Shown here: one piece after another, positions 1-64,000 of the stretch | How positions within the stretch are numbered: position 1 is the stretch's first letter | Layout: each line of letters begins with the position of its first letter | IMG/VR virus record: IMGVR_UViG_3300032272_000003 | Span: 1 to 64,000 of that record | Origin: a virus | DNA: 64,000 bases | Direction: 5' to 3' (one strand) | Made by a program: the position numbers and the translations under genes | Notes under the pieces: model-generated | What the model was told of the DNA's origin: nothing | The model's input: the letters and a program-made list of their open reading frames with translations, nothing else | Databases searched by the model: none

Positions 1-807
1 GAATTGCTTTGATCAGTGGTACCTTCCAAGATTCACCAGGCACCTCGTACTGCTTAAAAACAGAATCGATCAAGCCAACTGTCATACCATGTATGAGTTT
101 CTTACTGGCATCCATTTCAGTCATATTCTTAAGACACTCGATAATAGAGGAAAGACGGTTAATATCGAGAGATGTCACATCCTTAATAACAACTTCCTCA
201 TCAACGATGATATCGAACACATCATCATCTTTCTCTACAAATCCAAATTTCTTCACATTAATCTCCTAATAATAATAATAATATGGTATTCTATAGACAA
301 TTCTATTCGATGCCAAGTTTCTGTTTGGCACACTCAAGTTCTTGAAGTGTCATCTGTCTTTCAAGTGCTGCCAACTGCTCACGGAGTTTAATCCCACGGT
401 GTATATGACGGTGTAGCTGCTCGGCAACCACCAGACATTTATACGACTGTACATACCGCATAACCTTTTCTTGATCTACTTTATCCATTACAATCTCCTC
501 GGTGGTTTACAAGGTGGCATCGGTGGTGCCTTTGGTCTTGGTGGAATTGCAATGTGTTTCGCCTGTAGATATTTCAACAATCCACTCAACAAACCTGGGT
601 CATCGCTCGTAAGACACCGCCCACAAATATGTATATACAATGGTCTAATGTTAACTGAACTTGGATATTTAATGATAGTATCATCAACATGGAATTGATA
701 CATCATTTCACGTCGGACTTCCATCTCACAACATTGACATTTATGCCAAAACAACAAAGGCCAAATCTTCCTAACACCTGTTGCGGGTTTCATTGCTGGA
801 TCACGTT

Positions 808-1176
808 TCATACGATTGCTCCTGATATAATGATGCTGCTTAATGACCAAGCGACTATCGCTGAGTACACACAAACTGATAGAATCATACAATACATTAA
901 CCACTTCTCGGCTCTGGAACCGCCATCGCTGTGATGTTTATGGACAAGTACCACCGACGCCGCTACCATAGCAAATCCCGGTACCTTCGCTATTAACAAT
1001 CCAATAATAGGGCCACATGCCTCGACGATTGGTATCAGTAATGGGTTAATCTCCATGCCGCCTGTCGAGATGATATAGTTGGTCAGAAACACATCACCGA
1101 TGCTAAGAAGCAACACAATGATGATCATCTTGTATATGAATGGCCATACGGCTTTTGGTTCTAATGGATTCATCAT
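808..1176 (-). CDS. membrane protein, DUF5658-like
   Basis: Three hydrophobic helices with D..T and E-I-N-P motif; AGGAG RBS and TTGACA/TACCAT promoter upstream. Confidence 0.55.
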   Translation of the reverse strand: MMNPLEPKAVWPFIYKMIIIVLLLSIGDVFLTNYIISTGGMEINPLLIPIVEACGPIIGLLIAKVPGFAMVAASVVLVHKHHSDGGSRAEKWLMYCMILSVCVYSAIVAWSLSSIIISGAIV

Positions 1177-1478
1177 ATTCTCCTGTAAGTGTAGTTCATG
1201 GTACCACGATTAGGATTGTGTTGTCAAAGACTTCTTGATGCGATGTACAGTTCAGCATCTTCTCGATTTCCAAACCCAACAGGAACATGATAATCATGTT
1301 CCAACGGTTGCCACCATCGCTCTTCATCATATGGATGGAGGAATCCAATTTCTACTCTATGTACATGAATCTCATAGCACTTCTTCATGCAGTAATGACA
1401 GTTTTGTCCTAGAATAGGATTGTAATATGTTTTGGACACATAAAAATCCCACTATACGTAGGTCGCCTTGCTCAGCCA

Positions 1479-1949
1479 TCAGAAAGTTATCAGTTTAACA
1501 GCGATGTCAACATCACCGATTTCATAGTAATACCTGGCAAACTCTTTTGTATAATCGATTTTAGGTATCATCCCATCACTCAGGTGAACAGCAACAACCA
1601 TGATCTTGTTTGGTGCAACCTTCACAACAGCCTCTTTGAATCTCAAATAAGAAGTTTCAAGCTCATACCCAAACAGTTCTTTCTCATACCCAAACAGTTC
1701 TTTTTGGAACGAATAGTTCGTTAGCTCCCGGTGCTCGCCGGTTATCTTTAGTCGATCAATGCTGTAGACAACACCATTCTGTAGCTGCTTGAGGCTCTTT
1801 GTTAGCTCCTTGAAGTTCGGCTTGTCGAGATGGAATCGATTGTATTTGTACACCTGCTGAGGTCTGTTGAAGACTTCCTCTTTTGTGGTGCTGTCTGGAA
1901 TACAATCCTCAAGATCATATGCCTTGATTGCTATTACTTTTGCTCTCAT
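1479..1949 (-). CDS. hypothetical protein with internal 7-aa duplication
   Basis: 156-aa ORF coupled to upstream gene; KELFGYE occurs twice. Confidence 0.6.
   Translation of the reverse strand: MRAKVIAIKAYDLEDCIPDSTTKEEVFNRPQQVYKYNRFHLDKPNFKELTKSLKQLQNGVVYSIDRLKITGEHRELTNYSFQKELFGYEKELFGYELETSYLRFKEAVVKVAPNKIMVVAVHLSDGMIPKIDYTKEFARYYYEIGDVDIAVKLITF
1662..1703. repeat. 21-bp exact tandem duplication
   Basis: ctcatacccaaacagttcttt x2. Confidence 0.9.
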
Positions 1950-2299
1950 AACATTGCCATCTTGATAGCATCGTGCATTGTGTGCTTACAGATCAGATAG
2001 AAGTATTCAATGTCATGTAAGAGTTTTGAATTGTTGGCCTGTTCAGTTGTGAGTGTCTGTAGGTATGTAGTATGGTCACGAACTGTCCATATGATTGCAA
2101 ACTCGGCATGTTCAACATGTAGTTGAAACCTACTTGATAGGTTTCTGGTCTTGACAAAGTGAACCAAGCCATGTCTGGCCCTAAACGGGCGTCTCACGTA
2201 CCCACCAGTACCATCCAGTATATCGCCACGGAAGATGGCAACTATATAGTTGTCTTCTTCTAGGGATTTCACAACATCTTTGGGCAGCTCCATCAACAT
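1946..2299 (-). CDS. hypothetical protein
   Basis: 117-aa ORF, overlapping stop/start with neighbours. Confidence 0.6.
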   Translation of the reverse strand: MLMELPKDVVKSLEEDNYIVAIFRGDILDGTGGYVRRPFRARHGLVHFVKTRNLSSRFQLHVEHAEFAIIWTVRDHTTYLQTLTTEQANNSKLLHDIEYFYLICKHTMHDAIKMAML

Positions 2300-2850
2300 C
2301 AGCTAGTCCGTTTATAAAAAATATGTGTTTCTATTACCATTATTTGTCTCAAGAATTGTGACCACCAAGGATTCACATAATCTGCATGATAATGGGTCGC
2401 GCCCATTGTGAAGTCTTCTATGCCGGATTCGGTGGATAGCAGGGCCGACGCCAACAGCATTGCCTCATCCCATACTTTTTGATTAAGAGGTGTATCACTC
2501 TTACCGTCAAGTGTCCAACTAAATTGGGCAACCCATTTACCAGTATCAGGATGACGACGTTTCCGCCACACCACTTCGCAGATTGTGTTCCTGAACCTCT
2601 TACTCACTACTCTGTTCAATGTCACGAGGCCGACCGCAAGTTTACCACGCAATGACTGATTCTCTGCTTCGAAATAGATATTCTTGGCCATGCACGTCAG
2701 TTCCTCTGGACGATGTATCCTCACCGTAGGTGCCAGCATGGGTGTAGTGGTAAACGACTGATCTGGGGCTTCTACGTCGTTTGCATAGCTATTGTATGCA
2801 AATAGATATATCAGCAAACATATGAAGTATTTCACTGTAACGTATCCCAA
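2299..2850 (-). CDS. SleB-like cell wall hydrolase (Hydrolase_2)
   Basis: N-terminal signal/TM; CMAKNIYFEA, AVGLVTLNRV, QFSW, GATHYHADYVNPWW, HIFY motifs. Confidence 0.9.
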   Translation of the reverse strand: MGYVTVKYFICLLIYLFAYNSYANDVEAPDQSFTTTPMLAPTVRIHRPEELTCMAKNIYFEAENQSLRGKLAVGLVTLNRVVSKRFRNTICEVVWRKRRHPDTGKWVAQFSWTLDGKSDTPLNQKVWDEAMLLASALLSTESGIEDFTMGATHYHADYVNPWWSQFLRQIMVIETHIFYKRTS

Positions 2851-3265
2851 CGATCAAGGGTCGCTTTTGTGTGGCCATCTTCACAGTGAGCGACAATATC
2901 CTTACCTACTATCTCAACCCCTTGTAGTCCGTCATGGCACCGGCACTGTTGTTCACCTACATCATACATGTACGTTATCTTGAACTCGTATGGATTCTCA
3001 GGCTTATCAACCGCCATACTCAATAACAGGATTATGATGAACATTACTGCGAATTCAATTTTCATGCCGTCTCCTATATGAATGATTTACCACAAATTTT
3101 ACACTTGAATGTAACAGGATCAATGACACACATCTCTGACTTGCCACACCTCTTACAGTAATGATACCGCAACTGGTAACGATCTGCAACCCATTTGTGG
3201 TCACACTTGTCGTAATATTCGTCGTTAGGTTCCGGGTCTATCTCGTACCGTGCCATTAGATCGCC

Positions 3266-3631
3266 TCATAGATCGCTATCTGCCTTGTGGAATAATACCA
3301 TATCGTTATAGAACTCGTCAAACGCTGATATTGACCATCTAATCACATCCGCGTCGTTACGATCTGCAATCATTACAGTCTCGGTGAACGATTCAATAGA
3401 AGGTCGTATGACTTCCCCCCTCTGTTCTTTAAGATGGTATGATGGGCAGTTATAGACAATACGTGTTGTATATATTACACAATCCACATCAGAATCTATT
3501 TCCCCCGGCCTACCAATGAACACACGATAAGTCGTTACAAAACATTCATAATTGTTGCCAACTTTTCTTACTTCTTCGTATAAGACTGTACCGCCACATT
3601 CTAATTTATAACCAATTCTCTGCCTATTCAA
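3266..3631 (-). CDS. hypothetical protein
   Basis: 121-aa ORF with AAGGA RBS. Confidence 0.55.
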   Translation of the reverse strand: MNRQRIGYKLECGGTVLYEEVRKVGNNYECFVTTYRVFIGRPGEIDSDVDCVIYTTRIVYNCPSYHLKEQRGEVIRPSIESFTETVMIADRNDADVIRWSISAFDEFYNDMVLFHKADSDL

Positions 3632-3650
3632 TTGTATTATCCTTTAAATT

Positions 3651-3680
3651 AAAAAAGGGGTCGGTATGGTGGCCGACCCC
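3651..3680 (-). terminator. intrinsic terminator
   Basis: GGGGTCGG-loop-CCGACCCC followed by T6 on the minus strand. Confidence 0.85.
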
Positions 3681-3687
3681 AATAGGT

Positions 3688-3762
3688 GCAGGACACTACC
3701 CCTGCTTCACACTGACTGGGACAACTTCCCAGTCCACGAGATAGAGGGACACTACTCCCTCT
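3688..3762 (-). repeat. three tandem 3'-UTR hairpins with related loops
   Basis: AGAGGGAGTAGTGTCCCTCT, GACTGGGAAGTTGTCCCAGTC, GCAGGGGTAGTGTCCTGC. Confidence 0.75.
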
Positions 3763-3768
3763 CACACA

Positions 3769-4035
3769 TTAATCGTCGAGTGCCATCATCATATAGGCAC
3801 GGTCGAAGTTGGGGTTCGAGAAACCCAGTCGTGACTGGTGAACCTCCAACTCAAGTAATTCTAGGCCGGGATTTGCAAGAGTAAAAATTTCTTGGTGGAA
3901 TTCTTTATCGAAATCATCATCCATCGGCTGCATTGAGTACATGACTACAGACTTCTGTTTTGACAAGATCACCTGGTCAAGGATAGCTACTACTTTATCG
4001 TCTGCCCGGTTGCCTGGTAAAATCTGCATGTTCAT
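3769..4035 (-). CDS. hypothetical early protein
   Basis: 88 aa, AGGAG RBS, TTGACA upstream. Confidence 0.7.
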   Translation of the reverse strand: MNMQILPGNRADDKVVAILDQVILSKQKSVVMYSMQPMDDDFDKEFHQEIFTLANPGLELLELEVHQSRLGFSNPNFDRAYMMMALDD

Positions 4036-4092
4036 GTTCTCCTAGTGAAGTTCTATTGTCTCATGATTGAGACGTTGCTGTCAATAACTATT

Positions 4093-4311
4093 TTAGAAAT
4101 ACCACCGTCTCCAGCAATACACACGCTTACGGACGGTCACGTTGTGGCTCAAGCTAACCCCCCTGACGCCACTTTTACCGTGCATCAGTGCATAGGCATT
4201 GGCAAGGCTGTACGCCCTGTCCTCGCTGCCGTACTCTTCTGGGCTAAAGTCTTTGGCGATAGTCGAATCTTGACTACTGACCACGGTAAAGTACATTGAA
4301 GAATCACTCAT
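4093..4311 (-). CDS. hypothetical protein
   Basis: 72 aa, ATGA overlap with upstream gene. Confidence 0.6.
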   Translation of the reverse strand: MSDSSMYFTVVSSQDSTIAKDFSPEEYGSEDRAYSLANAYALMHGKSGVRGVSLSHNVTVRKRVYCWRRWYF

Positions 4312-4601
4312 CGCAGGTTCCCCGGTAGCTTGTCTTTTTGTAGGAGGATACGCTGTTCCAGTCCTAACATAAGACGTTGTACACCGTCAAGCTTAGCAAG
4401 GGATTGTTTGGTCTCATGACCGACTTCGACTATCTTCTTACCCAGACTGTAATAGTTTGGGTACTTCAGATTGCCGTAGTAGTCCTTAGCTTCGGCCTTA
4501 TCGAAAGAAGCAAATTCTACTTTAGTCTTGGCCCTACCATCTTCACCACTACTTGTCACTATGTAGACGATACGATCTTCGTCACTAGATGTATCGGTCA
4601 T
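4308..4601 (-). CDS. hypothetical protein
   Basis: 97 aa, AAGGAG RBS. Confidence 0.65.
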   Translation of the reverse strand: MTDTSSDEDRIVYIVTSSGEDGRAKTKVEFASFDKAEAKDYYGNLKYPNYYSLGKKIVEVGHETKQSLAKLDGVQRLMLGLEQRILLQKDKLPGNLR

Positions 4602-4603
4602 GA

Positions 4604-4741
4604 TTATGCTCCTTTACGTGGTGCATAGGTTACAGCCCAACGTTTGCCTGCTGGTGCGTTCGTGCCATTGTCTGTAAGGCGCTTGTTGGCTTTGTTGTTG
4701 AATTTACGGGCCAGTGTACGAGTTTTGAAGAAAATCTGCAT
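4604..4741 (-). CDS. small basic early protein (45 aa, not in ORF track)
   Basis: MQIFFKTRTLARKF...GKRWAVTYAPRKGA; AGGAG RBS, stem-loop leader and promoter directly upstream. Confidence 0.75.
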   Translation of the reverse strand: MQIFFKTRTLARKFNNKANKRLTDNGTNAPAGKRWAVTYAPRKGA

Positions 4742-4787
4742 GGTGTGTCTCCTGTTAGTGTTTGGCTTGATTGCCTAGTGGTGGTTC

Positions 4788-4816
4788 ATTCTCCCACGTC
4801 CCTATGAGCATGTCAA
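4788..4816 (-). promoter_or_regulatory. sigma70-type early promoter
   Basis: TTGACA-17-GAGAAT. Confidence 0.7.
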
Positions 4817-5054
4817 TACTTATTTTGGCATTCCCATAGCAACCACCAAACGTAGGGCTTTGACTTGTGCCTTTTTGATGTTGCTACGATACTTGTTTTC
4901 AATCCAACGTGGCATTTTGCGAACTGCCTTAAGGTCGAACTCCATCTTCTCAACGGCAAGACGATACATATTGATAGCGATAGCCATCTCATCTCGAACA
5001 TCTTCGACAAAAAAGTCTGGTACTACAATTGTTTCGGTTTCCATGACCATTCTC

Positions 5055-5375
5055 CTACCAGTTGTATTTAATGTCGGCATCGGCACTATCAATTCTTACA
5101 GGATTGCCGGTTAGATGTAACCGATCATTAAACTCATGCAAGACGCTATAAAAGTTTTTGAAGCATAGACGATCATCGTCGAGAGGGGTGTTGTCCTTGT
5201 CATAGAAGGCGGCAGTACCCATACCCATACAGAATGAAGTTGCTGCATTCTTGGACCGCAACACCTTACGGGCTTCATTCTCTACCAGTACCATGGCATG
5301 GTCGGTTGCCTGATTAATGAGATTTTCAACGCTGTCAAACTCCCGCTGTAAACCTTTTGGTATATTATTACTCAT
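5055..5375 (-). CDS. hypothetical protein
   Basis: 106 aa, GGAGG RBS, ATGA coupling. Confidence 0.65.
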   Translation of the reverse strand: MSNNIPKGLQREFDSVENLINQATDHAMVLVENEARKVLRSKNAATSFCMGMGTAAFYDKDNTPLDDDRLCFKNFYSVLHEFNDRLHLTGNPVRIDSADADIKYNW

Positions 5376-6112
5376 GATACACCTCCAGCAAAAGCGGCCT
5401 GACGAACTGACAAAGGAACACGATTAACAATAAAGGTTTTCAATTGTTTAATCTTCTCTTTCTGCAACTCTACAATATGATGTTCCACCACATCAATAGC
5501 ACAGCTTTCGATGTAGTTATCACGGTCGATACCAAAGTAACCCCAACTCGAATCAAGCTGCTCACCATCTTGATCTTCAACGATGTAACCGTAGACGTTA
5601 CCACTTAGATAGTCGTTGTAGGTCTCAACTTCACCCTGCAAACAATTGATAACATGGGCCATTTTCTTTTTACTGATAATCTTACCACCGAACTCTTCCA
5701 AAACACGTTCGGCTGTAATGTATATGTACCCAACATCGCTGGTATCCCAAGCACAGCCGGGGTGGCCGGTGCTCATAGAAAGGCCGCTATGGTCGTACAA
5801 GTACAGAGGTAGGGCGATGAGGCGTGGGATATTGTTAAGGGCTTCACGGGCTTCAGCTTCATCATAAGCCATGCAGTTGTTGATCATGAACTCATAAGCA
5901 TCCAGCTTACTTCCCTCTTGAGCCATAAGTTTGGCGTGAACTTCTTTCGGGGTGTATTCTGGACTATCATCGCCTAGGTTATAGTTGCTATGGGTACAGG
6001 TCATAACAGCGAGATTGTCCCATTCTATACGGGGGTTGATCGAATCGTCGTCCTGTTCAATCTTGATTGTAAAGCCTTTGTAGTCGTTTGTTCCAATTTC
6101 TAAAGTATTCAT
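5372..6112 (-). CDS. conserved phage/mobile-element hypothetical protein
   Basis: LPLYLYDHSG...WD..DVGYIY and Y..G.VYGY...DSSWGYFG motifs recalled from an uncharacterised family. Confidence 0.65.
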   Translation of the reverse strand: MNTLEIGTNDYKGFTIKIEQDDDSINPRIEWDNLAVMTCTHSNYNLGDDSPEYTPKEVHAKLMAQEGSKLDAYEFMINNCMAYDEAEAREALNNIPRLIALPLYLYDHSGLSMSTGHPGCAWDTSDVGYIYITAERVLEEFGGKIISKKKMAHVINCLQGEVETYNDYLSGNVYGYIVEDQDGEQLDSSWGYFGIDRDNYIESCAIDVVEHHIVELQKEKIKQLKTFIVNRVPLSVRQAAFAGGVS

Positions 6113-6159
6113 AGTATTGTCCTCGTAGTGGTTTGGCTTGATTGCCTAGTGTGTAACCA

Positions 6160-6188
6160 ATAGTCTCACATGGCTGGTACAGTGTCAA
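6160..6188 (-). promoter_or_regulatory. sigma70-type early promoter
   Basis: TTGACA-17-GACTAT. Confidence 0.7.
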
Positions 6189-6930
6189 GCGTTTTGTTTA
6201 GCTTTTCAAAACTTTCTGCTCTTTCTGCCAGTACATCATTTAATTATTCTTGCAACTGGATAGCATCAACAGCGATTGAGACGACCGTGGTGCCGGTATT
6301 GACCTGAATGGTTACACTGCCCTTATGAGTCAGATAACCGTCGTCATAGACCGTCAGAGTGTCCTCTAGGCCAAAGCCGAACAACTGGAATAGCTTACTC
6401 TTCAGACTCATGCTTCAGATTCTCCTGTATTTCAATGGCGGACAATTCCGCGTCTCTAACAACCCCCGCCCAGAATACCGTGTGGTACTTAAAGCGAACA
6501 CACGGCTGGCAAGGTCTGGCAATCCGTTAGGTTAGCAACACGCTTACGCCACTTATTGAACTTTTTAGATTCTGCCCTGTTCACGCTTCAGACTCCAGTA
6601 AACCAGCATACATAATAAAGACATTCCGCAATGCACCGATTTTAGCAACATCCGTGCCACTTTGGTCTCTGATAGTACACTCAATCCCACGGTTTTGGGC
6701 GACTAGAATGGCGTCCTTAAGCTTGTCAAACGTAGTCTGGGCTGTATAGTTCAAGTTTGGAAAGAAGAGCGAATACATAATTTTAATCCTCGTCAGTGTC
6801 AAGTTCAAAAGTATGGCCATGACCATACACGCATTCACCGTACCATGCTGTTTCTGGTGTGTCGGTTGTCTGTTCAACTGGACAACCACACACGGGGCAT
6901 TCTGGACGGCTACCGATATAAGTAAAGATA

Positions 6931-7461
6931 TCAATCATTTAATAATTCCTCCAGCTTGTCTTCATCAATCAAAACCAAACCATTCAGTTTGGCAAGCCTT
7001 TCTGCATTCTCTTGGTGCAACTGCACACTAAAACCAGTCCCGCCTTGCTCTGCCATGGTACGATAGGTGCGGAATGTAACCTCGTTAAACACCCGATCAA
7101 TCTGGCCATGGTTTGGAACCGCATAGTCCACTTTGCTAGGCTTTACCAGATAAACTTGCTTGTTGCCATAACAGTCGAACATGATATTAACCTCAACCAG
7201 TAAATCAAGATAAGGATAGGCCACGGATTTTATTACTGTTTCGCGGTCTAAGTCTGGGTATTGCATCCAAAGGTCATCAACCTGTTTGATGAAGTTGTCG
7301 GCCTCATCGCCTTGTAAGAAAATATAAGGTTCGTCACCACTAACCAAGTTAGTTTTATGTTCGTAGATGTTTACCCAACTCATCGAACTGTTAACGTCGA
7401 CCAGCACTTGATAGTTATCAACAAATTTAGCCTGTTGCTTTACTATTTCTTGCAAGTCCAT
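6931..7461 (-). CDS. hypothetical protein (possibly two fused genes)
   Basis: 176-aa ORF with internal GAGG RBS and in-frame ATG at 7182. Confidence 0.55.
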   Translation of the reverse strand: MDLQEIVKQQAKFVDNYQVLVDVNSSMSWVNIYEHKTNLVSGDEPYIFLQGDEADNFIKQVDDLWMQYPDLDRETVIKSVAYPYLDLLVEVNIMFDCYGNKQVYLVKPSKVDYAVPNHGQIDRVFNEVTFRTYRTMAEQGGTGFSVQLHQENAERLAKLNGLVLIDEDKLEELLND

Positions 7462-7464
7462 TAT

Positions 7465-7737
7465 CTAGCCCTCGCCGTTATAAGTGTCGGTAACACCTGC
7501 CATGAACTGCACAAAGTTGTTGCAAGGTTCGGTGATTTCAAGCATGGCCTGATATTGGTCACCGACACAAAAATAAACTGGTTCGTTTGTAATACTTTCC
7601 GCAACCGTTGCCACTTGTTCAGCACATGCGAACCCATCAACATGATGATACACGTCCACAACTTCCCGATTATCACCCGTGCCAATAATTAAATTCCAAC
7701 CTTGTTTTGCTTTTGAATATTTTGTATAAAAACTCAT
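7465..7737 (-). CDS. hypothetical early protein
   Basis: Start reassigned to MSFYTKY behind GAGGA RBS and stem-loop leader. Confidence 0.65.
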   Translation of the reverse strand: MSFYTKYSKAKQGWNLIIGTGDNREVVDVYHHVDGFACAEQVATVAESITNEPVYFCVGDQYQAMLEITEPCNNFVQFMAGVTDTYNGEG

Positions 7738-7799
7738 AGTGTATATCCTCGTTTTCAGTGTGGGCTTTATTGCCCAGTGTCGTCCAGTTTGGTGCAATT

Positions 7800-8207
7800 T
7801 TAGAGCAAAGATTCCAGCTTTAAAATGTGCATTTTGTTGTGGTTAATTTCAGAGGCCCGACGTTCGTTTGTCGCCTTGCGTGTTCTTGGTTTGGCTATGT
7901 CACGGGCCAGCTGATCGTTATCAGAATGCAAGCTTCTAATAGCCGTTTTTATCGCGGTTTCGGTATAGTCCAAAGATTCGCGGGTATTGACTTGCACCAT
8001 CTCAGGGTAGCCAGCAAGGCGACGGGCCTCGCTTTGATGCTTTGATGTGGAATTAGAATAAGAGTAGGCATTAAACAAAATCACGCCTTTATACTCTTTC
8101 ATAAACTGCCAGTGACCATAAGAACGCGCCTCGTGTGTTTCGGGGTTAAAAGTGAAACTGCCAGTGCTGTTTTCATATTGTCCGCGACGCTTGATAAATT
8201 TAGCCAT
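7800..8207 (-). CDS. conserved phage early hypothetical protein
   Basis: SYGHW and YSNSTSKHQ motifs; GAGGA RBS with stem-loop leader. Confidence 0.7.
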   Translation of the reverse strand: MAKFIKRRGQYENSTGSFTFNPETHEARSYGHWQFMKEYKGVILFNAYSYSNSTSKHQSEARRLAGYPEMVQVNTRESLDYTETAIKTAIRSLHSDNDQLARDIAKPRTRKATNERRASEINHNKMHILKLESLL

Positions 8208-8300
8208 TTTTATATCCTCGTTTTTGTGTGTGTGTGGGCTTTATTGCCCTAGTGTGTTACTTAAGTTATCGGTATTCTATTCTAAAACTTTAGCCTTATT

Positions 8301-8477
8301 TTATTGAGGCACTACGACTAGAGCTATTCGACCGTCTCTAGTTTCATACGAGCTTGTGGCCCCTATAGTCTTTGCAACCCTGTTAATGCCGAACCTGTCC
8401 GCCTTTTTTGGGAAGATAAGCACTGTAGCACCATCTTCTCTTTCAAATACTCTGACATTATTATCAATCACCCTCAT
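8301..8477 (-). CDS. small hypothetical protein (58 aa, not in ORF track)
   Basis: MRVIDNNVRVFEREDG...; GAGGAG RBS (GTG start also possible); promoter at 8504-8533. Confidence 0.6.
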   Translation of the reverse strand: MRVIDNNVRVFEREDGATVLIFPKKADRFGINRVAKTIGATSSYETRDGRIALVVVPQ

Positions 8478-8503
8478 CTCCTCTTTGTTGTTAACTTAAA
8501 AAC

Positions 8504-8533
8504 AGATTAACCCGGAAAGGTGTAGGCCGTCAA
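8504..8533 (-). promoter_or_regulatory. sigma70-type promoter heading the early region
   Basis: TTGACG-18-TAATCT. Confidence 0.6.
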
Positions 8534-8580
8534 CTAAAAGTTTTATCAATAGAAACAACGACTTAGAGATGATAGTTTGC

Positions 8581-8593
8581 TAAGTGATTGATT
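8581..8593 (-). promoter_or_regulatory. IHF binding site
   Basis: AATCAATCACTTA, perfect WATCAANNNNTTR. Confidence 0.65.
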
Positions 8594-8773
8594 TTACTAC
8601 AGAATTTATTTTGAAATAGTTTTGGGCTGGTTTCGCTCTATATAGAGCGGGAAACGTGAACGGGTAACACTGGCCAGAATGGCAGACAAGCCCACCACGG
8701 GCCGATTTTTGCTATGGGATACCATGACAAGGCACGGCACGATAAAACAGCACACGGGCAAAATGGCTATAAC

Positions 8774-8894
8774 TGGCACAAATTGTGCAAGCCCAAAAAC
8801 CATGCCAACAAACCTGGCCCCAAACTTGCACAGCATAACCCGTGCCAAGTGTCTTAGCATAAACCGTGCCAAAAAAGTTGGCACATTTATTGCA
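8774..8894. promoter_or_regulatory. array of five sigma54 (RpoN) -24/-12 boxes
   Basis: +8774 TGGCACAAATTGTGCA; +8815 TGGCCCCAAACTTGCA; -8847 TGGCACGGGTTATGCT; -8871 TGGCACGGTTTATGCT; +8879 TGGCACATTTATTGCA; all GG-N10-GC. Confidence 0.75.
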
Positions 8895-8902
8895 TACGCT
8901 GC

Positions 8903-8915
8903 TAAGTCATTGATT
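8903..8915 (-). promoter_or_regulatory. IHF binding site
   Basis: AATCAATGACTTA, perfect consensus. Confidence 0.7.
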
Positions 8916-8921
8916 TATTTA

Positions 8922-8978
8922 TGCACCAAAATGGCGCATTTAATGCACCAAAATAATTTATTGCACCAAAATAGTGCA
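8922..8978. promoter_or_regulatory. NtrC-type enhancer sites
   Basis: TGCACCAAAATGGCGCA (8922-8938), half-site TGCACCAAAAT (8944), TGCACCAAAATAGTGCA (8962-8978); consensus TGCACC-N5-GGTGCA. Confidence 0.7.
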
Positions 8979-9000
8979 ATAAAATTAATAAAAGAATAGT

Positions 9001-9028
9001 AAAATAACCCCTATAGGGGGGTTATTTT
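9001..9028. terminator. bidirectional terminator-like hairpin
   Basis: AAAATAACCCC-TATAGG-GGGGTTATTTT. Confidence 0.7.
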
Positions 9029-9058
9029 AAACTTAAATTTATAAATTTAAGTTACTTA

Positions 9059-9382
9059 TTAATGACTTACATATCCCCGTGCGTACTTCTTCTGGCGTAA
9101 CGAAGTGACGGGTGCTGTGTCTGGGAGAGGAACCTCGCAGAATCCTTTGATGCTGTTAGGACAGTATGATCCTGCCTCTACTGCCTTGTGGTTGAAGTGA
9201 CGACGAACGACGTATCCGACGAGCACAGCTTTCAACGTTAAAGCGATTGTTAACCCAAAGCTTTCTGCTAGGGAAATGGATATTCCAAACCAAGGGGCGA
9301 CGGCAAATATGGCCATTGTCAATAGGATGTTGCCGACTGTAATCAAGCCAGCTTCTATTAGTGATTCTCGTTTTGTTTGCAT
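9059..9382 (-). CDS. small membrane protein
   Basis: Two TM helices; AAGGAG RBS; TATAAATA at 9430-9437. Confidence 0.7.
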   Translation of the reverse strand: MQTKRESLIEAGLITVGNILLTMAIFAVAPWFGISISLAESFGLTIALTLKAVLVGYVVRRHFNHKAVEAGSYCPNSIKGFCEVPLPDTAPVTSLRQKKYARGYVSH

Positions 9383-10816
9383 TTCAAATCTCCTTAATGT
9401 ACAGCCTGAAAATATCCAGGCTGTACATTTATTTATAACTACATAATATCATATTGACGGAATTGTCGTAAGATAGCCCCAGATAGCCACAGGTACTTCA
9501 TCCGGGGAGTTCTTCAATTTTGGATACCATGGCACCCATATCAAAAGAACTCCCTTCAGAATGGCTCCTGTTAGCCTCTGTACCAAGATACTATTGCGAT
9601 AGAATAGATGAACTGGTAAAAGGTATTGATCGGCAGACCGAGATATGCAGCGGCCATGGTGCTAAATGTTATTGCAACTACGTCGGTACCGAAGTCGATA
9701 TCATCGATTGATTTACGTCGGATCATGTCATTCTCCTGTTATGTATGATTGTAATAGTAACACATAATGATACTAATTACTACTCCATTAGTTTGATTAT
9801 CTTTACGATACGTTTACCTTTCCGGGTCAGTATGATGTGCTGACCCCGGTTGGCAGACATTGTACCACCCTCACTGAAATTAATCGAAGCACTATCAGCA
9901 CTATCATTCTTAATGACTCCATTCTTAATTAGAGCCAATCTAATATGATTTTTATATTGTGGTACTGGGGACGAATAATCCAGCACCGAACGTGTATATT
10001 CCATTGACATCTTGAAAGTGCTGAGCTTACCCTTCTCATCCATTTCCAGCAGCAGAAACTTACTATCCATACTGAGCTTGGCGTAGATATTTAGGTCTCT
10101 ACCGAACTGCCATGAACGATAGAGACCTTTGAGTTTGCTAAAACCGAACATCATACACTTCGAGTGTATAATCACCCTTAGCAGTGAACTCATGTACCCC
10201 GGCACGGCAAGCAATGCCAATGTTGACTGCTACTGTAGGGGTATCTTCAGCCAGTTCCAGTACATTCTTATGGGTAAGCTTCAGAGCCTGGGCAGCTCCA
10301 CGAACGTTGGGAAGCTGTGACATGTCCATCCGTGTGTCCACATAATTAACCAGCTTGGTCTGTAAGTCAAGGTACTGTTCGATAGGTATTTTTTGTAAGT
10401 CCATAGTGATCTCCTGTTAAAGTAATGTCCGGTCAAATGTCCGTTACATTTTTAGTGCTGTGTTGATAGCATCAACGTCGAACTCATCACAGTGTAGCAT
10501 GTATTCAAGTACAGGTACAGGATCGTCGATGCCGTGCATCGCATAGAGTTGATCATCATACACCAACATCTGGGCTATATAAAAAGTATTTTCTTCCGTA
10601 TCAGAACTATAATTGATGTAATGAAATCCGTTCTCTTTTATTCTACATTCATCAATCGCAATCGTGCAACAAACTTGTTCCAAGGAATACTTCACACCAC
10701 TTGGTGATTTGAATTCATAAAACATGATGCACCTATCAGTTAACATCTTTATCAGCATGTCGGTGGTCTGATCTAACTTGAATATGCCCATGGGGATATT
10801 ATTTAATGGTTTTGGG

Positions 10817-11203
10817 TTATTCGCCCCCATCCAACAATCCACTGTAGTCACCCATACACGCATCCATTATAAGGTCACGATACTCTTCTGGAGTACCTTC
10901 CCATTCATAGGCACCAGTGACAATTTTGTAGTGTAGCATGTCGAACATCGGAACCATGGTACCGTCCGGCTTCACTGTGAAATGATCAACAATGCTTCTG
11001 AGAGCAACCTCAAGTGGTAGGTCAAGATTTTTGTTGATAACATGATCCTTGCCCATCTCAGCATAACCATAACAGGATGTTGCCAGCTCTGCATGGGTTG
11101 GTGGTATTGCTGTGGCTTCTTCGGCTCTCACCTGGGTCGATACACCCATAGCAAAGAAGATTAAAAGAAAAATGAATGATGTCGCTTTGATAATATTTGG
11201 CAT
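10817..11203 (-). CDS. secreted/periplasmic hypothetical protein
   Basis: Signal peptide ending VRA-E; GGAGG RBS. Confidence 0.6.
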   Translation of the reverse strand: MPNIIKATSFIFLLIFFAMGVSTQVRAEEATAIPPTHAELATSCYGYAEMGKDHVINKNLDLPLEVALRSIVDHFTVKPDGTMVPMFDMLHYKIVTGAYEWEGTPEEYRDLIMDACMGDYSGLLDGGE

Positions 11204-12276
11204 TGTTGCCTCCTATAGTTTGCTGGCTTGTAGGATTATCCCTACCTGTATGTCTTTCTCACACCCATCGAACATCCATCGGAAGAATGGCCTCATGTTG
11301 TAGAATGTGAATGTCTCAATAACCTGGTTATCATCAGTGTCATCTTCAAACATGTACAACTGGTTATTGAAGCTAAAGAACATCGTGTTGTTACAGAAGT
11401 ATAAAGAATTCTCTTCGAATGTCAAGTCATGATTATCTGCCTTAACAGCACATTTGTACATCACGGTTTCATACCCAAAAGGCATGTTCTCATTGGCATG
11501 TACCTTGAAGATGGTGAACGATTGTGATTTTTTTTGAAAGGCCAGCATGGGGAAGCTCACCTTCACAATCTTGTGTTGTTCCAGGTAGTATTGAGCAAAG
11601 GCACCGTAGTCCTCCACTACCACTGATCCTTTTCAGCTAGGTCATGTGCCCATTCGCGTGGTGTTAATGGTACGTCATCAAAAACGATCTCACCAGTTGA
11701 TATTAGTTGTTTCAGAGCTTCCTTGATAATCAAGGTGTCTTGACTCTCTGGGACACCACCAGCAAAGCATATGGCGGCGATCTCTACCAGGGCGGTACGT
11801 TGGTACTGTGGATCAAGGATCATGTCAATGAAGGCATCACCTGTAAGGTTCCTGGTAGCTTGTAATAAATCAGCTTTTGTCATGATGGTTCTCCGGTTGG
11901 TTATAGGTCAATACTAGCATTGATTTCTTCTTCGGTCAATCCATATGTGATCCCGGCTTGAATTGTATTCATGACAGTTGAGTTTTTAAGTTCTCCCTCT
12001 GTATCCATTAAATAAACCTTTTCTCTGGTGATTGCGATTGTAAAACCAAGCATAGAATACGAAGTGCCACTAAGTTTAACCCACCACGTATATCGAATCT
12101 GTATATCCCAGGCATTATATTTACAGCACTAACACCCCTTGTGAGTATGTCCAGAGCACGAGCTTTGCTGAACAATCTAGTTGACCACCACTCACCATCT
12201 CGCCACTGGATTCGGTCGATCTCAACATCATCATCCATTTCAAGAGTATTAACGAGTTTCATTATTGAGTGGAACT

Positions 12277-12741
12277 TCACTTAAAGATATCCTTTTCTGT
12301 TATGATTCTAAAAAGCATTTTCCTATCCTTAGCGAACTTGGCCGCTGCAATCCACTTGTCGGTGTTGACCTGGTAGGTGTACACCTCTTTCAGATATGTG
12401 TTCTTTCTCTTACCCCTGGTTGGCTTCGGCTGTTGGGTCTGGGCAAATGGTTTGATCTCGATCAATTGTTTAACGATATTACCCGAACGATTCCTAAACT
12501 TCACATAGAGGTCTATTAGGTACCGCCTGGGTTTACCATTGGGAAACTGATCACACATATCAGCCTGTGAAATGTATGGTACGATAACAGTCTCGGCACC
12601 CCACTCCACTACGTTAGGATTACGATCAAAATACTCGAACACTCTCAGCTCCCAGGAAGACATGTACCTCGGGTTCTTAACACCCACATACTTGCTCTTA
12701 TTGATAACTTCATAGATGCCCTGTCGGTAATTATTACCCAT
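12277..12741 (-). CDS. T4 gp4-like head completion nuclease (TnsA-like PD-(D/E)xK)
   Basis: YMSSWE, W..E...VPY, RYLID, LIEIKP, N..KW.AA, F.IITE motifs. Confidence 0.9.
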   Translation of the reverse strand: MGNNYRQGIYEVINKSKYVGVKNPRYMSSWELRVFEYFDRNPNVVEWGAETVIVPYISQADMCDQFPNGKPRRYLIDLYVKFRNRSGNIVKQLIEIKPFAQTQQPKPTRGKRKNTYLKEVYTYQVNTDKWIAAAKFAKDRKMLFRIITEKDIFK

Positions 12742-13763
12742 TACAGCGTCACCGTCATTCTGGCCATTGGTAAATGCTCCCCATACTTCTTCACGAGCTG
12801 CCTACAGGCACGAATGTTTTTAACATATAGCTTGGCAACCCTCTCGTCCATTAAGGCGATGTCGATGCTACCATCGCCTCTCTTCCAATTGACAATCTCA
12901 TTTTCTATCCAGTCAAGGATGTAGTCTTTGGTTCTACCGATTGATGAGTGTTTAGGATTGTTATCGAGAACATAGTCGGCCAGCTCACCCATCCTGACCT
13001 TGCCCCTGCCATTGATATCTAATGTGAATGGAACCTTCGTCTGAAACATGCGGATTGCCCAAGGCACATTAGTAACTCGGATCAACTCTTGGTTATACAT
13101 TCTTGATGTGTTCGGTGGTCCGCCTAAGAAGCATGCCCCGCTCTTATAGACGAACTTATTGAAGTGTGTCTCAGAAGTAACCCAACGATAAAACAATCGT
13201 GTTATTAAATTCTTCGTCTTATTGATACTCATCAATGCTTCGTTTGAGGCTGGGTGATCACCGGTCAATTGGACGATCTTATCAATCACATCCATGTTCT
13301 TGATATCACTGAGACTTGATGGTATGTGATCCATGATAACCAATCGTTGATCGTTATCATCACACGCTTCCAAACAAATCTCTAATTCTCTGATATTCCT
13401 GATACATTCAACAACCTGTAATAGATTGTTCTTCATGAAGCAATCAACCACATCCTTCCAACTATACCGTGAATGTATCTTGTGAATGATAGTTTTCATG
13501 ACATGTGTGTCATTCTCCCGATCAAACTCTTGAATCAGAAAAGCTCTGTCAAGTTCAAACATCTTAGCGGCTAAGTTCTGAAGAGTTGATCCTTTACTAT
13601 CCCGCTTATTTCGTACAGCCATCTCTTCCCTTCTCCTTAGAGTGTCCATAGCCCGTAATATCTCTATATCGTCAAGTTCATCAAACATCCGGTGTGGTAC
13701 CTGCTCCTTGCTCCTGAAAGTAACCATGAAGCAACAGGGCAATCCTTGCTGCCCTATCATCAC
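12741..13763 (-). CDS. hypothetical protein
   Basis: 340-aa ORF, no recognised motif. Confidence 0.6.
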   Translation of the reverse strand: MMIGQQGLPCCFMVTFRSKEQVPHRMFDELDDIEILRAMDTLRRREEMAVRNKRDSKGSTLQNLAAKMFELDRAFLIQEFDRENDTHVMKTIIHKIHSRYSWKDVVDCFMKNNLLQVVECIRNIRELEICLEACDDNDQRLVIMDHIPSSLSDIKNMDVIDKIVQLTGDHPASNEALMSINKTKNLITRLFYRWVTSETHFNKFVYKSGACFLGGPPNTSRMYNQELIRVTNVPWAIRMFQTKVPFTLDINGRGKVRMGELADYVLDNNPKHSSIGRTKDYILDWIENEIVNWKRGDGSIDIALMDERVAKLYVKNIRACRQLVKKYGEHLPMARMTVTL

Positions 13764-13940
13764 GGCCCATCATGTTAATTGCATTGGCGATGTGAAGCTG
13801 TTCCGTGGGTGTTAATGCTGTTCCGGCCAGGGCTGGATCATTATTGTACCACTCCATGAACTTCTCAAGGGCAGCATCAAGATGTCCCTGATTGCGACCA
13901 AAGCCTGACAACTTACCTGTGGCCTTACCCATGTCTGTCA

Positions 13941-14402
13941 TTAGAAGTGTTCCTCACTACCATCGCCTTCAGCATCAGGATCGTCAAACACAAACGCCTC
14001 CATCAGATCAGTAAGACGCTTGTTGCGTTCAATGGCCTCCTCAGCGGTGTTCAGATTGGAGTAGTAGCAATCATTTTCGAGACGGACAATCGCTGCTAGG
14101 GCGAACGGTGTATTTGGATGTACAACCTTAGTGACCTTCAGATGTGCTATCGCTTGATCTACCAGGGTTTCACCTTCAACAAATGGAATTGTGTAATCGA
14201 TCCCTTCGTTCAGGTTCATGGTAGCGTTGGCACGACCAATGTGCTTACAGAACTTGTCACCTTTAGAACACACAGTCAGGGCAAAACGAAGTCGTTTGGA
14301 TGTACGGTCGATCTCGAATACCCACGAAATTGCTGGTCCATGGGCATTACTCACCTTCAAATATGTGTGCCGAAATACGGTGTTGATGTCGCTTATAAAC
14401 AT
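13941..14402 (-). CDS. conserved phage hypothetical protein
   Basis: CSKGDKFCKHIGR motif; AAGGAG RBS. Confidence 0.6.
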   Translation of the reverse strand: MFISDINTVFRHTYLKVSNAHGPAISWVFEIDRTSKRLRFALTVCSKGDKFCKHIGRANATMNLNEGIDYTIPFVEGETLVDQAIAHLKVTKVVHPNTPFALAAIVRLENDCYYSNLNTAEEAIERNKRLTDLMEAFVFDDPDAEGDGSEEHF

Positions 14403-14547
14403 ATTTTGTCTCCTTTGGTTAATATGTATGACCGGTGTTCGTCTGGATAGTTCCTAGACTTTTGCTTTCTTACGAAAGGCCGTCATGTCGGTCAAGCCAA
14501 GACTACCCACATACGTAGGATACCACATCTAGGTAAAAGTTCAACAT

Positions 14548-14578
14548 AAAAAAGCCCCCGGATTTCTCAGGGGGCTTT
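14548..14578 (-). terminator. intrinsic terminator
   Basis: AAAGCCCCC...GGGGGCTTTTTT. Confidence 0.8.
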
Positions 14579-14606
14579 ATAGTATAGTACCAGGGCGGTT
14601 GGTCTT

Positions 14607-15284
14607 TTATCGATGTGAATCGTTGATCTTCGCCTTGACAGCGTTGAGTAAGTTCTGTGTATCAGCCAGAGTAGAAACCCCAACTACCAGATCAGCACCA
14701 GCAAGCAGTTCATCAGAACCAAGACTGTCAAATACTTCAACAGCTTCAGCATACATAACATCAAGAGTTACGTTAATGCGGCTTTCAGCAGCCAAACCAA
14801 CAAGAACACTACCATCAACAGGAGCATCAAGTGCAACAAAGTCAGTCATAGCAGCCAGAAGGCCAACTGAAGTACCTTCAGCAATAACAATCTTTGAAGC
14901 ATTGGTAACGTCATCGGACGTGATTCGAAGATTACCACCAACGATAGATGCGGTAGCACCAGTCAGGGCAGCGTCAAGCAACACGATCAGTTTTGTATAG
15001 CTATCAGTGGTAAGAGTAGTGATATCGATGTCAACCAGGTCAGCACCATCAACACTTACTTGTAGTTTGTAACTACCATCAGCAATTACTGGGTCGTCTC
15101 CGACAACCTTGTCATCACCAATATTGATATCGGCATGACCAGCAACAGAGGCTTGTGCAGCCTTCACAGATTCAAATGCAGCTATGTCAGAAGCATCAAT
15201 CACATCCAGGGGTACGTAGTGAGTCTCAGTGCCCACAAGGTCAACGATATATCCGTCAACACCATTTACTGTATCTACAGCCAT
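14607..15284 (-). CDS. putative virion structural protein
   Basis: Acidic Ala/Val/Asp/Thr-rich; TAAATA late-type promoter near 15331; own terminator. Confidence 0.55.
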   Translation of the reverse strand: MAVDTVNGVDGYIVDLVGTETHYVPLDVIDASDIAAFESVKAAQASVAGHADINIGDDKVVGDDPVIADGSYKLQVSVDGADLVDIDITTLTTDSYTKLIVLLDAALTGATASIVGGNLRITSDDVTNASKIVIAEGTSVGLLAAMTDFVALDAPVDGSVLVGLAAESRINVTLDVMYAEAVEVFDSLGSDELLAGADLVVGVSTLADTQNLLNAVKAKINDSHR

Positions 15285-15378
15285 TCTAAAATCTCCTATA
15301 GTTAATTTAGTACTAAGCTTTATGTACTCGTATTTATCAGTTCAGCCTATTTGACAGGGTAGAATTGGTAAAGTTCCG

Positions 15379-15870
15379 TTACCGTGCCTTTACAGCCTCG
15401 ACATCATCGAGAACTTCTTCTGTATCCAGAGCCTTAACTCTTTCCTTTGTGGTAGCCTTCTCCATCTTCATAACAGCAGCGGTCCACTGTTTGACGATTT
15501 TAGGGTGTTCACCCTTGGCACCCCTAACAATATCATCCATCTCTTTAACGGTAGCCTGGATGTCTTTGGCAATCATCTTCTGTTTGGCTGGGTCTTTCCG
15601 AGCCTTCTTGAAATCACTCTTCAATGATTTCAACTGGTTGATAATATTATCTACCTTGTTATCAATCTCCTGGGTACTATCACCAGAGCGAGATGATTTG
15701 ATGACCTTCTTGATAATATGAACCACAGCCCAAAGATGTAGGAACATAAGTGCTAAACCAGGTAATGCTGCTACTAAGAGAAGTGTCCCAAGAGCTTCAT
15801 TCACTTGTTCGTCATTATATACTTCAGGTATCTCGGCTATATGAGTCTCACACAGTTTATCAAAATCCAT
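15379..15870 (-). CDS. late protein with TM helix, possible internal head protein
   Basis: Acidic propeptide-like N-terminus (KLCE, VNE-A), TM helix, basic helical tail. Confidence 0.5.
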   Translation of the reverse strand: MDFDKLCETHIAEIPEVYNDEQVNEALGTLLLVAALPGLALMFLHLWAVVHIIKKVIKSSRSGDSTQEIDNKVDNIINQLKSLKSDFKKARKDPAKQKMIAKDIQATVKEMDDIVRGAKGEHPKIVKQWTAAVMKMEKATTKERVKALDTEEVLDDVEAVKAR

Positions 15871-16211
15871 TACTTCTTATCCTTTTTATCCTTCTTGGCC
15901 TTCTTTTTCTTCTTGCCATCTTCATCATCTTCATCATCATCATCTTCATCGTCTTCTTTCTTAGATTTAGCAAATGGTGGGATGTTACTCATTGACGCTT
16001 CACAGAGGGATTCGAATCCTTCTACGGTTTCCTTGATACCAGCCATCTTCTTGAAGACACCTGTGACCAGGGCATAATAACGATCATCGTCTTCTTTGAC
16101 TTCTGGGTATTCTTCTTTGACGATTCCTTTGGCTTTTGACCAAAGCTTCTCGGCGGCTTTCTCGTCGATCCCCGCCTTACTGGCGAGAGACTTAATTGCT
16201 GGTGCTGGCAT
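15870..16211 (-). CDS. late hypothetical protein with acidic and basic tails
   Basis: TAAATA near 16236, AGGAG RBS; D/E run followed by K run. Confidence 0.65.
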   Translation of the reverse strand: MPAPAIKSLASKAGIDEKAAEKLWSKAKGIVKEEYPEVKEDDDRYYALVTGVFKKMAGIKETVEGFESLCEASMSNIPPFAKSKKEDDEDDDDEDDEDGKKKKKAKKDKKDKK

Positions 16212-18268
16212 AGTATTCTCCTATTCGTTATGGTGTATTTATCACAGTACGGCTGATTGCCATATCATATCAATGGTCATATCACCCATCTCAATACATC
16301 CTATGATGTACGAGAATAGCTGGTTCATACCATCCATGTAAGACAACTTTGAATTGACATTGGGGGATTTCCTGCTTGACACGATGGCATACTCGCCTTC
16401 TTTAGTAACAATCATGAACTTACCCACCATCCCGGCCCTGGTGATTATAGGATTGTCCACGTAGAACATCCCTGACATCCCGGTACTCAACATCTGAGGT
16501 AATCGGATGATAATCGGTTCATTCATTTGGTCAAGGAATATATCTTCTCCATTTGTAAGTACTTGATATAACTGGAGGATTCTATCATTGTCCTTGACCT
16601 GTGCCAATTGTATATTGTCTAAGTATTCTTTTCTCACCATAGTATTTATGGCGGGTATTATTATTACATCGTCAATGCTATGAAGTAATCAGTAAAGCTC
16701 ATCTTCATGGTTTTGAGTTCATCGATCATATTGTGAAATTGGGTACTCGATATTCGCTCTGTCATGAACAATCCCCTTCTCCCGTCCCAGGCAAAGACAG
16801 TAGCGGGTGAAGCGTGTGGAGGTGGCCATATTGATACTTTGTGCTTCATATATAGAGCAATCTTCGGATCACTCATCATGATCAATTGATCGAGGTTCAT
16901 CCGACCCCTGATTTTACTACCGTTGCTTTTCAGCATACTGAAGTGTTTATCTTTATAGAAGTGGTTCCAGTATTCTGACCCCTGGAGTTGTACTATTGAT
17001 AATCTTGTTATATTAATTTCAACCATCAAAAAGTACCGCAGAATTAATGGCGTCCTCAATCTCCATACCGTGTTGAATGTTGGCGATAATACCTTCGAGG
17101 AAGGTTGTATTGAAGTCGTTGTACTCGACCAGGACAAACTCACCACGGGTCTTGTACATCAGGCAGTAGTCCTCTGCGAAGCTCTTCCCTGGATGAGTTA
17201 CGAACAAAACACCACCGCTTAGCTCAATATATTCCAATTTGAACTTAGCAACACTAGTCATCTTTTTCCACCCATACCCGACGAGTGGGAAGACTTTCCG
17301 ATAATGTAGTCCAATATTATCAAGAAGCTCTTGTGTTAATTTGATTGTCTTCATAATTTCATCACCGCTATCGTCTCCATCATATCCAGGTTGTGTTTGT
17401 GTGCAAGTATCAACGTGTCGAAGGCTTCACAATTATCACAATTAAGCCTCACCTTGGTACTTATTTTACCCACTTCGGCACCGAATGTCAATTTCCTGAG
17501 TATGTCCAGGCACTCAATGACGTATAGCTTGTGGTCGATGTAGGCACCCAGTTTGATAGCATCACAACATATAATGTATAACTGATTCTCTTTTAGGTAC
17601 TTGGTACTACCGATGAGATAATTAGGGACGCTCTGAAGGTCTGTGCTTGAGTTGAAGTAGATTCCAGCATCGTCGAAGCACAGCGGTGCAAATGAACATA
17701 TAGTGTTCATGACCGGCTGTAACGTGACCTCAGTTAGCTCGTTCATAGATTATGGGCAAATATGAATTCATCAGAACACTCTCTCACAAAATCCATGTGG
17801 AAGTTGTACCCGATCTCCAATAGTCCTAACACGATCTCTGTTCCTTCGGGTGTTAGCAGATGAGCATTAGCACCTGGACCATCGACCACCTCAGATAGTA
17901 CAAAATCCTGTACACGGTTCTTACCGATATCTAATTGGTCAGAATATGCGATGTGCATGTTATGAACGCGCCTCACTAAGGTGTATAATGACTCTGCCAT
18001 AGGGTACCTACCCTGGACTAAGTTATGAAGTAACTCAAGAACAAAGAAAGTCTTGGCAGCGAAGTATTCATGAAAATACTCCTGTTTAAGATGCACATCC
18101 ATTAAGGTTATGATCTTCCTGAATGATTTGTCGGACAAACCATTCTCATGTCGGTGGTAAATCTCTGCAACATCCATTACGAATGAAGTACCAGGATTGA
18201 ACATTTGGGTATCCCTCCATGTTGGTCTTACTAAAGTATTTAGACCGTAGAGGGAACAAACTTTTACC

Positions 18269-18823
18269 CTATGCTAACCACCCATGAACCCTGTCTGTTA
18301 AACCCTCATCCACAAACCGGTCATTGATAACGTAGTCAGCCGTCAATTCAGAGTCAAAGAAGTCATCCAGTAAGGTATCATTGGCCAATCTTGCATCAAC
18401 CTGCTCTGGTGCATCCCCACGGGCAAGCATATGCCGCCTGGATAATTCCTCGGTTGTGCAGAATAGAACAATTTTACACTCCACCTCATCCCCGAAGTAC
18501 TCATGGGCACCGTCGATGATCTCCTTAGCACTCCCAGGCACCACCACAATCGTTGAGAACGAGTGTGGGGTTGCATATTCACTCAGGGCACTGCCATAGT
18601 GAGTATCATGAAAGAACGTCGTCTGGAGCCATATAGTTTCGTCGTACTGCTTCTTTGTGATGAAGTGATAGTCAACTCCATCCTGCTCACCCTCTCTCGG
18701 TTGCCTGGTGGTGCCAGACACGACCTTGTTGTAGGTATCAGGCCAGCGTTCGACAAGAGCACGTTCTAATGTGCTCTTACCGCTACCAGACCGTCCCATG
18801 ATTAGTAGGATTGTCTTCTTCAT
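18269..18823 (-). CDS. gmk: guanylate kinase
   Basis: GRSGSGKST P-loop; TTRQPREGEQDGVDYHF signature. Confidence 0.92.
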   Translation of the reverse strand: MKKTILLIMGRSGSGKSTLERALVERWPDTYNKVVSGTTRQPREGEQDGVDYHFITKKQYDETIWLQTTFFHDTHYGSALSEYATPHSFSTIVVVPGSAKEIIDGAHEYFGDEVECKIVLFCTTEELSRRHMLARGDAPEQVDARLANDTLLDDFFDSELTADYVINDRFVDEGLTDRVHGWLA

Positions 18824-19506
18824 CCGATGCTATCCTCAAACTGACGACGTAGGCAGTTCCAAGAATCTGGCCACAGCTCTTGAAGGATACGATCTACCCC
18901 CTTACCGTACTGACGAATCTCCCATTGGGCTTCACCGGTAACACGGAGGGCACAGAACCCGGCCCAATTACGAAGGCTGGCTGTTGCATAGAATGTGCTG
19001 TAGTTACCCACAGGGATCACAGCACGGGCCTGTTCCCGGCAAACACCAAGAGAGATCAACTTGTCATATGCTGAAATTGCATTGGCATATGCTTCTTCAA
19101 GTACCCGGTGTGCTGCGGTTTGGTGCCGAAGATAACCGGCACTAGATTGTTTATTACGTGTTGCTTGTGCTCTGAATACTGCCGGGGTGTAAAACTTACC
19201 AACAGGATCGTCGGTGTATCGCATTGACATCTCATTATATGCCTGGGTACGGTGACGATGCCACTCACGGATAACGAATATTGGGGCGGTGATCAGGAAT
19301 GTAGCAGACTGGTGCTCAAACGGTGTCATGTGGCGGTGGTCGGTCAGGATTGGCATCTGATCAGCATCGTATAGCTCACTGAATACAGAGGTACCTGCTA
19401 TCATCAACTCCAGGTTGGCATATGGGTCTTTCAATCCATACGGCTTAATTTGCAATGTACCGCTCTTGTTCTTGATAAGGGTTGTTGAATGTGGTTGACC
19501 GTTCAT
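18820..19506 (-). CDS. thyX: flavin-dependent thymidylate synthase
   Basis: H.TPFE, REWHRHR...NEMSMRY, AQWEIR. Confidence 0.95.
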   Translation of the reverse strand: MNGQPHSTTLIKNKSGTLQIKPYGLKDPYANLELMIAGTSVFSELYDADQMPILTDHRHMTPFEHQSATFLITAPIFVIREWHRHRTQAYNEMSMRYTDDPVGKFYTPAVFRAQATRNKQSSAGYLRHQTAAHRVLEEAYANAISAYDKLISLGVCREQARAVIPVGNYSTFYATASLRNWAGFCALRVTGEAQWEIRQYGKGVDRILQELWPDSWNCLRRQFEDSIG

Positions 19507-19514
19507 AATATCTC

Positions 19515-20873
19515 CTATTTGATTTTCTTACTCTTTGCCAGTAGGGCTTTAATTTTGTCTTTCTTTGTTACGAGTGCATCGGGTAGGGGTGCCTGGGTAG
19601 TTTGTCCCTCTTCGGGTTGTAAACTGGCCACCCCTGCCAGGGCAGGTTGCTCTGTTATCTGAAGGTTCCTATCATTCCAATATAGTACCACAGGGTAGTT
19701 CGACATCTCAGCATTACGTAGCTTGATGCCCTGGAACTCGACTTGTCCGTTGTCGAGCTGTTCTTCGGTTCTACTAATTGCGATGGTAGCATCTGAGGTG
19801 TTGATCTTCGAAATACCACCGGCAATGTGGGACTGTGATTTGTGGGCCTGGTCAACAGCATCACGATTCAACTGTGATGCGCTGAACCCGTATGCATTAT
19901 ACTCGTCAAATATCTCACGAAGTTCTTCCGTGATTGCTTTGTCTTTACCAAACACACCCTCACTCTGGTGTTGTTTGGGGTTGATGGGTTGCATCAGATC
20001 AAGATAATCAACACATATTACGTCTGGGTGGTGTCCAAACTGTAGGCTATATTCCATCAAATAGGCTCGAATATCATTTGAGTTACAGCCATTCTGCATC
20101 TTCTTAGTGTAAACACTACCAACTTCATCACCATAGCCATCGTATGTCATTTGGATTGTTGTGGTTTCATCAAATACTTTCTTGATTGATACACCTGTCA
20201 TGATAGCATCAAGACGTTTGGATATCATCGCTTCATTAAGCTCAAGCGATATTATCAAACAGTTCAATCCTTGCTTTGACATGTTGGCGGCAATGTTCGA
20301 TAGGGTTACACTCTTACCAGACCCAGAGTTACCAGCGAATATGACGATCTCGCCGCGTCTCACGTTGTCTAGTAGCCGATCTAAACTTGGCCACCCGATG
20401 CTACGGCTATCGATGTATTGTTGCATCATAGCGTGTCTGACAGCCACATCACAGAACTGATCTGTACCAATGTCCTTGTCCACCGATATCATCAGCACAT
20501 CACGGACAGCATCGAATATTTCACCGTAGTTCTCACACTCATCGTCGTCGTTGACGATCTCGGCACTCTTAAGGATGGCCAATCGCATAGCGGAGTTACG
20601 GCAATGCTTTTCAATCTCATCACTAACGTATTCAAATTCAGAGTCACCCACGTCGCGGTGCTCAAGTTTTACTTTGGTCTCAGCATAGATCATGTCTACG
20701 TCTGGGATGTTCTTATACTTGTGGTAATACTCCATAAGGAAGTCCACCACCCTATCAAGAGGCTCATCAAAATATTCTGACTTGACCACACCGATAACTT
20801 TTATGTATAGCGGTACAGAACTTATTATGAACTCAAGTAGTAGTTTTTCTTTTGGATCGATAATCTCACTCAT
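19515..20873 (-). CDS. replicative DnaB-like helicase (gp41-like)
   Basis: GNSGSGKS, ISLEL, VDYLDL, ASQLNR motifs. Confidence 0.93.
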   Translation of the reverse strand: MSEIIDPKEKLLLEFIISSVPLYIKVIGVVKSEYFDEPLDRVVDFLMEYYHKYKNIPDVDMIYAETKVKLEHRDVGDSEFEYVSDEIEKHCRNSAMRLAILKSAEIVNDDDECENYGEIFDAVRDVLMISVDKDIGTDQFCDVAVRHAMMQQYIDSRSIGWPSLDRLLDNVRRGEIVIFAGNSGSGKSVTLSNIAANMSKQGLNCLIISLELNEAMISKRLDAIMTGVSIKKVFDETTTIQMTYDGYGDEVGSVYTKKMQNGCNSNDIRAYLMEYSLQFGHHPDVICVDYLDLMQPINPKQHQSEGVFGKDKAITEELREIFDEYNAYGFSASQLNRDAVDQAHKSQSHIAGGISKINTSDATIAISRTEEQLDNGQVEFQGIKLRNAEMSNYPVVLYWNDRNLQITEQPALAGVASLQPEEGQTTQAPLPDALVTKKDKIKALLAKSKKIK

Positions 20874-21171
20874 AAATTCAATGCCTTCACGTAGTTTATA
20901 ATATCTTGGGTAGTTTTTAGCTTGGATAGTTCCATCTTAATTTCATTAGCCTGGGTCACGCCGTCAAATTCATCAAGCATCCATACAGTTTCACCGTCAA
21001 ACACAGCGAAGGTATTCTCCCGGCTTCCGATATCTTGTAGAACGACAAGGTGGCCCATCGTCATCATTGTTTTTGTATTGTCTATCCTACCACCAATCAC
21101 AACAACGGTACCACCGGCGGAATTACCCCGTAAGTATATATTGTATCGACTATCACGAGCTTTATACGATA

Positions 21172-22125
21172 TCACTTGTCAACCCACATCTTATATTTGA
21201 CCTCCGCTTCAAATGGATTAGTACAAATCCCCTCATGTATCAATCGACACATCACGAACAATCCATAATCAGCCAGCACCTCGTTGGCGTCCTTCTGATC
21301 CCAGTTAGGAATCGACATTCTCCACTTGTATGACTTCGCAACCTTCATAAAGTTCGATCCTGATCTGTCTGGTAGTAAGATCGGTTTCTTATTCTTCAAC
21401 AGGTATGCTTGTTTCTTGCTCACAGTAGAATGCAGGACAGCAACACCATTTGGTATTGATTTTGCATCATAGATTGATTCGACAACGATTGGGCTATCGG
21501 GCACCTTACCATCTGGGAGGTATATAAGATCACTGGTGCTTGTCTTGAACATCTTCTTATCAATCCGTCTTCCCTGGAAGCCAATCAGTTGTCCGTTGTA
21601 GTAGAGGGGTACCACTAACATCTTATCCCACATCCAACCATCATCATCATCATCGTTTACAGTGCGACCAATATAATAATCAGTATCATCAAGACATCTA
21701 TCTTCCAGGTACCGGCGATACTCGCTGTGAATTTTTGGATCATATTTTATAAACTCCTTTGGTATGGTTACTTTTTCAAACTTAGGCTTCTCGTAAAGGT
21801 GCTCATCGAATAGCTCCTTCATACCTGCACCCTTCTTCGAGGTTAGTATTCTGATCGGAATCTCGACACCTAATTGATTCAATAGATCACGAAGCTTACG
21901 TGACATAGGGGCACCAAAGCTCCACCTGGTTTTACTAAGTGGACATTTACCCCTGAAGCACGAATATCCTATATGGTCATGTCCAAAGAAGAAAGCACCC
22001 TTACCCTTCGTATCACCACAGGCAGGACAATTGAGCGAATGTGATCCATTGGTGGCGATCTTCTTGAACGTCACACTGGATTTGATGTTGTCTATCAGCT
22101 CTTGACCTTGCTCATCTGGAGTCAT
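21172..22125 (-). CDS. DNA primase-like protein (gp61/DnaG-type, Zn finger + TOPRIM)
   Basis: CPACGD...CFRGKC; GFQGR; VVESIYD; KDANE; DxD motif reads DRS. Confidence 0.85.
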   Translation of the reverse strand: MTPDEQGQELIDNIKSSVTFKKIATNGSHSLNCPACGDTKGKGAFFFGHDHIGYSCFRGKCPLSKTRWSFGAPMSRKLRDLLNQLGVEIPIRILTSKKGAGMKELFDEHLYEKPKFEKVTIPKEFIKYDPKIHSEYRRYLEDRCLDDTDYYIGRTVNDDDDDGWMWDKMLVVPLYYNGQLIGFQGRRIDKKMFKTSTSDLIYLPDGKVPDSPIVVESIYDAKSIPNGVAVLHSTVSKKQAYLLKNKKPILLPDRSGSNFMKVAKSYKWRMSIPNWDQKDANEVLADYGLFVMCRLIHEGICTNPFEAEVKYKMWVDK

Positions 22126-22840
22126 AATTTTGTCATCGCTACATATTCGTTAATTACTTCTTGATCCTCTGTTTCCCAGAGCACTTCGTCGTCGTGGTGA
22201 TCGTTAATGTATGGTGGATTAGGACCGTGCCCATGGCACGTTTGCCAATGCCATTCAATAGTTATTTCATATATACTGTATTCTGTGAAGAACAATGCAG
22301 CGTTGAACATACTCTCAACAAATTCCTCGTTGATGAAGGGGTCTACTTCAGCGACCTTGCCATCCGTCGTCAGTATGAGTATTGCCCACGGCTGTATATC
22401 TTCTGCCGCCTGTTCCTTTACACGCTTTCTGATAAGGGCTGATACCTCCGGCATCACACTCTCATCAAGGGCTTCTTGGTTCAACACCTTTATCATAGGT
22501 TCACGATCTTCCTCAAGTACGTTAGAGTCTCAACATCGTTGGTTAGTTCCGGGCTGCTCACCAGGAATTCAATCAACTTCCGATCCTTCTTCCTATCAAT
22601 GGGATGGAGAAGGTTGTTCCTGAGTATAACATAAAAGTCGTGTGTGAAGTAAGCCTCTGACACATAAAGAAGCTTACCATAGATATACGATGTCGGCGGC
22701 GGATTGCCACCCTTCTTCTCCAGGGCAGCTCCCACGATCTTCCTACCACGGATGTCGAGTAATATCCGAATCCCACCATCAACATGGAACCCATCTTTGG
22801 ATAGGGCTAATATGGGATAGAACACTACATTTTTCAACAC

Positions 22841-22848
22841 TATAAATA
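22841..22848 (+). promoter_or_regulatory. T4-type late promoter
   Basis: TATAAATA 6 nt before the ATG of the + strand gene. Confidence 0.7.
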
Positions 22849-22854
22849 CCCCTG

Positions 22855-23223
22855 ATGGATAAACTCTTTAATACAATTAGGCTCAAGGACGGTCGTGAAC
22901 TATATGGCATTGTAGATTTCATATCTACCAAGCAATTATATTTCTTCGACTTCAGCAAACCACTAGATCAGAAATACGATTTCGTACTTCTAAGCGTCTT
23001 ATGGAGGGGCAATACCAATGGTATGCGATTCTCCGTATTCTGTGCTAAGCACTACCCTGGCTTGATATTGCCCCAGGCAATACTCCTGCCGATTTCTAAC
23101 ATAGATGAGACTGACGTTGAAATAGTTCAAACACCAAAGGCGAAACAGCGGAGACGTAAAATTAAATACGTCAAGTTGAAATCCAAAGAGCGTAAGACTG
23201 TTTCAAAGGTCTCTAGCAGATAG
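22855..23223 (+). CDS. late hypothetical protein (counter-oriented)
   Basis: Fills the gap between minus-strand genes; late promoter. Confidence 0.7.
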   Translation: MDKLFNTIRLKDGRELYGIVDFISTKQLYFFDFSKPLDQKYDFVLLSVLWRGNTNGMRFSVFCAKHYPGLILPQAILLPISNIDETDVEIVQTPKAKQRRRKIKYVKLKSKERKTVSKVSSR

Positions 23224-23570
23224 CACTTCGGCGATAGTCATATCAAGTTCTTGGGACTCATCAACGAGTCCTTCGAGAAGTGCTATCGCCGCCATATTAC
23301 TCACATAGACCCAAACCTCATGCCCATCATATAAGAAATAACCCCTCACCTTCGGTTCACGGACATACATAATTTCGTGTTGCTTGTCCACGACAGGAGG
23401 AAAGTAATCCTCGAAAGAATACACCCCAGGCTTCTCTAACAATTCAACAAGGGCATTGTAACCGTTTGTCGGTGTGAATGCTAATGGTCTTGCCGCTATC
23501 CTGAGTGGATGTCTGTATTTCAACATAACATCATCCACACGAGCTATTTTGTCCCGACCAATATCATCCT

Positions 23571-24173
23571 CTAAAACTTGAATAAACACTTGGTGTCCCT
23601 CTTGTTCATGATACATACGATTTGTATGGCATAGGCAATAGCATGTGACTTCTTGAACGACATGCCACTCTCAGCACGACGGTATAGATTCTTACGTACC
23701 TTCTCTTTGTCCTTCAGGTAATCAGCCACGAACTTTGTTTTGCCTGGACGGATCATAGCAATACAGTCGGCCAGCTCTTCGATACTTTGTGGCTTGACCA
23801 TGGCCAACAGCTCATGGTGGTTCTGGACTTGTGGTAGTTCTTGAATGAACTCTTCATCCTCAAGCAGTGACCAATCCGGGTCCAATTCAGCGGCTATGAG
23901 CATATCTTCCTTAGTGTCAAAGATGTTGTAGGCCGTGTTGGTTAAGAGATCGATCTTTACGTACCCCATGGTCTCGGCATCCTTATGTTCGATGGATGAT
24001 AACCCTGTGTCTGGGTCGAGCGGTATGTTTGTGTCGATGTAATGTCCAGATGGGTGTGGCCTGATGTCTTCTTTCTGTTTATCGAAGATAATAGCCCTGA
24101 CACCATAGTCATCTGTATTGGTGTGGCTCTTCACATCGATATCAACATCAGCATTCCAACTCATACATGGCAT
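23571..24173 (-). CDS. stand-alone DNA polymerase III alpha (DnaE) catalytic core-like protein
   Basis: DVDID, HPSG, KIDLL, P.SIEELA..IA.IRPG, FKKSHA.AYA. Confidence 0.85.
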   Translation of the reverse strand: MPCMSWNADVDIDVKSHTNTDDYGVRAIIFDKQKEDIRPHPSGHYIDTNIPLDPDTGLSSIEHKDAETMGYVKIDLLTNTAYNIFDTKEDMLIAAELDPDWSLLEDEEFIQELPQVQNHHELLAMVKPQSIEELADCIAMIRPGKTKFVADYLKDKEKVRKNLYRRAESGMSFKKSHAIAYAIQIVCIMNKRDTKCLFKF

Positions 24174-24820
24174 CCTAAAAAGTTTTCAAGTCTCTCTTCC
24201 TGTACATAAGATAGACCCTCAATTATGGCAGGAGTTCCGAAGTTGTCGATCAGGTATTGTAATCCAACATCACCACGCTCAAGTGAACGTAGCATGAAAT
24301 TCTTGTCTTCCAACAATCTGTCTCTGTTTGAGTTGACAAACATATCGGATTCGTCAACTGATACATTACATCGTCTCCAGTAGTAATAATCTTTCAAAAT
24401 CGATTCCTTTGTCAGAATCGGGAGTATCTGGAACGCAGATTTGACATCATCACTAAACCGGTCGAGGCCGTATTGGATGTAAGAGAATTGTTCTCTGACA
24501 TTATTGTCGTAACAAAATATGTGGAACCTGGCAATGATATCGTACTGCTTGCTCTTCTGAAACTTGAAGAAGGACGACGTACCGTATTGTGTTGTCCTTA
24601 GCTGTTTATAGATTGTATAAAGGTGGCCTTCAGTTTCAGTGCCTTTAAACATATTACGGTATGAGTAACATAACTTCTCCGCAAAGTGCTTCTCTGCATT
24701 GGCCTTACGTTTATAAGACTTCTCACATACCGGGCATTTAAAACTACCATCATCAGAGGGCACCACGTCACCCACAAACATAGCTTCTAAATCGTTAACG
24801 ATTTCGACTGTCATTTCCAC
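24161..24820 (-). CDS. C2H2-like zinc-finger protein
   Basis: FKCPVCEKSY...EKH....C. Confidence 0.6.
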   Translation of the reverse strand: MEMTVEIVNDLEAMFVGDVVPSDDGSFKCPVCEKSYKRKANAEKHFAEKLCYSYRNMFKGTETEGHLYTIYKQLRTTQYGTSSFFKFQKSKQYDIIARFHIFCYDNNVREQFSYIQYGLDRFSDDVKSAFQILPILTKESILKDYYYWRRCNVSVDESDMFVNSNRDRLLEDKNFMLRSLERGDVGLQYLIDNFGTPAIIEGLSYVQEERLENFLGCHV

Positions 24821-25272
24821 TCCTTCTTAATCTTGGTTATATCTGGCTTTTCATAACCAAGCTCTTCGGCCAGGTCAACCAGATCATCGACGTTCAGGAT
24901 ATTTAGTGCGTCGCTGGCGTGTTGTTCGTTGTAGCTGTAGTACGCCTGGATTGCCTTCAGCGAGAGAGGCTTCTGCTTAGTCTTCTTCGGGATTGAGTAC
25001 TTCATCCTGGCACCTGGTTCTTTCAATGCCACACAGAGAAGCCCGAGCTGGAGCTTTTTATGCTTGCCAATGGCAAAGAACTTCCGATTGACGAACTCGT
25101 TAAGGTAGACGGCATGAAAGTCCTGGTCGGTGTTTATACCCATACCCCACAACATCAGAACGTATGGCTGTACTGATTTGAGTGTTTCTTCGTCAAGGGT
25201 ATTGAAGAAATCGATGTTGCCGTCAGCAATCGCGTTCAGTACCTTGAATATGTCGATCTTGTAAGCAGCCAT
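24811..25272 (-). CDS. clamp loader small subunit (gp62-like)
   Basis: DIF.VL.AI, PYVL..W, NEFVN, I..YY.YN...A.DAL.IL pattern; replication context. Confidence 0.7.
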   Translation of the reverse strand: MAAYKIDIFKVLNAIADGNIDFFNTLDEETLKSVQPYVLMLWGMGINTDQDFHAVYLNEFVNRKFFAIGKHKKLQLGLLCVALKEPGARMKYSIPKKTKQKPLSLKAIQAYYSYNEQHASDALNILNVDDLVDLAEELGYEKPDITKIKKEWK

Positions 25273-27171
25273 TATGTCTCCTAAAATTTAGACAGTGCTG
25301 TTGCCATCTTTATAACATCTCTACCCAGGTCGGTCAATTCATATCGGATGAACTCAAATTTACCTTCTATGAATTCTACCTTATTGAGGAGTTTTAAATC
25401 CACCAGTTCTTCCATCGGTTCTATCACACCAACGAAAGCCGCCTTTCCTTTAGTAGTATCAGTAGTGATCAAGAACAACACCTGTTGTCCTGATAACTTT
25501 GCTACAATGTCAACTTCGTTCATAGGTCCATTGTAGCCCGTACCAATTTACGTAACCGCACACCCAATGGAGTGAGAACGAATACATTATTACCATGTAT
25601 ATCACCCGCGTATATGACAACATCAATAGATTCCAAATAACACACAGCATTACGATCATGTACGAACATTGCTAATGCCGGTTCACCCCACACTGTCATC
25701 TCAGAGAATGCATACAAAATCACTGATCGATGTTTTTTATCGATAGAATTGAGTATATCATACTCATCTTTGGGCGAACCAGCAGTAGCCATGGCTGTTA
25801 TCGACGCAACATTAGCTTCTTGGCAGTCTTGTACATACCACGGAAGCAGTTGGGATCGAGTACACGACGAGTTACGTCGAAAGTTTTGTCTGGGTTGCCA
25901 TCCTTATCCTTCGATAGGATATAACGCTTCTCAACGATTTCAACGTAGGCAACTTCCACAAAGCCCTCTGGCTTGTTACGAATGGCTGCTTCACGTAGGG
26001 TCTTACGAAGTCGTTTTGCCGCTTTGGCGTTAAAGTGTCCACGTTTCATGTTTTCTTCTCCTCGGTTAGTTGTTTAAGTAATACGCCACGATATTCTATC
26101 TGACGCTTGTTGGTGCTCCACTCACGAACAAGTCTCTTGAACGTGAAATCATCCATAACCTCATTAGGGTCAACGATGAAGTTGTAATCGTTAGAGTTGT
26201 CGATTGTGAAGATAGTTCCATCGGTGCCTCTGAGTTTACCACTCTGACTGATATGATCTATCTCCTTAATGAATAGTTCCATTTCTAGGACGGTCATCTC
26301 AAAATGTGTTGCCTTCGAACCTAATGTCTTGAGGTCATTCAGCATCTTGTCCATTGTTCTAATCAATGGTGTCTTCGATTTCTCCATGAAGAGTTTCATA
26401 ATCCAGTTACTCCGGTTACGGCAATCCATATCGAAGTGCCTACCAATGCCGTCATAATAGTTACTATAACAGCAATCACTATCCATCCCATCCAACAGTG
26501 CTTGTGGTTCTTTTTGAATTCAGACTCTGGTGCAGTATACCCACACGACGAGCACTGTGATCGGTTCTCGGGTGGAGTTGGTTTTGGTGGCCTCTCCATC
26601 ACCATGCCCTGGTTCGCCGTTTAAGCAGTGTCATCACCTGATGATGTAGTGATGGAAACACATCGGCACTGACCGTTAACATCAAGTCATCGAGCACACC
26701 ATAAACTGTTATGCGTGTCCTGGTCTTAGAAACACCTGTAATGAAGTTCGCTGGAATGAAGGTATCTTCTCCGTCATCAGTCACAACCCTTACACCGTGT
26801 TCTGTTACTTCAACAAATGGCTTACCCATAACTCTTCTCCTAAAATGCTATTACTGCTGCCATTATGGCGTCACTATCATTGAAACCCATTTCCTTCATC
26901 TCGTATACTGTATTTTCAAATAGACTTGCCCTTTGTGAAGAATCTACTGTGTTAACAATCAAGAACATATTAACATCCTCACGGAAAATGAATCCATCTC
27001 TAGTATCAGCATATTGTCCTGGTGATAAATGTTCTGGCTGGTCATTGGTGAACAATGCGGCAGTATTAACATGGAGGCATGTGCCTTCAGCAAAGCTGCC
27101 CCATATCAAACGAGTTATCGTCCGGTATCGTTTCTTGATCTCTTCAACAGTGACTCGCTCTACATTAACCA

Positions 27172-28311
27172 TTAATTGTACTCCGTTCCGCCTTTACGTA
27201 GCAAGTACTTTTCACTGACACTCTTCAGTGCGACTCGACCACATGTGTTATTATACCGCTCTTTCACTGGTTTGACAACCACTCCTTTGCGGACGTTGGT
27301 TCCTGAAATAGAATCCTTACCGTTGGTGTGCTCTGTCAGGGCTTCATTTGAGTATGGACCACGGTACAATACGGGTACTCTTTCAAGCTCCATCTCCAGA
27401 CACCAGGCGTCAAGCTCAGCGTCGTCCAGGTAACGTCTCTCACCCTTACCATTGGTAACCATGACATCGAATACCCGGAAGCCATGTTCGTTCTGTTCAC
27501 ATCCATACGTGAGGTCTTGAACCCCCTTACCATAGACTTCGCCCATGATATAGACGTTTGCCTTGTATGGAATTCTCATTTTGTATAGCTTGCTCATCAG
27601 GTTGAACTTGTCAAACGTTTTAACGTACAAGTTGCCACGGTTCTCATGTGCCAATAACTTGAGTGCCAGTCCTTTTGCCGCCAGTCCTTTACTCGATACC
27701 AAAAACTGACATGTGCCGGTACCTTCATCATCACTGGTTTCATACTGCATACTGTCAACACAGGCCGCTATCAGGAATGTGCCATGTAGTTTCTCGGTCA
27801 TGACAACCTCTTCACCGTCTTGGAGAACATCTGGAAACTTCTTGATGTTCTCAACATCATAATTCACCAGGGTGTTGATGCCGACTGCGAATGCTTCTCC
27901 AGACAAGCTGGTGGGTACCGGTGGTACGTACTTGATGATGCCCAGGTCTTCCATGACATTATCGCCATCGACCACGCTTATTTGGTCGGTCTCTTTCTCC
28001 AGCGTTAGATAGATTCCAAAGTCGTCCCGATCTAGTGGGATTACTAAACCCTGTGACAGGATGCCACGTAGCCTAATGGCCTTAACACGATTGTGTTGTT
28101 TACCAGCAAGGCGTCCTTCGAGGCCAAGTTTAGAGATAAGCCAGTCGGGAAGGACTGCTTGCTCTGGGATGTAAACTACAAGATCGCCGTTTTGGTATTT
28201 GCCCTTCTGGACAATAGCCCGGTAACCGCCTACTACAGCGAGTTCCAAGGCATCAGCATTGGGATGCTCTTCGACCTGTATTTTACAAATATTAACCTCA
28301 AATGACGCCAC
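27172..28311 (-). CDS. RNA ligase, DRB0094 family
   Basis: N-terminal HPNADALE module; EKLHGT, GEVYG, FDV, xGVVVKP, LKSVS..YL. Confidence 0.88.
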   Translation of the reverse strand: MASFEVNICKIQVEEHPNADALELAVVGGYRAIVQKGKYQNGDLVVYIPEQAVLPDWLISKLGLEGRLAGKQHNRVKAIRLRGILSQGLVIPLDRDDFGIYLTLEKETDQISVVDGDNVMEDLGIIKYVPPVPTSLSGEAFAVGINTLVNYDVENIKKFPDVLQDGEEVVMTEKLHGTFLIAACVDSMQYETSDDEGTGTCQFLVSSKGLAAKGLALKLLAHENRGNLYVKTFDKFNLMSKLYKMRIPYKANVYIMGEVYGKGVQDLTYGCEQNEHGFRVFDVMVTNGKGERRYLDDAELDAWCLEMELERVPVLYRGPYSNEALTEHTNGKDSISGTNVRKGVVVKPVKERYNNTCGRVALKSVSEKYLLRKGGTEYN

Positions 28312-28323
28312 CGATAAACCCTC

Positions 28324-28863
28324 CTATTTTACTTCAATCATTTTACGCAGTGAGCTTTCAAACTGTGAGAACCCACTATCTTCATCATAGTACCGTAGTA
28401 GCATCATGAAGTCAACTGCTTCGCCGTAATCCATTTCGATTGGCTCACGGCCTTCAGACATGATCTTAATACCGTTACCATTGTCTTCGATGAATGCCCG
28501 TGTCATATTTCTGAATGATGCTGTCCAATTGTTGGAATCAGCATAATGCATGAACACAAATCGCTTATCAACATCATCATCATCCTCAGCAGTGCACATA
28601 TTGAAATCTTTAACGGTACCATCACCAGCACTGTACATGTACAGAAGGACGTTTTCAACCTCAGTAATGCCTGGGTCTTCAACATCATCTGAATTGCATT
28701 CTGGTACAAACGCGACTGGTTCTTCCTCGTCTACCGGGGTGTGTCCATCCACCACATCAATACCGCAGTCTTTAAACGACTGTACAAAATCATCGAAAGT
28801 ATAAGTAATAACATGACTATCCTCCATACTCTCCCATATATCATGTATCTGTGAAATCTCCAT
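28324..28863 (-). CDS. acidic hypothetical protein
   Basis: 179 aa, GAGGAGG RBS. Confidence 0.65.
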   Translation of the reverse strand: MEISQIHDIWESMEDSHVITYTFDDFVQSFKDCGIDVVDGHTPVDEEEPVAFVPECNSDDVEDPGITEVENVLLYMYSAGDGTVKDFNMCTAEDDDDVDKRFVFMHYADSNNWTASFRNMTRAFIEDNGNGIKIMSEGREPIEMDYGEAVDFMMLLRYYDEDSGFSQFESSLRKMIEVK

Positions 28864-29030
28864 AAATTCCTCCTCTTAAAGAATAAGGGCCAGCCCACAT
28901 GGACTAACCCTCAGTTGTCACTTACTCGCCACCTTCCATCATGTTGTTGGTGTCAACCGCTACGGCGACACCACCCAAACCAAAGGCCAACATACTCCAA
29001 AGTACGATACTTGCAAACATAACATCTCCT

Positions 29031-32000
29031 TTATCCACATTTACTTGATCCACAGTTCTGGCACTTAAAGCAACCTTCACTATAAATCACCTGTCCTCCA
29101 CATTCGCCACAGCTTTCGCCTTCGACCTTTTCACCATCTTTGATGAACTGTGAGAGGAACTTCTTGATCTGGAACAGGAAGGTACCAACAAAGATATCTA
29201 ACGTGTCCAGTCTCCTTACGATATTCTTGATCAAAACACCGTGCCTCAGTAGAAGAGATATTGCTCTACAAATCTTATCAGAGTTGTTGTCGCCTGATAT
29301 CTTCTTCTTAACATTGTCTACATGTTCTTGTTTGATACACTTCTCTACTGCAAGTTCCAATAATCCGTCGATTGCATTCGAGGTCTGAACTGTAGGTTCT
29401 TTCGCATTGGTCTTAACGAACAAAGCGAACGGTCTGTTAAAGTTACCATCATGTGCCACCATTGTCAAGTACCATTTCTTACCTTCAGCCTTTATTACCT
29501 TAACCCTGGCGTCGGCATCGTTTGGAAGTTTGACATCATCAAGGATGATCTCTTCCTCAGTATGCACATCTTCCTTCTCGGCCAACACAGTCGCCATGGT
29601 ACCAGCACGGTACGTGGTGATGCCTTTGATGTAACCAGTATCATAGGCGTCCGTGTAGATTTTACAGAAGTCATCATATGGGTAATCGTTCGGGACGTTC
29701 ACAGTCTTACTGATAGCACTGTCAACATATTTGGCAAAGCCCTTGAGATCACTCACATGTTCTTCAACCGTCAGGTTCATAGTTGTCTTCGCCCATTCAG
29801 CGTTAACATCCCACTCACCACGAGCTTTCATTGCACGTACACCATAATCCTCACATAAGACTTCCCTAGTCAGGCCACGGTTCTTATCGATCTTGTAGAC
29901 CACTTCATTATATTCACCTTCGTTATACACACCACGTAGGATTTCTTCATCACCCTCTTTGGCAAACTTGAACAGCTCGGTCTCTTCCCACTCACCTTCG
30001 AACCACTTAGGACAAACATCGGCGATTTCATCGGGCATTGTATTCACGATCACAGTACGAATGTACTCTGGCATGAAGACTGGTTCGATACCACCAGATA
30101 CGACGTTGGCGAAGATACTGGTATTTCCGGTAGGTTGGACAGACATAAGTGACGAGTTACGTATGCCTGTGGTGCTGAGCTTTTGCATGTAGTCTTTGCT
30201 CAGCCCTAACTTCTTAACAAACGGGGCGTCAGCGTGAGCCTGTGGATCACAGAGGGGGAATTTACCCTTCTCTATGGCCAGGTCGATGCTCGCCTCGTAG
30301 GTAGCGATGGACATTGTTTTCATCAGCTTCTCACGAATCTCAGCGGCACGTTCTGAAGCAAATGGAACCTTCAGCATATACAGGGCAGATGCCCATCCGA
30401 GAATACCACAACCGATACGACGCTTATTGAGCATTGTCTCTTTGTAGATTGGCAACGGTGCACCAGATGTGCTTAGAACGTTATCCAAGAAACGAACCAT
30501 GATCTTTGCATACTTCTTGATGGCATTGTAATTCAGATCAGTGAATGTCTTGTTTATGAACTGGGTGATGTTCAGACTGGCCAAACAACAAACGTTGCCT
30601 GGGCTGAGAGTTTGTTCACCGCAATTATGTGCCACTATATTATTAGCAACCAGATTGTGGGTATCCTCTACTGTAATATCGTATACATCAGTTTTTGGGC
30701 CTTCTGATATTGATACAATACGAACATACTGGTTCTTTAGGTTTGTTCGTAGATGATCTGGCATTGGAACAATCGTCTTCTTTCCCTTATTACTACCTAT
30801 ACCACTAATGAATCTCCCAGAAGCCTCACATTGCTCTTGGTGATCATTATCACAACCATATCTAGTCAACGTCGCATGAGAATATGCAGCTCCTCTACGA
30901 GTGCGGCACAGATGAACTAGATTATCACCTACTGATAAATCCTTTGCTTCAACATACCCAACCCCTGTAACATATATTTTATGATTTGGGGTGACTGTCA
31001 ATTGTGATCCAGTATTGGTGGTGATAGTTAGCGTTTCTGTATTGGTTCTTGTTATCCAAGATGCAGATGCACGTTTCATAACTAATGAGCCATCAGAGTC
31101 CATAGAATATACGTGTGTGGGTGCTGTGATATCCTTAATCATCACTGGCCCATCACAGGTTTCTATAACTGTTTCTGGATGAAAGCATGGATTGGTTGCA
31201 AAGATTTTCTCAAGGTAGTTTAAAGGATTGAAATAATTAGCCCTGTCGAGGAACAACACACCAGGCTCGGCACGATTGTATGTACCCTGCATGATCTTAT
31301 CCCACAACTCTTTGGCTGATATAGTGTCATAGACGACCGTTGGATAACCCTTCGATTGCCACAACGCCATGTCCCCGTTCCACTCGGCCTTATATGCTTC
31401 GAACTTTGTGTTCGGGAAGATCAGCTCCCATTGTTCGTCATTCTTTACCGCAGCCATAAAGTCATCAGTACAGTTGACCGATATGTTGAACTTGGTTAGA
31501 CGACCAGCCTGTTGCTTGGCGGTGATGAACTCTAAGATGTCTGGATGCCATACATCCATCACACCCATCATGGCACCTTTGCGAATCTTACCCTTAGCCT
31601 TCTTGTTCTTCGATTTCTTCCCAGAACCGGCAGTGATGATGTCTGAAGCTTTATCGAATAGCTCCATATACTTCACGGCTCCGGGCGACTCAACGCCGAT
31701 ACCATGTATGAATGATCCACGGGGGCGGATATAGCTGAAGTTCTCACCCCACCCACCTTCTGACTTGAGGGTTAAGGATTGTGATAGTAGATGTGCATAG
31801 ATGCCTTCAATTGAATCAATATCGTAATCACCACGAGGGCCAACAAAGCATTGACCCGTCAATATACCATAACCAATCACCATAGTGTGTGTCTCTGGTT
31901 CAACACAACAAAAAACTTCTTCTATACGATTAGTAGGCTCTACTGCTACAACCTTTATGGTTTGGTTCATCTTGGGGACTGGAGAAGCAGCCATCTTATC

Positions 32001-33065
32001 AATATGAGATTTTTTCAATATCAATCTAGGGTCGCCGTGGAACTGTTTCTTTATGAATGTGAGTTTCCATAATTCTGCCTTTCCGCCAGTGAATGGATTA
32101 TGTGATCTCTCTTTTCTCAACGAACATGTAGCTATACCAACATTAGCCGCCAATAATCGAATTGATTGTAAAGCATCCTTATCAGCACAATGTAATACAA
32201 CGCTACCACGAGAGTCTACACATCCGTCTGCTGATATATGTCCTGCTATAAATCCCCGCATGTAGCTAACATTTTGATTCGTTGGTAACTGTTTGTAATG
32301 TTGTGGGAGTCCACGAACAGTATAAACACCCATAGGATCATTTTTATATTGACTTGTTCTGAAATAATCAAAATAATCAACTACGAGATGTCTACTATCA
32401 TCGAATTGATTTAACACACAAAATATCTCGTCTTTATGATCCTTATATAATGAACCATCACCATAACATATACCATGCTTTATACCTTCCAAGTATGATT
32501 CATCATCATACTCTATATCATTAGACCATCCAAAGGGAATGTTACAATTTACCAAATGTTTAGTAGTGACACGCTCATATCCTCCTCTAGGTTTAGTAAC
32601 AACCCATTCATGTCCTTCAGTGGCTTCTAGGGTATCTCCATTTGAGAGTAATACCCTAAACAGCGGTTGTTGGCCATATGAATGCCATTCGGCTGGTCGA
32701 TACTTATTATCAATACCTAATGTATTGACTGTTTTACCTACCAATGTTCTAGCAGGAAACACCCCTTTATCAGTGTGTACTTTGGTGTCGCCCTGAATAC
32801 AGTTGATGAATGTAGTGCCTCCCCACTCGGTACCGGCATTAGAATAGATTCGGCCACCGGCTGTGCCTTTAAATTCTGTTAGTAGATCATAAAACTGGTC
32901 TTCCCAGTGCTGTCTTACTTCTTCCTTTTCGCATTGAGCCATTGCACTAGCGACACGACGGAACGTTGTATCAACGTGATCATCGTTATGGTCCCTGTAC
33001 GTACTGCTCCAAACTTCTTCTGGGAAGAGGTCTTGGAACTGGGTGTCGTGTTTATCTGTTGGCAT
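29031..33065 (-). CDS. nrdJ: class II (B12-dependent) ribonucleotide reductase with two inteins
   Basis: GGRIYSNAG, NC, AEPG, TNPCGEQ (after splicing), PTGNTS, C-terminal TSCPD-like domain and CxxC..CxxC..KC tail; no nrdB nearby. Confidence 0.88.
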   Translation of the reverse strand: MPTDKHDTQFQDLFPEEVWSSTYRDHNDDHVDTTFRRVASAMAQCEKEEVRQHWEDQFYDLLTEFKGTAGGRIYSNAGTEWGGTTFINCIQGDTKVHTDKGVFPARTLVGKTVNTLGIDNKYRPAEWHSYGQQPLFRVLLSNGDTLEATEGHEWVVTKPRGGYERVTTKHLVNCNIPFGWSNDIEYDDESYLEGIKHGICYGDGSLYKDHKDEIFCVLNQFDDSRHLVVDYFDYFRTSQYKNDPMGVYTVRGLPQHYKQLPTNQNVSYMRGFIAGHISADGCVDSRGSVVLHCADKDALQSIRLLAANVGIATCSLRKERSHNPFTGGKAELWKLTFIKKQFHGDPRLILKKSHIDKMAASPVPKMNQTIKVVAVEPTNRIEEVFCCVEPETHTMVIGYGILTGQCFVGPRGDYDIDSIEGIYAHLLSQSLTLKSEGGWGENFSYIRPRGSFIHGIGVESPGAVKYMELFDKASDIITAGSGKKSKNKKAKGKIRKGAMMGVMDVWHPDILEFITAKQQAGRLTKFNISVNCTDDFMAAVKNDEQWELIFPNTKFEAYKAEWNGDMALWQSKGYPTVVYDTISAKELWDKIMQGTYNRAEPGVLFLDRANYFNPLNYLEKIFATNPCFHPETVIETCDGPVMIKDITAPTHVYSMDSDGSLVMKRASASWITRTNTETLTITTNTGSQLTVTPNHKIYVTGVGYVEAKDLSVGDNLVHLCRTRRGAAYSHATLTRYGCDNDHQEQCEASGRFISGIGSNKGKKTIVPMPDHLRTNLKNQYVRIVSISEGPKTDVYDITVEDTHNLVANNIVAHNCGEQTLSPGNVCCLASLNITQFINKTFTDLNYNAIKKYAKIMVRFLDNVLSTSGAPLPIYKETMLNKRRIGCGILGWASALYMLKVPFASERAAEIREKLMKTMSIATYEASIDLAIEKGKFPLCDPQAHADAPFVKKLGLSKDYMQKLSTTGIRNSSLMSVQPTGNTSIFANVVSGGIEPVFMPEYIRTVIVNTMPDEIADVCPKWFEGEWEETELFKFAKEGDEEILRGVYNEGEYNEVVYKIDKNRGLTREVLCEDYGVRAMKARGEWDVNAEWAKTTMNLTVEEHVSDLKGFAKYVDSAISKTVNVPNDYPYDDFCKIYTDAYDTGYIKGITTYRAGTMATVLAEKEDVHTEEEIILDDVKLPNDADARVKVIKAEGKKWYLTMVAHDGNFNRPFALFVKTNAKEPTVQTSNAIDGLLELAVEKCIKQEHVDNVKKKISGDNNSDKICRAISLLLRHGVLIKNIVRRLDTLDIFVGTFLFQIKKFLSQFIKDGEKVEGESCGECGGQVIYSEGCFKCQNCGSSKCG
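30624..31187 (-). mobile_element. intein 2, mini-intein (188 aa)
   Basis: Starts CFHPET; VTPNHK; VYDITV...HN followed by C; splits NP|CGE. Confidence 0.92.
31851..32801 (-). mobile_element. intein 1 with LAGLIDADG endonuclease (317 aa)
   Basis: Starts CIQGDT; block B ATEGHEW; GICYGDG and GHISADG; ends TGQ before Cys; AT-richer than flanks. Confidence 0.9.
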
Positions 33066-33481
33066 ACATTCTCCTTGTTAACTTGCTGCACTTTGACGCC
33101 ATTATCTTGTAGAAAGTCGATCCCGTCTGTGATACGGTAGGCTTCAGTGTAGAAGACTTCCTTTATTCCTGATGATTTAATTAGTAATGAACACGGCAGG
33201 CACGGTGCATGTGTTACGAACGCAGTAGCTCCATCTCCAGACTCATTACTCTTGGCGAGCTTGGCGATAGCGTTTAGTTCTGCATGTAGCACTGTTGGGA
33301 GCGTTGAGTTGTTTTCACATTCACAAACGTTCGGTTGGCCGGGCGGTGTTCCGTTGTATCCTATCGATATGATCCTATTATCTTTGACTATGACACATCC
33401 AACTTTTAGCCTCTCACAGTAAGATAATTGCCCATACACGTATGCACATTTCATATGTGCATGAACGAACTTGTCTTTCAT
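32915..33481 (-). CDS. dCMP deaminase
   Basis: GYNG, HAELNAI, PCLPC; start reassigned to MKDKF behind GGAGG. Confidence 0.92.
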   Translation of the reverse strand: MKDKFVHAHMKCAYVYGQLSYCERLKVGCVIVKDNRIISIGYNGTPPGQPNVCECENNSTLPTVLHAELNAIAKLAKSNESGDGATAFVTHAPCLPCSLLIKSSGIKEVFYTEAYRITDGIDFLQDNGVKVQQVNKENVCQQINTTPSSKTSSQKKFGAVRTGTITMITLIQRSVVSLVQWLNAKRKK

Positions 33482-34835
33482 TGATCCTCCGATTGTTGTA
33501 TTTAGTTGGACAGTTTTATTGGGTGTCGGTTCCGCTAACAAAGACCATTGTTGATGATTCTAATACATGATCAACCATACAAATATAGTCAATGATCGGT
33601 GCACAGAACTTCTCTGCCTCTGTTTCATCGACGTATGCTGAATACAGTCTATCCATAATAGGTTCCATCATCTTACGTTGATTGTAGTGACATAACACAT
33701 CGTAAAGGTTGGTGATGGCAAGGAATGCCAGGGTGTCGCTTTCTTCTGTTCGGTCGTTTATAAAATCGATAGCAACATTCAAAGCTATATTGGCTTTCTG
33801 TGTTACTAAAATCTCAGGTAGTTCTGTTAAGGACATTACATTTTCTCCACTATTTTAACCAAGTCTCTTAGACGTTGGGATTTTCTAACTCGCATCCCAA
33901 AAAGCACCCGTGCAAAGTATGGGCGGTTATTTGGATACCCCTCTGATTCGTAATTGTAAACCTCCATGAACTCATTATCTGATATCGTGTTTATGAAGGA
34001 TACCATTTTGCTGATATTCATTATTGATATCTTTGTGACAAATGTTGCATCAGAAATGTGATATGCCTCACGGAGTTTTAGATACTCATCGATCAACTCA
34101 CTCATAGTTTGAGAGCTATGTATGCCACGGTAACGTCATCAGACGGTGTGATGATGTGGTTATACAGAGTATATTCCATCGTGATCAACTCGATCTGCTC
34201 GGCATCGGTTAGTAGATTGATTTTCAACTTGAGCATGAATCGTTCTTCGATCTGATCCGTGAGTAAAGATAGAATACCATTCAAATCCGTGCCTATTTGT
34301 GATGCCGTTCCTTGTGGGAATGCTTTGTTGGCCCAAACACTAACCTCATTATAAACAGAGGGTATCACGTAGAACATGTAACTCTGGTCGTACAGCTCTT
34401 GCACCTTGTTTGGCCTTACGTGTTTCATATCCATAACATTCTCCTAAAGTTTGTATAAGGCAGCATATGCCCCTTGTAAAATAATACTTGGTTCCTCAAT
34501 GTAATTATAAATCTCTTTCTCTTCTGTGATGGCTTCGATGAGTTCATCGTCATCGGCGGTCGCCACGGCATCCAAGAATTGAGTTATACCGTCGAAGATA
34601 TCTCTGAAGCACATCTTCATGTTAGATACTACTGATACTGCGTCAGTCTTGGCCTCGTATTCTGCATTGTTATATGCCTGTTCGCCCTCTTCCTCATTAC
34701 CAAAATCTATGTGCATCTTGAATGCATTAGATACAACCTTATCAACCTGAGTCTCGACATCTTCTACTACCCCATGATATTCGTTGTGCATGTCTCTGAA
34801 TGCACGGATGGTTGGGTTGCTATGCCATGCTGTTA

Positions 34836-36104
34836 TCATAGTTTCATCAGCATCGGTAGATGATCGTATTCCCGCTTACCTAACCCGATGTCGTGCCATA
34901 CGATCTGGTGATTAGGATTGAAATCGCTCTCTTCTACCGTGTACTCATGATAGGTGAACGTATGCCCGACGTGCAACATTACCTGTTCGTCGACCAGGTG
35001 GTCCAGTACGAATTCTGATAACAGGTCAACCGAGTCCGGTGCCTTATACACCACGGCTGATTCGTCAGTCGATCCACGAGGGCACATACCCATGGCCAGG
35101 TGCTTGTTGATACCAGCATGAACGAAGAAGTGAGTATACCCACCATCCTTCATAGTCAGGTAATACTGAGCGATGTTATCGTAGTAGTCGATGAAGTCGG
35201 CAGCATATCGATCCATTTCTATAGGTTCCAATGTAAAGAACTCATCGATGGTTCCTTTGAGGCCATGTGCCAATTTCATATCGTATGTCGGTGGGTTAGT
35301 ACTGACATATCCACTTGCATCTTCCACAGACAGTTCTAACATGTAATCTGGGTCTTTCTGCCACTTACGGAAGTAATGTGCCAACTTCTTGTCATGGTTT
35401 GACTTGACGATGTGTGCCCGACCGGCATGGAGTAGTCCCAACACTCGATAGAATGTTCGGCGTGATGACTTACCACGGTCTACCAGGTCACCTAAGAATA
35501 TGTATTGGTGATGTGGATAGTCCCTAAGATAATATTCGAGTGCATCGATATCACCATGAAGATCAGGGATGACAACATAATGCTTGTCGGGGTCGAGGAT
35601 ATGATCATCCCCAGAGTTACCGGCGAAGGTCACATACACATCATCAACCTGCTCGATCTTGACGTGATCATATAGCTTCGGTAGGACGGTCTCATCTATC
35701 CGGGTAACCTGGCGATGATAGGCGTGAAGATAGTGCCACCGATGCTTCATACGTTCATGTGTGACTTCTTCTGGATGTAGGTGAGGGAATTGAACGGCCA
35801 TGAGCGGTCGCTTTTGTTCTTTGGCAATATCATAGACACGTTGTATCAGACCGCGACTGCCGGTGCTATCGATGATAGTTGTCAGTCCAGCCTTTGCTCG
35901 TTCCTCTACGATGGCATAGAGGATTGTAAACGTAGCGTCGTTATAACGTTGATCTTCAAAGTCCCCACTCAACTGTTGTCGAATGAGGTCTGAGGATACC
36001 ACTTGATGTTCCGCAAAATGCTTCTTACAAAATGTGCTCTTCCCAGTACCCATTGCGCCGATAAGTACCACTAATGCGGACTTTGGAATGTTGATTCCAG
36101 TCAT
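34836..36104 (-). CDS. polynucleotide kinase-phosphatase (P-loop kinase + metallophosphoesterase)
   Basis: GAMGTGKSTF, SSD.IR; DLHG, GDLVDRG, SNHD, HAG; layout of the bacterial Pnkp N-terminal domains. Confidence 0.8.
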   Translation of the reverse strand: MTGINIPKSALVVLIGAMGTGKSTFCKKHFAEHQVVSSDLIRQQLSGDFEDQRYNDATFTILYAIVEERAKAGLTTIIDSTGSRGLIQRVYDIAKEQKRPLMAVQFPHLHPEEVTHERMKHRWHYLHAYHRQVTRIDETVLPKLYDHVKIEQVDDVYVTFAGNSGDDHILDPDKHYVVIPDLHGDIDALEYYLRDYPHHQYIFLGDLVDRGKSSRRTFYRVLGLLHAGRAHIVKSNHDKKLAHYFRKWQKDPDYMLELSVEDASGYVSTNPPTYDMKLAHGLKGTIDEFFTLEPIEMDRYAADFIDYYDNIAQYYLTMKDGGYTHFFVHAGINKHLAMGMCPRGSTDESAVVYKAPDSVDLLSEFVLDHLVDEQVMLHVGHTFTYHEYTVEESDFNPNHQIVWHDIGLGKREYDHLPMLMKL

Positions 36105-36481
36105 GTTATCCTCCTAAGTTGTTGATCTAATTAACGATTATCCCTACGTTTGGTCGGTCTTGGTTGCCTGATGTTGTGACCAAGTAGCTTAGATGAAGTC
36201 GATTTCAGTTCCATGATGAGTTCTTTACGTATAATTGCCTTTGCCTTGTTAGTCAATTTATACAACTTACGATCATGTTTGTGTTGTTTATCGTCTTCTT
36301 CAATCCATCCACCCAGTACATCACGGTTTACCATGGCCAAATAGCCAGATGACGTGTCATTATACACTGTCATCCTTACATCGTCCATAGCATTTTTTAC
36401 CCTTGCACCGCTGGCGATATCGTCTTTAATTCGGTCTACCATCATATCATGGTTTATTATAGTCATAGTCATAGCTTGTAT

Positions 36482-37642
36482 TTATTCCTCATTCATCATA
36501 AAACATCCCTGTGAAAGTCCATATACAGTTTTGTAGTTCTGTGAGTGGAGGGCGAACACCTTATAATCTACATCGTGCCCTAGATACATGGACATACATA
36601 GTCCGGCCACACCCTTACAATCCATTTCAGAGAATACCTTAATGGCAAACTCCTTACGGTCCTTATCCTTGTTAGCGGCATAGAACGCCTCAACTTGAGC
36701 GATGATGTGGTTATGACGTGTAGTTATCATATCTATGGCCTTATCAATGATCTTACAGGCCACAGGATCGTCGTGGATCACCGATCTCGCATCATCAATG
36801 GTCTCGTTAATGACTGCCTCAAACAAAGCCCTAGGCGAGCTTAGGTTGAATTTTATACGATGACGTTCCAGGTACCACTTAGTCTTCAGCTTGAACATAG
36901 AATCATCTTCAAGCTGAACGACAAAGCCTTCAATCTTCTGCTTGTCATAAGCGGCATCAATCCACGCACGAGTGTCACCCTTGATATCAAATGATTTTAC
37001 TCGATAATTATTCAGAATGGAATCGTCGAGCATCATTTCATCATCGACACGGATGCCTAACATATGATCCCGAATACCAAGGACAATCAAGTGAGGCTTT
37101 TCATATCCAATAACGACCCGGTTGTCGGGTGCTACCCACTCCATGACAACTGTGTAGTCGGCATTCGTAAGTCTGTCTAGTTCAAGGCGTAGTTCTATCT
37201 GCTCTGGTTGGTCAAGCCAAACCATAGCTGCCTGGGCCTGTGTAGAGGTGAGTGAAGTCTTGGACTTCAGCATCAGCTTCTCACCGTGCCGGTAAGTAGA
37301 GATCAGAGAACCATCAGCCTTATCCCATACATTCTTGAATGATGTCAAATCCAACACCGAGTCATCGGTCAATGGATTCTCATTCAAGTTGAAGAACTTG
37401 GGGAACGGGAGGGATGCCAGACGTGCTGGTGATCCGTTGGCGTTCATTTCAAACATATGACCACGACACTCCATAGCATTGGGTAGCACGAAGTCCTGGT
37501 AACGTGCCAGGCGATATGAAAATACTCGATAAGTGATACCATCCATCACATGATCTTTAAAATAGAATGCCTCGTTGGTGTTCACCAAGTTCATCAGGTC
37601 ATTCCAAAGCTTTAGTTCAAAATCAAAATGTAATTGCATCAT
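36482..37642 (-). CDS. RNA ligase 1 (T4 RnlA-like)
   Basis: ECRG..F, KFFNLNE, KADGSL, E...P.NR.V, EGFV, KLKT.WY. Confidence 0.92.
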   Translation of the reverse strand: MMQLHFDFELKLWNDLMNLVNTNEAFYFKDHVMDGITYRVFSYRLARYQDFVLPNAMECRGHMFEMNANGSPARLASLPFPKFFNLNENPLTDDSVLDLTSFKNVWDKADGSLISTYRHGEKLMLKSKTSLTSTQAQAAMVWLDQPEQIELRLELDRLTNADYTVVMEWVAPDNRVVIGYEKPHLIVLGIRDHMLGIRVDDEMMLDDSILNNYRVKSFDIKGDTRAWIDAAYDKQKIEGFVVQLEDDSMFKLKTKWYLERHRIKFNLSSPRALFEAVINETIDDARSVIHDDPVACKIIDKAIDMITTRHNHIIAQVEAFYAANKDKDRKEFAIKVFSEMDCKGVAGLCMSMYLGHDVDYKVFALHSQNYKTVYGLSQGCFMMNEE

Positions 37643-38261
37643 ATTCTCCTAGAATAGTTCATCCTGTGCCTAATCATCAGGTACCGGCTGTTTGTGCCAA
37701 CCTAAATCTTCGAGACCGAAAGTATCGATTAGGTCATTGGCATACTTGTTACCGAGTCTATCAGCAACATCACCCAGTGTCAACGATATTAAGTTGTGAG
37801 TGAACGGGCCATTCTGTTTAATGGCCCGTTTGATACTATCCTCAGCCTCCGCTAATATTTCAGATTTAACCACGAGGCACCTCCGTAACATTAACACCCC
37901 AGGCAGCACGTAGATTGTACACAACACGGCCAGGGTCTTCTTGATAGTAACCGTCATAGGCTTCTATACAATCCTTCACAACAAAGGCATCTGATCCAAC
38001 CCTACAATAATGTTCAACATCAACATGAAACCCATCAAACTTAAACCTCAATTTATACTGTACCATCATACTCTCCATTCTTTACTAGTTTAACTTCCCA
38101 TGAGTACAATTCTATTTCCCATGAGCACCACGATGGACGAACATAAATGTATAATCCATCCACGTGGGTTACGGTACCACGTACAGGATATTGGCGATGT
38201 TCTAACGGCCTAATATCCTTACGTAGAATGTCAACTTTATTACCGGCTTCCATTAGGTCTC

Positions 38262-39617
38262 CTATTCGTCGTTGATGTGGATTACTTGAGCGCCTTCGAC
38301 GTTCAAGTCTTTATTACCAGCACGAGTTACGATCATCAGCACTGGAATGCCATCAATTGCAGTCTCTACTGACTGCTCGGGGATGTACCCATCGGTCACG
38401 ATGACAATACACGCTGGCTCGTCATCCATTTCGTTAGCCATATCAACCATCGGTGCCATGTCGGTACCACCACCACCCACCAATTCTTTATTGACTGAGG
38501 TGAAATCGTCACCATCTTCGCTGTTGAAGCTGTCGATGATATGGGCTTTCGTATCACAAGACATCAAATCCATATCCCACGACTCGTATGTGTCCATGAT
38601 TGATGCAAGTTCGGTCATAGCCTCACCCAGGTCTGCTGCTGACATTGAGCCAGAGGTATCTACACCAAACGCAAGTTTGATGTGGTCACCGGTCATGGTC
38701 GGGAAACAAACAGTGTTTGAGCGACGGCTGATACGGTTGTACGTGTAACGGTTGCGGCTTGTTTCGGTTACGAAGTCTTGTAACAAGTTCTTCCAAGGAA
38801 TAACTGGCTCGATCATATTCTCGAACAAGCGAAGCAGACCGGCAGAACCAGAACCAGCCTGACGGTCATCAGCCGAAGCCTGACCAACAGCGGCAGAGAT
38901 TTTCTGCTTGTTCTCGGCCTTGGTGGCTGCGCCAACTTCTTCCTGGCTGATATGATCGAATGGACGTGGCTTCTTACCCTTGCCTTCGCCTGAACCTTCA
39001 CCACCCTGACCACCTTCTTCACCATCTTCTTCACCATCACCTGGCTCACCAAACTCTTCCAGAGCTTTTTCAAGGCTGTTCTTAGCCTCTTCCAAAATAT
39101 CATGGTAGATAGCGTCAGATGACATATCTTTGTACTTGACATCATACAGGCCAAAGTCTGGCATAGCCAAAGTCTTCTCGGCAGTATCCATATGCTTCAG
39201 ATATGAATTGATACAGTAATCGGCTGCAATGTTCCACAGCATTGGGTGGTAGGTCAGCTCACGCTGGCGACCGATGTGATCCAAGAAGATGTGAAGGATT
39301 TCGTGAGCCAATACAAAGGCACGTTCCTTACGATTCTTCAAGATATTCATCATAAAATCTGGGTTGATGAACACTGTGGATGTTGGGATGGTGGTTGCTG
39401 CCATTGTTGGCAGATCATTTGTGTAGTAATAGTTACAAGACATCACCAGGAAGCCCATGAACGGATATTTCAGTGTAAGGTCGATCTTGGCATTCAGTAG
39501 AGCTTTCTTCAGCTCTTCAGTGACCTCAATCGGTTTGGCTGCACTTGGGTTGTGATCAAATTCACCCTTCTTTGATGCTGACTCTTCCGTCTGCTGTGTC
39601 ATTGTTGTATCGGTCAT
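38262..39617 (-). CDS. DUF2201-type metallopeptidase-like + vWA protein
   Basis: HEILH, WNIAADYCIN, DTSGSM MIDAS, GGGGTD, TDG. Confidence 0.88.
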   Translation of the reverse strand: MTDTTMTQQTEESASKKGEFDHNPSAAKPIEVTEELKKALLNAKIDLTLKYPFMGFLVMSCNYYYTNDLPTMAATTIPTSTVFINPDFMMNILKNRKERAFVLAHEILHIFLDHIGRQRELTYHPMLWNIAADYCINSYLKHMDTAEKTLAMPDFGLYDVKYKDMSSDAIYHDILEEAKNSLEKALEEFGEPGDGEEDGEEGGQGGEGSGEGKGKKPRPFDHISQEEVGAATKAENKQKISAAVGQASADDRQAGSGSAGLLRLFENMIEPVIPWKNLLQDFVTETSRNRYTYNRISRRSNTVCFPTMTGDHIKLAFGVDTSGSMSAADLGEAMTELASIMDTYESWDMDLMSCDTKAHIIDSFNSEDGDDFTSVNKELVGGGGTDMAPMVDMANEMDDEPACIVIVTDGYIPEQSVETAIDGIPVLMIVTRAGNKDLNVEGAQVIHINDE

Positions 39618-39644
39618 GTTGTTCTCCTGTTTAACTGTAGGACT

Positions 39645-39674
39645 ATCCTACCATGGTTAAGTTCATCATGTCAA
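39645..39674 (-). promoter_or_regulatory. sigma70-type promoter
   Basis: TTGACA-18-TAGGAT with extended TG. Confidence 0.65.
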
Positions 39675-39736
39675 CTGCTAAAACAAGGAAAGGAGTCCGA
39701 AGACCCCTTTCTCTAGCACCTATACCAACAGTCACA

Positions 39737-40819
39737 TTAGTCAGGGATGTATTTGATCAGTTCTGCGAAGATTTTCTTCGACTTGCTGATGAGCTTCATG
39801 AAAACTTCACGCTTCGTAGAGTTCTTGATGCTCTTGAACAACAGAATCTTGAAGTCATCACCGAGCTGGCTAACCAGACCACCATCGTCCAACAGCACTT
39901 TCATGCGAGCATCGTTGTCGTAGTTATCGATCATGCAAAAGATCAGGCTCGATACTACCGCAAATGTGATACCGATATCATCGGTAGGAATCTGGTATTC
40001 CATTTCACCATCCATGACCTTGTTGAAGTCAGGCAACTTGCTGTAGTACTTGCGGAAAACATCGAAGTCCATAGTGGTACCTTGGCCAACACAGCCAGAC
40101 AGGGCAATGTTCAGGCTTTCTTCGTCATAACCGACATTCATCAGGTAAGACGCTTGTTCCCATGAGCGGGGTGATGCAAACGCCATGTCGTTCTTATATG
40201 GATCGAAGCGATACAGGGCATCTTTACGAAAGTTCAAGAATCCAATGATCTGTTCGTTCAGACCACGACTGATTGCATAAGCAGTCCAGTCATCCACGTT
40301 GGCAGTAATGAATAAGTGCATACCGAAGCGATTGGCCAGGGCAGGTGCAACTTCTTTGGCACCTGTCTTATCAGACTTCAGGTTACCAGCAGCAACGATC
40401 TTCCAACCTGGTGGCAGTTTGCGACCGTTTTGGATGGTGCGATCCAGTACCAGGCGGTAAGCGGCGTGTTGAGTGCTGACGTTAGCATTAGACAGCTCAT
40501 CAAGGAAGATGATGCCCTTACTATCTGGGTCTTCAGGAAACCATGATGGTGTAGAGAATCGCATTTCACCAGACTCTTGCACTACATAAGGAATACCACC
40601 GATGTCTGATGGCTCCAACATCGCCAAGCGAAGGTCAACCATACCAAGGCTATGCTCTTCACAGATTTGTGCAACAAGTGATGACTTACCGATGCCGGGT
40701 GATGAATGAAGGTAGATGGGTGCATGACTGTTCTCATCTGCCAAGATCGGGGCGATCAACTTCGATGCATTTCGAAGTGTTACCGTAATTTCGTTTGAAC
40801 CTGCTGCTTGCTTTGACAT
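39737..40819 (-). CDS. MoxR-like AAA+ ATPase
   Basis: SPGIGKS, FLDEL, AAGN, ALANRF; start reassigned to MSKQ behind AGGAG. Confidence 0.88.
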   Translation of the reverse strand: MSKQAAGSNEITVTLRNASKLIAPILADENSHAPIYLHSSPGIGKSSLVAQICEEHSLGMVDLRLAMLEPSDIGGIPYVVQESGEMRFSTPSWFPEDPDSKGIIFLDELSNANVSTQHAAYRLVLDRTIQNGRKLPPGWKIVAAGNLKSDKTGAKEVAPALANRFGMHLFITANVDDWTAYAISRGLNEQIIGFLNFRKDALYRFDPYKNDMAFASPRSWEQASYLMNVGYDEESLNIALSGCVGQGTTMDFDVFRKYYSKLPDFNKVMDGEMEYQIPTDDIGITFAVVSSLIFCMIDNYDNDARMKVLLDDGGLVSQLGDDFKILLFKSIKNSTKREVFMKLISKSKKIFAELIKYIPD

Positions 40820-40850
40820 CTTCGTCTCCTTGTTGTTGAAGTGTGTAGCT

Positions 40851-40879
40851 ATTTTACCCCGGATTGGGTAGGGAGTCAA
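40851..40879 (-). promoter_or_regulatory. sigma70-type promoter
   Basis: TTGACT-17-TAAAAT. Confidence 0.75.
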
Positions 40880-40954
40880 CCCCATTTTACAATTATTTGA
40901 ACATTAAGTTGAGGTTTTCTGTCTCGGCTCATGTTCTCCTGTGAGTGAAATTAC

Positions 40955-40983
40955 ATATTACCAGGGTAGTTTACAATTGTCAA
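40955..40983 (-). promoter_or_regulatory. sigma70-type promoter
   Basis: TTGACA-17-TAATAT. Confidence 0.75.
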
Positions 40984-40984
40984 C

Positions 40985-41012
40985 AAAAAAAGGCCACCGA
41001 GGTGACCTTTTT
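40985..41012. terminator. intrinsic terminator
   Basis: AAAAGG(C/T)CAC hairpin flanked by A and T runs. Confidence 0.75.
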
Positions 41013-41035
41013 GGAGAAACGATTAATAAACCGTT

Positions 41036-41923
41036 TTATGAAGTCCCACCACGCTTGGCCTTCAATGCAGCCAGCAAGTCTTTGGATGACTTCTTAGGTG
41101 TAGCGTCAGCCTCTTCAGGTACCGCAGCTTCAGGTTCTTCTTGTGCATCTGTACTGGCTTCTGGAGTTGAAGCCTTTGTACTGGTTGCTGGTTTCTTATA
41201 ACCATTTTCATTCTGAGGTGTGGCCAGAATTTCATCAGCAGCTTCCATCCAGGCCAGCACGTCTTCAGCGGCACCGCCTTCAGGTACCAGAGTTGCCAGG
41301 TCATGGAACTCATTAGCATCATCCAACAGTGCTTCGAGTACATCTTCAGGAAGTTCAGAAGTCTTGGCTTCCCAGAAACACTTATCGTAGCGGTTGTTCT
41401 TACCGAGCTTGGTAAGTTTGATGACGAAGTTGTTACCATTTTCGAAATCGAATGGGTCATCAACAGTACCGTTCATAATGCCTTCCAGGGAATTATCCCA
41501 CATGTGGAATGGCATGTTGATCAGTTTGATGACCGAACCATCTTCGTTCTCAGGTATCTCGATAGGGCTATCGATAACGATACACTGGGCAATACGTTTG
41601 CTAGAGTTACGCCATTTATCTGACTCTTCCTTGTTACCGGCCTCTTTCAGTTCCCAGGCACGAGAACAGGCAGGGCAATACTCACCGACGTTCTTAGAAC
41701 ACATCATAGTTTTGATGCGGTTGTCGCGGATATTGTCATGGACGTGGTATTCGACGAAGTAACTACCTGAGTCACCACCGTCTGGTAGGAGCCGTACTTT
41801 CATTGTCTCGTTTTCACCGAGTTTGAAGTAGGGCAGGAATCTTGGGTCTTTGCCACCGTTGGCTTTCTTGTCTTGTTCCACTTTGGTCTGCTTGCGGAAC
41901 TTACTCATATCTAACTTTTTCAT
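41036..41923 (-). CDS. single-stranded DNA-binding protein (gp32-like)
   Basis: VRLLP, H...C...CPAC Zn site, DPFD...G.NF.IK, YD. Confidence 0.85.
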   Translation of the reverse strand: MKKLDMSKFRKQTKVEQDKKANGGKDPRFLPYFKLGENETMKVRLLPDGGDSGSYFVEYHVHDNIRDNRIKTMMCSKNVGEYCPACSRAWELKEAGNKEESDKWRNSSKRIAQCIVIDSPIEIPENEDGSVIKLINMPFHMWDNSLEGIMNGTVDDPFDFENGNNFVIKLTKLGKNNRYDKCFWEAKTSELPEDVLEALLDDANEFHDLATLVPEGGAAEDVLAWMEAADEILATPQNENGYKKPATSTKASTPEASTDAQEEPEAAVPEEADATPKKSSKDLLAALKAKRGGTS

Positions 41924-41987
41924 ATTGATCTCCTATTGGTCATTGAAAGTTGTGAAAGATGTTTTTAGGTTGAGAACTCTTATAAAC

Positions 41988-42677
41988 TCAAACGGCTTGT
42001 GGTCTTAACATGAAGGTGATCTCGTCAACTTCAATATAAAGAATACCGTGCTTACCTATCCCTAGCATTACCTCATCATTAGACTTGGTTGCCTGCCGAA
42101 GCAGCTTTACCAAATGTTCTTTCTTCCAGTGGTTGGACCACGAACCTGATGTATTTGTTCCAATGATATCTGTAAAATTATCAGACACACCATCGAACAG
42201 CTTGATCAGGATATCGTCACCATCACCTTCTAATGAAACGTACTCTGGATTGAGAGCTAAGATAGCTTTTAGTATCTCATCTACTCGCTCTTTATTTATC
42301 ACGATGGTATTCACGATCTCATCGTTAACCATACCACTTGGTGCTTCAATCGTGTCAGGTTTGGCACAGGTGAATGATACACGTTTGCGGCCTTCTTTGA
42401 TTGTGATTGCCTTGGTGGCCCCCCCTTCAAAAGCCGTGGTTGTTACCTTTGCCTTCTCACAATCGAATAGCTTCATACGGTCGAACAGCGTTGATATGCG
42501 GTGCACACCAATGGTTTCGTCTATGAATGATCCTTCCATCTCTGAAAATACTATCACCGATTTAGATTCATCGGCACAACGTATCAAAACTGAATTCTCT
42601 TTCTTCTCAAGAATGACCTGTTTGATACCTGCGTTGTTGATAGCACTCAAGATTTTAAATACAACCTCTAAATGCAT
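41988..42677 (-). CDS. sliding clamp (gp45-like)
   Basis: 229-aa alpha/beta repeat pattern between polymerase and SSB. Confidence 0.65.
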   Translation of the reverse strand: MHLEVVFKILSAINNAGIKQVILEKKENSVLIRCADESKSVIVFSEMEGSFIDETIGVHRISTLFDRMKLFDCEKAKVTTTAFEGGATKAITIKEGRKRVSFTCAKPDTIEAPSGMVNDEIVNTIVINKERVDEILKAILALNPEYVSLEGDGDDILIKLFDGVSDNFTDIIGTNTSGSWSNHWKKEHLVKLLRQATKSNDEVMLGIGKHGILYIEVDEITFMLRPQAV

Positions 42678-42696
42678 TTTGCTCTCCTTTTTGCCT

Positions 42697-42704
42697 TATA
42701 AATA
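42697..42704 (+). promoter_or_regulatory. T4-type late promoter
   Basis: TATAAATA upstream of AGGAG RBS. Confidence 0.7.
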
Positions 42705-42730
42705 CTCTACACATACTAGGAGTCCTAACC

Positions 42731-42946
42731 ATGAACAAAGTTCAACATCTTTCTGAATCAAACATCGATTTCATTAAACTGAAAACGAAGTGGGACACTA
42801 TGGATGCCGGAGAACTCGATCACGAGTTGGACGACCTGTTTCTCAAGGTAGAATACTACCAAGAGTACTCACCAAACATTGCTACACAATTAAGATTGGT
42901 ACTAACAGCACTTGATGAGTATATCTGCCTACGTAACGACACTTAA
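42731..42946 (+). CDS. small late protein (counter-oriented)
   Basis: Late promoter and AGGAG RBS. Confidence 0.7.
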   Translation: MNKVQHLSESNIDFIKLKTKWDTMDAGELDHELDDLFLKVEYYQEYSPNIATQLRLVLTALDEYICLRNDT

Positions 42947-43833
42947 AAATCAAACAAGGATGCCGTTAATGCCTCGTTTCTGGATTTCTTATCCAGGCCA
43001 ATCGGTTTCAGGTACGCCTCTACCTTCCTATGCACCGATTCCCACTGCTTGTGGTAGTCTATATCAACACCCTCTAAGAACTCGGGTATCTTTGTAATAT
43101 CTGATGGTATTGCAATATAGTCCATGTCTTTATGCTTTATGTAAATGATCTTGATCTTTGCACCAGATGTTATCGGGGCATCCTGATCACCGCTATAGGC
43201 GTTAAAGACCATCGACGCTCTTGCATGTTGTGGGAACCCTTTGAAGTCCCCTTGTTCTTCCAGCTTATCTTCGTACTTGGTCAGGTTTCGAATTGTCTTC
43301 GGATTGCCGATGGTGAACATGTCCATCGTAAAGTACTTGATCTTGAAGTCGTCAACAAACGCTGTGATATCGTCGAACTCAGCATGGTTGAGTATCATAT
43401 CGATCAACTCTTTCAAAAAGTCTTGGATCACGATAGGTGTGTCTGTCTTCTTGATTTCGACACCCATGATCTTCATCTTATCGACGGTGATACCTTCATC
43501 GTTGATCACATGCATGATGTATTTCTTCTTGTTCAGGAATATCGACTTGTCAGATACAACCTCACGCTCTGTTGTTATGATCGAGTTCCAAGCTTCTGGC
43601 ACATTGAACACATCCTTCATGAATGCTGGGAATGCTTTGTTAACTTCATCACCGATGAAGTCGGCCAGCTCGATAACATCTTTCTCATCAGCATCCTTAT
43701 CGAATACGCTACCGAGATCGATATACACTGAGTCAGTATCACCATAGATAGTAGAGTCGGATGAATACACCCCATACTTGTACCCACCTTTACCGTCAGG
43801 GAACAATCCCTCTATCTCATTTGGATGCTTCAT
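42943..43833 (-). CDS. family B DNA polymerase, C-terminal part
   Basis: YGDTDS motif C, KKKY, KIMGVE.KKTDTP. Confidence 0.92.
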   Translation of the reverse strand: MKHPNEIEGLFPDGKGGYKYGVYSSDSTIYGDTDSVYIDLGSVFDKDADEKDVIELADFIGDEVNKAFPAFMKDVFNVPEAWNSIITTEREVVSDKSIFLNKKKYIMHVINDEGITVDKMKIMGVEIKKTDTPIVIQDFLKELIDMILNHAEFDDITAFVDDFKIKYFTMDMFTIGNPKTIRNLTKYEDKLEEQGDFKGFPQHARASMVFNAYSGDQDAPITSGAKIKIIYIKHKDMDYIAIPSDITKIPEFLEGVDIDYHKQWESVHRKVEAYLKPIGLDKKSRNEALTASLFDF

Positions 43834-45520
43834 TTACTTCCCTCATCAATTGGTCAGACTTCCAGGCTTGGAACTTGTTAATGTATTGACCGGTCAGGGT
43901 CACACTGATAGCAATGTCCAAGTCGAAGAACCGACTATACTTGTTTGATATCGCACCGTACAAAGAGTTCAATTGAACTTTGTAGATGTACTGGAGCATG
44001 TCGTAATACAATCCCTTTTCCTTATCACCATTCTTGAAGAACTCCTTCGACATGTTTTTGGTACGCTTACGTTCAGCGAACCACACACCAAGTACCTCGG
44101 GGATCAATCCAACCTCACCGTTAAAGATGCTGCCATTGGCAGACATTGTGTAGCCTTCTTCTTTGATCAGCTCACGTAGATCAGCAGGTGTTGTCTGTAA
44201 TACATCACCAGATTGTTTCATATGAATGATGATGCCATCTTCGTCGTTATTACCCTCGATAATCCTTAGGAAGTCGGCTTCGCGTCCGTCACACTGCATA
44301 ATAAATGTCTCAGGACTCATACCGAGCGAACGAAGGATAGCAGGATATAGTGAGGCCAAATCGATTGACGACGCCCACCCGTATCGAGCCGTTACAGGAT
44401 CAGCAACCCAGGCACCGATGAACTTACCTTCTTTATCACCATCACCACGATCAGGTAGGACGATTGGTTGTGCGCGTTCAAAGTGTGCGTAGTTCCTGAT
44501 AGCATGTTCGAGGAACTTGATGGTGCCCATGACTTCGTTGATCTTGATCGTTGCCTTACGTGACATCTGAACAGCCAACTGAATCAGTTTCTTCTTCTCT
44601 TCAAGATCACGTAGTAACCGAGAATCGTGTAAGTTATATTCGAGGAACTTCTTGATGTCAGTTCGGTACAGCTCACCCAGGTCACCATCATAATTGATCT
44701 TACCGTAGCCTAATTCTGCCTGGGCAATGTTCTCCAACTTCATAGATGGTTGTTGAATGAATGTGAACTTCTCGTACAGCTCCATGTAATCGAGATGTAC
44801 CCTTCCGACCAGGACATACTTGGTGCGTTCATTATAAAACTTGTCTTTGCCTGTTTGCTCTTTAAGCTTAAACCCAGCACGACAGAACTTTCTATCAGCA
44901 GCAGCTTCGCCATACAACATCCGGCTTCTCAGAACGATGTAGGGTATATCATAACCTTCACTGTTCCACCCGGATAGAATGTCGATGTCTTCTATCAGTA
45001 TGAAGAAGATGTCGAGCAACTGTCTCTCGGTTTGGCACTGGTGCATGTGGACGACATCTTCCCCGGTATCGATTCTCACCGGCACGTTATGCACATACAA
45101 TAGGTGAAACTCGTCTCGGGTCTTATCGTATAGTGATAGGGCATTGATGATACCGAATGGATTGTCTGGTGTTGGATAACCGGTACCACGTTTTAAATCA
45201 TAATCGGTTTCGATATCGAGAAATCCTACGTTGGGTGTATGGTCTGGTGCATTGAAGTATGTGTCGGATAGATGCTTGTGGAGTGCGGTGATATCGCTTT
45301 CGAATATATGGATATGAGAATCCACGAACCTGTTGTACTCACCTCTAGTTTGGAAGTCATGTCGCTTAACCTTATCACCAAACATTGACATCTCTGTACC
45401 ATTATCATCCTTAACGTAGGCATAATATGGTGCGGGGTCGGTTAACATATGAAGAGCACCTACATCGTCTCTCACCCATGTTATGATGTCATCCCCTGCG
45501 TGAACTGCATCTATAAACAT
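43817..45520 (-). CDS. family B DNA polymerase, N-terminal part (exonuclease, motifs A and B)
   Basis: DIET, GWNSEGYD, YNLHD, DLASLYP, KVQLNSLYG. Confidence 0.93.
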   Translation of the reverse strand: MFIDAVHAGDDIITWVRDDVGALHMLTDPAPYYAYVKDDNGTEMSMFGDKVKRHDFQTRGEYNRFVDSHIHIFESDITALHKHLSDTYFNAPDHTPNVGFLDIETDYDLKRGTGYPTPDNPFGIINALSLYDKTRDEFHLLYVHNVPVRIDTGEDVVHMHQCQTERQLLDIFFILIEDIDILSGWNSEGYDIPYIVLRSRMLYGEAAADRKFCRAGFKLKEQTGKDKFYNERTKYVLVGRVHLDYMELYEKFTFIQQPSMKLENIAQAELGYGKINYDGDLGELYRTDIKKFLEYNLHDSRLLRDLEEKKKLIQLAVQMSRKATIKINEVMGTIKFLEHAIRNYAHFERAQPIVLPDRGDGDKEGKFIGAWVADPVTARYGWASSIDLASLYPAILRSLGMSPETFIMQCDGREADFLRIIEGNNDEDGIIIHMKQSGDVLQTTPADLRELIKEEGYTMSANGSIFNGEVGLIPEVLGVWFAERKRTKNMSKEFFKNGDKEKGLYYDMLQYIYKVQLNSLYGAISNKYSRFFDLDIAISVTLTGQYINKFQAWKSDQLMREVNEASK

Positions 45521-46557
45521 TTAATTCTCCTTAATACGATTTCCAATAATCACCACAGGATTGATATCCTGCTGGTGGCTTTTCACCGTACTTCTCTTCT
45601 CTTAGCTGTTCCCTGACATTATACCAATCTAAACCGGTATCTTTCATCCGCTGTCTTATTTGTTCCTCTGTTGGTTCAGTCATCCTATATCCTCAATGTG
45701 TTGATGAAGTCATCTATATCAAGAGACTCATCTGCCTGGTTGATTGTGTAAATCCTCATCAGGTCTTTCAAATCTTGTTTGGATTGTGCGTGGTATGTAT
45801 AGATGTTACCCACAGTATCGATTATGAGCATATGTATCTCCGACGCTCCAAACCTTCCATTATATCCGACAAACGCTTCGCCTCTTCGTTCAATAGAAAA
45901 TTCATCATAGACGAAAATAGTTTTACGTGAGAGGTCGAAAATCTTTGCGGTAGTGTCTGGTAGGATGTCGAATACAATCCTTATATAACAATCTTCTGGT
46001 GCCTTTAGCAGAACCAGGCTCATAACGTATATGCTCGCATGAAAAGACTAACTGACATCTTGTTGACTTCAACTGACTCATTATATACTTTAAAGAACTC
46101 TTTATGTGTAGGGGAGGTAGGGTTATTAAACATATGGAACCAATCACTCCGCCATAGATTATTTACACCGTCCATTACGATATATTCAGACATACCAGAA
46201 GTAAGTGAATGTAACAGTAATCCACTATAGTTGTTTCGTTGTAAATATAGTATGGTGGTGATGTTATTATCTGGATCGATGACACCATCAATAACCTTTC
46301 TGACTTGTAACTTAGATATTATATTACTATCAATTCGGACTATATAAAAGTTCATAACAGGTGTGCACTCATAAACTCTGACAATTTCATGTCGAACTCT
46401 CCCAACTCATACATACGATATAGATTTTCAAACTCATCAACACCAAATCATGATTCTTATTGTACTGGTGCCCACCCATTACCGCCCCAGATAACACTAA
46501 ACAGATGATTTGTTTTCTGTGCTGAACCTAGGACGGCTGTGATATGGTGGAACTTCA

Positions 46558-46842
46558 TTAGCCGGGGTCTTCATCCGGGTTGTGACTGTACACACCCACT
46601 TCCTCGGCCAGGTCCAGAAGTTCTTCGGTCTCGGCATTGACTTCATCGCCATTTGCCTTGTAGGCCAGGGTGACCAGACGGCGGAAGAGCTTAGGTGGTA
46701 CCTGAACCTCATCCTTCATACGGTCGGCAATAGCCTTTTGTAGGTCAGTCTCAGACTGCACACGATATTTGCTGTTGACGCCTTCTTCAACGGCTTTCTT
46801 CAGAACTTCGCGCTGTTCTGCATTCAATTGAATTTCACTCAC
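46558..46842 (-). CDS. dsDNA-binding protein (T4 DsbA-like)
   Basis: Helical pattern K.E..VPPKLFRRLV...YK. Confidence 0.6.
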   Translation of the reverse strand: MSEIQLNAEQREVLKKAVEEGVNSKYRVQSETDLQKAIADRMKDEVQVPPKLFRRLVTLAYKANGDEVNAETEELLDLAEEVGVYSHNPDEDPG

Positions 46843-47024
46843 TTGCTTCTCCTTTTGTGATTGATGATAAAACTACCCAAACGCCATTCAACAGAACTTC
46901 TTCCACAAGGGTCTGTGGATCAGTTCTGTATGGCAGTTCGAGTTCTTGACCGTTAAGAACGATGGTCTTCGTATGGTTTGTGATTTCGGTTAACATTGGT
47001 CCTCCAGAATAGAGGACCAATATG

Positions 47025-47276
47025 CTACTTAAGCCCTCTACGGCTTCTGATTTTCAAGCTCCGTTTCAGATTTCTCTTACGGGCTGCTTTACCCTTACGG
47101 CTACCTTTACGTGCACCACGGCGTCTTGCGATTCGTTCAGAGGATTTCTGACGTACACATCGGTTACCGACCAATCTAAAGCCTGGTGGGCACTTCTTAC
47201 GTATGACAGTCTTCCCTTTACGGATTACCTTCTTCCGCTTGGGTGCTGCTTCCATTAATAAATCGTCTATTTTCAT
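47025..47276 (-). CDS. very basic late protein, putative prohead core/internal protein
   Basis: MKIDDLLME-A leader, Arg/Lys-rich, CPPG..L.G..C; TAAATA near 47293. Confidence 0.6.
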   Translation of the reverse strand: MKIDDLLMEAAPKRKKVIRKGKTVIRKKCPPGFRLVGNRCVRQKSSERIARRRGARKGSRKGKAARKRNLKRSLKIRSRRGLK

Positions 47277-48314
47277 ATATTCACCTTACATGTATTTATG
47301 CAGGGTGAACATTATAGTGATTTATCGAACTAGCGAATCAAGCTCCCGAATCAATGGGGTGACAGGGGTGCTGGACCGGAATCCATAATCCTGAATTCGC
47401 TTCTGAATGAAGCATACCTCGATTTCAACCGCTTTACGTTCACGGCCTCGCAGGTTTTTGCCAATACGGCGGCGAAGTGCTTTGGAAGCACGTTCAAATT
47501 TCCGCTTCAGGTTCTCTTCACGAGTCTGTTTGTAAGCGGGTTTGGTGTTACGTCGCTGAGGTACACTCGACATATTACTCTCCTTCTTATGATACTACTT
47601 AAGAATGATCAGGTTACCCCTGACCGCCATTGTCCTTCCTAGACTTTCTTCTCCTACGCCTCACAGGCTTCTCAGACTGCTTAGCGGGTGTTCTGCTGTT
47701 CGGCTTGCCTCGGCCAAACATAATGTCCAATCGTAGCTCCAGACGCTCCTTGTTGACCTCAGCTTCCTTCTGGTAGCCTTCGGTGCCCTCGTATTTGTCT
47801 GGGGCGGTATACTTAATCGATAGTGTGCTTAAAGTAACTTCCTCGTAAGTGTGTTCATGTACTGCTTTGTTATGACCGTCATATACTATAGAGATCGTGT
47901 CATCAGTGAAGTCTACCAGGGTGCCGTAAATACGTTCCACGTACCGGATATTGATTATCACAGGTTGTTCTTTGTGATAATATCTGAGCTTCCTATTTAC
48001 CACACTGTGCTCCTAATGATGCAAATCCTATGATTAGTGATCCGAATATTAATGACACCCCCACCAATAAGTCCGTTGCCAGCCAGGCAACCCCAATGAT
48101 TGTAAATCCTATGCTCAGTATAACCAGTAGTTCTAACAGTTTTTGGGCAATCATATCGTCTCTCCTAAATGAGGTAGGGATCATTATATCCCTACCTTGG
48201 GTCTCATGTCAAATTTTTATTCGTCCTTACCATGCTTACCGTCGTGGTCGTCATCAGGCCCGTTACCCCAACTATTGTTACCATGCTTCTTGTCATCAGT
48301 TCCACCTCCTCAAT

Positions 48315-48962
48315 TCACAGTTTGATACCCTCTGGAACTAGACGTGGTGTAAAATCCTTTACCGTTACTTCGTATCCATATCGCCTGTAGATGTTCCTCA
48401 GTATATCTTCTAACTGATCAGACAGGATCATAGCACAGTTCCTGGCGTGTTGTCTACACCTAAATTTCATTAATCGTTTTTTCGTGTTACGGAAGTGTTC
48501 TATACCGGCATCATCTTCATACAATCTAGCGATGTCATCGAGTACTTCATTGAGATTGTAAATCCTGGCGATATTGACGGTCTTCTTGTTACCCTTACGA
48601 GAGTTACACTGATTACACATTGGTTGGAGGTTTTCAATCCTATTCGACCCACCAGCATCCTTTGGGACAATGTGGTCTACTGTTATGTGGAATTGTGTGC
48701 CATCTTCACGATGGCCTATGATTTGGAAGTAGAGCCTGTCAGGTCTCTCTATTGATCTACGGAATCTAACGTAGGTTGGTTTGGCGTTACAGTGGGCACA
48801 GATGACGCCCTTGTGCCGGAAGGTCTTTACCCTAATACTTTTTTTGACTCTCACGTCGTCGTTTATTATGATGGTGGCCCTTCTGTTTTTATCCTTGTAG
48901 TTTTCATTTATGCGCTCCATAACGTAGTCTACTGGTAAACAGATTTCGTCCTTTACGTTCAA
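48315..48962 (-). CDS. HNH endonuclease
   Basis: CAHC...TVDHIVP...GGSN...NLQPMCNQCNSRKG. Confidence 0.88.
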   Translation of the reverse strand: MNVKDEICLPVDYVMERINENYKDKNRRATIIINDDVRVKKSIRVKTFRHKGVICAHCNAKPTYVRFRRSIERPDRLYFQIIGHREDGTQFHITVDHIVPKDAGGSNRIENLQPMCNQCNSRKGNKKTVNIARIYNLNEVLDDIARLYEDDAGIEHFRNTKKRLMKFRCRQHARNCAMILSDQLEDILRNIYRRYGYEVTVKDFTPRLVPEGIKL

Positions 48963-48974
48963 ATGATTGATCTC

Positions 48975-49151
48975 CTATTCTAAGTTATTGTTTTTGTGCT
49001 TCTTCTTACGGTCGTACTTGGTATCGTCCTTGAAGAAACCAGATTTGTTAAATTTACTGGCAAATTTCGCAACTGGGTTACGAGCCTTTTCAGTGATTTT
49101 CTTAAGCTTCTTGTTCTTGTTCTTTTTCTTCTTCCGCTTCTTAGCCATCAT
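48975..49151 (-). CDS. small basic phage protein (58 aa, not in ORF track)
   Basis: Lys-rich with RNPVAK and KYDRK.KHK. Confidence 0.6.
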   Translation of the reverse strand: MMAKKRKKKKNKNKKLKKITEKARNPVAKFASKFNKSGFFKDDTKYDRKKKHKNNNLE

Positions 49152-49398
49152 GATTTACCTGTAAGTCATTATCCGCCACAAAACGCATGACGTGTTTGTA
49201 AAGTTCTGGACATGTTTTCTTGAGGTCAACGGATACATGCATACAGCATACCCCTGTAATATCACATACCGGTCTCAGCATTTCATTATACTTTAGTCTC
49301 TTGCTTTCGTCAAACGTAGACATTAGGCCGGTGAGCCTTTGAATCCAATCAGATGGGCGGAACCTCCGCCCACTGTTGGTCACACTATACACTATCAT
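49141..49398 (-). CDS. DUF3579-like protein
   Basis: GRRFRPSDW..RL and F..DN.L motifs. Confidence 0.75.
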   Translation of the reverse strand: MIVYSVTNSGRRFRPSDWIQRLTGLMSTFDESKRLKYNEMLRPVCDITGVCCMHVSVDLKKTCPELYKHVMRFVADNDLQVNHDG

Positions 49399-50069
49399 GT
49401 ATAGTCCTCAAGGCTACACTCGAACATGGTGAATATGGATTTTCTCATATCACTACATGTGGCATTGGGTGAAGCGATGTAGTCATTGACTATACCCTCC
49501 AACCACTCATTGTCGTCCTTACCACCTTTCACGCGAGTGTAGTCCCCAGACTTGTACCCCTGGTGTTGGCGGATTTCATTGAGTGTTGATTTGGCGATGT
49601 AGATTGCTGATATCTCTTCAGCAGTCATACCAACAGACCGGAAGAATGCATCATATGCCACTTCAGTGCTTGATCCAAGCATGGATAGGGCGGAGGCGAT
49701 AAACTCTTTATGGTTTAACTGTCCATCGTCGGATGATATCTTGACACGTACTATTTCATTGGGCATGTATCCCCAGTTCAAGTCACCACTACATTCATAA
49801 TGGTTCTGGTACCCATTAAGGATCAAGACCGACAGGGCGAAGTGTAGGATATCGATGGCTTCAACTTTGAGGTTCCACACATCATGATTATCACACTTCT
49901 TCCACCACTTCCAGCTCACAGAATCCATTAACTCTGAAAACTCGGCAAACATCGCCACACGGTAATGATCTACCGTGAGTGAATCCTTCCAATTAGACAC
50001 CGTGATCTCATTCAATCTATCTTGTATATCAAGCATATCTTGTAGAGTTAGAAGGCGCTTGTCTAACAT
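49395..50069 (-). CDS. dimeric all-alpha dUTPase/dCTPase
   Basis: E..E, WKWWK, EAIDILHF, K..LN..RQ..GYK. Confidence 0.88.
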   Translation of the reverse strand: MLDKRLLTLQDMLDIQDRLNEITVSNWKDSLTVDHYRVAMFAEFSELMDSVSWKWWKKCDNHDVWNLKVEAIDILHFALSVLILNGYQNHYECSGDLNWGYMPNEIVRVKISSDDGQLNHKEFIASALSMLGSSTEVAYDAFFRSVGMTAEEISAIYIAKSTLNEIRQHQGYKSGDYTRVKGGKDDNEWLEGIVNDYIASPNATCSDMRKSIFTMFECSLEDYT

Positions 50070-50072
50070 GTT

Positions 50073-51143
50073 TTAATCCTCTCTGTGGTAGTATTTACCA
50101 CCAACACATGCAAAGTCAGTGATAATTACTGGTTCGATATTCACAAGCTTCTCGTGTGTATCGATATGATTCAAAGCGAATCCCAACTGCCATATTTCAC
50201 CGTTACAATACTCAGCGTCACGATGATGACCCGCCGCCATTTGCAACCAGTTGTAGCTGCCATAGGTTTCGTTGTGTAATGCCCACATTACTTGCTTGTG
50301 GTGATGTCCACTCACGCCCGGCAACCCAAGGTTACGACCTTCTGGAAAATGGTGAGCTATGAAGCAGTCGTAATAGACGCGATAGTTCTTTCCAATTTCC
50401 TTCTTAATGTCCCCTTTATTATAGGCAGCTAAATCAGCCTTTGCAATATAATTAATCTCGAACTCATCCAGACCCAAAAGCTTGGATACAGTGAACCCAT
50501 GCAGATCAGCCAGGAGCGACTGTAAAGCCGGTGTAGCATCCGCAAGGTGACGAAGGAGGCGGTACTCATGGTTTCCTTCGATCATGTCTATCTGGGCCTC
50601 TGGACAAGCTTCACGTAGAGGTTTGAGGATATTATCGTGTACAAACTTGATGCGACCGGTAACATCCCAGGTACGAGGGTCAACGAAGTAGCGACCGAAC
50701 TCAGGAAGATCAAATACGTCACCGTCAAGCACGATAATGTCGGGCTGGACACGCTTGGCGGTATCGATGAACACTGACAACCAGAATGGGTCACACTCAA
50801 TATCATGTAGATCAGATGCGCTCAGGATCGTTTTGAATCGACGGTTATTTTCACGAACAAACTTCTCACCCCAATCTAAACGCTCATTTCCGAACTCACG
50901 GTAGTGATCAACACTTGCGTGTTTGGCTGCTTGGTTCGCAATTGCTGACTGCTGGCGTGTCGGTGACATGCCTGCTTGCTTCTTGAACTCGACCCAGGTA
51001 CCAAAATGCTCTGTCCATGCTTTCTCTGGCACATTACTGTTGCCACGGAAGAAGTTTCGTGTTATTCTCTTATCAGGATATTCCTCACTGAATCGATTCA
51101 ACTCTTCGATACATTCGTCCGCTGTAAAATTTACCTCACTCAT
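50073..51143 (-). CDS. calcineurin-like metallophosphoesterase with N-terminal helical domain
   Basis: SDLH, GDVFD, GNHE, SGHHH. Confidence 0.8.
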   Translation of the reverse strand: MSEVNFTADECIEELNRFSEEYPDKRITRNFFRGNSNVPEKAWTEHFGTWVEFKKQAGMSPTRQQSAIANQAAKHASVDHYREFGNERLDWGEKFVRENNRRFKTILSASDLHDIECDPFWLSVFIDTAKRVQPDIIVLDGDVFDLPEFGRYFVDPRTWDVTGRIKFVHDNILKPLREACPEAQIDMIEGNHEYRLLRHLADATPALQSLLADLHGFTVSKLLGLDEFEINYIAKADLAAYNKGDIKKEIGKNYRVYYDCFIAHHFPEGRNLGLPGVSGHHHKQVMWALHNETYGSYNWLQMAAGHHRDAEYCNGEIWQLGFALNHIDTHEKLVNIEPVIITDFACVGGKYYHRED

Positions 51144-51151
51144 ATTATCTC

Positions 51152-51628
51152 CTAAATGTCTAATTCTATTGTTGGAATGTCTGCTGCCTCAGCCATTGCC
51201 ATCTTGCTCACCGTGTCACCGTGCTCAGAATCCCCAATACGGATTATGACATCGACGTAATCGACGAAGAAATCATCATCCTCACCAGGTTCGTCACCAA
51301 CAACCAACTCATCGTCAGTTTCAAACCGTTCCTTATCACCTAATGACGCTGGTGTGATTCCTACAGTTTTATACCCACGGTCGTAAGCAATATCATAGGC
51401 GACCTGGGCGACACCTTCGTCAATCCCATTTGCCACTATCACAATTGATTTGGTACCGTCATCGAATTCTGATAAGACCTCATCGAGCATTTCTTCAATC
51501 TCAATGTCTGCCTCCACTTCATCAAAATCCGCATCATTAGAATAGCCGATAATGCCTATTCTTAATTCTTCCTGTGGCTCTCCAAATAGAGCACCGTTTT
51601 CAAAAATGTCGCTCACTTCAACCTCCAA
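51152..51628 (-). CDS. highly acidic SLOG-like protein
   Basis: IGIIGYS, G...GV...AY..A..RG..TVG, IIRIG. Confidence 0.55.
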   Translation of the reverse strand: MEVEVSDIFENGALFGEPQEELRIGIIGYSNDADFDEVEADIEIEEMLDEVLSEFDDGTKSIVIVANGIDEGVAQVAYDIAYDRGYKTVGITPASLGDKERFETDDELVVGDEPGEDDDFFVDYVDVIIRIGDSEHGDTVSKMAMAEAADIPTIELDI

Positions 51629-52766
51629 CGATTGTAATGTGATCTGTTGCTCGTGTCACACCAGTGTAACGAAAGCGTTTCCGATCCCACCCATTAACCT
51701 TTTCATCCAAGAACAAAACATTCTTGTATTCACTGCCCTGGGCTTTGTGTACTGTTACAGCATAACCAAACGTGAAGAAGCCAACGGTACGATCATGAAA
51801 CCGTTCGTTCGGTGACTGTACTTCATCCCAGCAACCATTCGGTATCTGGATGTTATGTATTTCAAGTGATGGTCTGTCCAGAGATCGTATGCTGTAGGAG
51901 ATGGCTTGTTTGTAACCATCCTTCACTGTTGATAACGTAGATGCTGTCCCAACCCTGATGATTGTAAACCGCTCGCCGTTGAAGATACGGGTTCCGCTAT
52001 AGAATCCATTCTTGAGACACATGATGGTCTCGCCTTCTACCGGCATTTCGGTATGATATCCTTTAGCGACTCGCGCTAAAGAGTTTAAGCTGTTACGTTT
52101 TCTGTTAGTAGCACATAGCATTATATCAAAGTGGTTATCCATAAGTAAATGTTTGGTGACATTAGTGTCAAGAAAACGTACCTGTGATTTTCCTTTGTAT
52201 TTAGCCGCAGCGAACTTTCCTGTCTTCCTAACGTCTGTTGCAAGGGCGGTGATGGGGTTGCTGAGTGATGTACGAAGTACTTCAGACAACTCATAATCAG
52301 GTACCGACATGATGTTGAAGTCGTCGCCGTCCATCGATACCGCTGGTAGCTGCCAGAAGTCGCCAACGTATAAGATAGGGATGTTGTACCCCATGATGTC
52401 ATTGAAGATGGGTCGTGATAACATACTGGCCTCATCCATGATGATGGCGTCCGCGATCATGGTTTCTTGTTTCTCAAATCTGATTAGATTACCATCTTCA
52501 TCGAGGTCGGGTTTATACATGAGGGCATGTATTGTTGTAGCGTCTACACCCTTACCCTTCAATACGGATGATGCTTTGCCTGTAGGAGTAACCACTTTAT
52601 AGTCACACCCCAACTGCATTAGATGTGTTGATAATTCTTGAATGATGGTTGTCTTTCCTGTACCGGCTGGTCCGGCGAGAACATACCCTCTACTATCAGC
52701 ATTCAGAAAGAAATCGAAAGCGTTGTTTAATGCAATGTCCTGTTGTCCTGTTAGTTTGAATTGCAT
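51618..52766 (-). CDS. SF1B helicase (Dda/RecD-like)
   Basis: GPAGTGKTT, TPTGKA, DEASM, GDFWQL, YAVTVHKAQGSE. Confidence 0.92.
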   Translation of the reverse strand: MQFKLTGQQDIALNNAFDFFLNADSRGYVLAGPAGTGKTTIIQELSTHLMQLGCDYKVVTPTGKASSVLKGKGVDATTIHALMYKPDLDEDGNLIRFEKQETMIADAIIMDEASMLSRPIFNDIMGYNIPILYVGDFWQLPAVSMDGDDFNIMSVPDYELSEVLRTSLSNPITALATDVRKTGKFAAAKYKGKSQVRFLDTNVTKHLLMDNHFDIMLCATNRKRNSLNSLARVAKGYHTEMPVEGETIMCLKNGFYSGTRIFNGERFTIIRVGTASTLSTVKDGYKQAISYSIRSLDRPSLEIHNIQIPNGCWDEVQSPNERFHDRTVGFFTFGYAVTVHKAQGSEYKNVLFLDEKVNGWDRKRFRYTGVTRATDHITIVGG

Positions 52767-53353
52767 AAATCTTCTTCCACCTTGGCAATAACTAAATCCT
52801 CAACCTGGGCCAGAGACATATTCGACGTGTCGATTATATGTGCATCTGGATACAAGATGGGCGCGTTCAAGTGATAGGAGTCAACAATTCTCTGTAAGTT
52901 CAATATAAAGTAATCATCGAGTGTATCTAGCTTACCCCGGCGTTGTAAGCGGTCTGTCACGGTGTCTACATCGGCAGTCAATACGATGGCGCTGTCATAC
53001 TCTAATCGTGGCATACCGACCGCCATGAGGACGTTCATGAATGGTTTGAACTCCATTCCTTGGTACACCAGCGTTGATAGTAAGCTACGGTCACATACGA
53101 GGTTCCCAATGACCTTCAGCCTGTTGGCTTGTTTGATAACTTCCATATGACCTGCCAGGAATATCAACATCTTGGCATCATTGTCAATCCTAGTGTAACG
53201 CTTGATGATGTGTTGGTAAAGGTCTTCTGTAAAATTTGTTAAACCCTGTGGGGCATGAATGTATTTGGCATCCATTATCTTGGTGAGGTGGTTAGATATG
53301 CTCGTCTTCCCTGTCGCCTCAAATCCTTCAATTAGTACAAGTTTATTGTTCAT
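52751..53353 (-). CDS. tmk: thymidylate kinase
   Basis: IEGFEATGKTS, DR..LSTLVYQG. Confidence 0.85.
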   Translation of the reverse strand: MNNKLVLIEGFEATGKTSISNHLTKIMDAKYIHAPQGLTNFTEDLYQHIIKRYTRIDNDAKMLIFLAGHMEVIKQANRLKVIGNLVCDRSLLSTLVYQGMEFKPFMNVLMAVGMPRLEYDSAIVLTADVDTVTDRLQRRGKLDTLDDYFILNLQRIVDSYHLNAPILYPDAHIIDTSNMSLAQVEDLVIAKVEEDLCNSN

Positions 53354-53381
53354 AGAACCTCCAGTTATAATACTAGACACG

Positions 53382-53415
53382 AAAAAGCCACCAAAGTTCG
53401 CACTATGGTGGCTTT
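53382..53415 (-). terminator. intrinsic terminator
   Basis: AAAGCCACCA...TGGTGGCTTTT. Confidence 0.75.
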
Positions 53416-53450
53416 ATTTGTCGGGACACTACCCCGACTCAGGAGTAAAC

Positions 53451-54437
53451 CTATTTGACTAGAGATTTTAGTAGTTGATCGACTGATTTTGCAACACCAC
53501 GTTTGAAGCGTTGTTGTAACTCAACCTTATCTTCCATCTCGTCACTGATGTACTGATTCAGTGCTACAGTCACACGGTACATACTGTCTGACTTGTCATT
53601 GGTACGGATTGCACCAGAAGAATACAGATCACGAATCTTGATTCGATGTTGTTCACCCATACCGGCTTCCTTAGCGGTTTCTTCCAGCAGTTCCAGAGCA
53701 CCGTTACGGTCGAACTTCTTATCGAACATCAGGGCCATGGTAGGCATGATGTAATCGTTCCAGTTGTCGATCAACAGCTTCAGGGTTGGCACAAAGTTCA
53801 CCGTGCGGTCACCGATTGTGTTGGTATGACGTGCTGACAGGTTGTAGCTGGTGTTCAGGACTTCCATATCGACCTTAGTGGTCTTGTTATGGGCTACCAG
53901 ACTCATAGAGTGCTTACCCTTACCATCGACGCTTGTGCTGACTACCAGACGCATATCCAGTTCATCTGGTACACAGTTGGTGCTGTGCATACCTGGCAGC
54001 TCTACGGTGAGCATCTGTGAGCCACCGTTACCGCTAACATATAGGGTAGTGGGGCGAGACTGAAGACCGGACAGCTCAAGCTGTTCCTTGAGGTCTGCAT
54101 ACACATCTTTGGTTTGGACTGTGCCGTACAGATCGGTTACGGCTGAGATTGCTTGACGATTGCCATCACGAAGACGATCAACAACTACGAAGTTGAATCC
54201 AGTGAAGCGACCGGTGTTTGTTTCGCCTTCAGCACGTACTGTCTCGCCGTTGTCGTTATAAAGGCCGTTAACGATGTCTACTGGGTAATCAACAGTATCC
54301 ATTGCTACTTCCCAGGCGTTGCTGAAGGGGTCCAGGTCAACGATGATTTTATTCTCGATGAGAAAGTTGTTCTCGCTGGTGAGGCCGTTTGAAACTTCGT
54401 CTGCTGTGTTGAAACCAAGGTAAGTTTTAGCTTTCAT
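53451..54437 (-). CDS. DUF932/DUF945-like phage protein
   Basis: V...Y..VQ, TSVDG, RHT, helical C-terminus; own promoter and RBS. Confidence 0.55.
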   Translation of the reverse strand: MKAKTYLGFNTADEVSNGLTSENNFLIENKIIVDLDPFSNAWEVAMDTVDYPVDIVNGLYNDNGETVRAEGETNTGRFTGFNFVVVDRLRDGNRQAISAVTDLYGTVQTKDVYADLKEQLELSGLQSRPTTLYVSGNGGSQMLTVELPGMHSTNCVPDELDMRLVVSTSVDGKGKHSMSLVAHNKTTKVDMEVLNTSYNLSARHTNTIGDRTVNFVPTLKLLIDNWNDYIMPTMALMFDKKFDRNGALELLEETAKEAGMGEQHRIKIRDLYSSGAIRTNDKSDSMYRVTVALNQYISDEMEDKVELQQRFKRGVAKSVDQLLKSLVK

Positions 54438-54465
54438 AATTGTGTTCTCCTGTAAGTGAGATTAA

Positions 54466-54494
54466 ATAGTACCAGGGTCGATTTCAATTGTCAA
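54466..54494 (-). promoter_or_regulatory. sigma70-type promoter
   Basis: TTGACA-17-TACTAT. Confidence 0.75.
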
Positions 54495-55110
54495 CTAAAA
54501 CTTGTCTATATCATTCGTTAATAGTAAGTCCATCTCTTTCCTCAATTGTTCTACCTTAGCAATCACTATCTTAGACATACCCTCTGGGCACAGGACACCG
54601 TAAGGCTCTCGATAGTCTTTGCGTTTCTTCTTTGAACGAGGGAATGGAAATTTATTTGATTGCCACAGTGTCTTTATATAGCCTTTATGGTTCTTGGCCG
54701 TATAGTGGGGGAAGGTGGTGTCTACCAGAACAATCCTGACCTGGTTCATTATGTCATTGGGATTAAACTTCCCGGCGTCCTCTGGGTCCAAGACTACACT
54801 GTACTTCCTGACCATTATACACAGCATGACTACCCCTTGGTGATGGCGATAATGACTGCTACTGCGACAATGAATATAATCACACCAACAAAGATACCAA
54901 TTGCTCCGATGAACGGTAACATGAAGATGAACAGGACAATACCTACTATCAATCCAAGTAGCCACTCAATACCATTTCCGATCCAACGAAAGAACCTCTT
55001 AATTGCGGTCATTATTATCTCCTAGTTGATTTGATTGTACAGTAATGTGGAGGTTTTGTAAACCCCTTAACGAGGAAGGTGGCCAGAAAGGCCACCTTAA
55101 TTGCTGGAGG

Positions 55111-55458
55111 TTACTCGGTGGGTTTTACTGTTTTAGGCCGACCACGACCACGCTTCTTCGGTACTTCCACTACGGTGTTATCAACACTATTGGTTGGGTC
55201 GGTCTTCACTTCTGCTTTCTTCTGTGGCTTTGGTACAACCACAAACAGCTTATGATAGGCTTCGATTGCCAGGACACCGTTGTCCAAACGTGTATCACGC
55301 ATGTGTTTCAGCATGGTTCCACCTTTTGCTTCGATATCCACCAGGCGGTGATAATCGACTGCGGCCAGGTATTCGATTGGAATAACGATAGTGTTTTCAT
55401 CTCCATCTGCGATTACAAAAACCTGCTTAGCCTTACCTTTAATTTTAACTACTTGCAT
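55111..55458 (-). CDS. conserved hypothetical protein with AT-hook-like tail
   Basis: L.NG...L..YH motif; KKRGRGRPK. Confidence 0.6.
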   Translation of the reverse strand: MQVVKIKGKAKQVFVIADGDENTIVIPIEYLAAVDYHRLVDIEAKGGTMLKHMRDTRLDNGVLAIEAYHKLFVVVPKPQKKAEVKTDPTNSVDNTVVEVPKKRGRGRPKTVKPTE

Positions 55459-55469
55459 TGCTCACTCCT

Positions 55470-56333
55470 TTATAGTTTGAATGTCATCTTAAAAACTCTT
55501 GAATGTCTTCCCATATTGTTTTTCACATTCACTAGTTTATACTTGCCTAAAAACCTGACAACCTGTACAAATTTGAAAGATTGTCCGTTACTTGCTATGT
55601 TATTTATAGCTTCTACAACTGACTCCTTAATATGATCAGGTTGGCGGCTAAGATCGATCAACTCACGGTTGAATTCGAAGTTCTCCTTCACAGTCTTTCC
55701 GTCTTTCAAGATGTGCCCCATTAGGTTCACCATCTCCAGGCCATCGTCCCACGCTTTTTTCAATCGTGTTTCTCGAACTCGTGGGTATGCTGAGAAGATG
55801 TTATCACCACTGTCACCACGAATACACTTGATGAACAGGTCATATTTAGGGTTGTCGGATATACGTTCAAGCTTCAGTGATGGTGCATACAATCTCACAC
55901 GATCATTAAGCAACTGTACAAAGTCTTTGTCGCTGGAGATGATCACACTCTTCTGAGTGCTCATCTTGGTTGCAAATGCTATGATGTCATCAGCCTCGGC
56001 ACCCTCGACATTCAAGGTTGGGATGTTAGTTGATTCCCTAAAGAAAGTCATTAAGTCTTCCATCACCTCTATCATCTGGGCCTTATGTTCGTGTTCTTCA
56101 CGCTTGCCTTTATATTCTGGATACAGTTCGTCACGTCTCCAGTTCTTTCTACCGTCACATGCGATTAATAGACCAGAAGCAGAGAACTTTTCAACTGAGA
56201 ACAGGATGTCGTTCAGTATCTTCTGGATGATCAGTGATTGGGAGAACTCACCATTGGTGTCTTTCATTGTCGCAAAGTACGATGCATACACCAGGTTGGA
56301 TAAATCTACTATCAGGTTTGTTGGTTTTGCCAT
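55470..56333 (-). CDS. T4 RNase H-like 5'-3' exonuclease
   Basis: WRR...YP.YK..R, EADDII, SSDKDF.QL, GDSGDNI. Confidence 0.92.
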   Translation of the reverse strand: MAKPTNLIVDLSNLVYASYFATMKDTNGEFSQSLIIQKILNDILFSVEKFSASGLLIACDGRKNWRRDELYPEYKGKREEHEHKAQMIEVMEDLMTFFRESTNIPTLNVEGAEADDIIAFATKMSTQKSVIISSDKDFVQLLNDRVRLYAPSLKLERISDNPKYDLFIKCIRGDSGDNIFSAYPRVRETRLKKAWDDGLEMVNLMGHILKDGKTVKENFEFNRELIDLSRQPDHIKESVVEAINNIASNGQSFKFVQVVRFLGKYKLVNVKNNMGRHSRVFKMTFKL

Positions 56334-56334
56334 A

Positions 56335-56787
56335 TTATTCCCCGTCGTTGAATAGGTTGTCGTCGCTGTTGTCTTCGAATGACATTACAAACTGTTCGGA
56401 AGCTTCGTTCGCCAATACTACCAGTGCATAATGCACAAGGGTTTTGTCGATGGCTTCGGCACCTTTGATGACGTTATTCTTGACCATCACCGGTACGAAT
56501 TCTGGACTCACTTTAGAATCGATCTTCACACCCATAGCATTATCGAATGTGAATGTGATACTCGCCTGGATTTCTTTAGGCTCTTCTTGTTTGACAACTT
56601 CATCGTTGATTGGTTCAGATTCACTGGCCAAGGCAGCATCGAATAATGGTTCGACTGAGTAATCTTCAAGGGGTAGGTCCACTTCGTCGTCCTCTTCTAA
56701 TATATCACTCATAGTGGGGTTGGTTGGTTCCGGTCTTATTTCTTGCTCGGGATATATCCCAAGTAATTTGAGTAAAAAGCTGAACAT
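56335..56787 (-). CDS. acidic hypothetical protein
   Basis: 150 aa, GGAGG RBS. Confidence 0.6.
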   Translation of the reverse strand: MFSFLLKLLGIYPEQEIRPEPTNPTMSDILEEDDEVDLPLEDYSVEPLFDAALASESEPINDEVVKQEEPKEIQASITFTFDNAMGVKIDSKVSPEFVPVMVKNNVIKGAEAIDKTLVHYALVVLANEASEQFVMSFEDNSDDNLFNDGE

Positions 56788-56870
56788 AATGTCCTCCTTC
56801 TTTAATAGACAACAGCCCGAGACAAAAGTTCCGGGCTGTTGATATGGACGTGCTTATTTAGTGGGTCTGC

Positions 56871-57212
56871 TTACTGCCAGACATATCCACCGGCACTGTT
56901 ACGCTTACCGGCCAGGACACGCTTGATGTCGTTGGCACGGACACCCAGGACTTGATAGGCTAGTTTGGTATTTGCAAAGGCATACACTTCACCAGTGGTG
57001 AGGTTGGTGCCGACCACGTTCGCATCAGAAGGTACATCTTCAGTGAGGATGAAACGGCTTTCACCAGCAAATGGAATTGTACCATGGGCTGCTTTGTTGA
57101 TTTGGCTGACTACGATACCTGTTGCTTCGGCTGCGATTGATTGTGATGGGAAGAAAGCTACAAAATTACCGTCGAGGTCATATTGAGCTACTGGGATTCT
57201 GCGTCTTGACAT
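56871..57212 (-). CDS. NUMOD1-repeat DNA-binding protein without nuclease
   Basis: V.QYDLDG.F...F.S...A and second repeat ending SAGGYVW. Confidence 0.7.
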   Translation of the reverse strand: MSRRRIPVAQYDLDGNFVAFFPSQSIAAEATGIVVSQINKAAHGTIPFAGESRFILTEDVPSDANVVGTNLTTGEVYAFANTKLAYQVLGVRANDIKRVLAGKRNSAGGYVWQ

Positions 57213-57310
57213 AATAAATTCTCCTATGGTTAATGTCTTGATTTGTGCCGGGCGCATTTTGCTCGGCTACAACGTTAGACAATACACCAGATAAAAGTTC
57301 CATCAGAAAT

Positions 57311-57334
57311 AAAAAAAGAGGCCGAAGCCTCTTT
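57311..57334. terminator. intrinsic terminator
   Basis: AAAAGAGGC-CGAA-GCCTCTTTT. Confidence 0.85.
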
Positions 57335-57684
57335 TACATGTTCATAGCCTTAAGCCCGTACAACCCACATTCTTTGTAGAATTCAATCATCTCCAAAAGA
57401 GTTTTTGTGTCAGCTCCGTATATTGCTCCGTTTTTTAGGCGGAACAACAACTCATCAACACTCGTTTCTTCTGGTTCCCATTGACCCTCAAGTCCATAAC
57501 AAGAACAATGACTGGCATGTACTTCATAGAGTTTGTCATCTTTGACGAACAACACGAATGCTGCTCCTTCATAATGTTCAAACTCATACGATGCATACGC
57601 CATCGTTACTCTTGCTAAGTCCTGTGGTGTTATTTGGAACTCAGCTACTACATCATCAACACTATTAAAATCACCTTGGTACAT
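57334..57684 (-). CDS. conserved phage hypothetical protein
   Basis: YEG.A, SHCSCYGLEGQWEPEET motif. Confidence 0.7.
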   Translation of the reverse strand: MYQGDFNSVDDVVAEFQITPQDLARVTMAYASYEFEHYEGAAFVLFVKDDKLYEVHASHCSCYGLEGQWEPEETSVDELLFRLKNGAIYGADTKTLLEMIEFYKECGLYGLKAMNM

Positions 57685-57771
57685 TTCACTATCTCCTATG
57701 TTAAGTATACATAAGTCAATAGTTTGTGTTGATGTCTGACATTAAACCACGAATGGCTTAGGTTGTCAAAT

Positions 57772-57844
57772 TGGCCCGCCACCAGGGAATCGAACCCCGC
57801 ACAGCGAAGTTTGGAATCTCGCTTGGTACCCAAGACCGTAGCGG
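57772..57844 (-). tRNA. tRNA-Trp(CCA), atypical D-arm
   Basis: TT-CCA-AA loop, GTTCGATTC T-loop, encoded CCA. Confidence 0.7.
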
Positions 57845-57851
57845 AAGCGGA

Positions 57852-58103
57852 TTAATCGGTTGCACCGTCCTTGGCATCGAATGTGATTCGTGTGCCGGTT
57901 TTCAGTACCTTACATATTGTTGCATACGTGCCATTATCTAGCTTGATGACTGACATGCCTTTACTATCACAACTGTGCCAATGCTTCGACGTGAAGTTCA
58001 TCGTCACTGTTGCATTATGTTCTGCCGCATTGGCCACGGTAAACATAAACAGTCCTAATACGAATACCAATACATACGGCCATATACTTTCAGATATTTT
58101 CAC
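57852..58103 (-). CDS. small secreted hypothetical protein
   Basis: Signal peptide ending ANA; GGAGG RBS. Confidence 0.6.
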   Translation of the reverse strand: MKISESIWPYVLVFVLGLFMFTVANAAEHNATVTMNFTSKHWHSCDSKGMSVIKLDNGTYATICKVLKTGTRITFDAKDGATD

Positions 58104-58149
58104 AACATCCTCCTTTATGGATCAAACCCTGGGCTTACTGGGTCTTGCC

Positions 58150-58272
58150 TCATACACCCATACCTTCATCAGGATTCATACCCTTTTCGTCTGGTGTAAT
58201 TATAAAGTCTTCTTCGTCGCGGGTAATACCTCCACCAGCACCGCTAGACAACTCTTTTGTACTTAATTTCAT
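58150..58272 (-). CDS. 40-aa peptide with double-glycine-like leader (not in ORF track)
   Basis: AGGAG RBS; MKLSTKELSSGAGG-GITRDEED... Confidence 0.5.
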   Translation of the reverse strand: MKLSTKELSSGAGGGITRDEEDFIITPDEKGMNPDEGMGV

Positions 58273-58290
58273 GTTACTTCTCCTGTTGTT

Positions 58291-58363
58291 TGGAGCGGAT
58301 AGAGGGATTCGAACCCTCACTACACGGTTTGGAAGACCGGCGACTCACCTCAAGCTTATCCGC
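58291..58363 (-). tRNA. tRNA-Gly(TCC)
   Basis: CT-TCC-AA loop, GCGGATA/TATCCGC acceptor, TCCA end. Confidence 0.85.
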
Positions 58364-58369
58364 ATTGTT

Positions 58370-58445
58370 TGGTACCCGGAGTTGGTATCGAACCAACCAC
58401 CTCACCCTTATCAGGGGTGCGCTCTACCATCTGAGCTATCCGGGT
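58370..58445 (-). tRNA. tRNA-Ile(GAT)
   Basis: Canonical cloverleaf, CT-GAT-AA. Confidence 0.95.
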
Positions 58446-58446
58446 G

Positions 58447-58520
58447 CACCCTTGGCAGGAGTCGAACCCGCGAATGGGAGGATAGAAGCCTCCTGCCTTA
58501 GTCCACTTGGCGACAAGGGT
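58447..58520 (-). tRNA. tRNA-Arg(TCT)
   Basis: GGAGG-CTTCTAT-CCTCC; CCA not encoded. Confidence 0.88.
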
Positions 58521-58525
58521 ATTTA

Positions 58526-58602
58526 TGGTGGTAATGGTTGGAATCGAACCAACGACCTTCTGGGCTTCACGCAGACACTCTTCCGACCTGAGTTACATTA
58601 CC
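58526..58602 (-). tRNA. tRNA-Phe(GAA)
   Basis: GT-GAA-GC loop, ACCA end. Confidence 0.85.
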
Positions 58603-58608
58603 TTAATT

Positions 58609-58683
58609 TGGTGCCCAATCCACGAATCGAACGTGATTCTGCGGGTTACAAATCCGCTGCATCGCCAGCAATGCTTATCGGGC
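58609..58683 (-). tRNA. tRNA-Thr(TGT)
   Basis: TT-TGT-AA loop. Confidence 0.88.
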
Positions 58684-58760
58684 TGGCACCCTTGGAGAGA
58701 CTTGAACTCCCGACAACTCTGCTTCGTAGGCAGATGCTCTTCCAACTGAGCTACAAGGGT
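58684..58760 (-). tRNA. tRNA-Arg(ACG)
   Basis: CT-ACG-AA loop. Confidence 0.93.
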
Positions 58761-58767
58761 ATAAATT

Positions 58768-58842
58768 TGGGGTGACCACGGGTATCGAACCCTGTCTGAG
58801 ATATTCACAGTATCTCGTGCTAACCATTACACTATAATCACC
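58768..58842 (-). tRNA. tRNA-His(GTG)
   Basis: CT-GTG-AA loop, G-1:C73. Confidence 0.92.
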
Positions 58843-58854
58843 ACACTACTAATG

Positions 58855-58929
58855 CATCACTGACGGGACTCGAACCCGCATCTGCCAGATTGAAAGTCTG
58901 GTGTTCTATTCCAATTAAACTACAGTGAT
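58855..58929 (-). tRNA. tRNA-Glu(TTC)
   Basis: CT-TTC-AA loop; CCA not encoded. Confidence 0.88.
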
Positions 58930-58933
58930 AAAT

Positions 58934-59011
58934 TGGCTGGTAGAGTCGGACTCGAACCGACCTCATTCTCCGTTAACAGCGGAGCGCACTCGCCTGGAAC
59001 GCTATCTACCA
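58934..59011 (-). tRNA. tRNA-Asn(GTT)
   Basis: CT-GTT-AA loop, GCCA end. Confidence 0.88.
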
Positions 59012-59151
59012 ATAAATCTTCAAGTGAGTATTCCTATTTAGAAGACTTCGCCCTCACTTACGGCGTCTTTATCTATTTGGGAGCTGGGCACCACCCCCAG
59101 CAACTCCCGGCTAAACGCCAGGTCGGTTATCTTACCATACATCCCAAATCT

Positions 59152-59226
59152 TGGTGGGCCTGGGGAGTTTCGAAATCCCGACCCAGCGATTATGAGTCGC
59201 TTGCTCTGCCTCTGAGCTACAGGCCC
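59152..59226 (-). tRNA. tRNA-Ile2(CAT), lysidine type
   Basis: AGCGA-CTCATAA-TCGCT arm resembling bacterial Ile2. Confidence 0.8.
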
Positions 59227-59229
59227 AAT

Positions 59230-59418
59230 TGGTAGCGAACCTTGGTCATGACCCAAGCCTCCCAGCTAATGAGCCGGTGAGTTAATTCGCATCAATACGG
59301 CGAGGGGAACGTGGTTATTAATATTACCAGATACACCCTCTAAATTCGTTGGACTTATGGGATTGCCCTGCCATCGTTGTTTAGTGTAGCAGCCAAATTA
59401 TGAGTCTCGCTATTCGCT
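59230..59418 (-). ncRNA. extended tRNA-like RNA (189 nt)
   Basis: Acceptor AGCGAAT/GTTCGCT + ACCA, T-like arm CTTGG-GTCATGA-CCAAG, large insert; own promoter at 59437-59465. Confidence 0.65.
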
Positions 59419-59468
59419 ACACTTCAACTTAGATACATCTTCTCATATTCAGTTCAGTGTGTCAACCA

Positions 59469-59678
59469 CTAAATGTTTTTGTATATCGTGTTCTCAATCT
59501 GCCTCAGAGCGGTTTTCAAGCCATGTCTTGACATTCTACCTATTATACTATAAACAGTATCATCAGGTTCTTCACCATACATAGTAACAAAGAAATCTCT
59601 TTGATTGTCGGTGACCAATTCAATTAGTTCCGCCGCCTTCTCTCTCAAGATAACGGTGCTCATCTCTTCAGTTGTCAT
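59469..59678 (-). CDS. hypothetical protein within the tRNA cluster
   Basis: 69-aa ORF. Confidence 0.55.
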   Translation of the reverse strand: MTTEEMSTVILREKAAELIELVTDNQRDFFVTMYGEEPDDTVYSIIGRMSRHGLKTALRQIENTIYKNI

Positions 59679-59682
59679 AATT

Positions 59683-59766
59683 TGGTGCCCCAGGAGAGAT
59701 TCGAACTCTCAATCCTCTCGGCGCTGGTTTCTAAAACCAGTGTGTATACCGTTCCACCACCAGGGC
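59683..59766 (-). tRNA. tRNA-Leu(TAG)
   Basis: TT-TAG-AA loop, long variable arm. Confidence 0.92.
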
Positions 59767-59772
59767 ATTGTT

Positions 59773-59848
59773 TGGTAGCGAGTGTGTGAATCGAACACAC
59801 CTAAAGTGGAATATGAACCCACCGAGTTCACCAGAACTCTAACTCGCC
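59773..59848 (-). tRNA. tRNA-Met(CAT)
   Basis: GTGGG-TTCATAT-TCCAC; G1:U72. Confidence 0.85.
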
Positions 59849-59854
59849 ATAATT

Positions 59855-59929
59855 TGGTAGGACTGGAGAATTTCGAAATCTCGACTTGCCGGGTAAGAGC
59901 CGGGTGCTCTGCCTCTGAGCTACAATCCT
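59855..59929 (-). tRNA. tRNA-Lys(CTT)
   Basis: CT-CTT-AC loop. Confidence 0.88.
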
Positions 59930-59946
59930 ATAATCTATAATCTATT

Positions 59947-60024
59947 TGGTGGGACCGGAGAGATTTGAACTCTCGCGTTACCGGTTAAAAGCCGGATGCT
60001 CTGGCCAGACTGAGCTACGGTCCC
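59947..60024 (-). tRNA. tRNA-Lys(TTT)
   Basis: CT-TTT-AA loop. Confidence 0.92.
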
Positions 60025-60025
60025 T

Positions 60026-60099
60026 TGGAGATGAAGAGTGGAATCGAACCACCTTAAGTGGGTTTGCAATCCACCACATAACCATTCTGACACTTCACC
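60026..60099 (-). tRNA. tRNA-Cys(GCA)
   Basis: TT-GCA-AA loop, U73. Confidence 0.9.
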
Positions 60100-60108
60100 A
60101 CACTAAAT

Positions 60109-60198
60109 TGGAGGTAGGTGTGAGATTCGAACTCACGGAACGCTTTCACGTCCATCTAGTTAGCAACCAGGCACCTTAAACCACTCAGCCAACCTACC
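60109..60198 (-). tRNA. tRNA-Ser(GCT)
   Basis: TT-GCT-AA loop, long variable arm. Confidence 0.9.
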
Positions 60199-60204
60199 AC
60201 AAAT

Positions 60205-60279
60205 TGGTACTCAGGGGGAATTTCGAAATCCCGACCCTTGCCTTGTAAAAGCACTGCTCTGCCTCTGAGCTACCCGAGT
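60205..60279 (-). tRNA. tRNA-Val(TAC)
   Basis: TT-TAC-AA loop. Confidence 0.88.
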
Positions 60280-60285
60280 AAAAAT

Positions 60286-60369
60286 TGGTACTCCGGGTGG
60301 GTTTCGAACCCACATGGCCGAAGCCGGGGGATTTTAAGTCCCCTGTGTATCCCATTCCACCACCGGAGC
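60286..60369 (-). tRNA. tRNA-Leu(TAA)
   Basis: CT-TAA-AA loop, long variable arm. Confidence 0.92.
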
Positions 60370-60379
60370 ATGGGGGATT

Positions 60380-60455
60380 TGGCGCTGTGTATGGGGATTG
60401 AACCCATCGATTCTTCCGTGACAGGGAAGCCCGTTCGCCAGCTCGGTCACACAGC
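60380..60455 (-). tRNA. tRNA-Asp(GTC)
   Basis: CT-GTC-AC loop, G73. Confidence 0.88.
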
Positions 60456-60461
60456 ATTGTT

Positions 60462-60534
60462 TGGTGGAGCTATAGAGAATCGAACTCTACCCAGTCACTT
60501 GCAAGGCGTCCGGTGATACCCATATACTAGCCCC
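60462..60534 (-). tRNA. tRNA-Ala(TGC), atypical D-arm
   Basis: CT-TGC-AA loop, G3:U70. Confidence 0.8.
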
Positions 60535-60539
60535 TCGTT

Positions 60540-60638
60540 TGGCGGAAGAACAGAGATTCGAACTCTGACGACTACTTACGTAGACCTTCGGTTTTCAAGA
60601 CCGCTGCCGCTACCCAGGTTCTTTCGGCTTACTCTTCC
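60540..60638 (-). tRNA. tRNA-Ser(TGA), enlarged D-loop
   Basis: CT-TGA-AA loop, long variable arm. Confidence 0.85.
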
Positions 60639-60643
60639 TAAAT

Positions 60644-60721
60644 TGGTCTGCGTGGTTGGATTTGAACCAACGGCTTCTCGGTTCCAAACCGAGAACTCTG
60701 ACCAGACTGAGCTACACACAG
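60644..60721 (-). tRNA. tRNA-Pro(TGG)
   Basis: TT-TGG-AA loop, C1:G72. Confidence 0.93.
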
Positions 60722-60727
60722 ATTGTT

Positions 60728-60811
60728 TGGTGGTTCGAGTACGAGTTGAACGTACACAGCCATGGGCGTCCGGGTTACAACCGGGTGAACTCGCCAATGT
60801 TCAGTCGAACC
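60728..60811 (-). tRNA. tRNA-Tyr(GTA)
   Basis: TT-GTA-AC loop, long variable arm. Confidence 0.88.
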
Positions 60812-60840
60812 AATATTCTTTGTCAACCTTTGAGACAATC

Positions 60841-60869
60841 ATTGTAAACCTTAGTTCCAACATTGTCAA
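60841..60869 (-). promoter_or_regulatory. sigma70 promoter of the tRNA operon
   Basis: TTGACA-17-TACAAT. Confidence 0.85.
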
Positions 60870-60966
60870 CCTTAAGTTTGCCTGTTCGTCCCCTGCTGAG
60901 GGCAGAATGCCCTACATAGCCCATCGACAACAGCCCTTCTCAATCCTTGCGATTGAGTCCCATATT

Positions 60967-61041
60967 TGGATCACCCGGTAGGCATCGAACCCACATTTCG
61001 AGATTCAAAGTCTCGCGTCCTACCAATTAGACGACAGGTGA
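60967..61041 (-). tRNA. tRNA-Gln(TTG)
   Basis: CT-TTG-AA loop, U1:A72. Confidence 0.92.
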
Positions 61042-61545
61042 ACTTTAATCAATCTTCGCATCCGTTATGATAATCTCATAAGTAGGCATACCAGGTATCA
61101 ATACCTTTGGCTTACTCATCACAGTGACCATGGTGAAGTCAGGTAGTTCAATAACCCATCCTTTATTCTCCATCCCATTCTCCAGTGCGATTCTCTTAAG
61201 TTCTTCCTTAATAACCGACACTGCCTGTTCCAAACTTATTGCGTCTACTTCGGCCATCACAACTTCTCCATCTTGATTAGTACTTTATTTAACTTAGAAA
61301 GCTTCATATCGATCTCACATTCCGGTCTTGCATCTTATTGCATCGCTTACAGGTGCGTTGTTCTCTTATCTCAATACCACCAAAGCATCCATCATAAGAC
61401 ACTGAGCGTTTGTATTGATCCCACTTACTCCAATCATGGAGCCAGCATCGGGCTTTGAAGAACTTACGTATCCGGTAGATCATTAATATGTCCTCATTTG
61501 GGACAATCTTACTGTATTATTATCTCCTTGTCAAATTGTACACAT

Positions 61546-61573
61546 AAAAAAAGAGGCTCCGAAGAGCCTCTTT
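61546..61573 (-). terminator. intrinsic terminator after the capsid gene
   Basis: AAAGAGGCTC-TTCG-GAGCCTCTTTTTTT. Confidence 0.9.
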
Positions 61574-61601
61574 AGTTTCTCACTTAAGAGAGGGTCTTCG
61601 A

Positions 61602-62786
61602 TTAACCGATACCAAGTACCAGGTTAGCCACGTTGGCTCTGCGATAGAAATCACCTGAGTTGCCTAATGAATCGGCAGGGTTGGTAAAGTCTGTCAGGGC
61701 ATAACGAGTCATTAAGCCCATGCGAGGGTTGAAGCTGTCAGCATCTACAATCACACCAGAACTCATAAGAGGAATGTATGGGCTGTAAATAAGGCCAGTA
61801 TCAAGCTCACTAGCACCCTTGTAACCAACTAACAGTTTGTTAGTAGTAGCATGGATGTCTACATAGACACGCATTGATCCGTTAAGGACACCAGCGAACA
61901 GTGTAGAGCTTGGGTTCAGGTCAGGACTTGCCGTAGCAGGAACGAATGAACCGTTGTTTGCATGACGCAATGCTATCAGAACGTTAGGGCTGACAACCAT
62001 CCAGTTTGCACCGGAACGTTTAGTGGCTACTGCGATTTGGTTTGACAGTTCACTGATTGCAATAACCAGGGCTGTAAACTTCTCAGAAGCATAACGACCA
62101 TCGGCGTCGGCAAAGTCAAATACACTTACTGCACCAGCTAGGGTTTCTAGTCGGCCCAGAAGCTCTTTGTCAAGCTCACGAACGATTTCGTCAGACACGA
62201 TTGAAACAAGTTCGTCTTCAAGAATAATACCATGTAGGCTGGCAGCGTCTTGCTGTGCTTCGATGGTCCACTTGGCTTGGAGCTTGCGGCTCTTTGCTTC
62301 AATGGTCTTTTTGACGATTTCAAGGTTCATTTCCTGTCCACCGTTGTTTTCCAAGTGACGGGTAAACTCGTCTGGAAGGGTGAAGGCGTCTACAGTGGTG
62401 TAGTCGGCTTCGGCATTCTGTAAGAAGGTGTACTTCTCATAGAGGTTTACTGCGTTTGCTTCATCATCAGCAGTTGGACCAGTTGCAACAGTGTTACCGT
62501 AACGTGCTTTCAGGGCACGGACGATACCGACTGGAGCGTTCATTGGCTGTACACCAACAAGTTCCATTGCGATAAGGGCAGGGGCAGCACGACGGATGAT
62601 TGGCATTACTACCTTATCAAACTTCGCAATACTATCATTACTGATTGCTGTAAATGAACCAGGAAAAGCTTCAGCAAGATGCTCTTTCTGAATGTCCAGC
62701 ATGGTTTCAGTAATGGTGCGACGAGAACCGTCCAATCCTTCGAGGATTGCAGCCTTCTCTTCTAACCATAAATTTTGATCACTCAT
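61602..62786 (-). CDS. major capsid protein (gp23-like)
   Basis: GVQPM..P.G, AKSRKL.A.WT.E..QD, VGYKG..E.D.G..YSPYIPL, F.P.MG.MTRY. Confidence 0.95.
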   Translation of the reverse strand: MSDQNLWLEEKAAILEGLDGSRRTITETMLDIQKEHLAEAFPGSFTAISNDSIAKFDKVVMPIIRRAAPALIAMELVGVQPMNAPVGIVRALKARYGNTVATGPTADDEANAVNLYEKYTFLQNAEADYTTVDAFTLPDEFTRHLENNGGQEMNLEIVKKTIEAKSRKLQAKWTIEAQQDAASLHGIILEDELVSIVSDEIVRELDKELLGRLETLAGAVSVFDFADADGRYASEKFTALVIAISELSNQIAVATKRSGANWMVVSPNVLIALRHANNGSFVPATASPDLNPSSTLFAGVLNGSMRVYVDIHATTNKLLVGYKGASELDTGLIYSPYIPLMSSGVIVDADSFNPRMGLMTRYALTDFTNPADSLGNSGDFYRRANVANLVLGIG

Positions 62787-62833
62787 TATTATCTCCTAAT
62801 AATATCTCGTTGTATAACCTATATTTAGTAATA

Positions 62834-63661
62834 TTAGGCTTTTTTCCCTTGTGAAAGTCTTTTAAGTCTTTCTAAGTAAGCAGCACGATCAGGGTCGACA
62901 ACAGTATCGTCAGATTCGGTAATTACCTTATCGTCTTTCTTATCATCTTTCTTATCATCTGCGTCCACGTCAGCGGTAGATTCTTCAAGTACAGAATCAA
63001 GTGCTCCGTCAAATCGTGCTTGCATCTTGTCAGTTGCAACACCTTCGAGGATGGTCTGCATTACATTACGTTTTGAACCAGTAAGCTGGCCCAGCAGATT
63101 TTCCATCAACTTTTCACGTTGAAGTTCAGATACATTTTCCAGTGCTTCAGATAGTTTATCTTTAGCGGCGGTAAGTTCTGCCTTTATATCAGCTATGTCT
63201 TCGGCAAAGCCGTGACGACTGAATTCATCTTTGAACGCTTCAAACACCATCACGCCAAAACGTGCTCGTTTGGCTTCCATAATGTCACCTTTGATCTCAC
63301 TGATCTCATCGGTAACAGTACCATTTACCATGGCTTCGAAACTCTCTGACAGCTTAGCTGCATACTCTACCTTGAATTCTTCAAGCTTGGTGGCATAGCG
63401 AACTTCCATTTTACGGAAGTAATCAATGTCAGCTTTCAACGATTCAATTTCTGAATCTACAGCTTCGTTGACCATACCAAATAACTTTGAAGAGATTTCG
63501 GTCTTGTCACGTTCAAATTTCTTGGCGAATTCAATCTCCAATTCTCCACGAACAGTTTCATCAACCTGGGTCTTGTAGGCAGTGACGGCTTCTTTAAGAG
63601 CATCCTTAACTTCTGGTGAAAGAAGTTCGTTCTCGAATAAAGCTTTAAATTGGTCACTCAT
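62834..63661 (-). CDS. prohead core scaffold protein (gp22-like)
   Basis: Acidic coiled coil, FEAF..EF, located between protease and capsid genes. Confidence 0.8.
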   Translation of the reverse strand: MSDQFKALFENELLSPEVKDALKEAVTAYKTQVDETVRGELEIEFAKKFERDKTEISSKLFGMVNEAVDSEIESLKADIDYFRKMEVRYATKLEEFKVEYAAKLSESFEAMVNGTVTDEISEIKGDIMEAKRARFGVMVFEAFKDEFSRHGFAEDIADIKAELTAAKDKLSEALENVSELQREKLMENLLGQLTGSKRNVMQTILEGVATDKMQARFDGALDSVLEESTADVDADDKKDDKKDDKVITESDDTVVDPDRAAYLERLKRLSQGKKA

Positions 63662-63703
63662 TTGTTAGTCTCCTAATACAATTTGTTATATTGTTATTTA
63701 TGC

Positions 63704-64000
63704 TTATTGAAATAAATCTTCGATAAACTTCAGCATTTCCCTCTTAAAGTACTTTTGTGCTGCTTCGTCATGCACAACTGCCTCTGCCAAACTCTCAAGC
63801 ATCTCGCCCCGTTTATAGAACTCTAAATGCTCGTATACTGATTCTGGATATGCATTAATAGCTGAAGGATTAGCTACTATATCCACGGTCACTAAGTCGA
63901 AACCTTCGACTATACCGGTTGATTCATTTACACTACCACTACCACGGCTAGAAACACCTAGTGGGACACCCGCTTCAATAAGGCTTCTTGCAATCTGACC
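63704..64000 (-). CDS. prohead protease (gp21-like), 5' truncated by the window edge
   Basis: Frame continues to the edge: LGVSSRGSGSV...FDLVTVDIVANPSA. Confidence 0.9.
   Translation of the reverse strand, partial: GQIARSLIEAGVPLGVSSRGSGSVNESTGIVEGFDLVTVDIVANPSAINAYPESVYEHLEFYKRGEMLESLAEAVVHDEAAQKYFKREMLKFIEDLFQ

Follow-up and report, generated by a model that had tools for sequence, protein, structure and literature searches.

Phage transcription is usually described as a take-over of the sigma-70 machinery, as the work of phage sigma factors, or as that of phage polymerases. Sigma-54 promoters of bacteria can occur as divergent pairs that use a common enhancer within a single intergenic region, as they do at zraP/zraSR and hyc/hyp of Escherichia coli, and in these pairs the enhancer lies between well-separated promoters.

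Sigma-54 holoenzyme binds its promoters stably without activation (PMC4591121). IHF-assisted looping has been documented at glnHp2, nifH, Pu, and pspA, and at promoters of the glnHp2 type, the IHF-induced bend is needed for looping (PMC2709558). The consensus sites are TGCACCAnnnTGGTGCA for NtrC (PMC8743547) and WATCARNNNNTTR for IHF (PMC2709558). Among phages, T4-like cyanophages carry sites for NtcA, the global nitrogen regulator of their hosts, which are thought to couple phage expression to nitrogen stress (Sullivan et al. 2010, PMC3037559). Our literature searches returned no paper describing sigma-54 or NtrC promoters in phage genomes; the nearest items were a putative sigma-54-like protein of Pectobacterium phage Q19 (PMC7693777) and a T4-like phage's bEBP-like AAA+ protein, Htm, which does not have the sigma-54 contact motif (bioRxiv 10.64898/2026.10.06.757011).

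The locus reported here belongs to a metagenomic lytic phage represented by a 147,679-bp IMG/VR virus contig (43% G+C), whose first 64 kb are the whole stretch of DNA that was analyzed, hereafter the window. That the phage is T4-like, as the original prediction had it, is borne out by a Gp23 major capsid gene (E = 3e-90) and a gp41-type helicase; the contig also encodes a ribonucleotide reductase with inteins and 23 tRNA genes. Among cultured phages, two Alishewanella phages are the nearest to it (48.5% identity in the capsid protein and 39% in the helicase), and the next nearest all infect Proteobacteria. Within a long run of small minus-strand genes lies a 581-bp gap (8478-9058), bounded by genes that are both on the minus strand, and this gap is the longest of the contig without a credible gene, provided that a doubtful reading frame of 106 amino acids (aa), considered below, is not counted. 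The gap holds a compact island of regulatory motifs, and its G+C content is 25% over 8900-9058.

A blastn search against cultured phages gave no match, viral-contig scans using three neighboring proteins found no relatives, and a search of 5.8 billion proteins with both flanking genes recovered only the self match or remote DUF7220 fragments. In Alishewanella phage Slickus01, the closest relative in culture, there is neither a box cluster nor any NtrC dyad, so the island is not general in this phage group and is specific to the present lineage.

We scored as sigma-54 boxes all matches to TGGCAC-N5-TTGCW with at most one mismatch and with GG and GC exactly 10 nt apart, and we placed predicted starts 12 nt past the C of the -12 GC. 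Five GG-N10-GC boxes within 121 bp, in the order + + - - +, had been described from the sequence together with a weaker sixth, and all five are present with no more than one mismatch each; the sixth exists as well, but only at background level, since 27 sites in the contig score equally, and it is not significant alone. The boxes are as follows.

8698-8713, plus strand: weak sixth GG-N10-GC box, CGGGCCGATTTTTGCT, 9/12 consensus positions
8774-8789, plus strand: sigma-54 box S1, TGGCACAAATTGTGCA, one mismatch; predicted start at about 8800, rightward
8815-8830, plus strand: sigma-54 box S2, TGGCCCCAAACTTGCA, one mismatch; predicted start at about 8841; face to face with P2
8847-8832, minus strand: predicted sigma-54 promoter P2, TGGCACGGGTTATGCT, 11/12; predicted start at about 8821, leftward
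8871-8856, minus strand: predicted sigma-54 promoter P1, TGGCACGGTTTATGCT; predicted start at about 8845, leftward
8879-8894, plus strand: sigma-54 box S3, TGGCACATTTATTGCA, perfect consensus; predicted start at about 8905, rightward

Against the extended consensus, the five boxes score 10 to 11 of 12 positions. P1 and P2 form a tandem 17-nt repeat, 24 bp apart; S3, the sole perfect intergenic box, stands back to back with P1 at a separation of 7 bp; and S2 and P2 are so close face to face that simultaneous occupancy of both is unlikely. One detail speaks against reading P1 and P2 as sigma-54 promoters, namely, that the first base of the -12 TTGC is A instead of T in both. The original prediction proposed a comparison of motif density with shuffled sequence, and the density proves to be above background: when the contig was simulated 300 times under a first-order Markov model, at most 2 boxes fell within 150 bp, versus 5 observed, and the Poisson probability of the cluster in any single 150-bp interval is approximately 1.6e-14. 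The whole 147.7-kb contig contains ten boxes with at most one mismatch, half of them in the island and the other five inside long genes. GG-N10-GC sites number 608 in the contig, and twelve of these match at least 10 of the 12 extended positions, five of the twelve being in the island.

To the right of the boxes are a perfect IHF consensus, on the minus strand, and two near-perfect 17-bp palindromes with a half-site between them (8922-8978), just as first described.

8915-8903, minus strand: IHF consensus site, AATCAATGACTTA, within a 17-mer at 8900-8916
8922-8938, no strand assigned: NtrC-type dyad 1, TGCACCAAAATGGCGCA, 13/14 consensus positions
8944-8954, no strand assigned: lone NtrC half-site between the dyads, TGCACCAAAAT
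8962-8978, no strand assigned: NtrC-type dyad 2, TGCACCAAAATAGTGCA, 13/14 consensus positions, with the conserved GCAnnA...TnnTGC core kept

AATCAATGACTTA matches the IHF consensus, and the site motifs in general match the enterobacterial consensus. Dyads with at most one mismatch to TGCACC-N5-GGTGCA number 2 in the 64-kb window, versus 0.09 expected, and none occurs elsewhere in the contig; both lie 28 to 84 bp from boxes, and the perfect IHF consensus sits between dyads and boxes. Of the 16 IHF consensus matches in 147.7 kb, two are in the 581-bp gap, each within a copy of the 17-mer repeat; the second copy, at 8578-8594, contains its IHF consensus at 8593-8581. Two observations count against an NtrC reading: a conserved T of dyad 1 is replaced by C, and the dyad centers are 40 bp apart, which is not a whole number of helical turns.

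The 11-mer TGCACCAAAAT, whose middle copy is the lone half-site, occurs exactly three times in the contig, always in the island. These three direct repeats of ~20 bp (spaced 22 and 18 bp), the two IHF-like sites, the AT-rich stretch (25% G+C) at 8900-9058, and the location in the longest gene-free gap of the contig might indicate that the motifs serve other ends, such as an iteron-type origin, a packaging or boundary region, or sites for an unknown phage DNA-binding protein. We regard such roles as very improbable. Although an iteron-type origin would display repeats and an AT-rich stretch, it would be accompanied here by no DnaA box, no adjoining initiator gene, and no turn in the cumulative GC skew. 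All of these alternatives leave unexplained the five exact GG-N10-GC boxes and the two 13/14 dyads, a pairing of box and dyad that recurs directly before genes in unrelated phages (see below).

Read along the minus strand, the region runs from the stop of the DUF7220 gene (9059) through a terminator, dyad 2, the half-site, dyad 1, the IHF site, P1, P2, and a leader to the genes. The features that complete this layout are as follows.

9000-9029, no strand assigned: strong bidirectional intrinsic terminator, which serves the upstream minus-strand gene and would stop any rightward RNA from S1-S3
8478-8831, minus strand: long leader that separates P1/P2 from the first gene, with the second IHF-like site (8593-8581)
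8634-8649: TA-rich palindrome in the leader
8533-8528 and 8509-8504, minus strand: weak sigma-70-like promoter (TTGACG, 18 nt, TAATCT), just before the 58-aa gene
8301-8477, minus strand: 58-aa gene, the first credible one after P1/P2; genes of 135, 110, and 176 aa come next

Counted from the predicted P1 start at about 8845, the IHF site is centered at -64 and the dyads are centered at -85 and -125, so that the distances originally given for this minus-strand box hold, as does its enhancer-IHF-promoter layout; from the predicted P2 start at about 8821, the corresponding positions are -88 for IHF and -109 and -149 for the dyads. On sequence grounds, the arrangement would place the region in the glnAp2/glnHp2 class, with two candidate dyads upstream of the box, a putative enhancer approximately 80 to 150 bp upstream, and an IHF site between.

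The further claim, that the minus-strand box points into the early gene block, calls for qualification. P1 and P2 do face the block of small genes, but the first credible gene starts 345 to 370 nt past their predicted starts, which weighs against the reading, and the remaining three of the five boxes, S1-S3, the best box (S3) included, point across the IHF and NtrC sites at the terminator and face no gene. Also against a sigma-54 reading, the weak sigma-70-like promoter is nearer the gene and could alone serve the small-gene block. In favor of the sigma-54 reading, a search of 8200-9400 for a strong sigma-70 promoter found none, and the terminator stands immediately upstream of the sites. The fold of the leader is ordinary (z = -1.45), and a search of 8200-9200 against Rfam gave no family at threshold. 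The downstream genes matched no PHROG or Pfam family, and an Atlas search with them returned phage hypothetical proteins only, of the kind that the 135-aa protein resembles.

Taken together, the motifs and their layout support a putative control region of the sigma-54/IHF/NtrC type, and the segment is probably a real enhancer-dependent sigma-54 control region that is run by a lytic T4-like phage with host proteins. Profile searches of the contig (CheckV completeness, 43%) gave no match to Sigma54_activat, Sigma54_DBD, HTH_8 (NtrC/Fis type), Bac_DNA_binding (IHF/HU), AsiA, or MotCF; at this completeness, the negative applies to the contig and not necessarily to the entire phage. The lack of a sigma factor or activator gene, first noted for the window, thus extends to the whole contig, and since no gene for sigma-54, an activator, an NtrC-type helix-turn-helix protein, or IHF is present in it, host proteins would be used. 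Two weak AAA+ matches were considered as activators and rejected, being UvsX/RecA and a MoxR/CobS-like ATPase without the GAFTGA motif.

From the arrangement of sites, we infer protein binding, nitrogen control, and the productive direction in the following manner. Transcription arriving from the upstream gene would be stopped by the terminator (9029-9000). The two NtrC dyads and the intervening half-site would act as an enhancer, IHF could bend the DNA at its site, and a closed complex of host sigma-54 RNA polymerase would sit on the boxes, firing only once phosphorylated NtrC had assembled on the dyads and hydrolyzed ATP. P1 and P2 would then start at about 8845 and 8821, respectively, and transcription would proceed leftward through the long leader into the small-gene block from 8477, so that nitrogen shortage in the host would raise the expression of this block. 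S1-S3 may help to capture scarce sigma-54 polymerase on a single incoming genome, or they may make an RNA of approximately 125 to 230 nt.

One sister sequence bears on which parts of the island matter. This sequence, the 796-bp ENA contig L090, shares 98% identity with the window and was found only through the 106-aa frame. Every difference within the gap lies left of 8815, and the 243 bp from 8816 to 9058, comprising the S2 core, P2, P1, S3, the IHF site, both dyads, and the terminator, are identical. In S1, all six of the six spacer bases differ (AAATTG versus GGGGGT), TGGCAC and TGCA are kept, and the L090 version is a perfect TTGGCACGGGGGTTGCA. This pattern of change is what might be expected if the -24/-12 elements and their spacing matter, and we consider it suggestive, not strong. 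With regard to the spacing conservation that was anticipated in related phages, all five cores are kept in L090, which, as a single relative of 98% identity, provides weak evidence of conservation.

The island is also spanned by the doubtful frame mentioned above.

8679-8999, plus strand: doubtful 106-aa reading frame, spanning the whole island

A 92-aa minus-strand frame overlaps it; a coding reading of the minus-strand frames in the gap was rejected, as their codon and dicodon scores are noncoding. The 106-aa frame itself has a low codon-usage score and an ambiguous dicodon score, within the range of real small genes, that is driven mainly by its AT-rich second half (0.42, gene-like). An exhaustive profile search with this frame yielded one homologue, likewise of 106 aa and 95% identical, on L090, and a 793-aa match (P0007), a repeat protein, was judged spurious. 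Between the two versions of the frame, five amino acids differ and one further change is silent, which is not how a conserved protein would vary. The three TGCACCAAAAT repeats occupy two codon phases, and the phase of S2 differs from that of S1 and S3; a single-sequence fold predicts a product that is half disordered and then one long helix. On a 147,488-bp ENA contig with an identical DUF7220 protein and the same order of neighbors, which is probably the same phage, one gene caller does not report the frame. The phage is represented in the ENA assemblies ERZ27251186 and ERZ27251236. Based on the substitution pattern, the phase-shifted repeats, and the half-disordered fold, we judge the frame unlikely to be a gene, and it is probably none. 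In other phages, too, an open frame often runs across a sigma-54 box array, which implies that the box motif itself is poor in stop codons.

These observations matter for an alternative in which the rightward direction is the productive one. S3, aided by S1 and S2, would then drive an RNA of approximately 125 to 230 nt that ends at the terminator (9008-9029), the product being either a regulatory RNA in which three UGCACCAAAAU copies are exposed or form hairpins or a small leaderless protein from the ATG at 8802 (the 106-aa frame), and the minus-strand boxes would be secondary. We consider this unlikely, even though S3 is the only perfect intergenic box, S1 is perfect in L090, and a plus-strand terminator directly follows. 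The RNA from 8905 to 9035, in which the terminator forms a 13-bp stem, folds far better than shuffled sequences (z = -4.9), but a strong fold is to be expected from DNA palindromes and a terminator, and no Rfam family matches. Moreover, the NtrC sites would sit downstream of the start, an unusual position. For the protein product, an in-frame ATG 2 nt past the predicted S1 start (8800) and the gene-like dicodon score of the second half have to be set against the excess of amino-acid over silent changes in L090, the placement of the repeats in different codon phases, the lack of a homologue beyond L090, and the omission of the frame by the gene caller on the probable same phage.

To place the island among other viruses, we scanned IMG/VR for an NtrC dyad followed, after 65 to 95 nt, by TGGCAC-N6-TGCW. 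The scan recovered 22 viral loci in approximately 13 unrelated sequence groups, versus 6 loci in 2 groups for a control scan in which the -24/-12 spacing was widened by two bases. Positions left free by the pattern follow the sigma-54 consensus in the true matches (T at box position 12 in 20/22), and in 8 groups, an open reading frame starts within 75 nt of the box. The contigs bearing this cassette are phage-like, with small orphan genes and, in three instances (L019, L028, and L031), a terminase downstream; their phages are unrelated to the present phage, and no downstream gene common to them and to it was found. Between relatives whose neighboring proteins are merely 39 to 60% identical, the cassette is kept, the dyad and boxes forming conserved islands amid poorly alignable DNA. 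L026 and L036, 2 of the 13 other groups, resemble the present island in that an IHF consensus separates dyad from box.

A second scan, for boxes set back to back 0 to 30 bp apart, detected 27 viral loci, versus about 0.35 expected by chance (our own estimate, not a tool result). When run at the 7-bp separation, it returned 14 metagenome loci, and the two that were checked are both phage-like. Many of the arrays alternate strictly, the fullest fitting ten boxes into 194 bp, and several lie between diverging genes. The same pattern occurs in bacterial genomes at 54 loci in 596 billion bases, and 52 of these 54 consist of the pair alone. Three or more boxes are present at 22 of the 27 viral loci versus 2 of the 54 bacterial loci, and at least five are present at 12 of the 27 viral loci; by these counts, multibox bidirectional arrays seem characteristic of phages or of other mobile elements. 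The present island, with five boxes in 121 bp, belongs to this class, which is no published family and which we define by three or more consensus boxes per 300 bp, in both orientations, on a phage contig without a sigma-54 or activator gene.

Such arrays raise the alternative that the island is mainly a sink for sigma-54 holoenzyme, and perhaps for NtrC, that yields no useful RNA, in which case multiplication of the genome would lower the sigma-54-dependent responses of the host. The stable binding of the holoenzyme without activation (PMC4591121) would suit a sink, as would the three of five boxes that face no gene, the overlapping or abutting boxes, which cannot all fire, and the viral prevalence of multibox bidirectional arrays, which are rare in bacterial genomes. 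A sink, however, could do without NtrC dyads and without an IHF site placed at distances typical of a promoter; the arrays of several other phages are placed in a promoter-like manner, at divergent junctions or directly before genes; titration would be negligible with one genome copy early in infection; and our literature searches found no phage decoy of this kind. We therefore consider a mere sink quite unlikely, while noting that, of the two possibilities first proposed for the island, a nitrogen-responsive promoter and an RpoN/NtrC decoy, nothing here separates the one from the other.

Returning to an enhancer-dependent control region as the preferred reading, we advance a broader proposal, tentatively and in the belief that it may well not hold in full: that dense bidirectional sigma-54 arrays are an undescribed class of phage control regions that capture scarce host sigma-54 polymerase on the incoming genome, and that the present array, through its wiring to NtrC and IHF, would let a lytic phage sense the nitrogen state of its host by the enhancer pathway and set the expression of an early gene block, or of a small RNA, accordingly. 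Two points are new: NtrC and IHF wiring that is explicit in a T4-like phage, and the way in which multibox arrays set viral genomes apart from bacterial ones. If true, the borrowing of NtrC and of the ATP-gated sigma-54/enhancer route by a lytic phage would constitute a new way of sensing host physiology and a proteobacterial counterpart of the cyanophage NtcA sites, and the fact that multibox arrays are seemingly typical of phages, not of bacteria, hints at a design rule.

Compared with the L019-L087 loci recovered in our scans, the island is alike in having several consensus boxes within 100 to 300 bp, often back to back, on contigs that encode no activator, and some of those loci also have NtrC dyads and IHF sites. 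It differs in that most back-to-back arrays are without NtrC dyads and several are situated at divergent junctions, whereas the genes flanking the island are on the same strand. Bacterial back-to-back sigma-54 loci have just two boxes in 52 of 54 cases, and the island has five.

With E. coli glnHp2 and glnAp2, the island shares a -24/-12 box and two NtrC dyads approximately 85 to 150 bp upstream that follow the same consensus, and as at glnHp2, an IHF site lies between (PMC8743547, PMC2709558). Unlike these promoters, it resides in a lytic phage, with no nitrogen-metabolism gene recognized downstream (the genes there being without an assigned family); its promoters are in tandem, three opposite boxes share the same 121 bp, the leader is 345 to 370 nt long, and the dyad centers are 40 bp apart. 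The NtcA promoters of cyanophages offer the other parallel, a T4-like phage with putative binding sites for a nitrogen regulator of its host (PMC3037559). NtcA, however, is a CRP-family activator that works at sigma-70-type promoters in cyanobacteria, whereas the island would combine sigma-54, an ATP-dependent enhancer-binding protein, and IHF in the manner of Proteobacteria; and whereas cyanophage genomes carry 1 to 16 scattered NtcA sites each (PMC3037559), the present contig has one dense island.

The gap that holds the island (sigma-54 boxes, IHF site and NtrC dyads) also contains palindromes, a repeat and a late-promoter motif, as follows (window coordinates).

8634-8649, perfect 16-bp palindrome, CGCTCTATATAGAGCG, in the leader between the sigma-54 promoters and the 58-aa gene
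8900-8916 and 8578-8594, two copies of a 17-mer, TGCTAAGTSATTGATTT, 322 bp apart
8916-8923, minus strand, T4-type late-promoter motif, CATAAATA, between the IHF site and NtrC dyad 1
9030-9053, perfect palindrome of 24 bp made up of A and T only, AACTTAAATTTATAAATTTAAGTT, with the terminator on one side and the DUF7220 stop codon on the other

In the sister contig L090, the leader palindrome has gained a (TA)3 insertion and lost its outer pair, which is how a variable TA repeat behaves and not a fixed protein site. The AT-only palindrome is unique in the window, where a scan tolerating up to 4 mismatches found no further copy. Both copies of the 17-mer contain a perfect IHF consensus, and downstream of the second, at a distance of about 90 bp, comes a weak sigma-70-like promoter (TTGACG, 8533-8528). 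The late-promoter motif occurs only 9 times in the 64-kb window and is also present elsewhere in the phage genome. The DUF7220 gene itself differs in L090 (526-795; window 9071), in which codon 104 has changed from TAT to TAG and the protein is four residues shorter.

Outside the island, the window carries another sigma-54 box and two genes of note.

6644-6659, minus strand, sigma-54 box, TGGCACGGATGTTGCT, matching 12 of 12 consensus positions
29031-33065, minus strand, ribonucleotide reductase large subunit, 1344 aa
39737-40885, minus strand, MoxR/CobS-like AAA+ ATPase, 382 aa, with a faint match to the sigma-54 activator family

This box is the top-scoring one in the entire contig and falls within a minus-strand reading frame of 65 aa (6581-6778) that is probably a gene. 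Chance alone would give about 0.14 perfect matches, so the box may be accidental or an intragenic site. The MoxR/CobS-like ATPase has neither a GAFTGA motif nor a DNA-binding domain. The ribonucleotide reductase subunit owes its size to two domains, one for intein splicing and the other a LAGLIDADG endonuclease.

Three other contigs (L019, L028 and L031) carry NtrC dyads and several sigma-54 boxes as a cassette, which precedes the gene for the large terminase by 1.7 to 2.8 kb. Because this placement recurs in phages that share only 39% identity in their terminases, NtrC-type control may, in some phages, also extend over late or packaging genes.

Sigma-54 boxes additionally form alternating arrays of consensus sites in unrelated viral and metagenome contigs.

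L074, 10626-10819, alternating array
L064, 4801-5001, alternating array
L052, L066, L077 and L082, alternating arrays

In the biggest of these, 10 boxes fit into 194 bp and 8 into 200 bp. Diverging genes flank several of the arrays, and NtrC-type dyads are absent from all of them. Bacterial genomes, in contrast, almost never extend beyond a pair to more than two boxes.

Follow-up and report, generated by a model that had tools for sequence, protein, structure and literature searches.

A candidate tRNA-framed small RNA gene in the tRNA cluster of an uncultured T4-type phage

The window analysed here, a stretch of 64,000 nucleotides, covers the opening 64 kb of a 147.7-kb viral contig from IMG/VR, which has a completeness estimate of 43% and comes from an uncultured phage of the T4 type. 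A gp23-type major capsid gene adjoins the tRNA cluster and a scaffold-like gene, and genes for an RNase H-like exonuclease and a Dda-like helicase follow downstream. Between the capsid and exonuclease genes, ARAGORN identified 23 tRNA genes on the minus strand (58291-61041), of which 20 were confirmed by Rfam. Homing-endonuclease-like genes adjoin the cluster, and the phage carries an RNA ligase of the T4 Rnl1 type. Neither a TilS gene nor a MetRS gene was found on the contig. Two tRNAs of the cluster are relevant to what follows. One is a tRNA-Met that has G1.U72, A11:U24 and G29-G31 (read from the sequence), which are hallmarks of bacterial initiators. The other is a tRNA(CAU) of Ile2 type, whose homologues in other phages are annotated as tRNA-Ile or tRNA-Met. 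The cluster therefore contains, besides the tRNA-Ile2, an initiator-like tRNA-Met, and is without a canonical elongator tRNA-Met. The element described in this report lies between the two; it fills a 189-nt gap between a 69-aa ORF (59469-59678) and the tRNA-Ile2. The ORF is an orphan. The features of the locus are the following:

61602-62786: gp23-type major capsid gene (PF07068), adjoining the tRNA cluster and the scaffold-like gene

59773-59848, minus strand: initiator-like tRNA-Met (ARAGORN), probable parent or paralogue of the element

59437-59465, minus strand: promoter-like site, with the -35 hexamer at 59465-59460, a 17-nt spacer and the -10 hexamer at 59442-59437

59383-59423, minus strand: competing 5' hairpin, an 8-bp stem of 59423-59416 with 59390-59383 that encloses hairpin H1

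59230-59418, minus strand: whole tRNA-framed RNA of 189 nt, bounded by a 7-bp closing stem and an encoded CCA

59412-59418, minus strand: 5' strand of the acceptor stem, positions 1-7, pairing with 59240-59234

59391-59411, minus strand: hairpin H1, a 7-bp stem with one G.G mismatch and the 7-nt loop CUCAUAA (59404-59398)

59351-59368, minus strand: hairpin with a 4-bp stem and a 10-nt loop, present in the MFE fold; the second CAU hairpin of the preliminary description

59302-59340, minus strand: central long hairpin, present in the MFE and centroid folds

59285-59290, minus strand: internal repeat of the acceptor 5' strand hexamer, able to pair with the 3' strand

59259-59281, minus strand: hairpin H4, whose 9-bp stem has one bulge and carries a CAUU tetraloop (59271-59268), separated by 1 nt from the T-like arm that follows

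59241-59257, minus strand: T-arm-like hairpin of 5 bp whose non-canonical loop has 7 nt (59252-59246); it adjoins the 3' acceptor strand directly

59230-59240, minus strand: 3' strand of the acceptor stem (59240-59234), discriminator A (59233) and encoded CCA (59232-59230)

59152-59226, minus strand: tRNA(CAU) of Ile2 type (ARAGORN and Rfam), downstream neighbour of the element

The element is framed like a tRNA. Its ends form an acceptor stem of 7 bp, including one U.G pair (59418-59412 with 59240-59234), with pair probabilities of 0.79-0.95 in the ensemble of the 189-mer, followed by the discriminator A and the encoded CCA. These parts had been noted in a preliminary description of the locus and are read directly from the sequence, as is the 3' end shared with tRNA-Met, in which the last 9 nt are identical. 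The T-arm-sized hairpin with a non-canonical loop that the same description proposed is likewise present in the sequence at 59257-59241. It forms in the ensemble with p > 0.7, its loop being unpaired with a probability of 0.97. The T-like stem has G53:C61, and the loop has G and U at positions 54 and 58 and contains a 6-nt palindrome. Every called tRNA of the cluster has a canonical T-loop, from which that of the element differs at five of seven positions. In contrast, none of the 12 pairs in the acceptor and T stems is broken, and the CCA is intact too. Perfect stems combined with non-canonical loops point to selection on the helices rather than on decoding. The 3' end lies 3 nt before the start of tRNA-Ile2, a spacing like that of every tRNA in the cluster, so that the element directly precedes this tRNA, as had been stated. 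About 150 nt of other hairpins separate the framing parts, which bears out the earlier picture of a tRNA-like gene with an acceptor/T-type minihelix, a CCA and a large non-tRNA interior.

In order to estimate how often such a frame occurs by chance, the window was scanned for a module consisting of a 7-bp stem with at most one G.U pair, an adjacent hairpin with a 5-bp stem and a 7-nt loop, and NCCA, the stem strands being 60-400 nt apart. The scan returned most of the called tRNAs, the element, two uncalled tRNA-like genes and one other place. The expectation from 20 shuffled windows is 0.6 modules per 128 kb. A module match that also ends 3 nt short of the following tRNA therefore greatly exceeds chance expectation. 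The two uncalled genes are tRNA-shaped and non-canonical and lie in this cluster; apart from the one other place, all matches fall within or beside the cluster.

Comparison with the other tRNAs of the cluster indicates where the frame may have come from. The acceptor strands are identical to those of the tRNA-Met at 59773-59848 at 10 of 14 positions, and so is the discriminator; all other tRNAs reach at most seven. Pair 6:67 is changed on both sides, being A:U in the element and G:C in tRNA-Met. Judged by these identities, the acceptor stem is a probable paralogue of that of the initiator-like tRNA-Met. The element acceptor carries A73, G2:C71 and C3:G70, presumably the Met/fMet identity set. 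Other parts recall other genes of the cluster: the 5' strand of H1 is identical to an anticodon-stem strand of the Trp-like tRNA, a 10-mer of H1 is identical to part of the tRNA-Ile2 anticodon arm, and the first CAU loop is identical to the anticodon loop of Met and Ile2. The element thus shares with tRNA-Met and tRNA-Ile2 an acceptor and discriminator close to those of tRNA-Met, the anticodon-loop heptamer, the CCA and the spacing to its neighbours. It differs from them in having no D-arm, no T54 and no A58, and about 115-130 extra nt; its anticodon-type hairpin abuts the acceptor stem, whereas in the cluster tRNAs this hairpin stands before the variable loop. On sequence identity, the most likely origin of the element is a CAU tRNA within this cluster. 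The middle of the element is only weakly and locally similar to a T-arm, and the idea of a fusion of two tRNA genes was dropped.

Known RNA families were then compared with the element. A canonical tRNA (RF00005) has in common with it the acceptor stem, the discriminator and the CCA. This assignment was rejected. A D-arm is missing, and no arm at the usual distance from the T-arm combines a 5-bp stem with a 7-nt loop: a 9-bp stem capped by a tetraloop stands there, and the one CAU loop of 7 nt adjoins the acceptor stem. T-loop positions 54 and 58 are non-canonical as well. Searches with Rfam 15 at gathering thresholds, and at E <= 10 over 58950-59720, gave no match on the element, including the RF00005, tmRNA, group I intron and Y RNA models. 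At default settings, ARAGORN finds neither a tRNA nor a tmRNA at the element. In these searches the element matches no known family. A tmRNA (RF00023 and relatives) was rejected because the element has C3:G70 and not G3:U70, which excludes alanine identity, because no tag frame is found at default settings and because neither ARAGORN nor Rfam gives a match. The earlier statement that this is not an ordinary tmRNA is thereby upheld. The tRNA-like domain of tmRNA does resemble the element in combining an acceptor and a T-arm, without a D-arm or a decoding anticodon, with a long interior; the element differs from tmRNA in its C3:G70 pair, its non-canonical T-loop, the lack of a tag reading frame and its length of 189 nt. 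A relaxed ARAGORN tmRNA call is a permuted model that reaches into tRNA-Ile2 and the gap downstream, and is not the element itself. The tRNA mimics of bacterial Y RNA and YrlA were rejected, with no Rfam match at E <= 10.

An intron-bearing tRNA requires closer consideration, as ARAGORN in intron mode at an 80% threshold calls exactly 59230-59418, as a 90-nt tRNA with a 99-nt insert. The cloverleaf of this call depends on an anticodon stem made only of A/U pairs and joined across the insert by splicing, has a poor D-arm and fails the default threshold. A tRNA with a group I intron was also rejected, as there is no intron family match at E <= 10 and the removal of no other single segment completes a cloverleaf. 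Bacterial group I introns in tRNA genes are about 200 nt or more, and the insert of the element is far shorter. Therefore, although the intron-mode call coincides with the exact interval, we consider it highly improbable that the element is a known RNA in disguise, whether an intron-containing tRNA, a small tmRNA or a Y-RNA-like tRNA mimic: the cloverleaf is below threshold, Rfam gives no match, the acceptor has C3:G70, no tag frame appears at default settings, and the insert is too short for a group I intron of the usual size.

The interior is a series of hairpins of uneven robustness. In the mature form, H1 reaches only about 0.3 in ensemble probability, and the hairpin at 59351-59368 also has p < 0.4 and is not robust. 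In the central long hairpin the outer and inner pairs have p > 0.7. H4 forms with p > 0.7 as well, and its loop is unpaired with p = 1.0. The fold of the whole molecule is not unusually stable when compared with shuffled sequences (z = -1.24).

The preliminary description had reported three anticodon-like loops presenting CAU. The first of these stands, as the loop of H1 (59404-59398) is a 7-nt anticodon-type loop, and it is the only one. The second hairpin lacks robustness, the third CAU belongs to the tetraloop on the 9-bp stem of H4, and the total is four, the fourth CAU lying in the T-like loop. All four CAU triplets fall within hairpin loops of the MFE fold, which take up 12.8% of the trinucleotide windows of the element, and CAU is the sole triplet type of the element placed entirely in loops. 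The naive chance of this placement is about 3e-4, and none of 159 shuffles with at least three CAU reproduces it. All four also share the flanks Y-CAU-N-A. The number of CAU loops taken alone is unexceptional, because about 0.5-1.2% of the 189-nt windows of this genome reach at least three near-copies of the anticodon-loop heptamer. Within the predicted fold, the CAU-bearing loops are the sole hint of a role for the element.

These loops could be read as a decoy for CAU-directed anticodon nucleases of the VapC type, or the RNA could bind or sequester MetRS, TilS or the formyltransferase, a reading that we regard as unlikely. It accords with four CAU triplets in predicted loops with shared flanks, with one loop identical to the Met/Ile2 anticodon loop and with the presumed Met/fMet determinants A73, G2:C71 and C3:G70 in the acceptor; the phage, moreover, has an Rnl1-type RNA ligase. 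A decoy would also fit with two reports from other systems: initiator tRNA is a target of cleavage by enterobacterial VapC toxins (PMC5175351), and phage tRNAs have been argued to counter tRNA-targeting defences (PMC10264068). However, only one loop has anticodon-loop geometry, in a hairpin of low probability, and a tetraloop holds the third CAU. The Y-CAU-N-A motif was defined post hoc, and four copies of it are reached by 0.8-2.9% of the 189-nt windows of the contig. The contig has no TilS or MetRS gene, and Rnl1 is a general trait of T4-like phages.

Upstream of the element, the preliminary description had placed a promoter of its own. The -35 hexamer is perfect and the spacer is 17 nt, which supports the claim, whereas the -10 hexamer matches at only three of six positions and the site is absent from the list of a consensus scan. 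On the minus strand there are 82 copies of the -35 hexamer where about 36 are expected, an approximately twofold enrichment on the coding strand, and an own promoter is therefore plausible. A 5' leader affects the predicted fold. The competing 5' hairpin takes up leader bases together with the first three bases of the acceptor, and with a leader of at least 5 nt it is predicted to be part of the MFE fold, the fold with the acceptor enforced being 3.3-5.8 kcal/mol worse. The internal hexamer repeat at 59285-59290 can pair with the 3' strand in its place, which gives a D-armless, mini tRNA-like module of 61 nt (59290-59230), and this module is present in the MFE fold of all leader-containing precursors. 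Because the closing stem is predicted to be lost in a leader-bearing precursor, the boundary of the 189-nt RNA is uncertain. We prefer 59418 as the probable 5' boundary, and the long closure as the likely processed form, because it offers 12 canonical stacked pairs and the correct CCA register.

The two folds suggest another reading, in which the locus would be a bipartite, bistable unit composed of a 5' CAU-capped hairpin and the 61-nt module, and the choice between this fold and the 189-nt closure would govern where or whether RNase P cuts, and through this the maturation of the downstream tRNAs. The preference of leader-containing precursors for the alternative fold, and the six pairs that the internal repeat makes with the 3' strand, are in its favour. 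We nevertheless judge it very unlikely. The preference is a thermodynamic prediction only, a hexamer repeat is expected in 189 nt with a probability of about 0.05 (our estimate), and the short closure has 11 stacked pairs with the CCA displaced by one base, which, by established substrate rules, would make it a poorer substrate for RNase P.

Homologues of the element were sought in several ways. With and without its flanks, it has no homologue by blastn among 50,697 phage records, and the whole cluster gave only scattered tRNA matches, the best of them in KVP40. Exact patterns of the 3' end and tRNA-Ile2 retrieved no homologue of the element from viral contigs; a T-arm pattern with a free acceptor gave one chance match, in coding sequence, among 2.9 million viral contigs. 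In metagenome contigs, the junction pattern had no match and a 24-mer of tRNA-Ile2 found unrelated tRNAs only. In the phages whose alignment ran into the end of the element, a tRNA preceding tRNA-Ile2 was considered and rejected, as CDSs are located there instead. The possibility that the insert is a mobile repeat was also dismissed, because the 147.7-kb contig has no second copy of the interior. In relatives whose capsid or RNase H proteins are 51-60% identical, the gene order gp23, small ORFs and RNase H is maintained, and the tRNA cluster is absent from this position; the cluster is therefore lineage-specific there. For now the element is an orphan, and this is the main weakness of any functional claim.

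An orphan in such a setting could be a decaying relic of a former CAU tRNA, possibly the missing elongator tRNA-Met, or of two tRNA fragments joined together; insertion or rearrangement would have disrupted it, and it would serve at most as a processed spacer that has no function of its own. The lack of a canonical elongator tRNA-Met in the cluster is consistent with this. So are the resemblance of its parts to several cluster tRNAs, the internal duplication of the acceptor hexamer, the ordinary stability of the overall fold and the weakness of two of the hairpins described earlier. Furthermore, the cluster appears to be recent and plastic, as it is missing from the relatives mentioned above, and it is adjoined by homing-endonuclease-like genes. 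Against a relic, neutral decay should strike stems as well as loops, and here 12 of 12 acceptor and T stem pairs and the CCA are intact with a T-loop changed at five of seven positions. No other copy of the inserted part occurs in the contig, and the placement of all four CAU triplets in loops is unlikely under random decay. We therefore take decay to be a serious but somewhat unlikely explanation.

The closest counterpart in layout is found in T4. The T4 record has rnaC (species 1 RNA, 139 nt) and rnaD (species 2 RNA), small stable RNAs at the end of the tRNA cluster; RNAC and RNAD are real RNAs whose function is not known (PMC3014915, PMC9697503). The predicted fold of T4 rnaC (z = -4.57) has a closing stem followed by a long hairpin, then a hairpin of 10 bp that ends 1 nt short of the T-arm, and finally the T-arm itself. 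In the rnaC family (five members), the frame is conserved and the middle is variable, with 19 pairs showing compensatory changes, and one relative has exchanged its T-loop for a palindromic, non-canonical one. Like rnaC, the element is located in a tRNA cluster of T4 type, has an acceptor-like end pairing stacked on a T-arm, is non-decoding, has a hairpin of 9-10 bp placed 1 nt before the T-arm, and carries a large structured insert in place of the D-arm and anticodon arm. In contrast to rnaC, which has two U.U mismatches and no encoded CCA, the element has an intact 7-bp stem and encodes its CCA. It is also 50 nt longer, has CAU-bearing loops, one of them of anticodon type, and is far from the stability of rnaC relative to shuffles (z = -1.24 against -4.57). 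There is no sequence similarity between the two. As rnaC itself is not in Rfam, a covariance model was built from the five family members; this model, which is shallow, with an effective sequence number of 1.06, gave no match on 59230-59418 with filters off at E <= 10. With the same layout and no covariance-model match, the element has an RNAC-like architecture and is not a member of that sequence family. On the modelled fold, it is a putative new and unrelated variant of the stable RNA architecture of the T4 RNAC type.

Taking these results together, we favour, with moderate confidence, the interpretation that the element is a non-decoding, tRNA-framed small RNA gene, excised like the neighbouring tRNAs by RNase P and 3' trimming, of which the interior hairpins are the payload. 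An acceptor/T-stem stack with a 3' RCCA suffices as a substrate for RNase P, and it is for this reason that excision by this enzyme is proposed. The ancestral tRNA would have lost its D-arm and its canonical T-loop and kept the acceptor/T-type minihelix and the CCA, the parts that RNase P and the 3'-trimming enzymes would read. Transcription would occur with the tRNA operon and perhaps also from the weak promoter of the element itself. RNase P would cut 5' of 59418 once the long-range closing stem had formed in competition with the leader hairpin, and 3' trimming would stop at the encoded CCA. The product would be a stable RNA of 189 nt that is unable to decode and may act in trans, the interior hairpins being its functional payload, as is presumed for T4 RNAC.

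Since the 1970s, stable tRNA-shaped RNAs have been known from the tRNA clusters of T4-type phages, and what they do is still unexplained (PMC3014915, PMC9697503). The present case indicates that several genes of phage tRNA islands escape the standard tRNA finders. As an orphan, the element itself carries limited weight. One specific form of the payload, which we regard as doubtful, is a purpose-built CAU display: a frame of Met/fMet type whose four Y-CAU-N-A loops would soak up a host factor that reads the CAU anticodon, either a toxin that cleaves initiator tRNA or a modification or charging enzyme, with RNase P flipping the leader hairpin to the active form. If true, such a display would be the first functional clue for phage RNAs of the T4 RNAC type. 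The Met-type tRNA parentage and the displayed CAU loops can be read directly from the element, and they therefore provide a concrete, testable idea of what such frames may present.

The 189-nt tRNA-framed RNA gene of this T4-type phage lies in a cluster of 23 ARAGORN-called tRNA genes (58291-61041, minus strand), and the following features in the window bear on its setting.

Features within, beside and outside the tRNA cluster
27220-27813, minus strand: Rnl2-type ligase (PF09414, 75.5 bits)
36872-37471, minus strand: T4 Rnl1-type RNA ligase (PF09511, 81.7 bits)
56871-57257 and 57334-57684, both minus strand: small genes whose PHROG matches are homing-endonuclease or HNH-like, directly adjoining the cluster
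57772-57844, minus strand: uncalled tRNA-Trp(CCA)-like gene of 73 nt, about 450 nt beyond the cluster and past two small ORFs
59012-59151, minus strand: second non-tRNA gap, separated from the 189-nt element by tRNA-Ile2
59469-59678, minus strand: 69-aa ORF inside the cluster (59 aa in the gene caller's shorter version)
60540-60638, minus strand: uncalled tRNA-like gene of 99 nt, between tRNA-Pro and tRNA-Ala

Two comparisons relate the element to the stable RNAs of phage T4. In the homologue of rnaC (the gene for T4 species 1 RNA) from Enterobacter phage IME523 (L012:31-169), a palindromic CAUG-containing loop takes the place of the canonical T-loop on a retained stem, a swap that parallels the palindromic T-like loop of the element, which likewise carries CAUG. 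The second gap folds into a cloverleaf with intact stems and non-canonical loops, lacking CCA and followed by two hairpins, with a fold z-score of -3.7; taken together, the element and this gap recall the adjacent RNAC/RNAD pair (species 1 and 2) of T4.

The 99-nt tRNA-like gene received no call from ARAGORN and none from Rfam at gathering score. Its acceptor stem is perfect and its T-arm canonical; CCA, a long variable arm, an unusually large D-loop and a UGA (Ser) anticodon loop are also present. The Trp-like gene combines CCA and a canonical T-arm with a D-arm that is short and odd, and its anticodon stem has an A.C mismatch at the base. If both were counted, the tRNA set of the phage would extend to all 20 amino acids. 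The sole canonical tRNA-Met in the cluster (59773-59848, minus strand) looks like an initiator, judging by G1.U72, A11:U24 and G29-G31, and no canonical elongator tRNA-Met is present there. The two ligases make up the tRNA-repair toolkit that T4-like phages typically carry.

A further tRNA arrangement lies on L022, an unrelated GC-rich metagenomic contig with 26 tRNAs. At 9480-9600 (plus strand), the 3' end of a tRNA, with T-arm, acceptor strand and CCA, comes first; 6 nt beyond it lie the matching 5' acceptor strand and D-arm, and these continue into non-tRNA sequence. This layout could be split, permuted or attachment-site-like.

Over the whole phage contig, the coding (minus) strand carries 82 copies of the hexamer TTGACA where about 36 would be expected; the plus strand has 56. 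This excess and the four copies within the cluster are consistent with host-type early promoters. The 69-aa ORF has no relative among 5.8 billion proteins. In related phages, GIY-YIG or DUF723 genes occupy the same junction between the gp23-type capsid and RNase H-like exonuclease genes and, together with the small homing-endonuclease or HNH-like genes found here, they suggest that this junction is a recombination hotspot.
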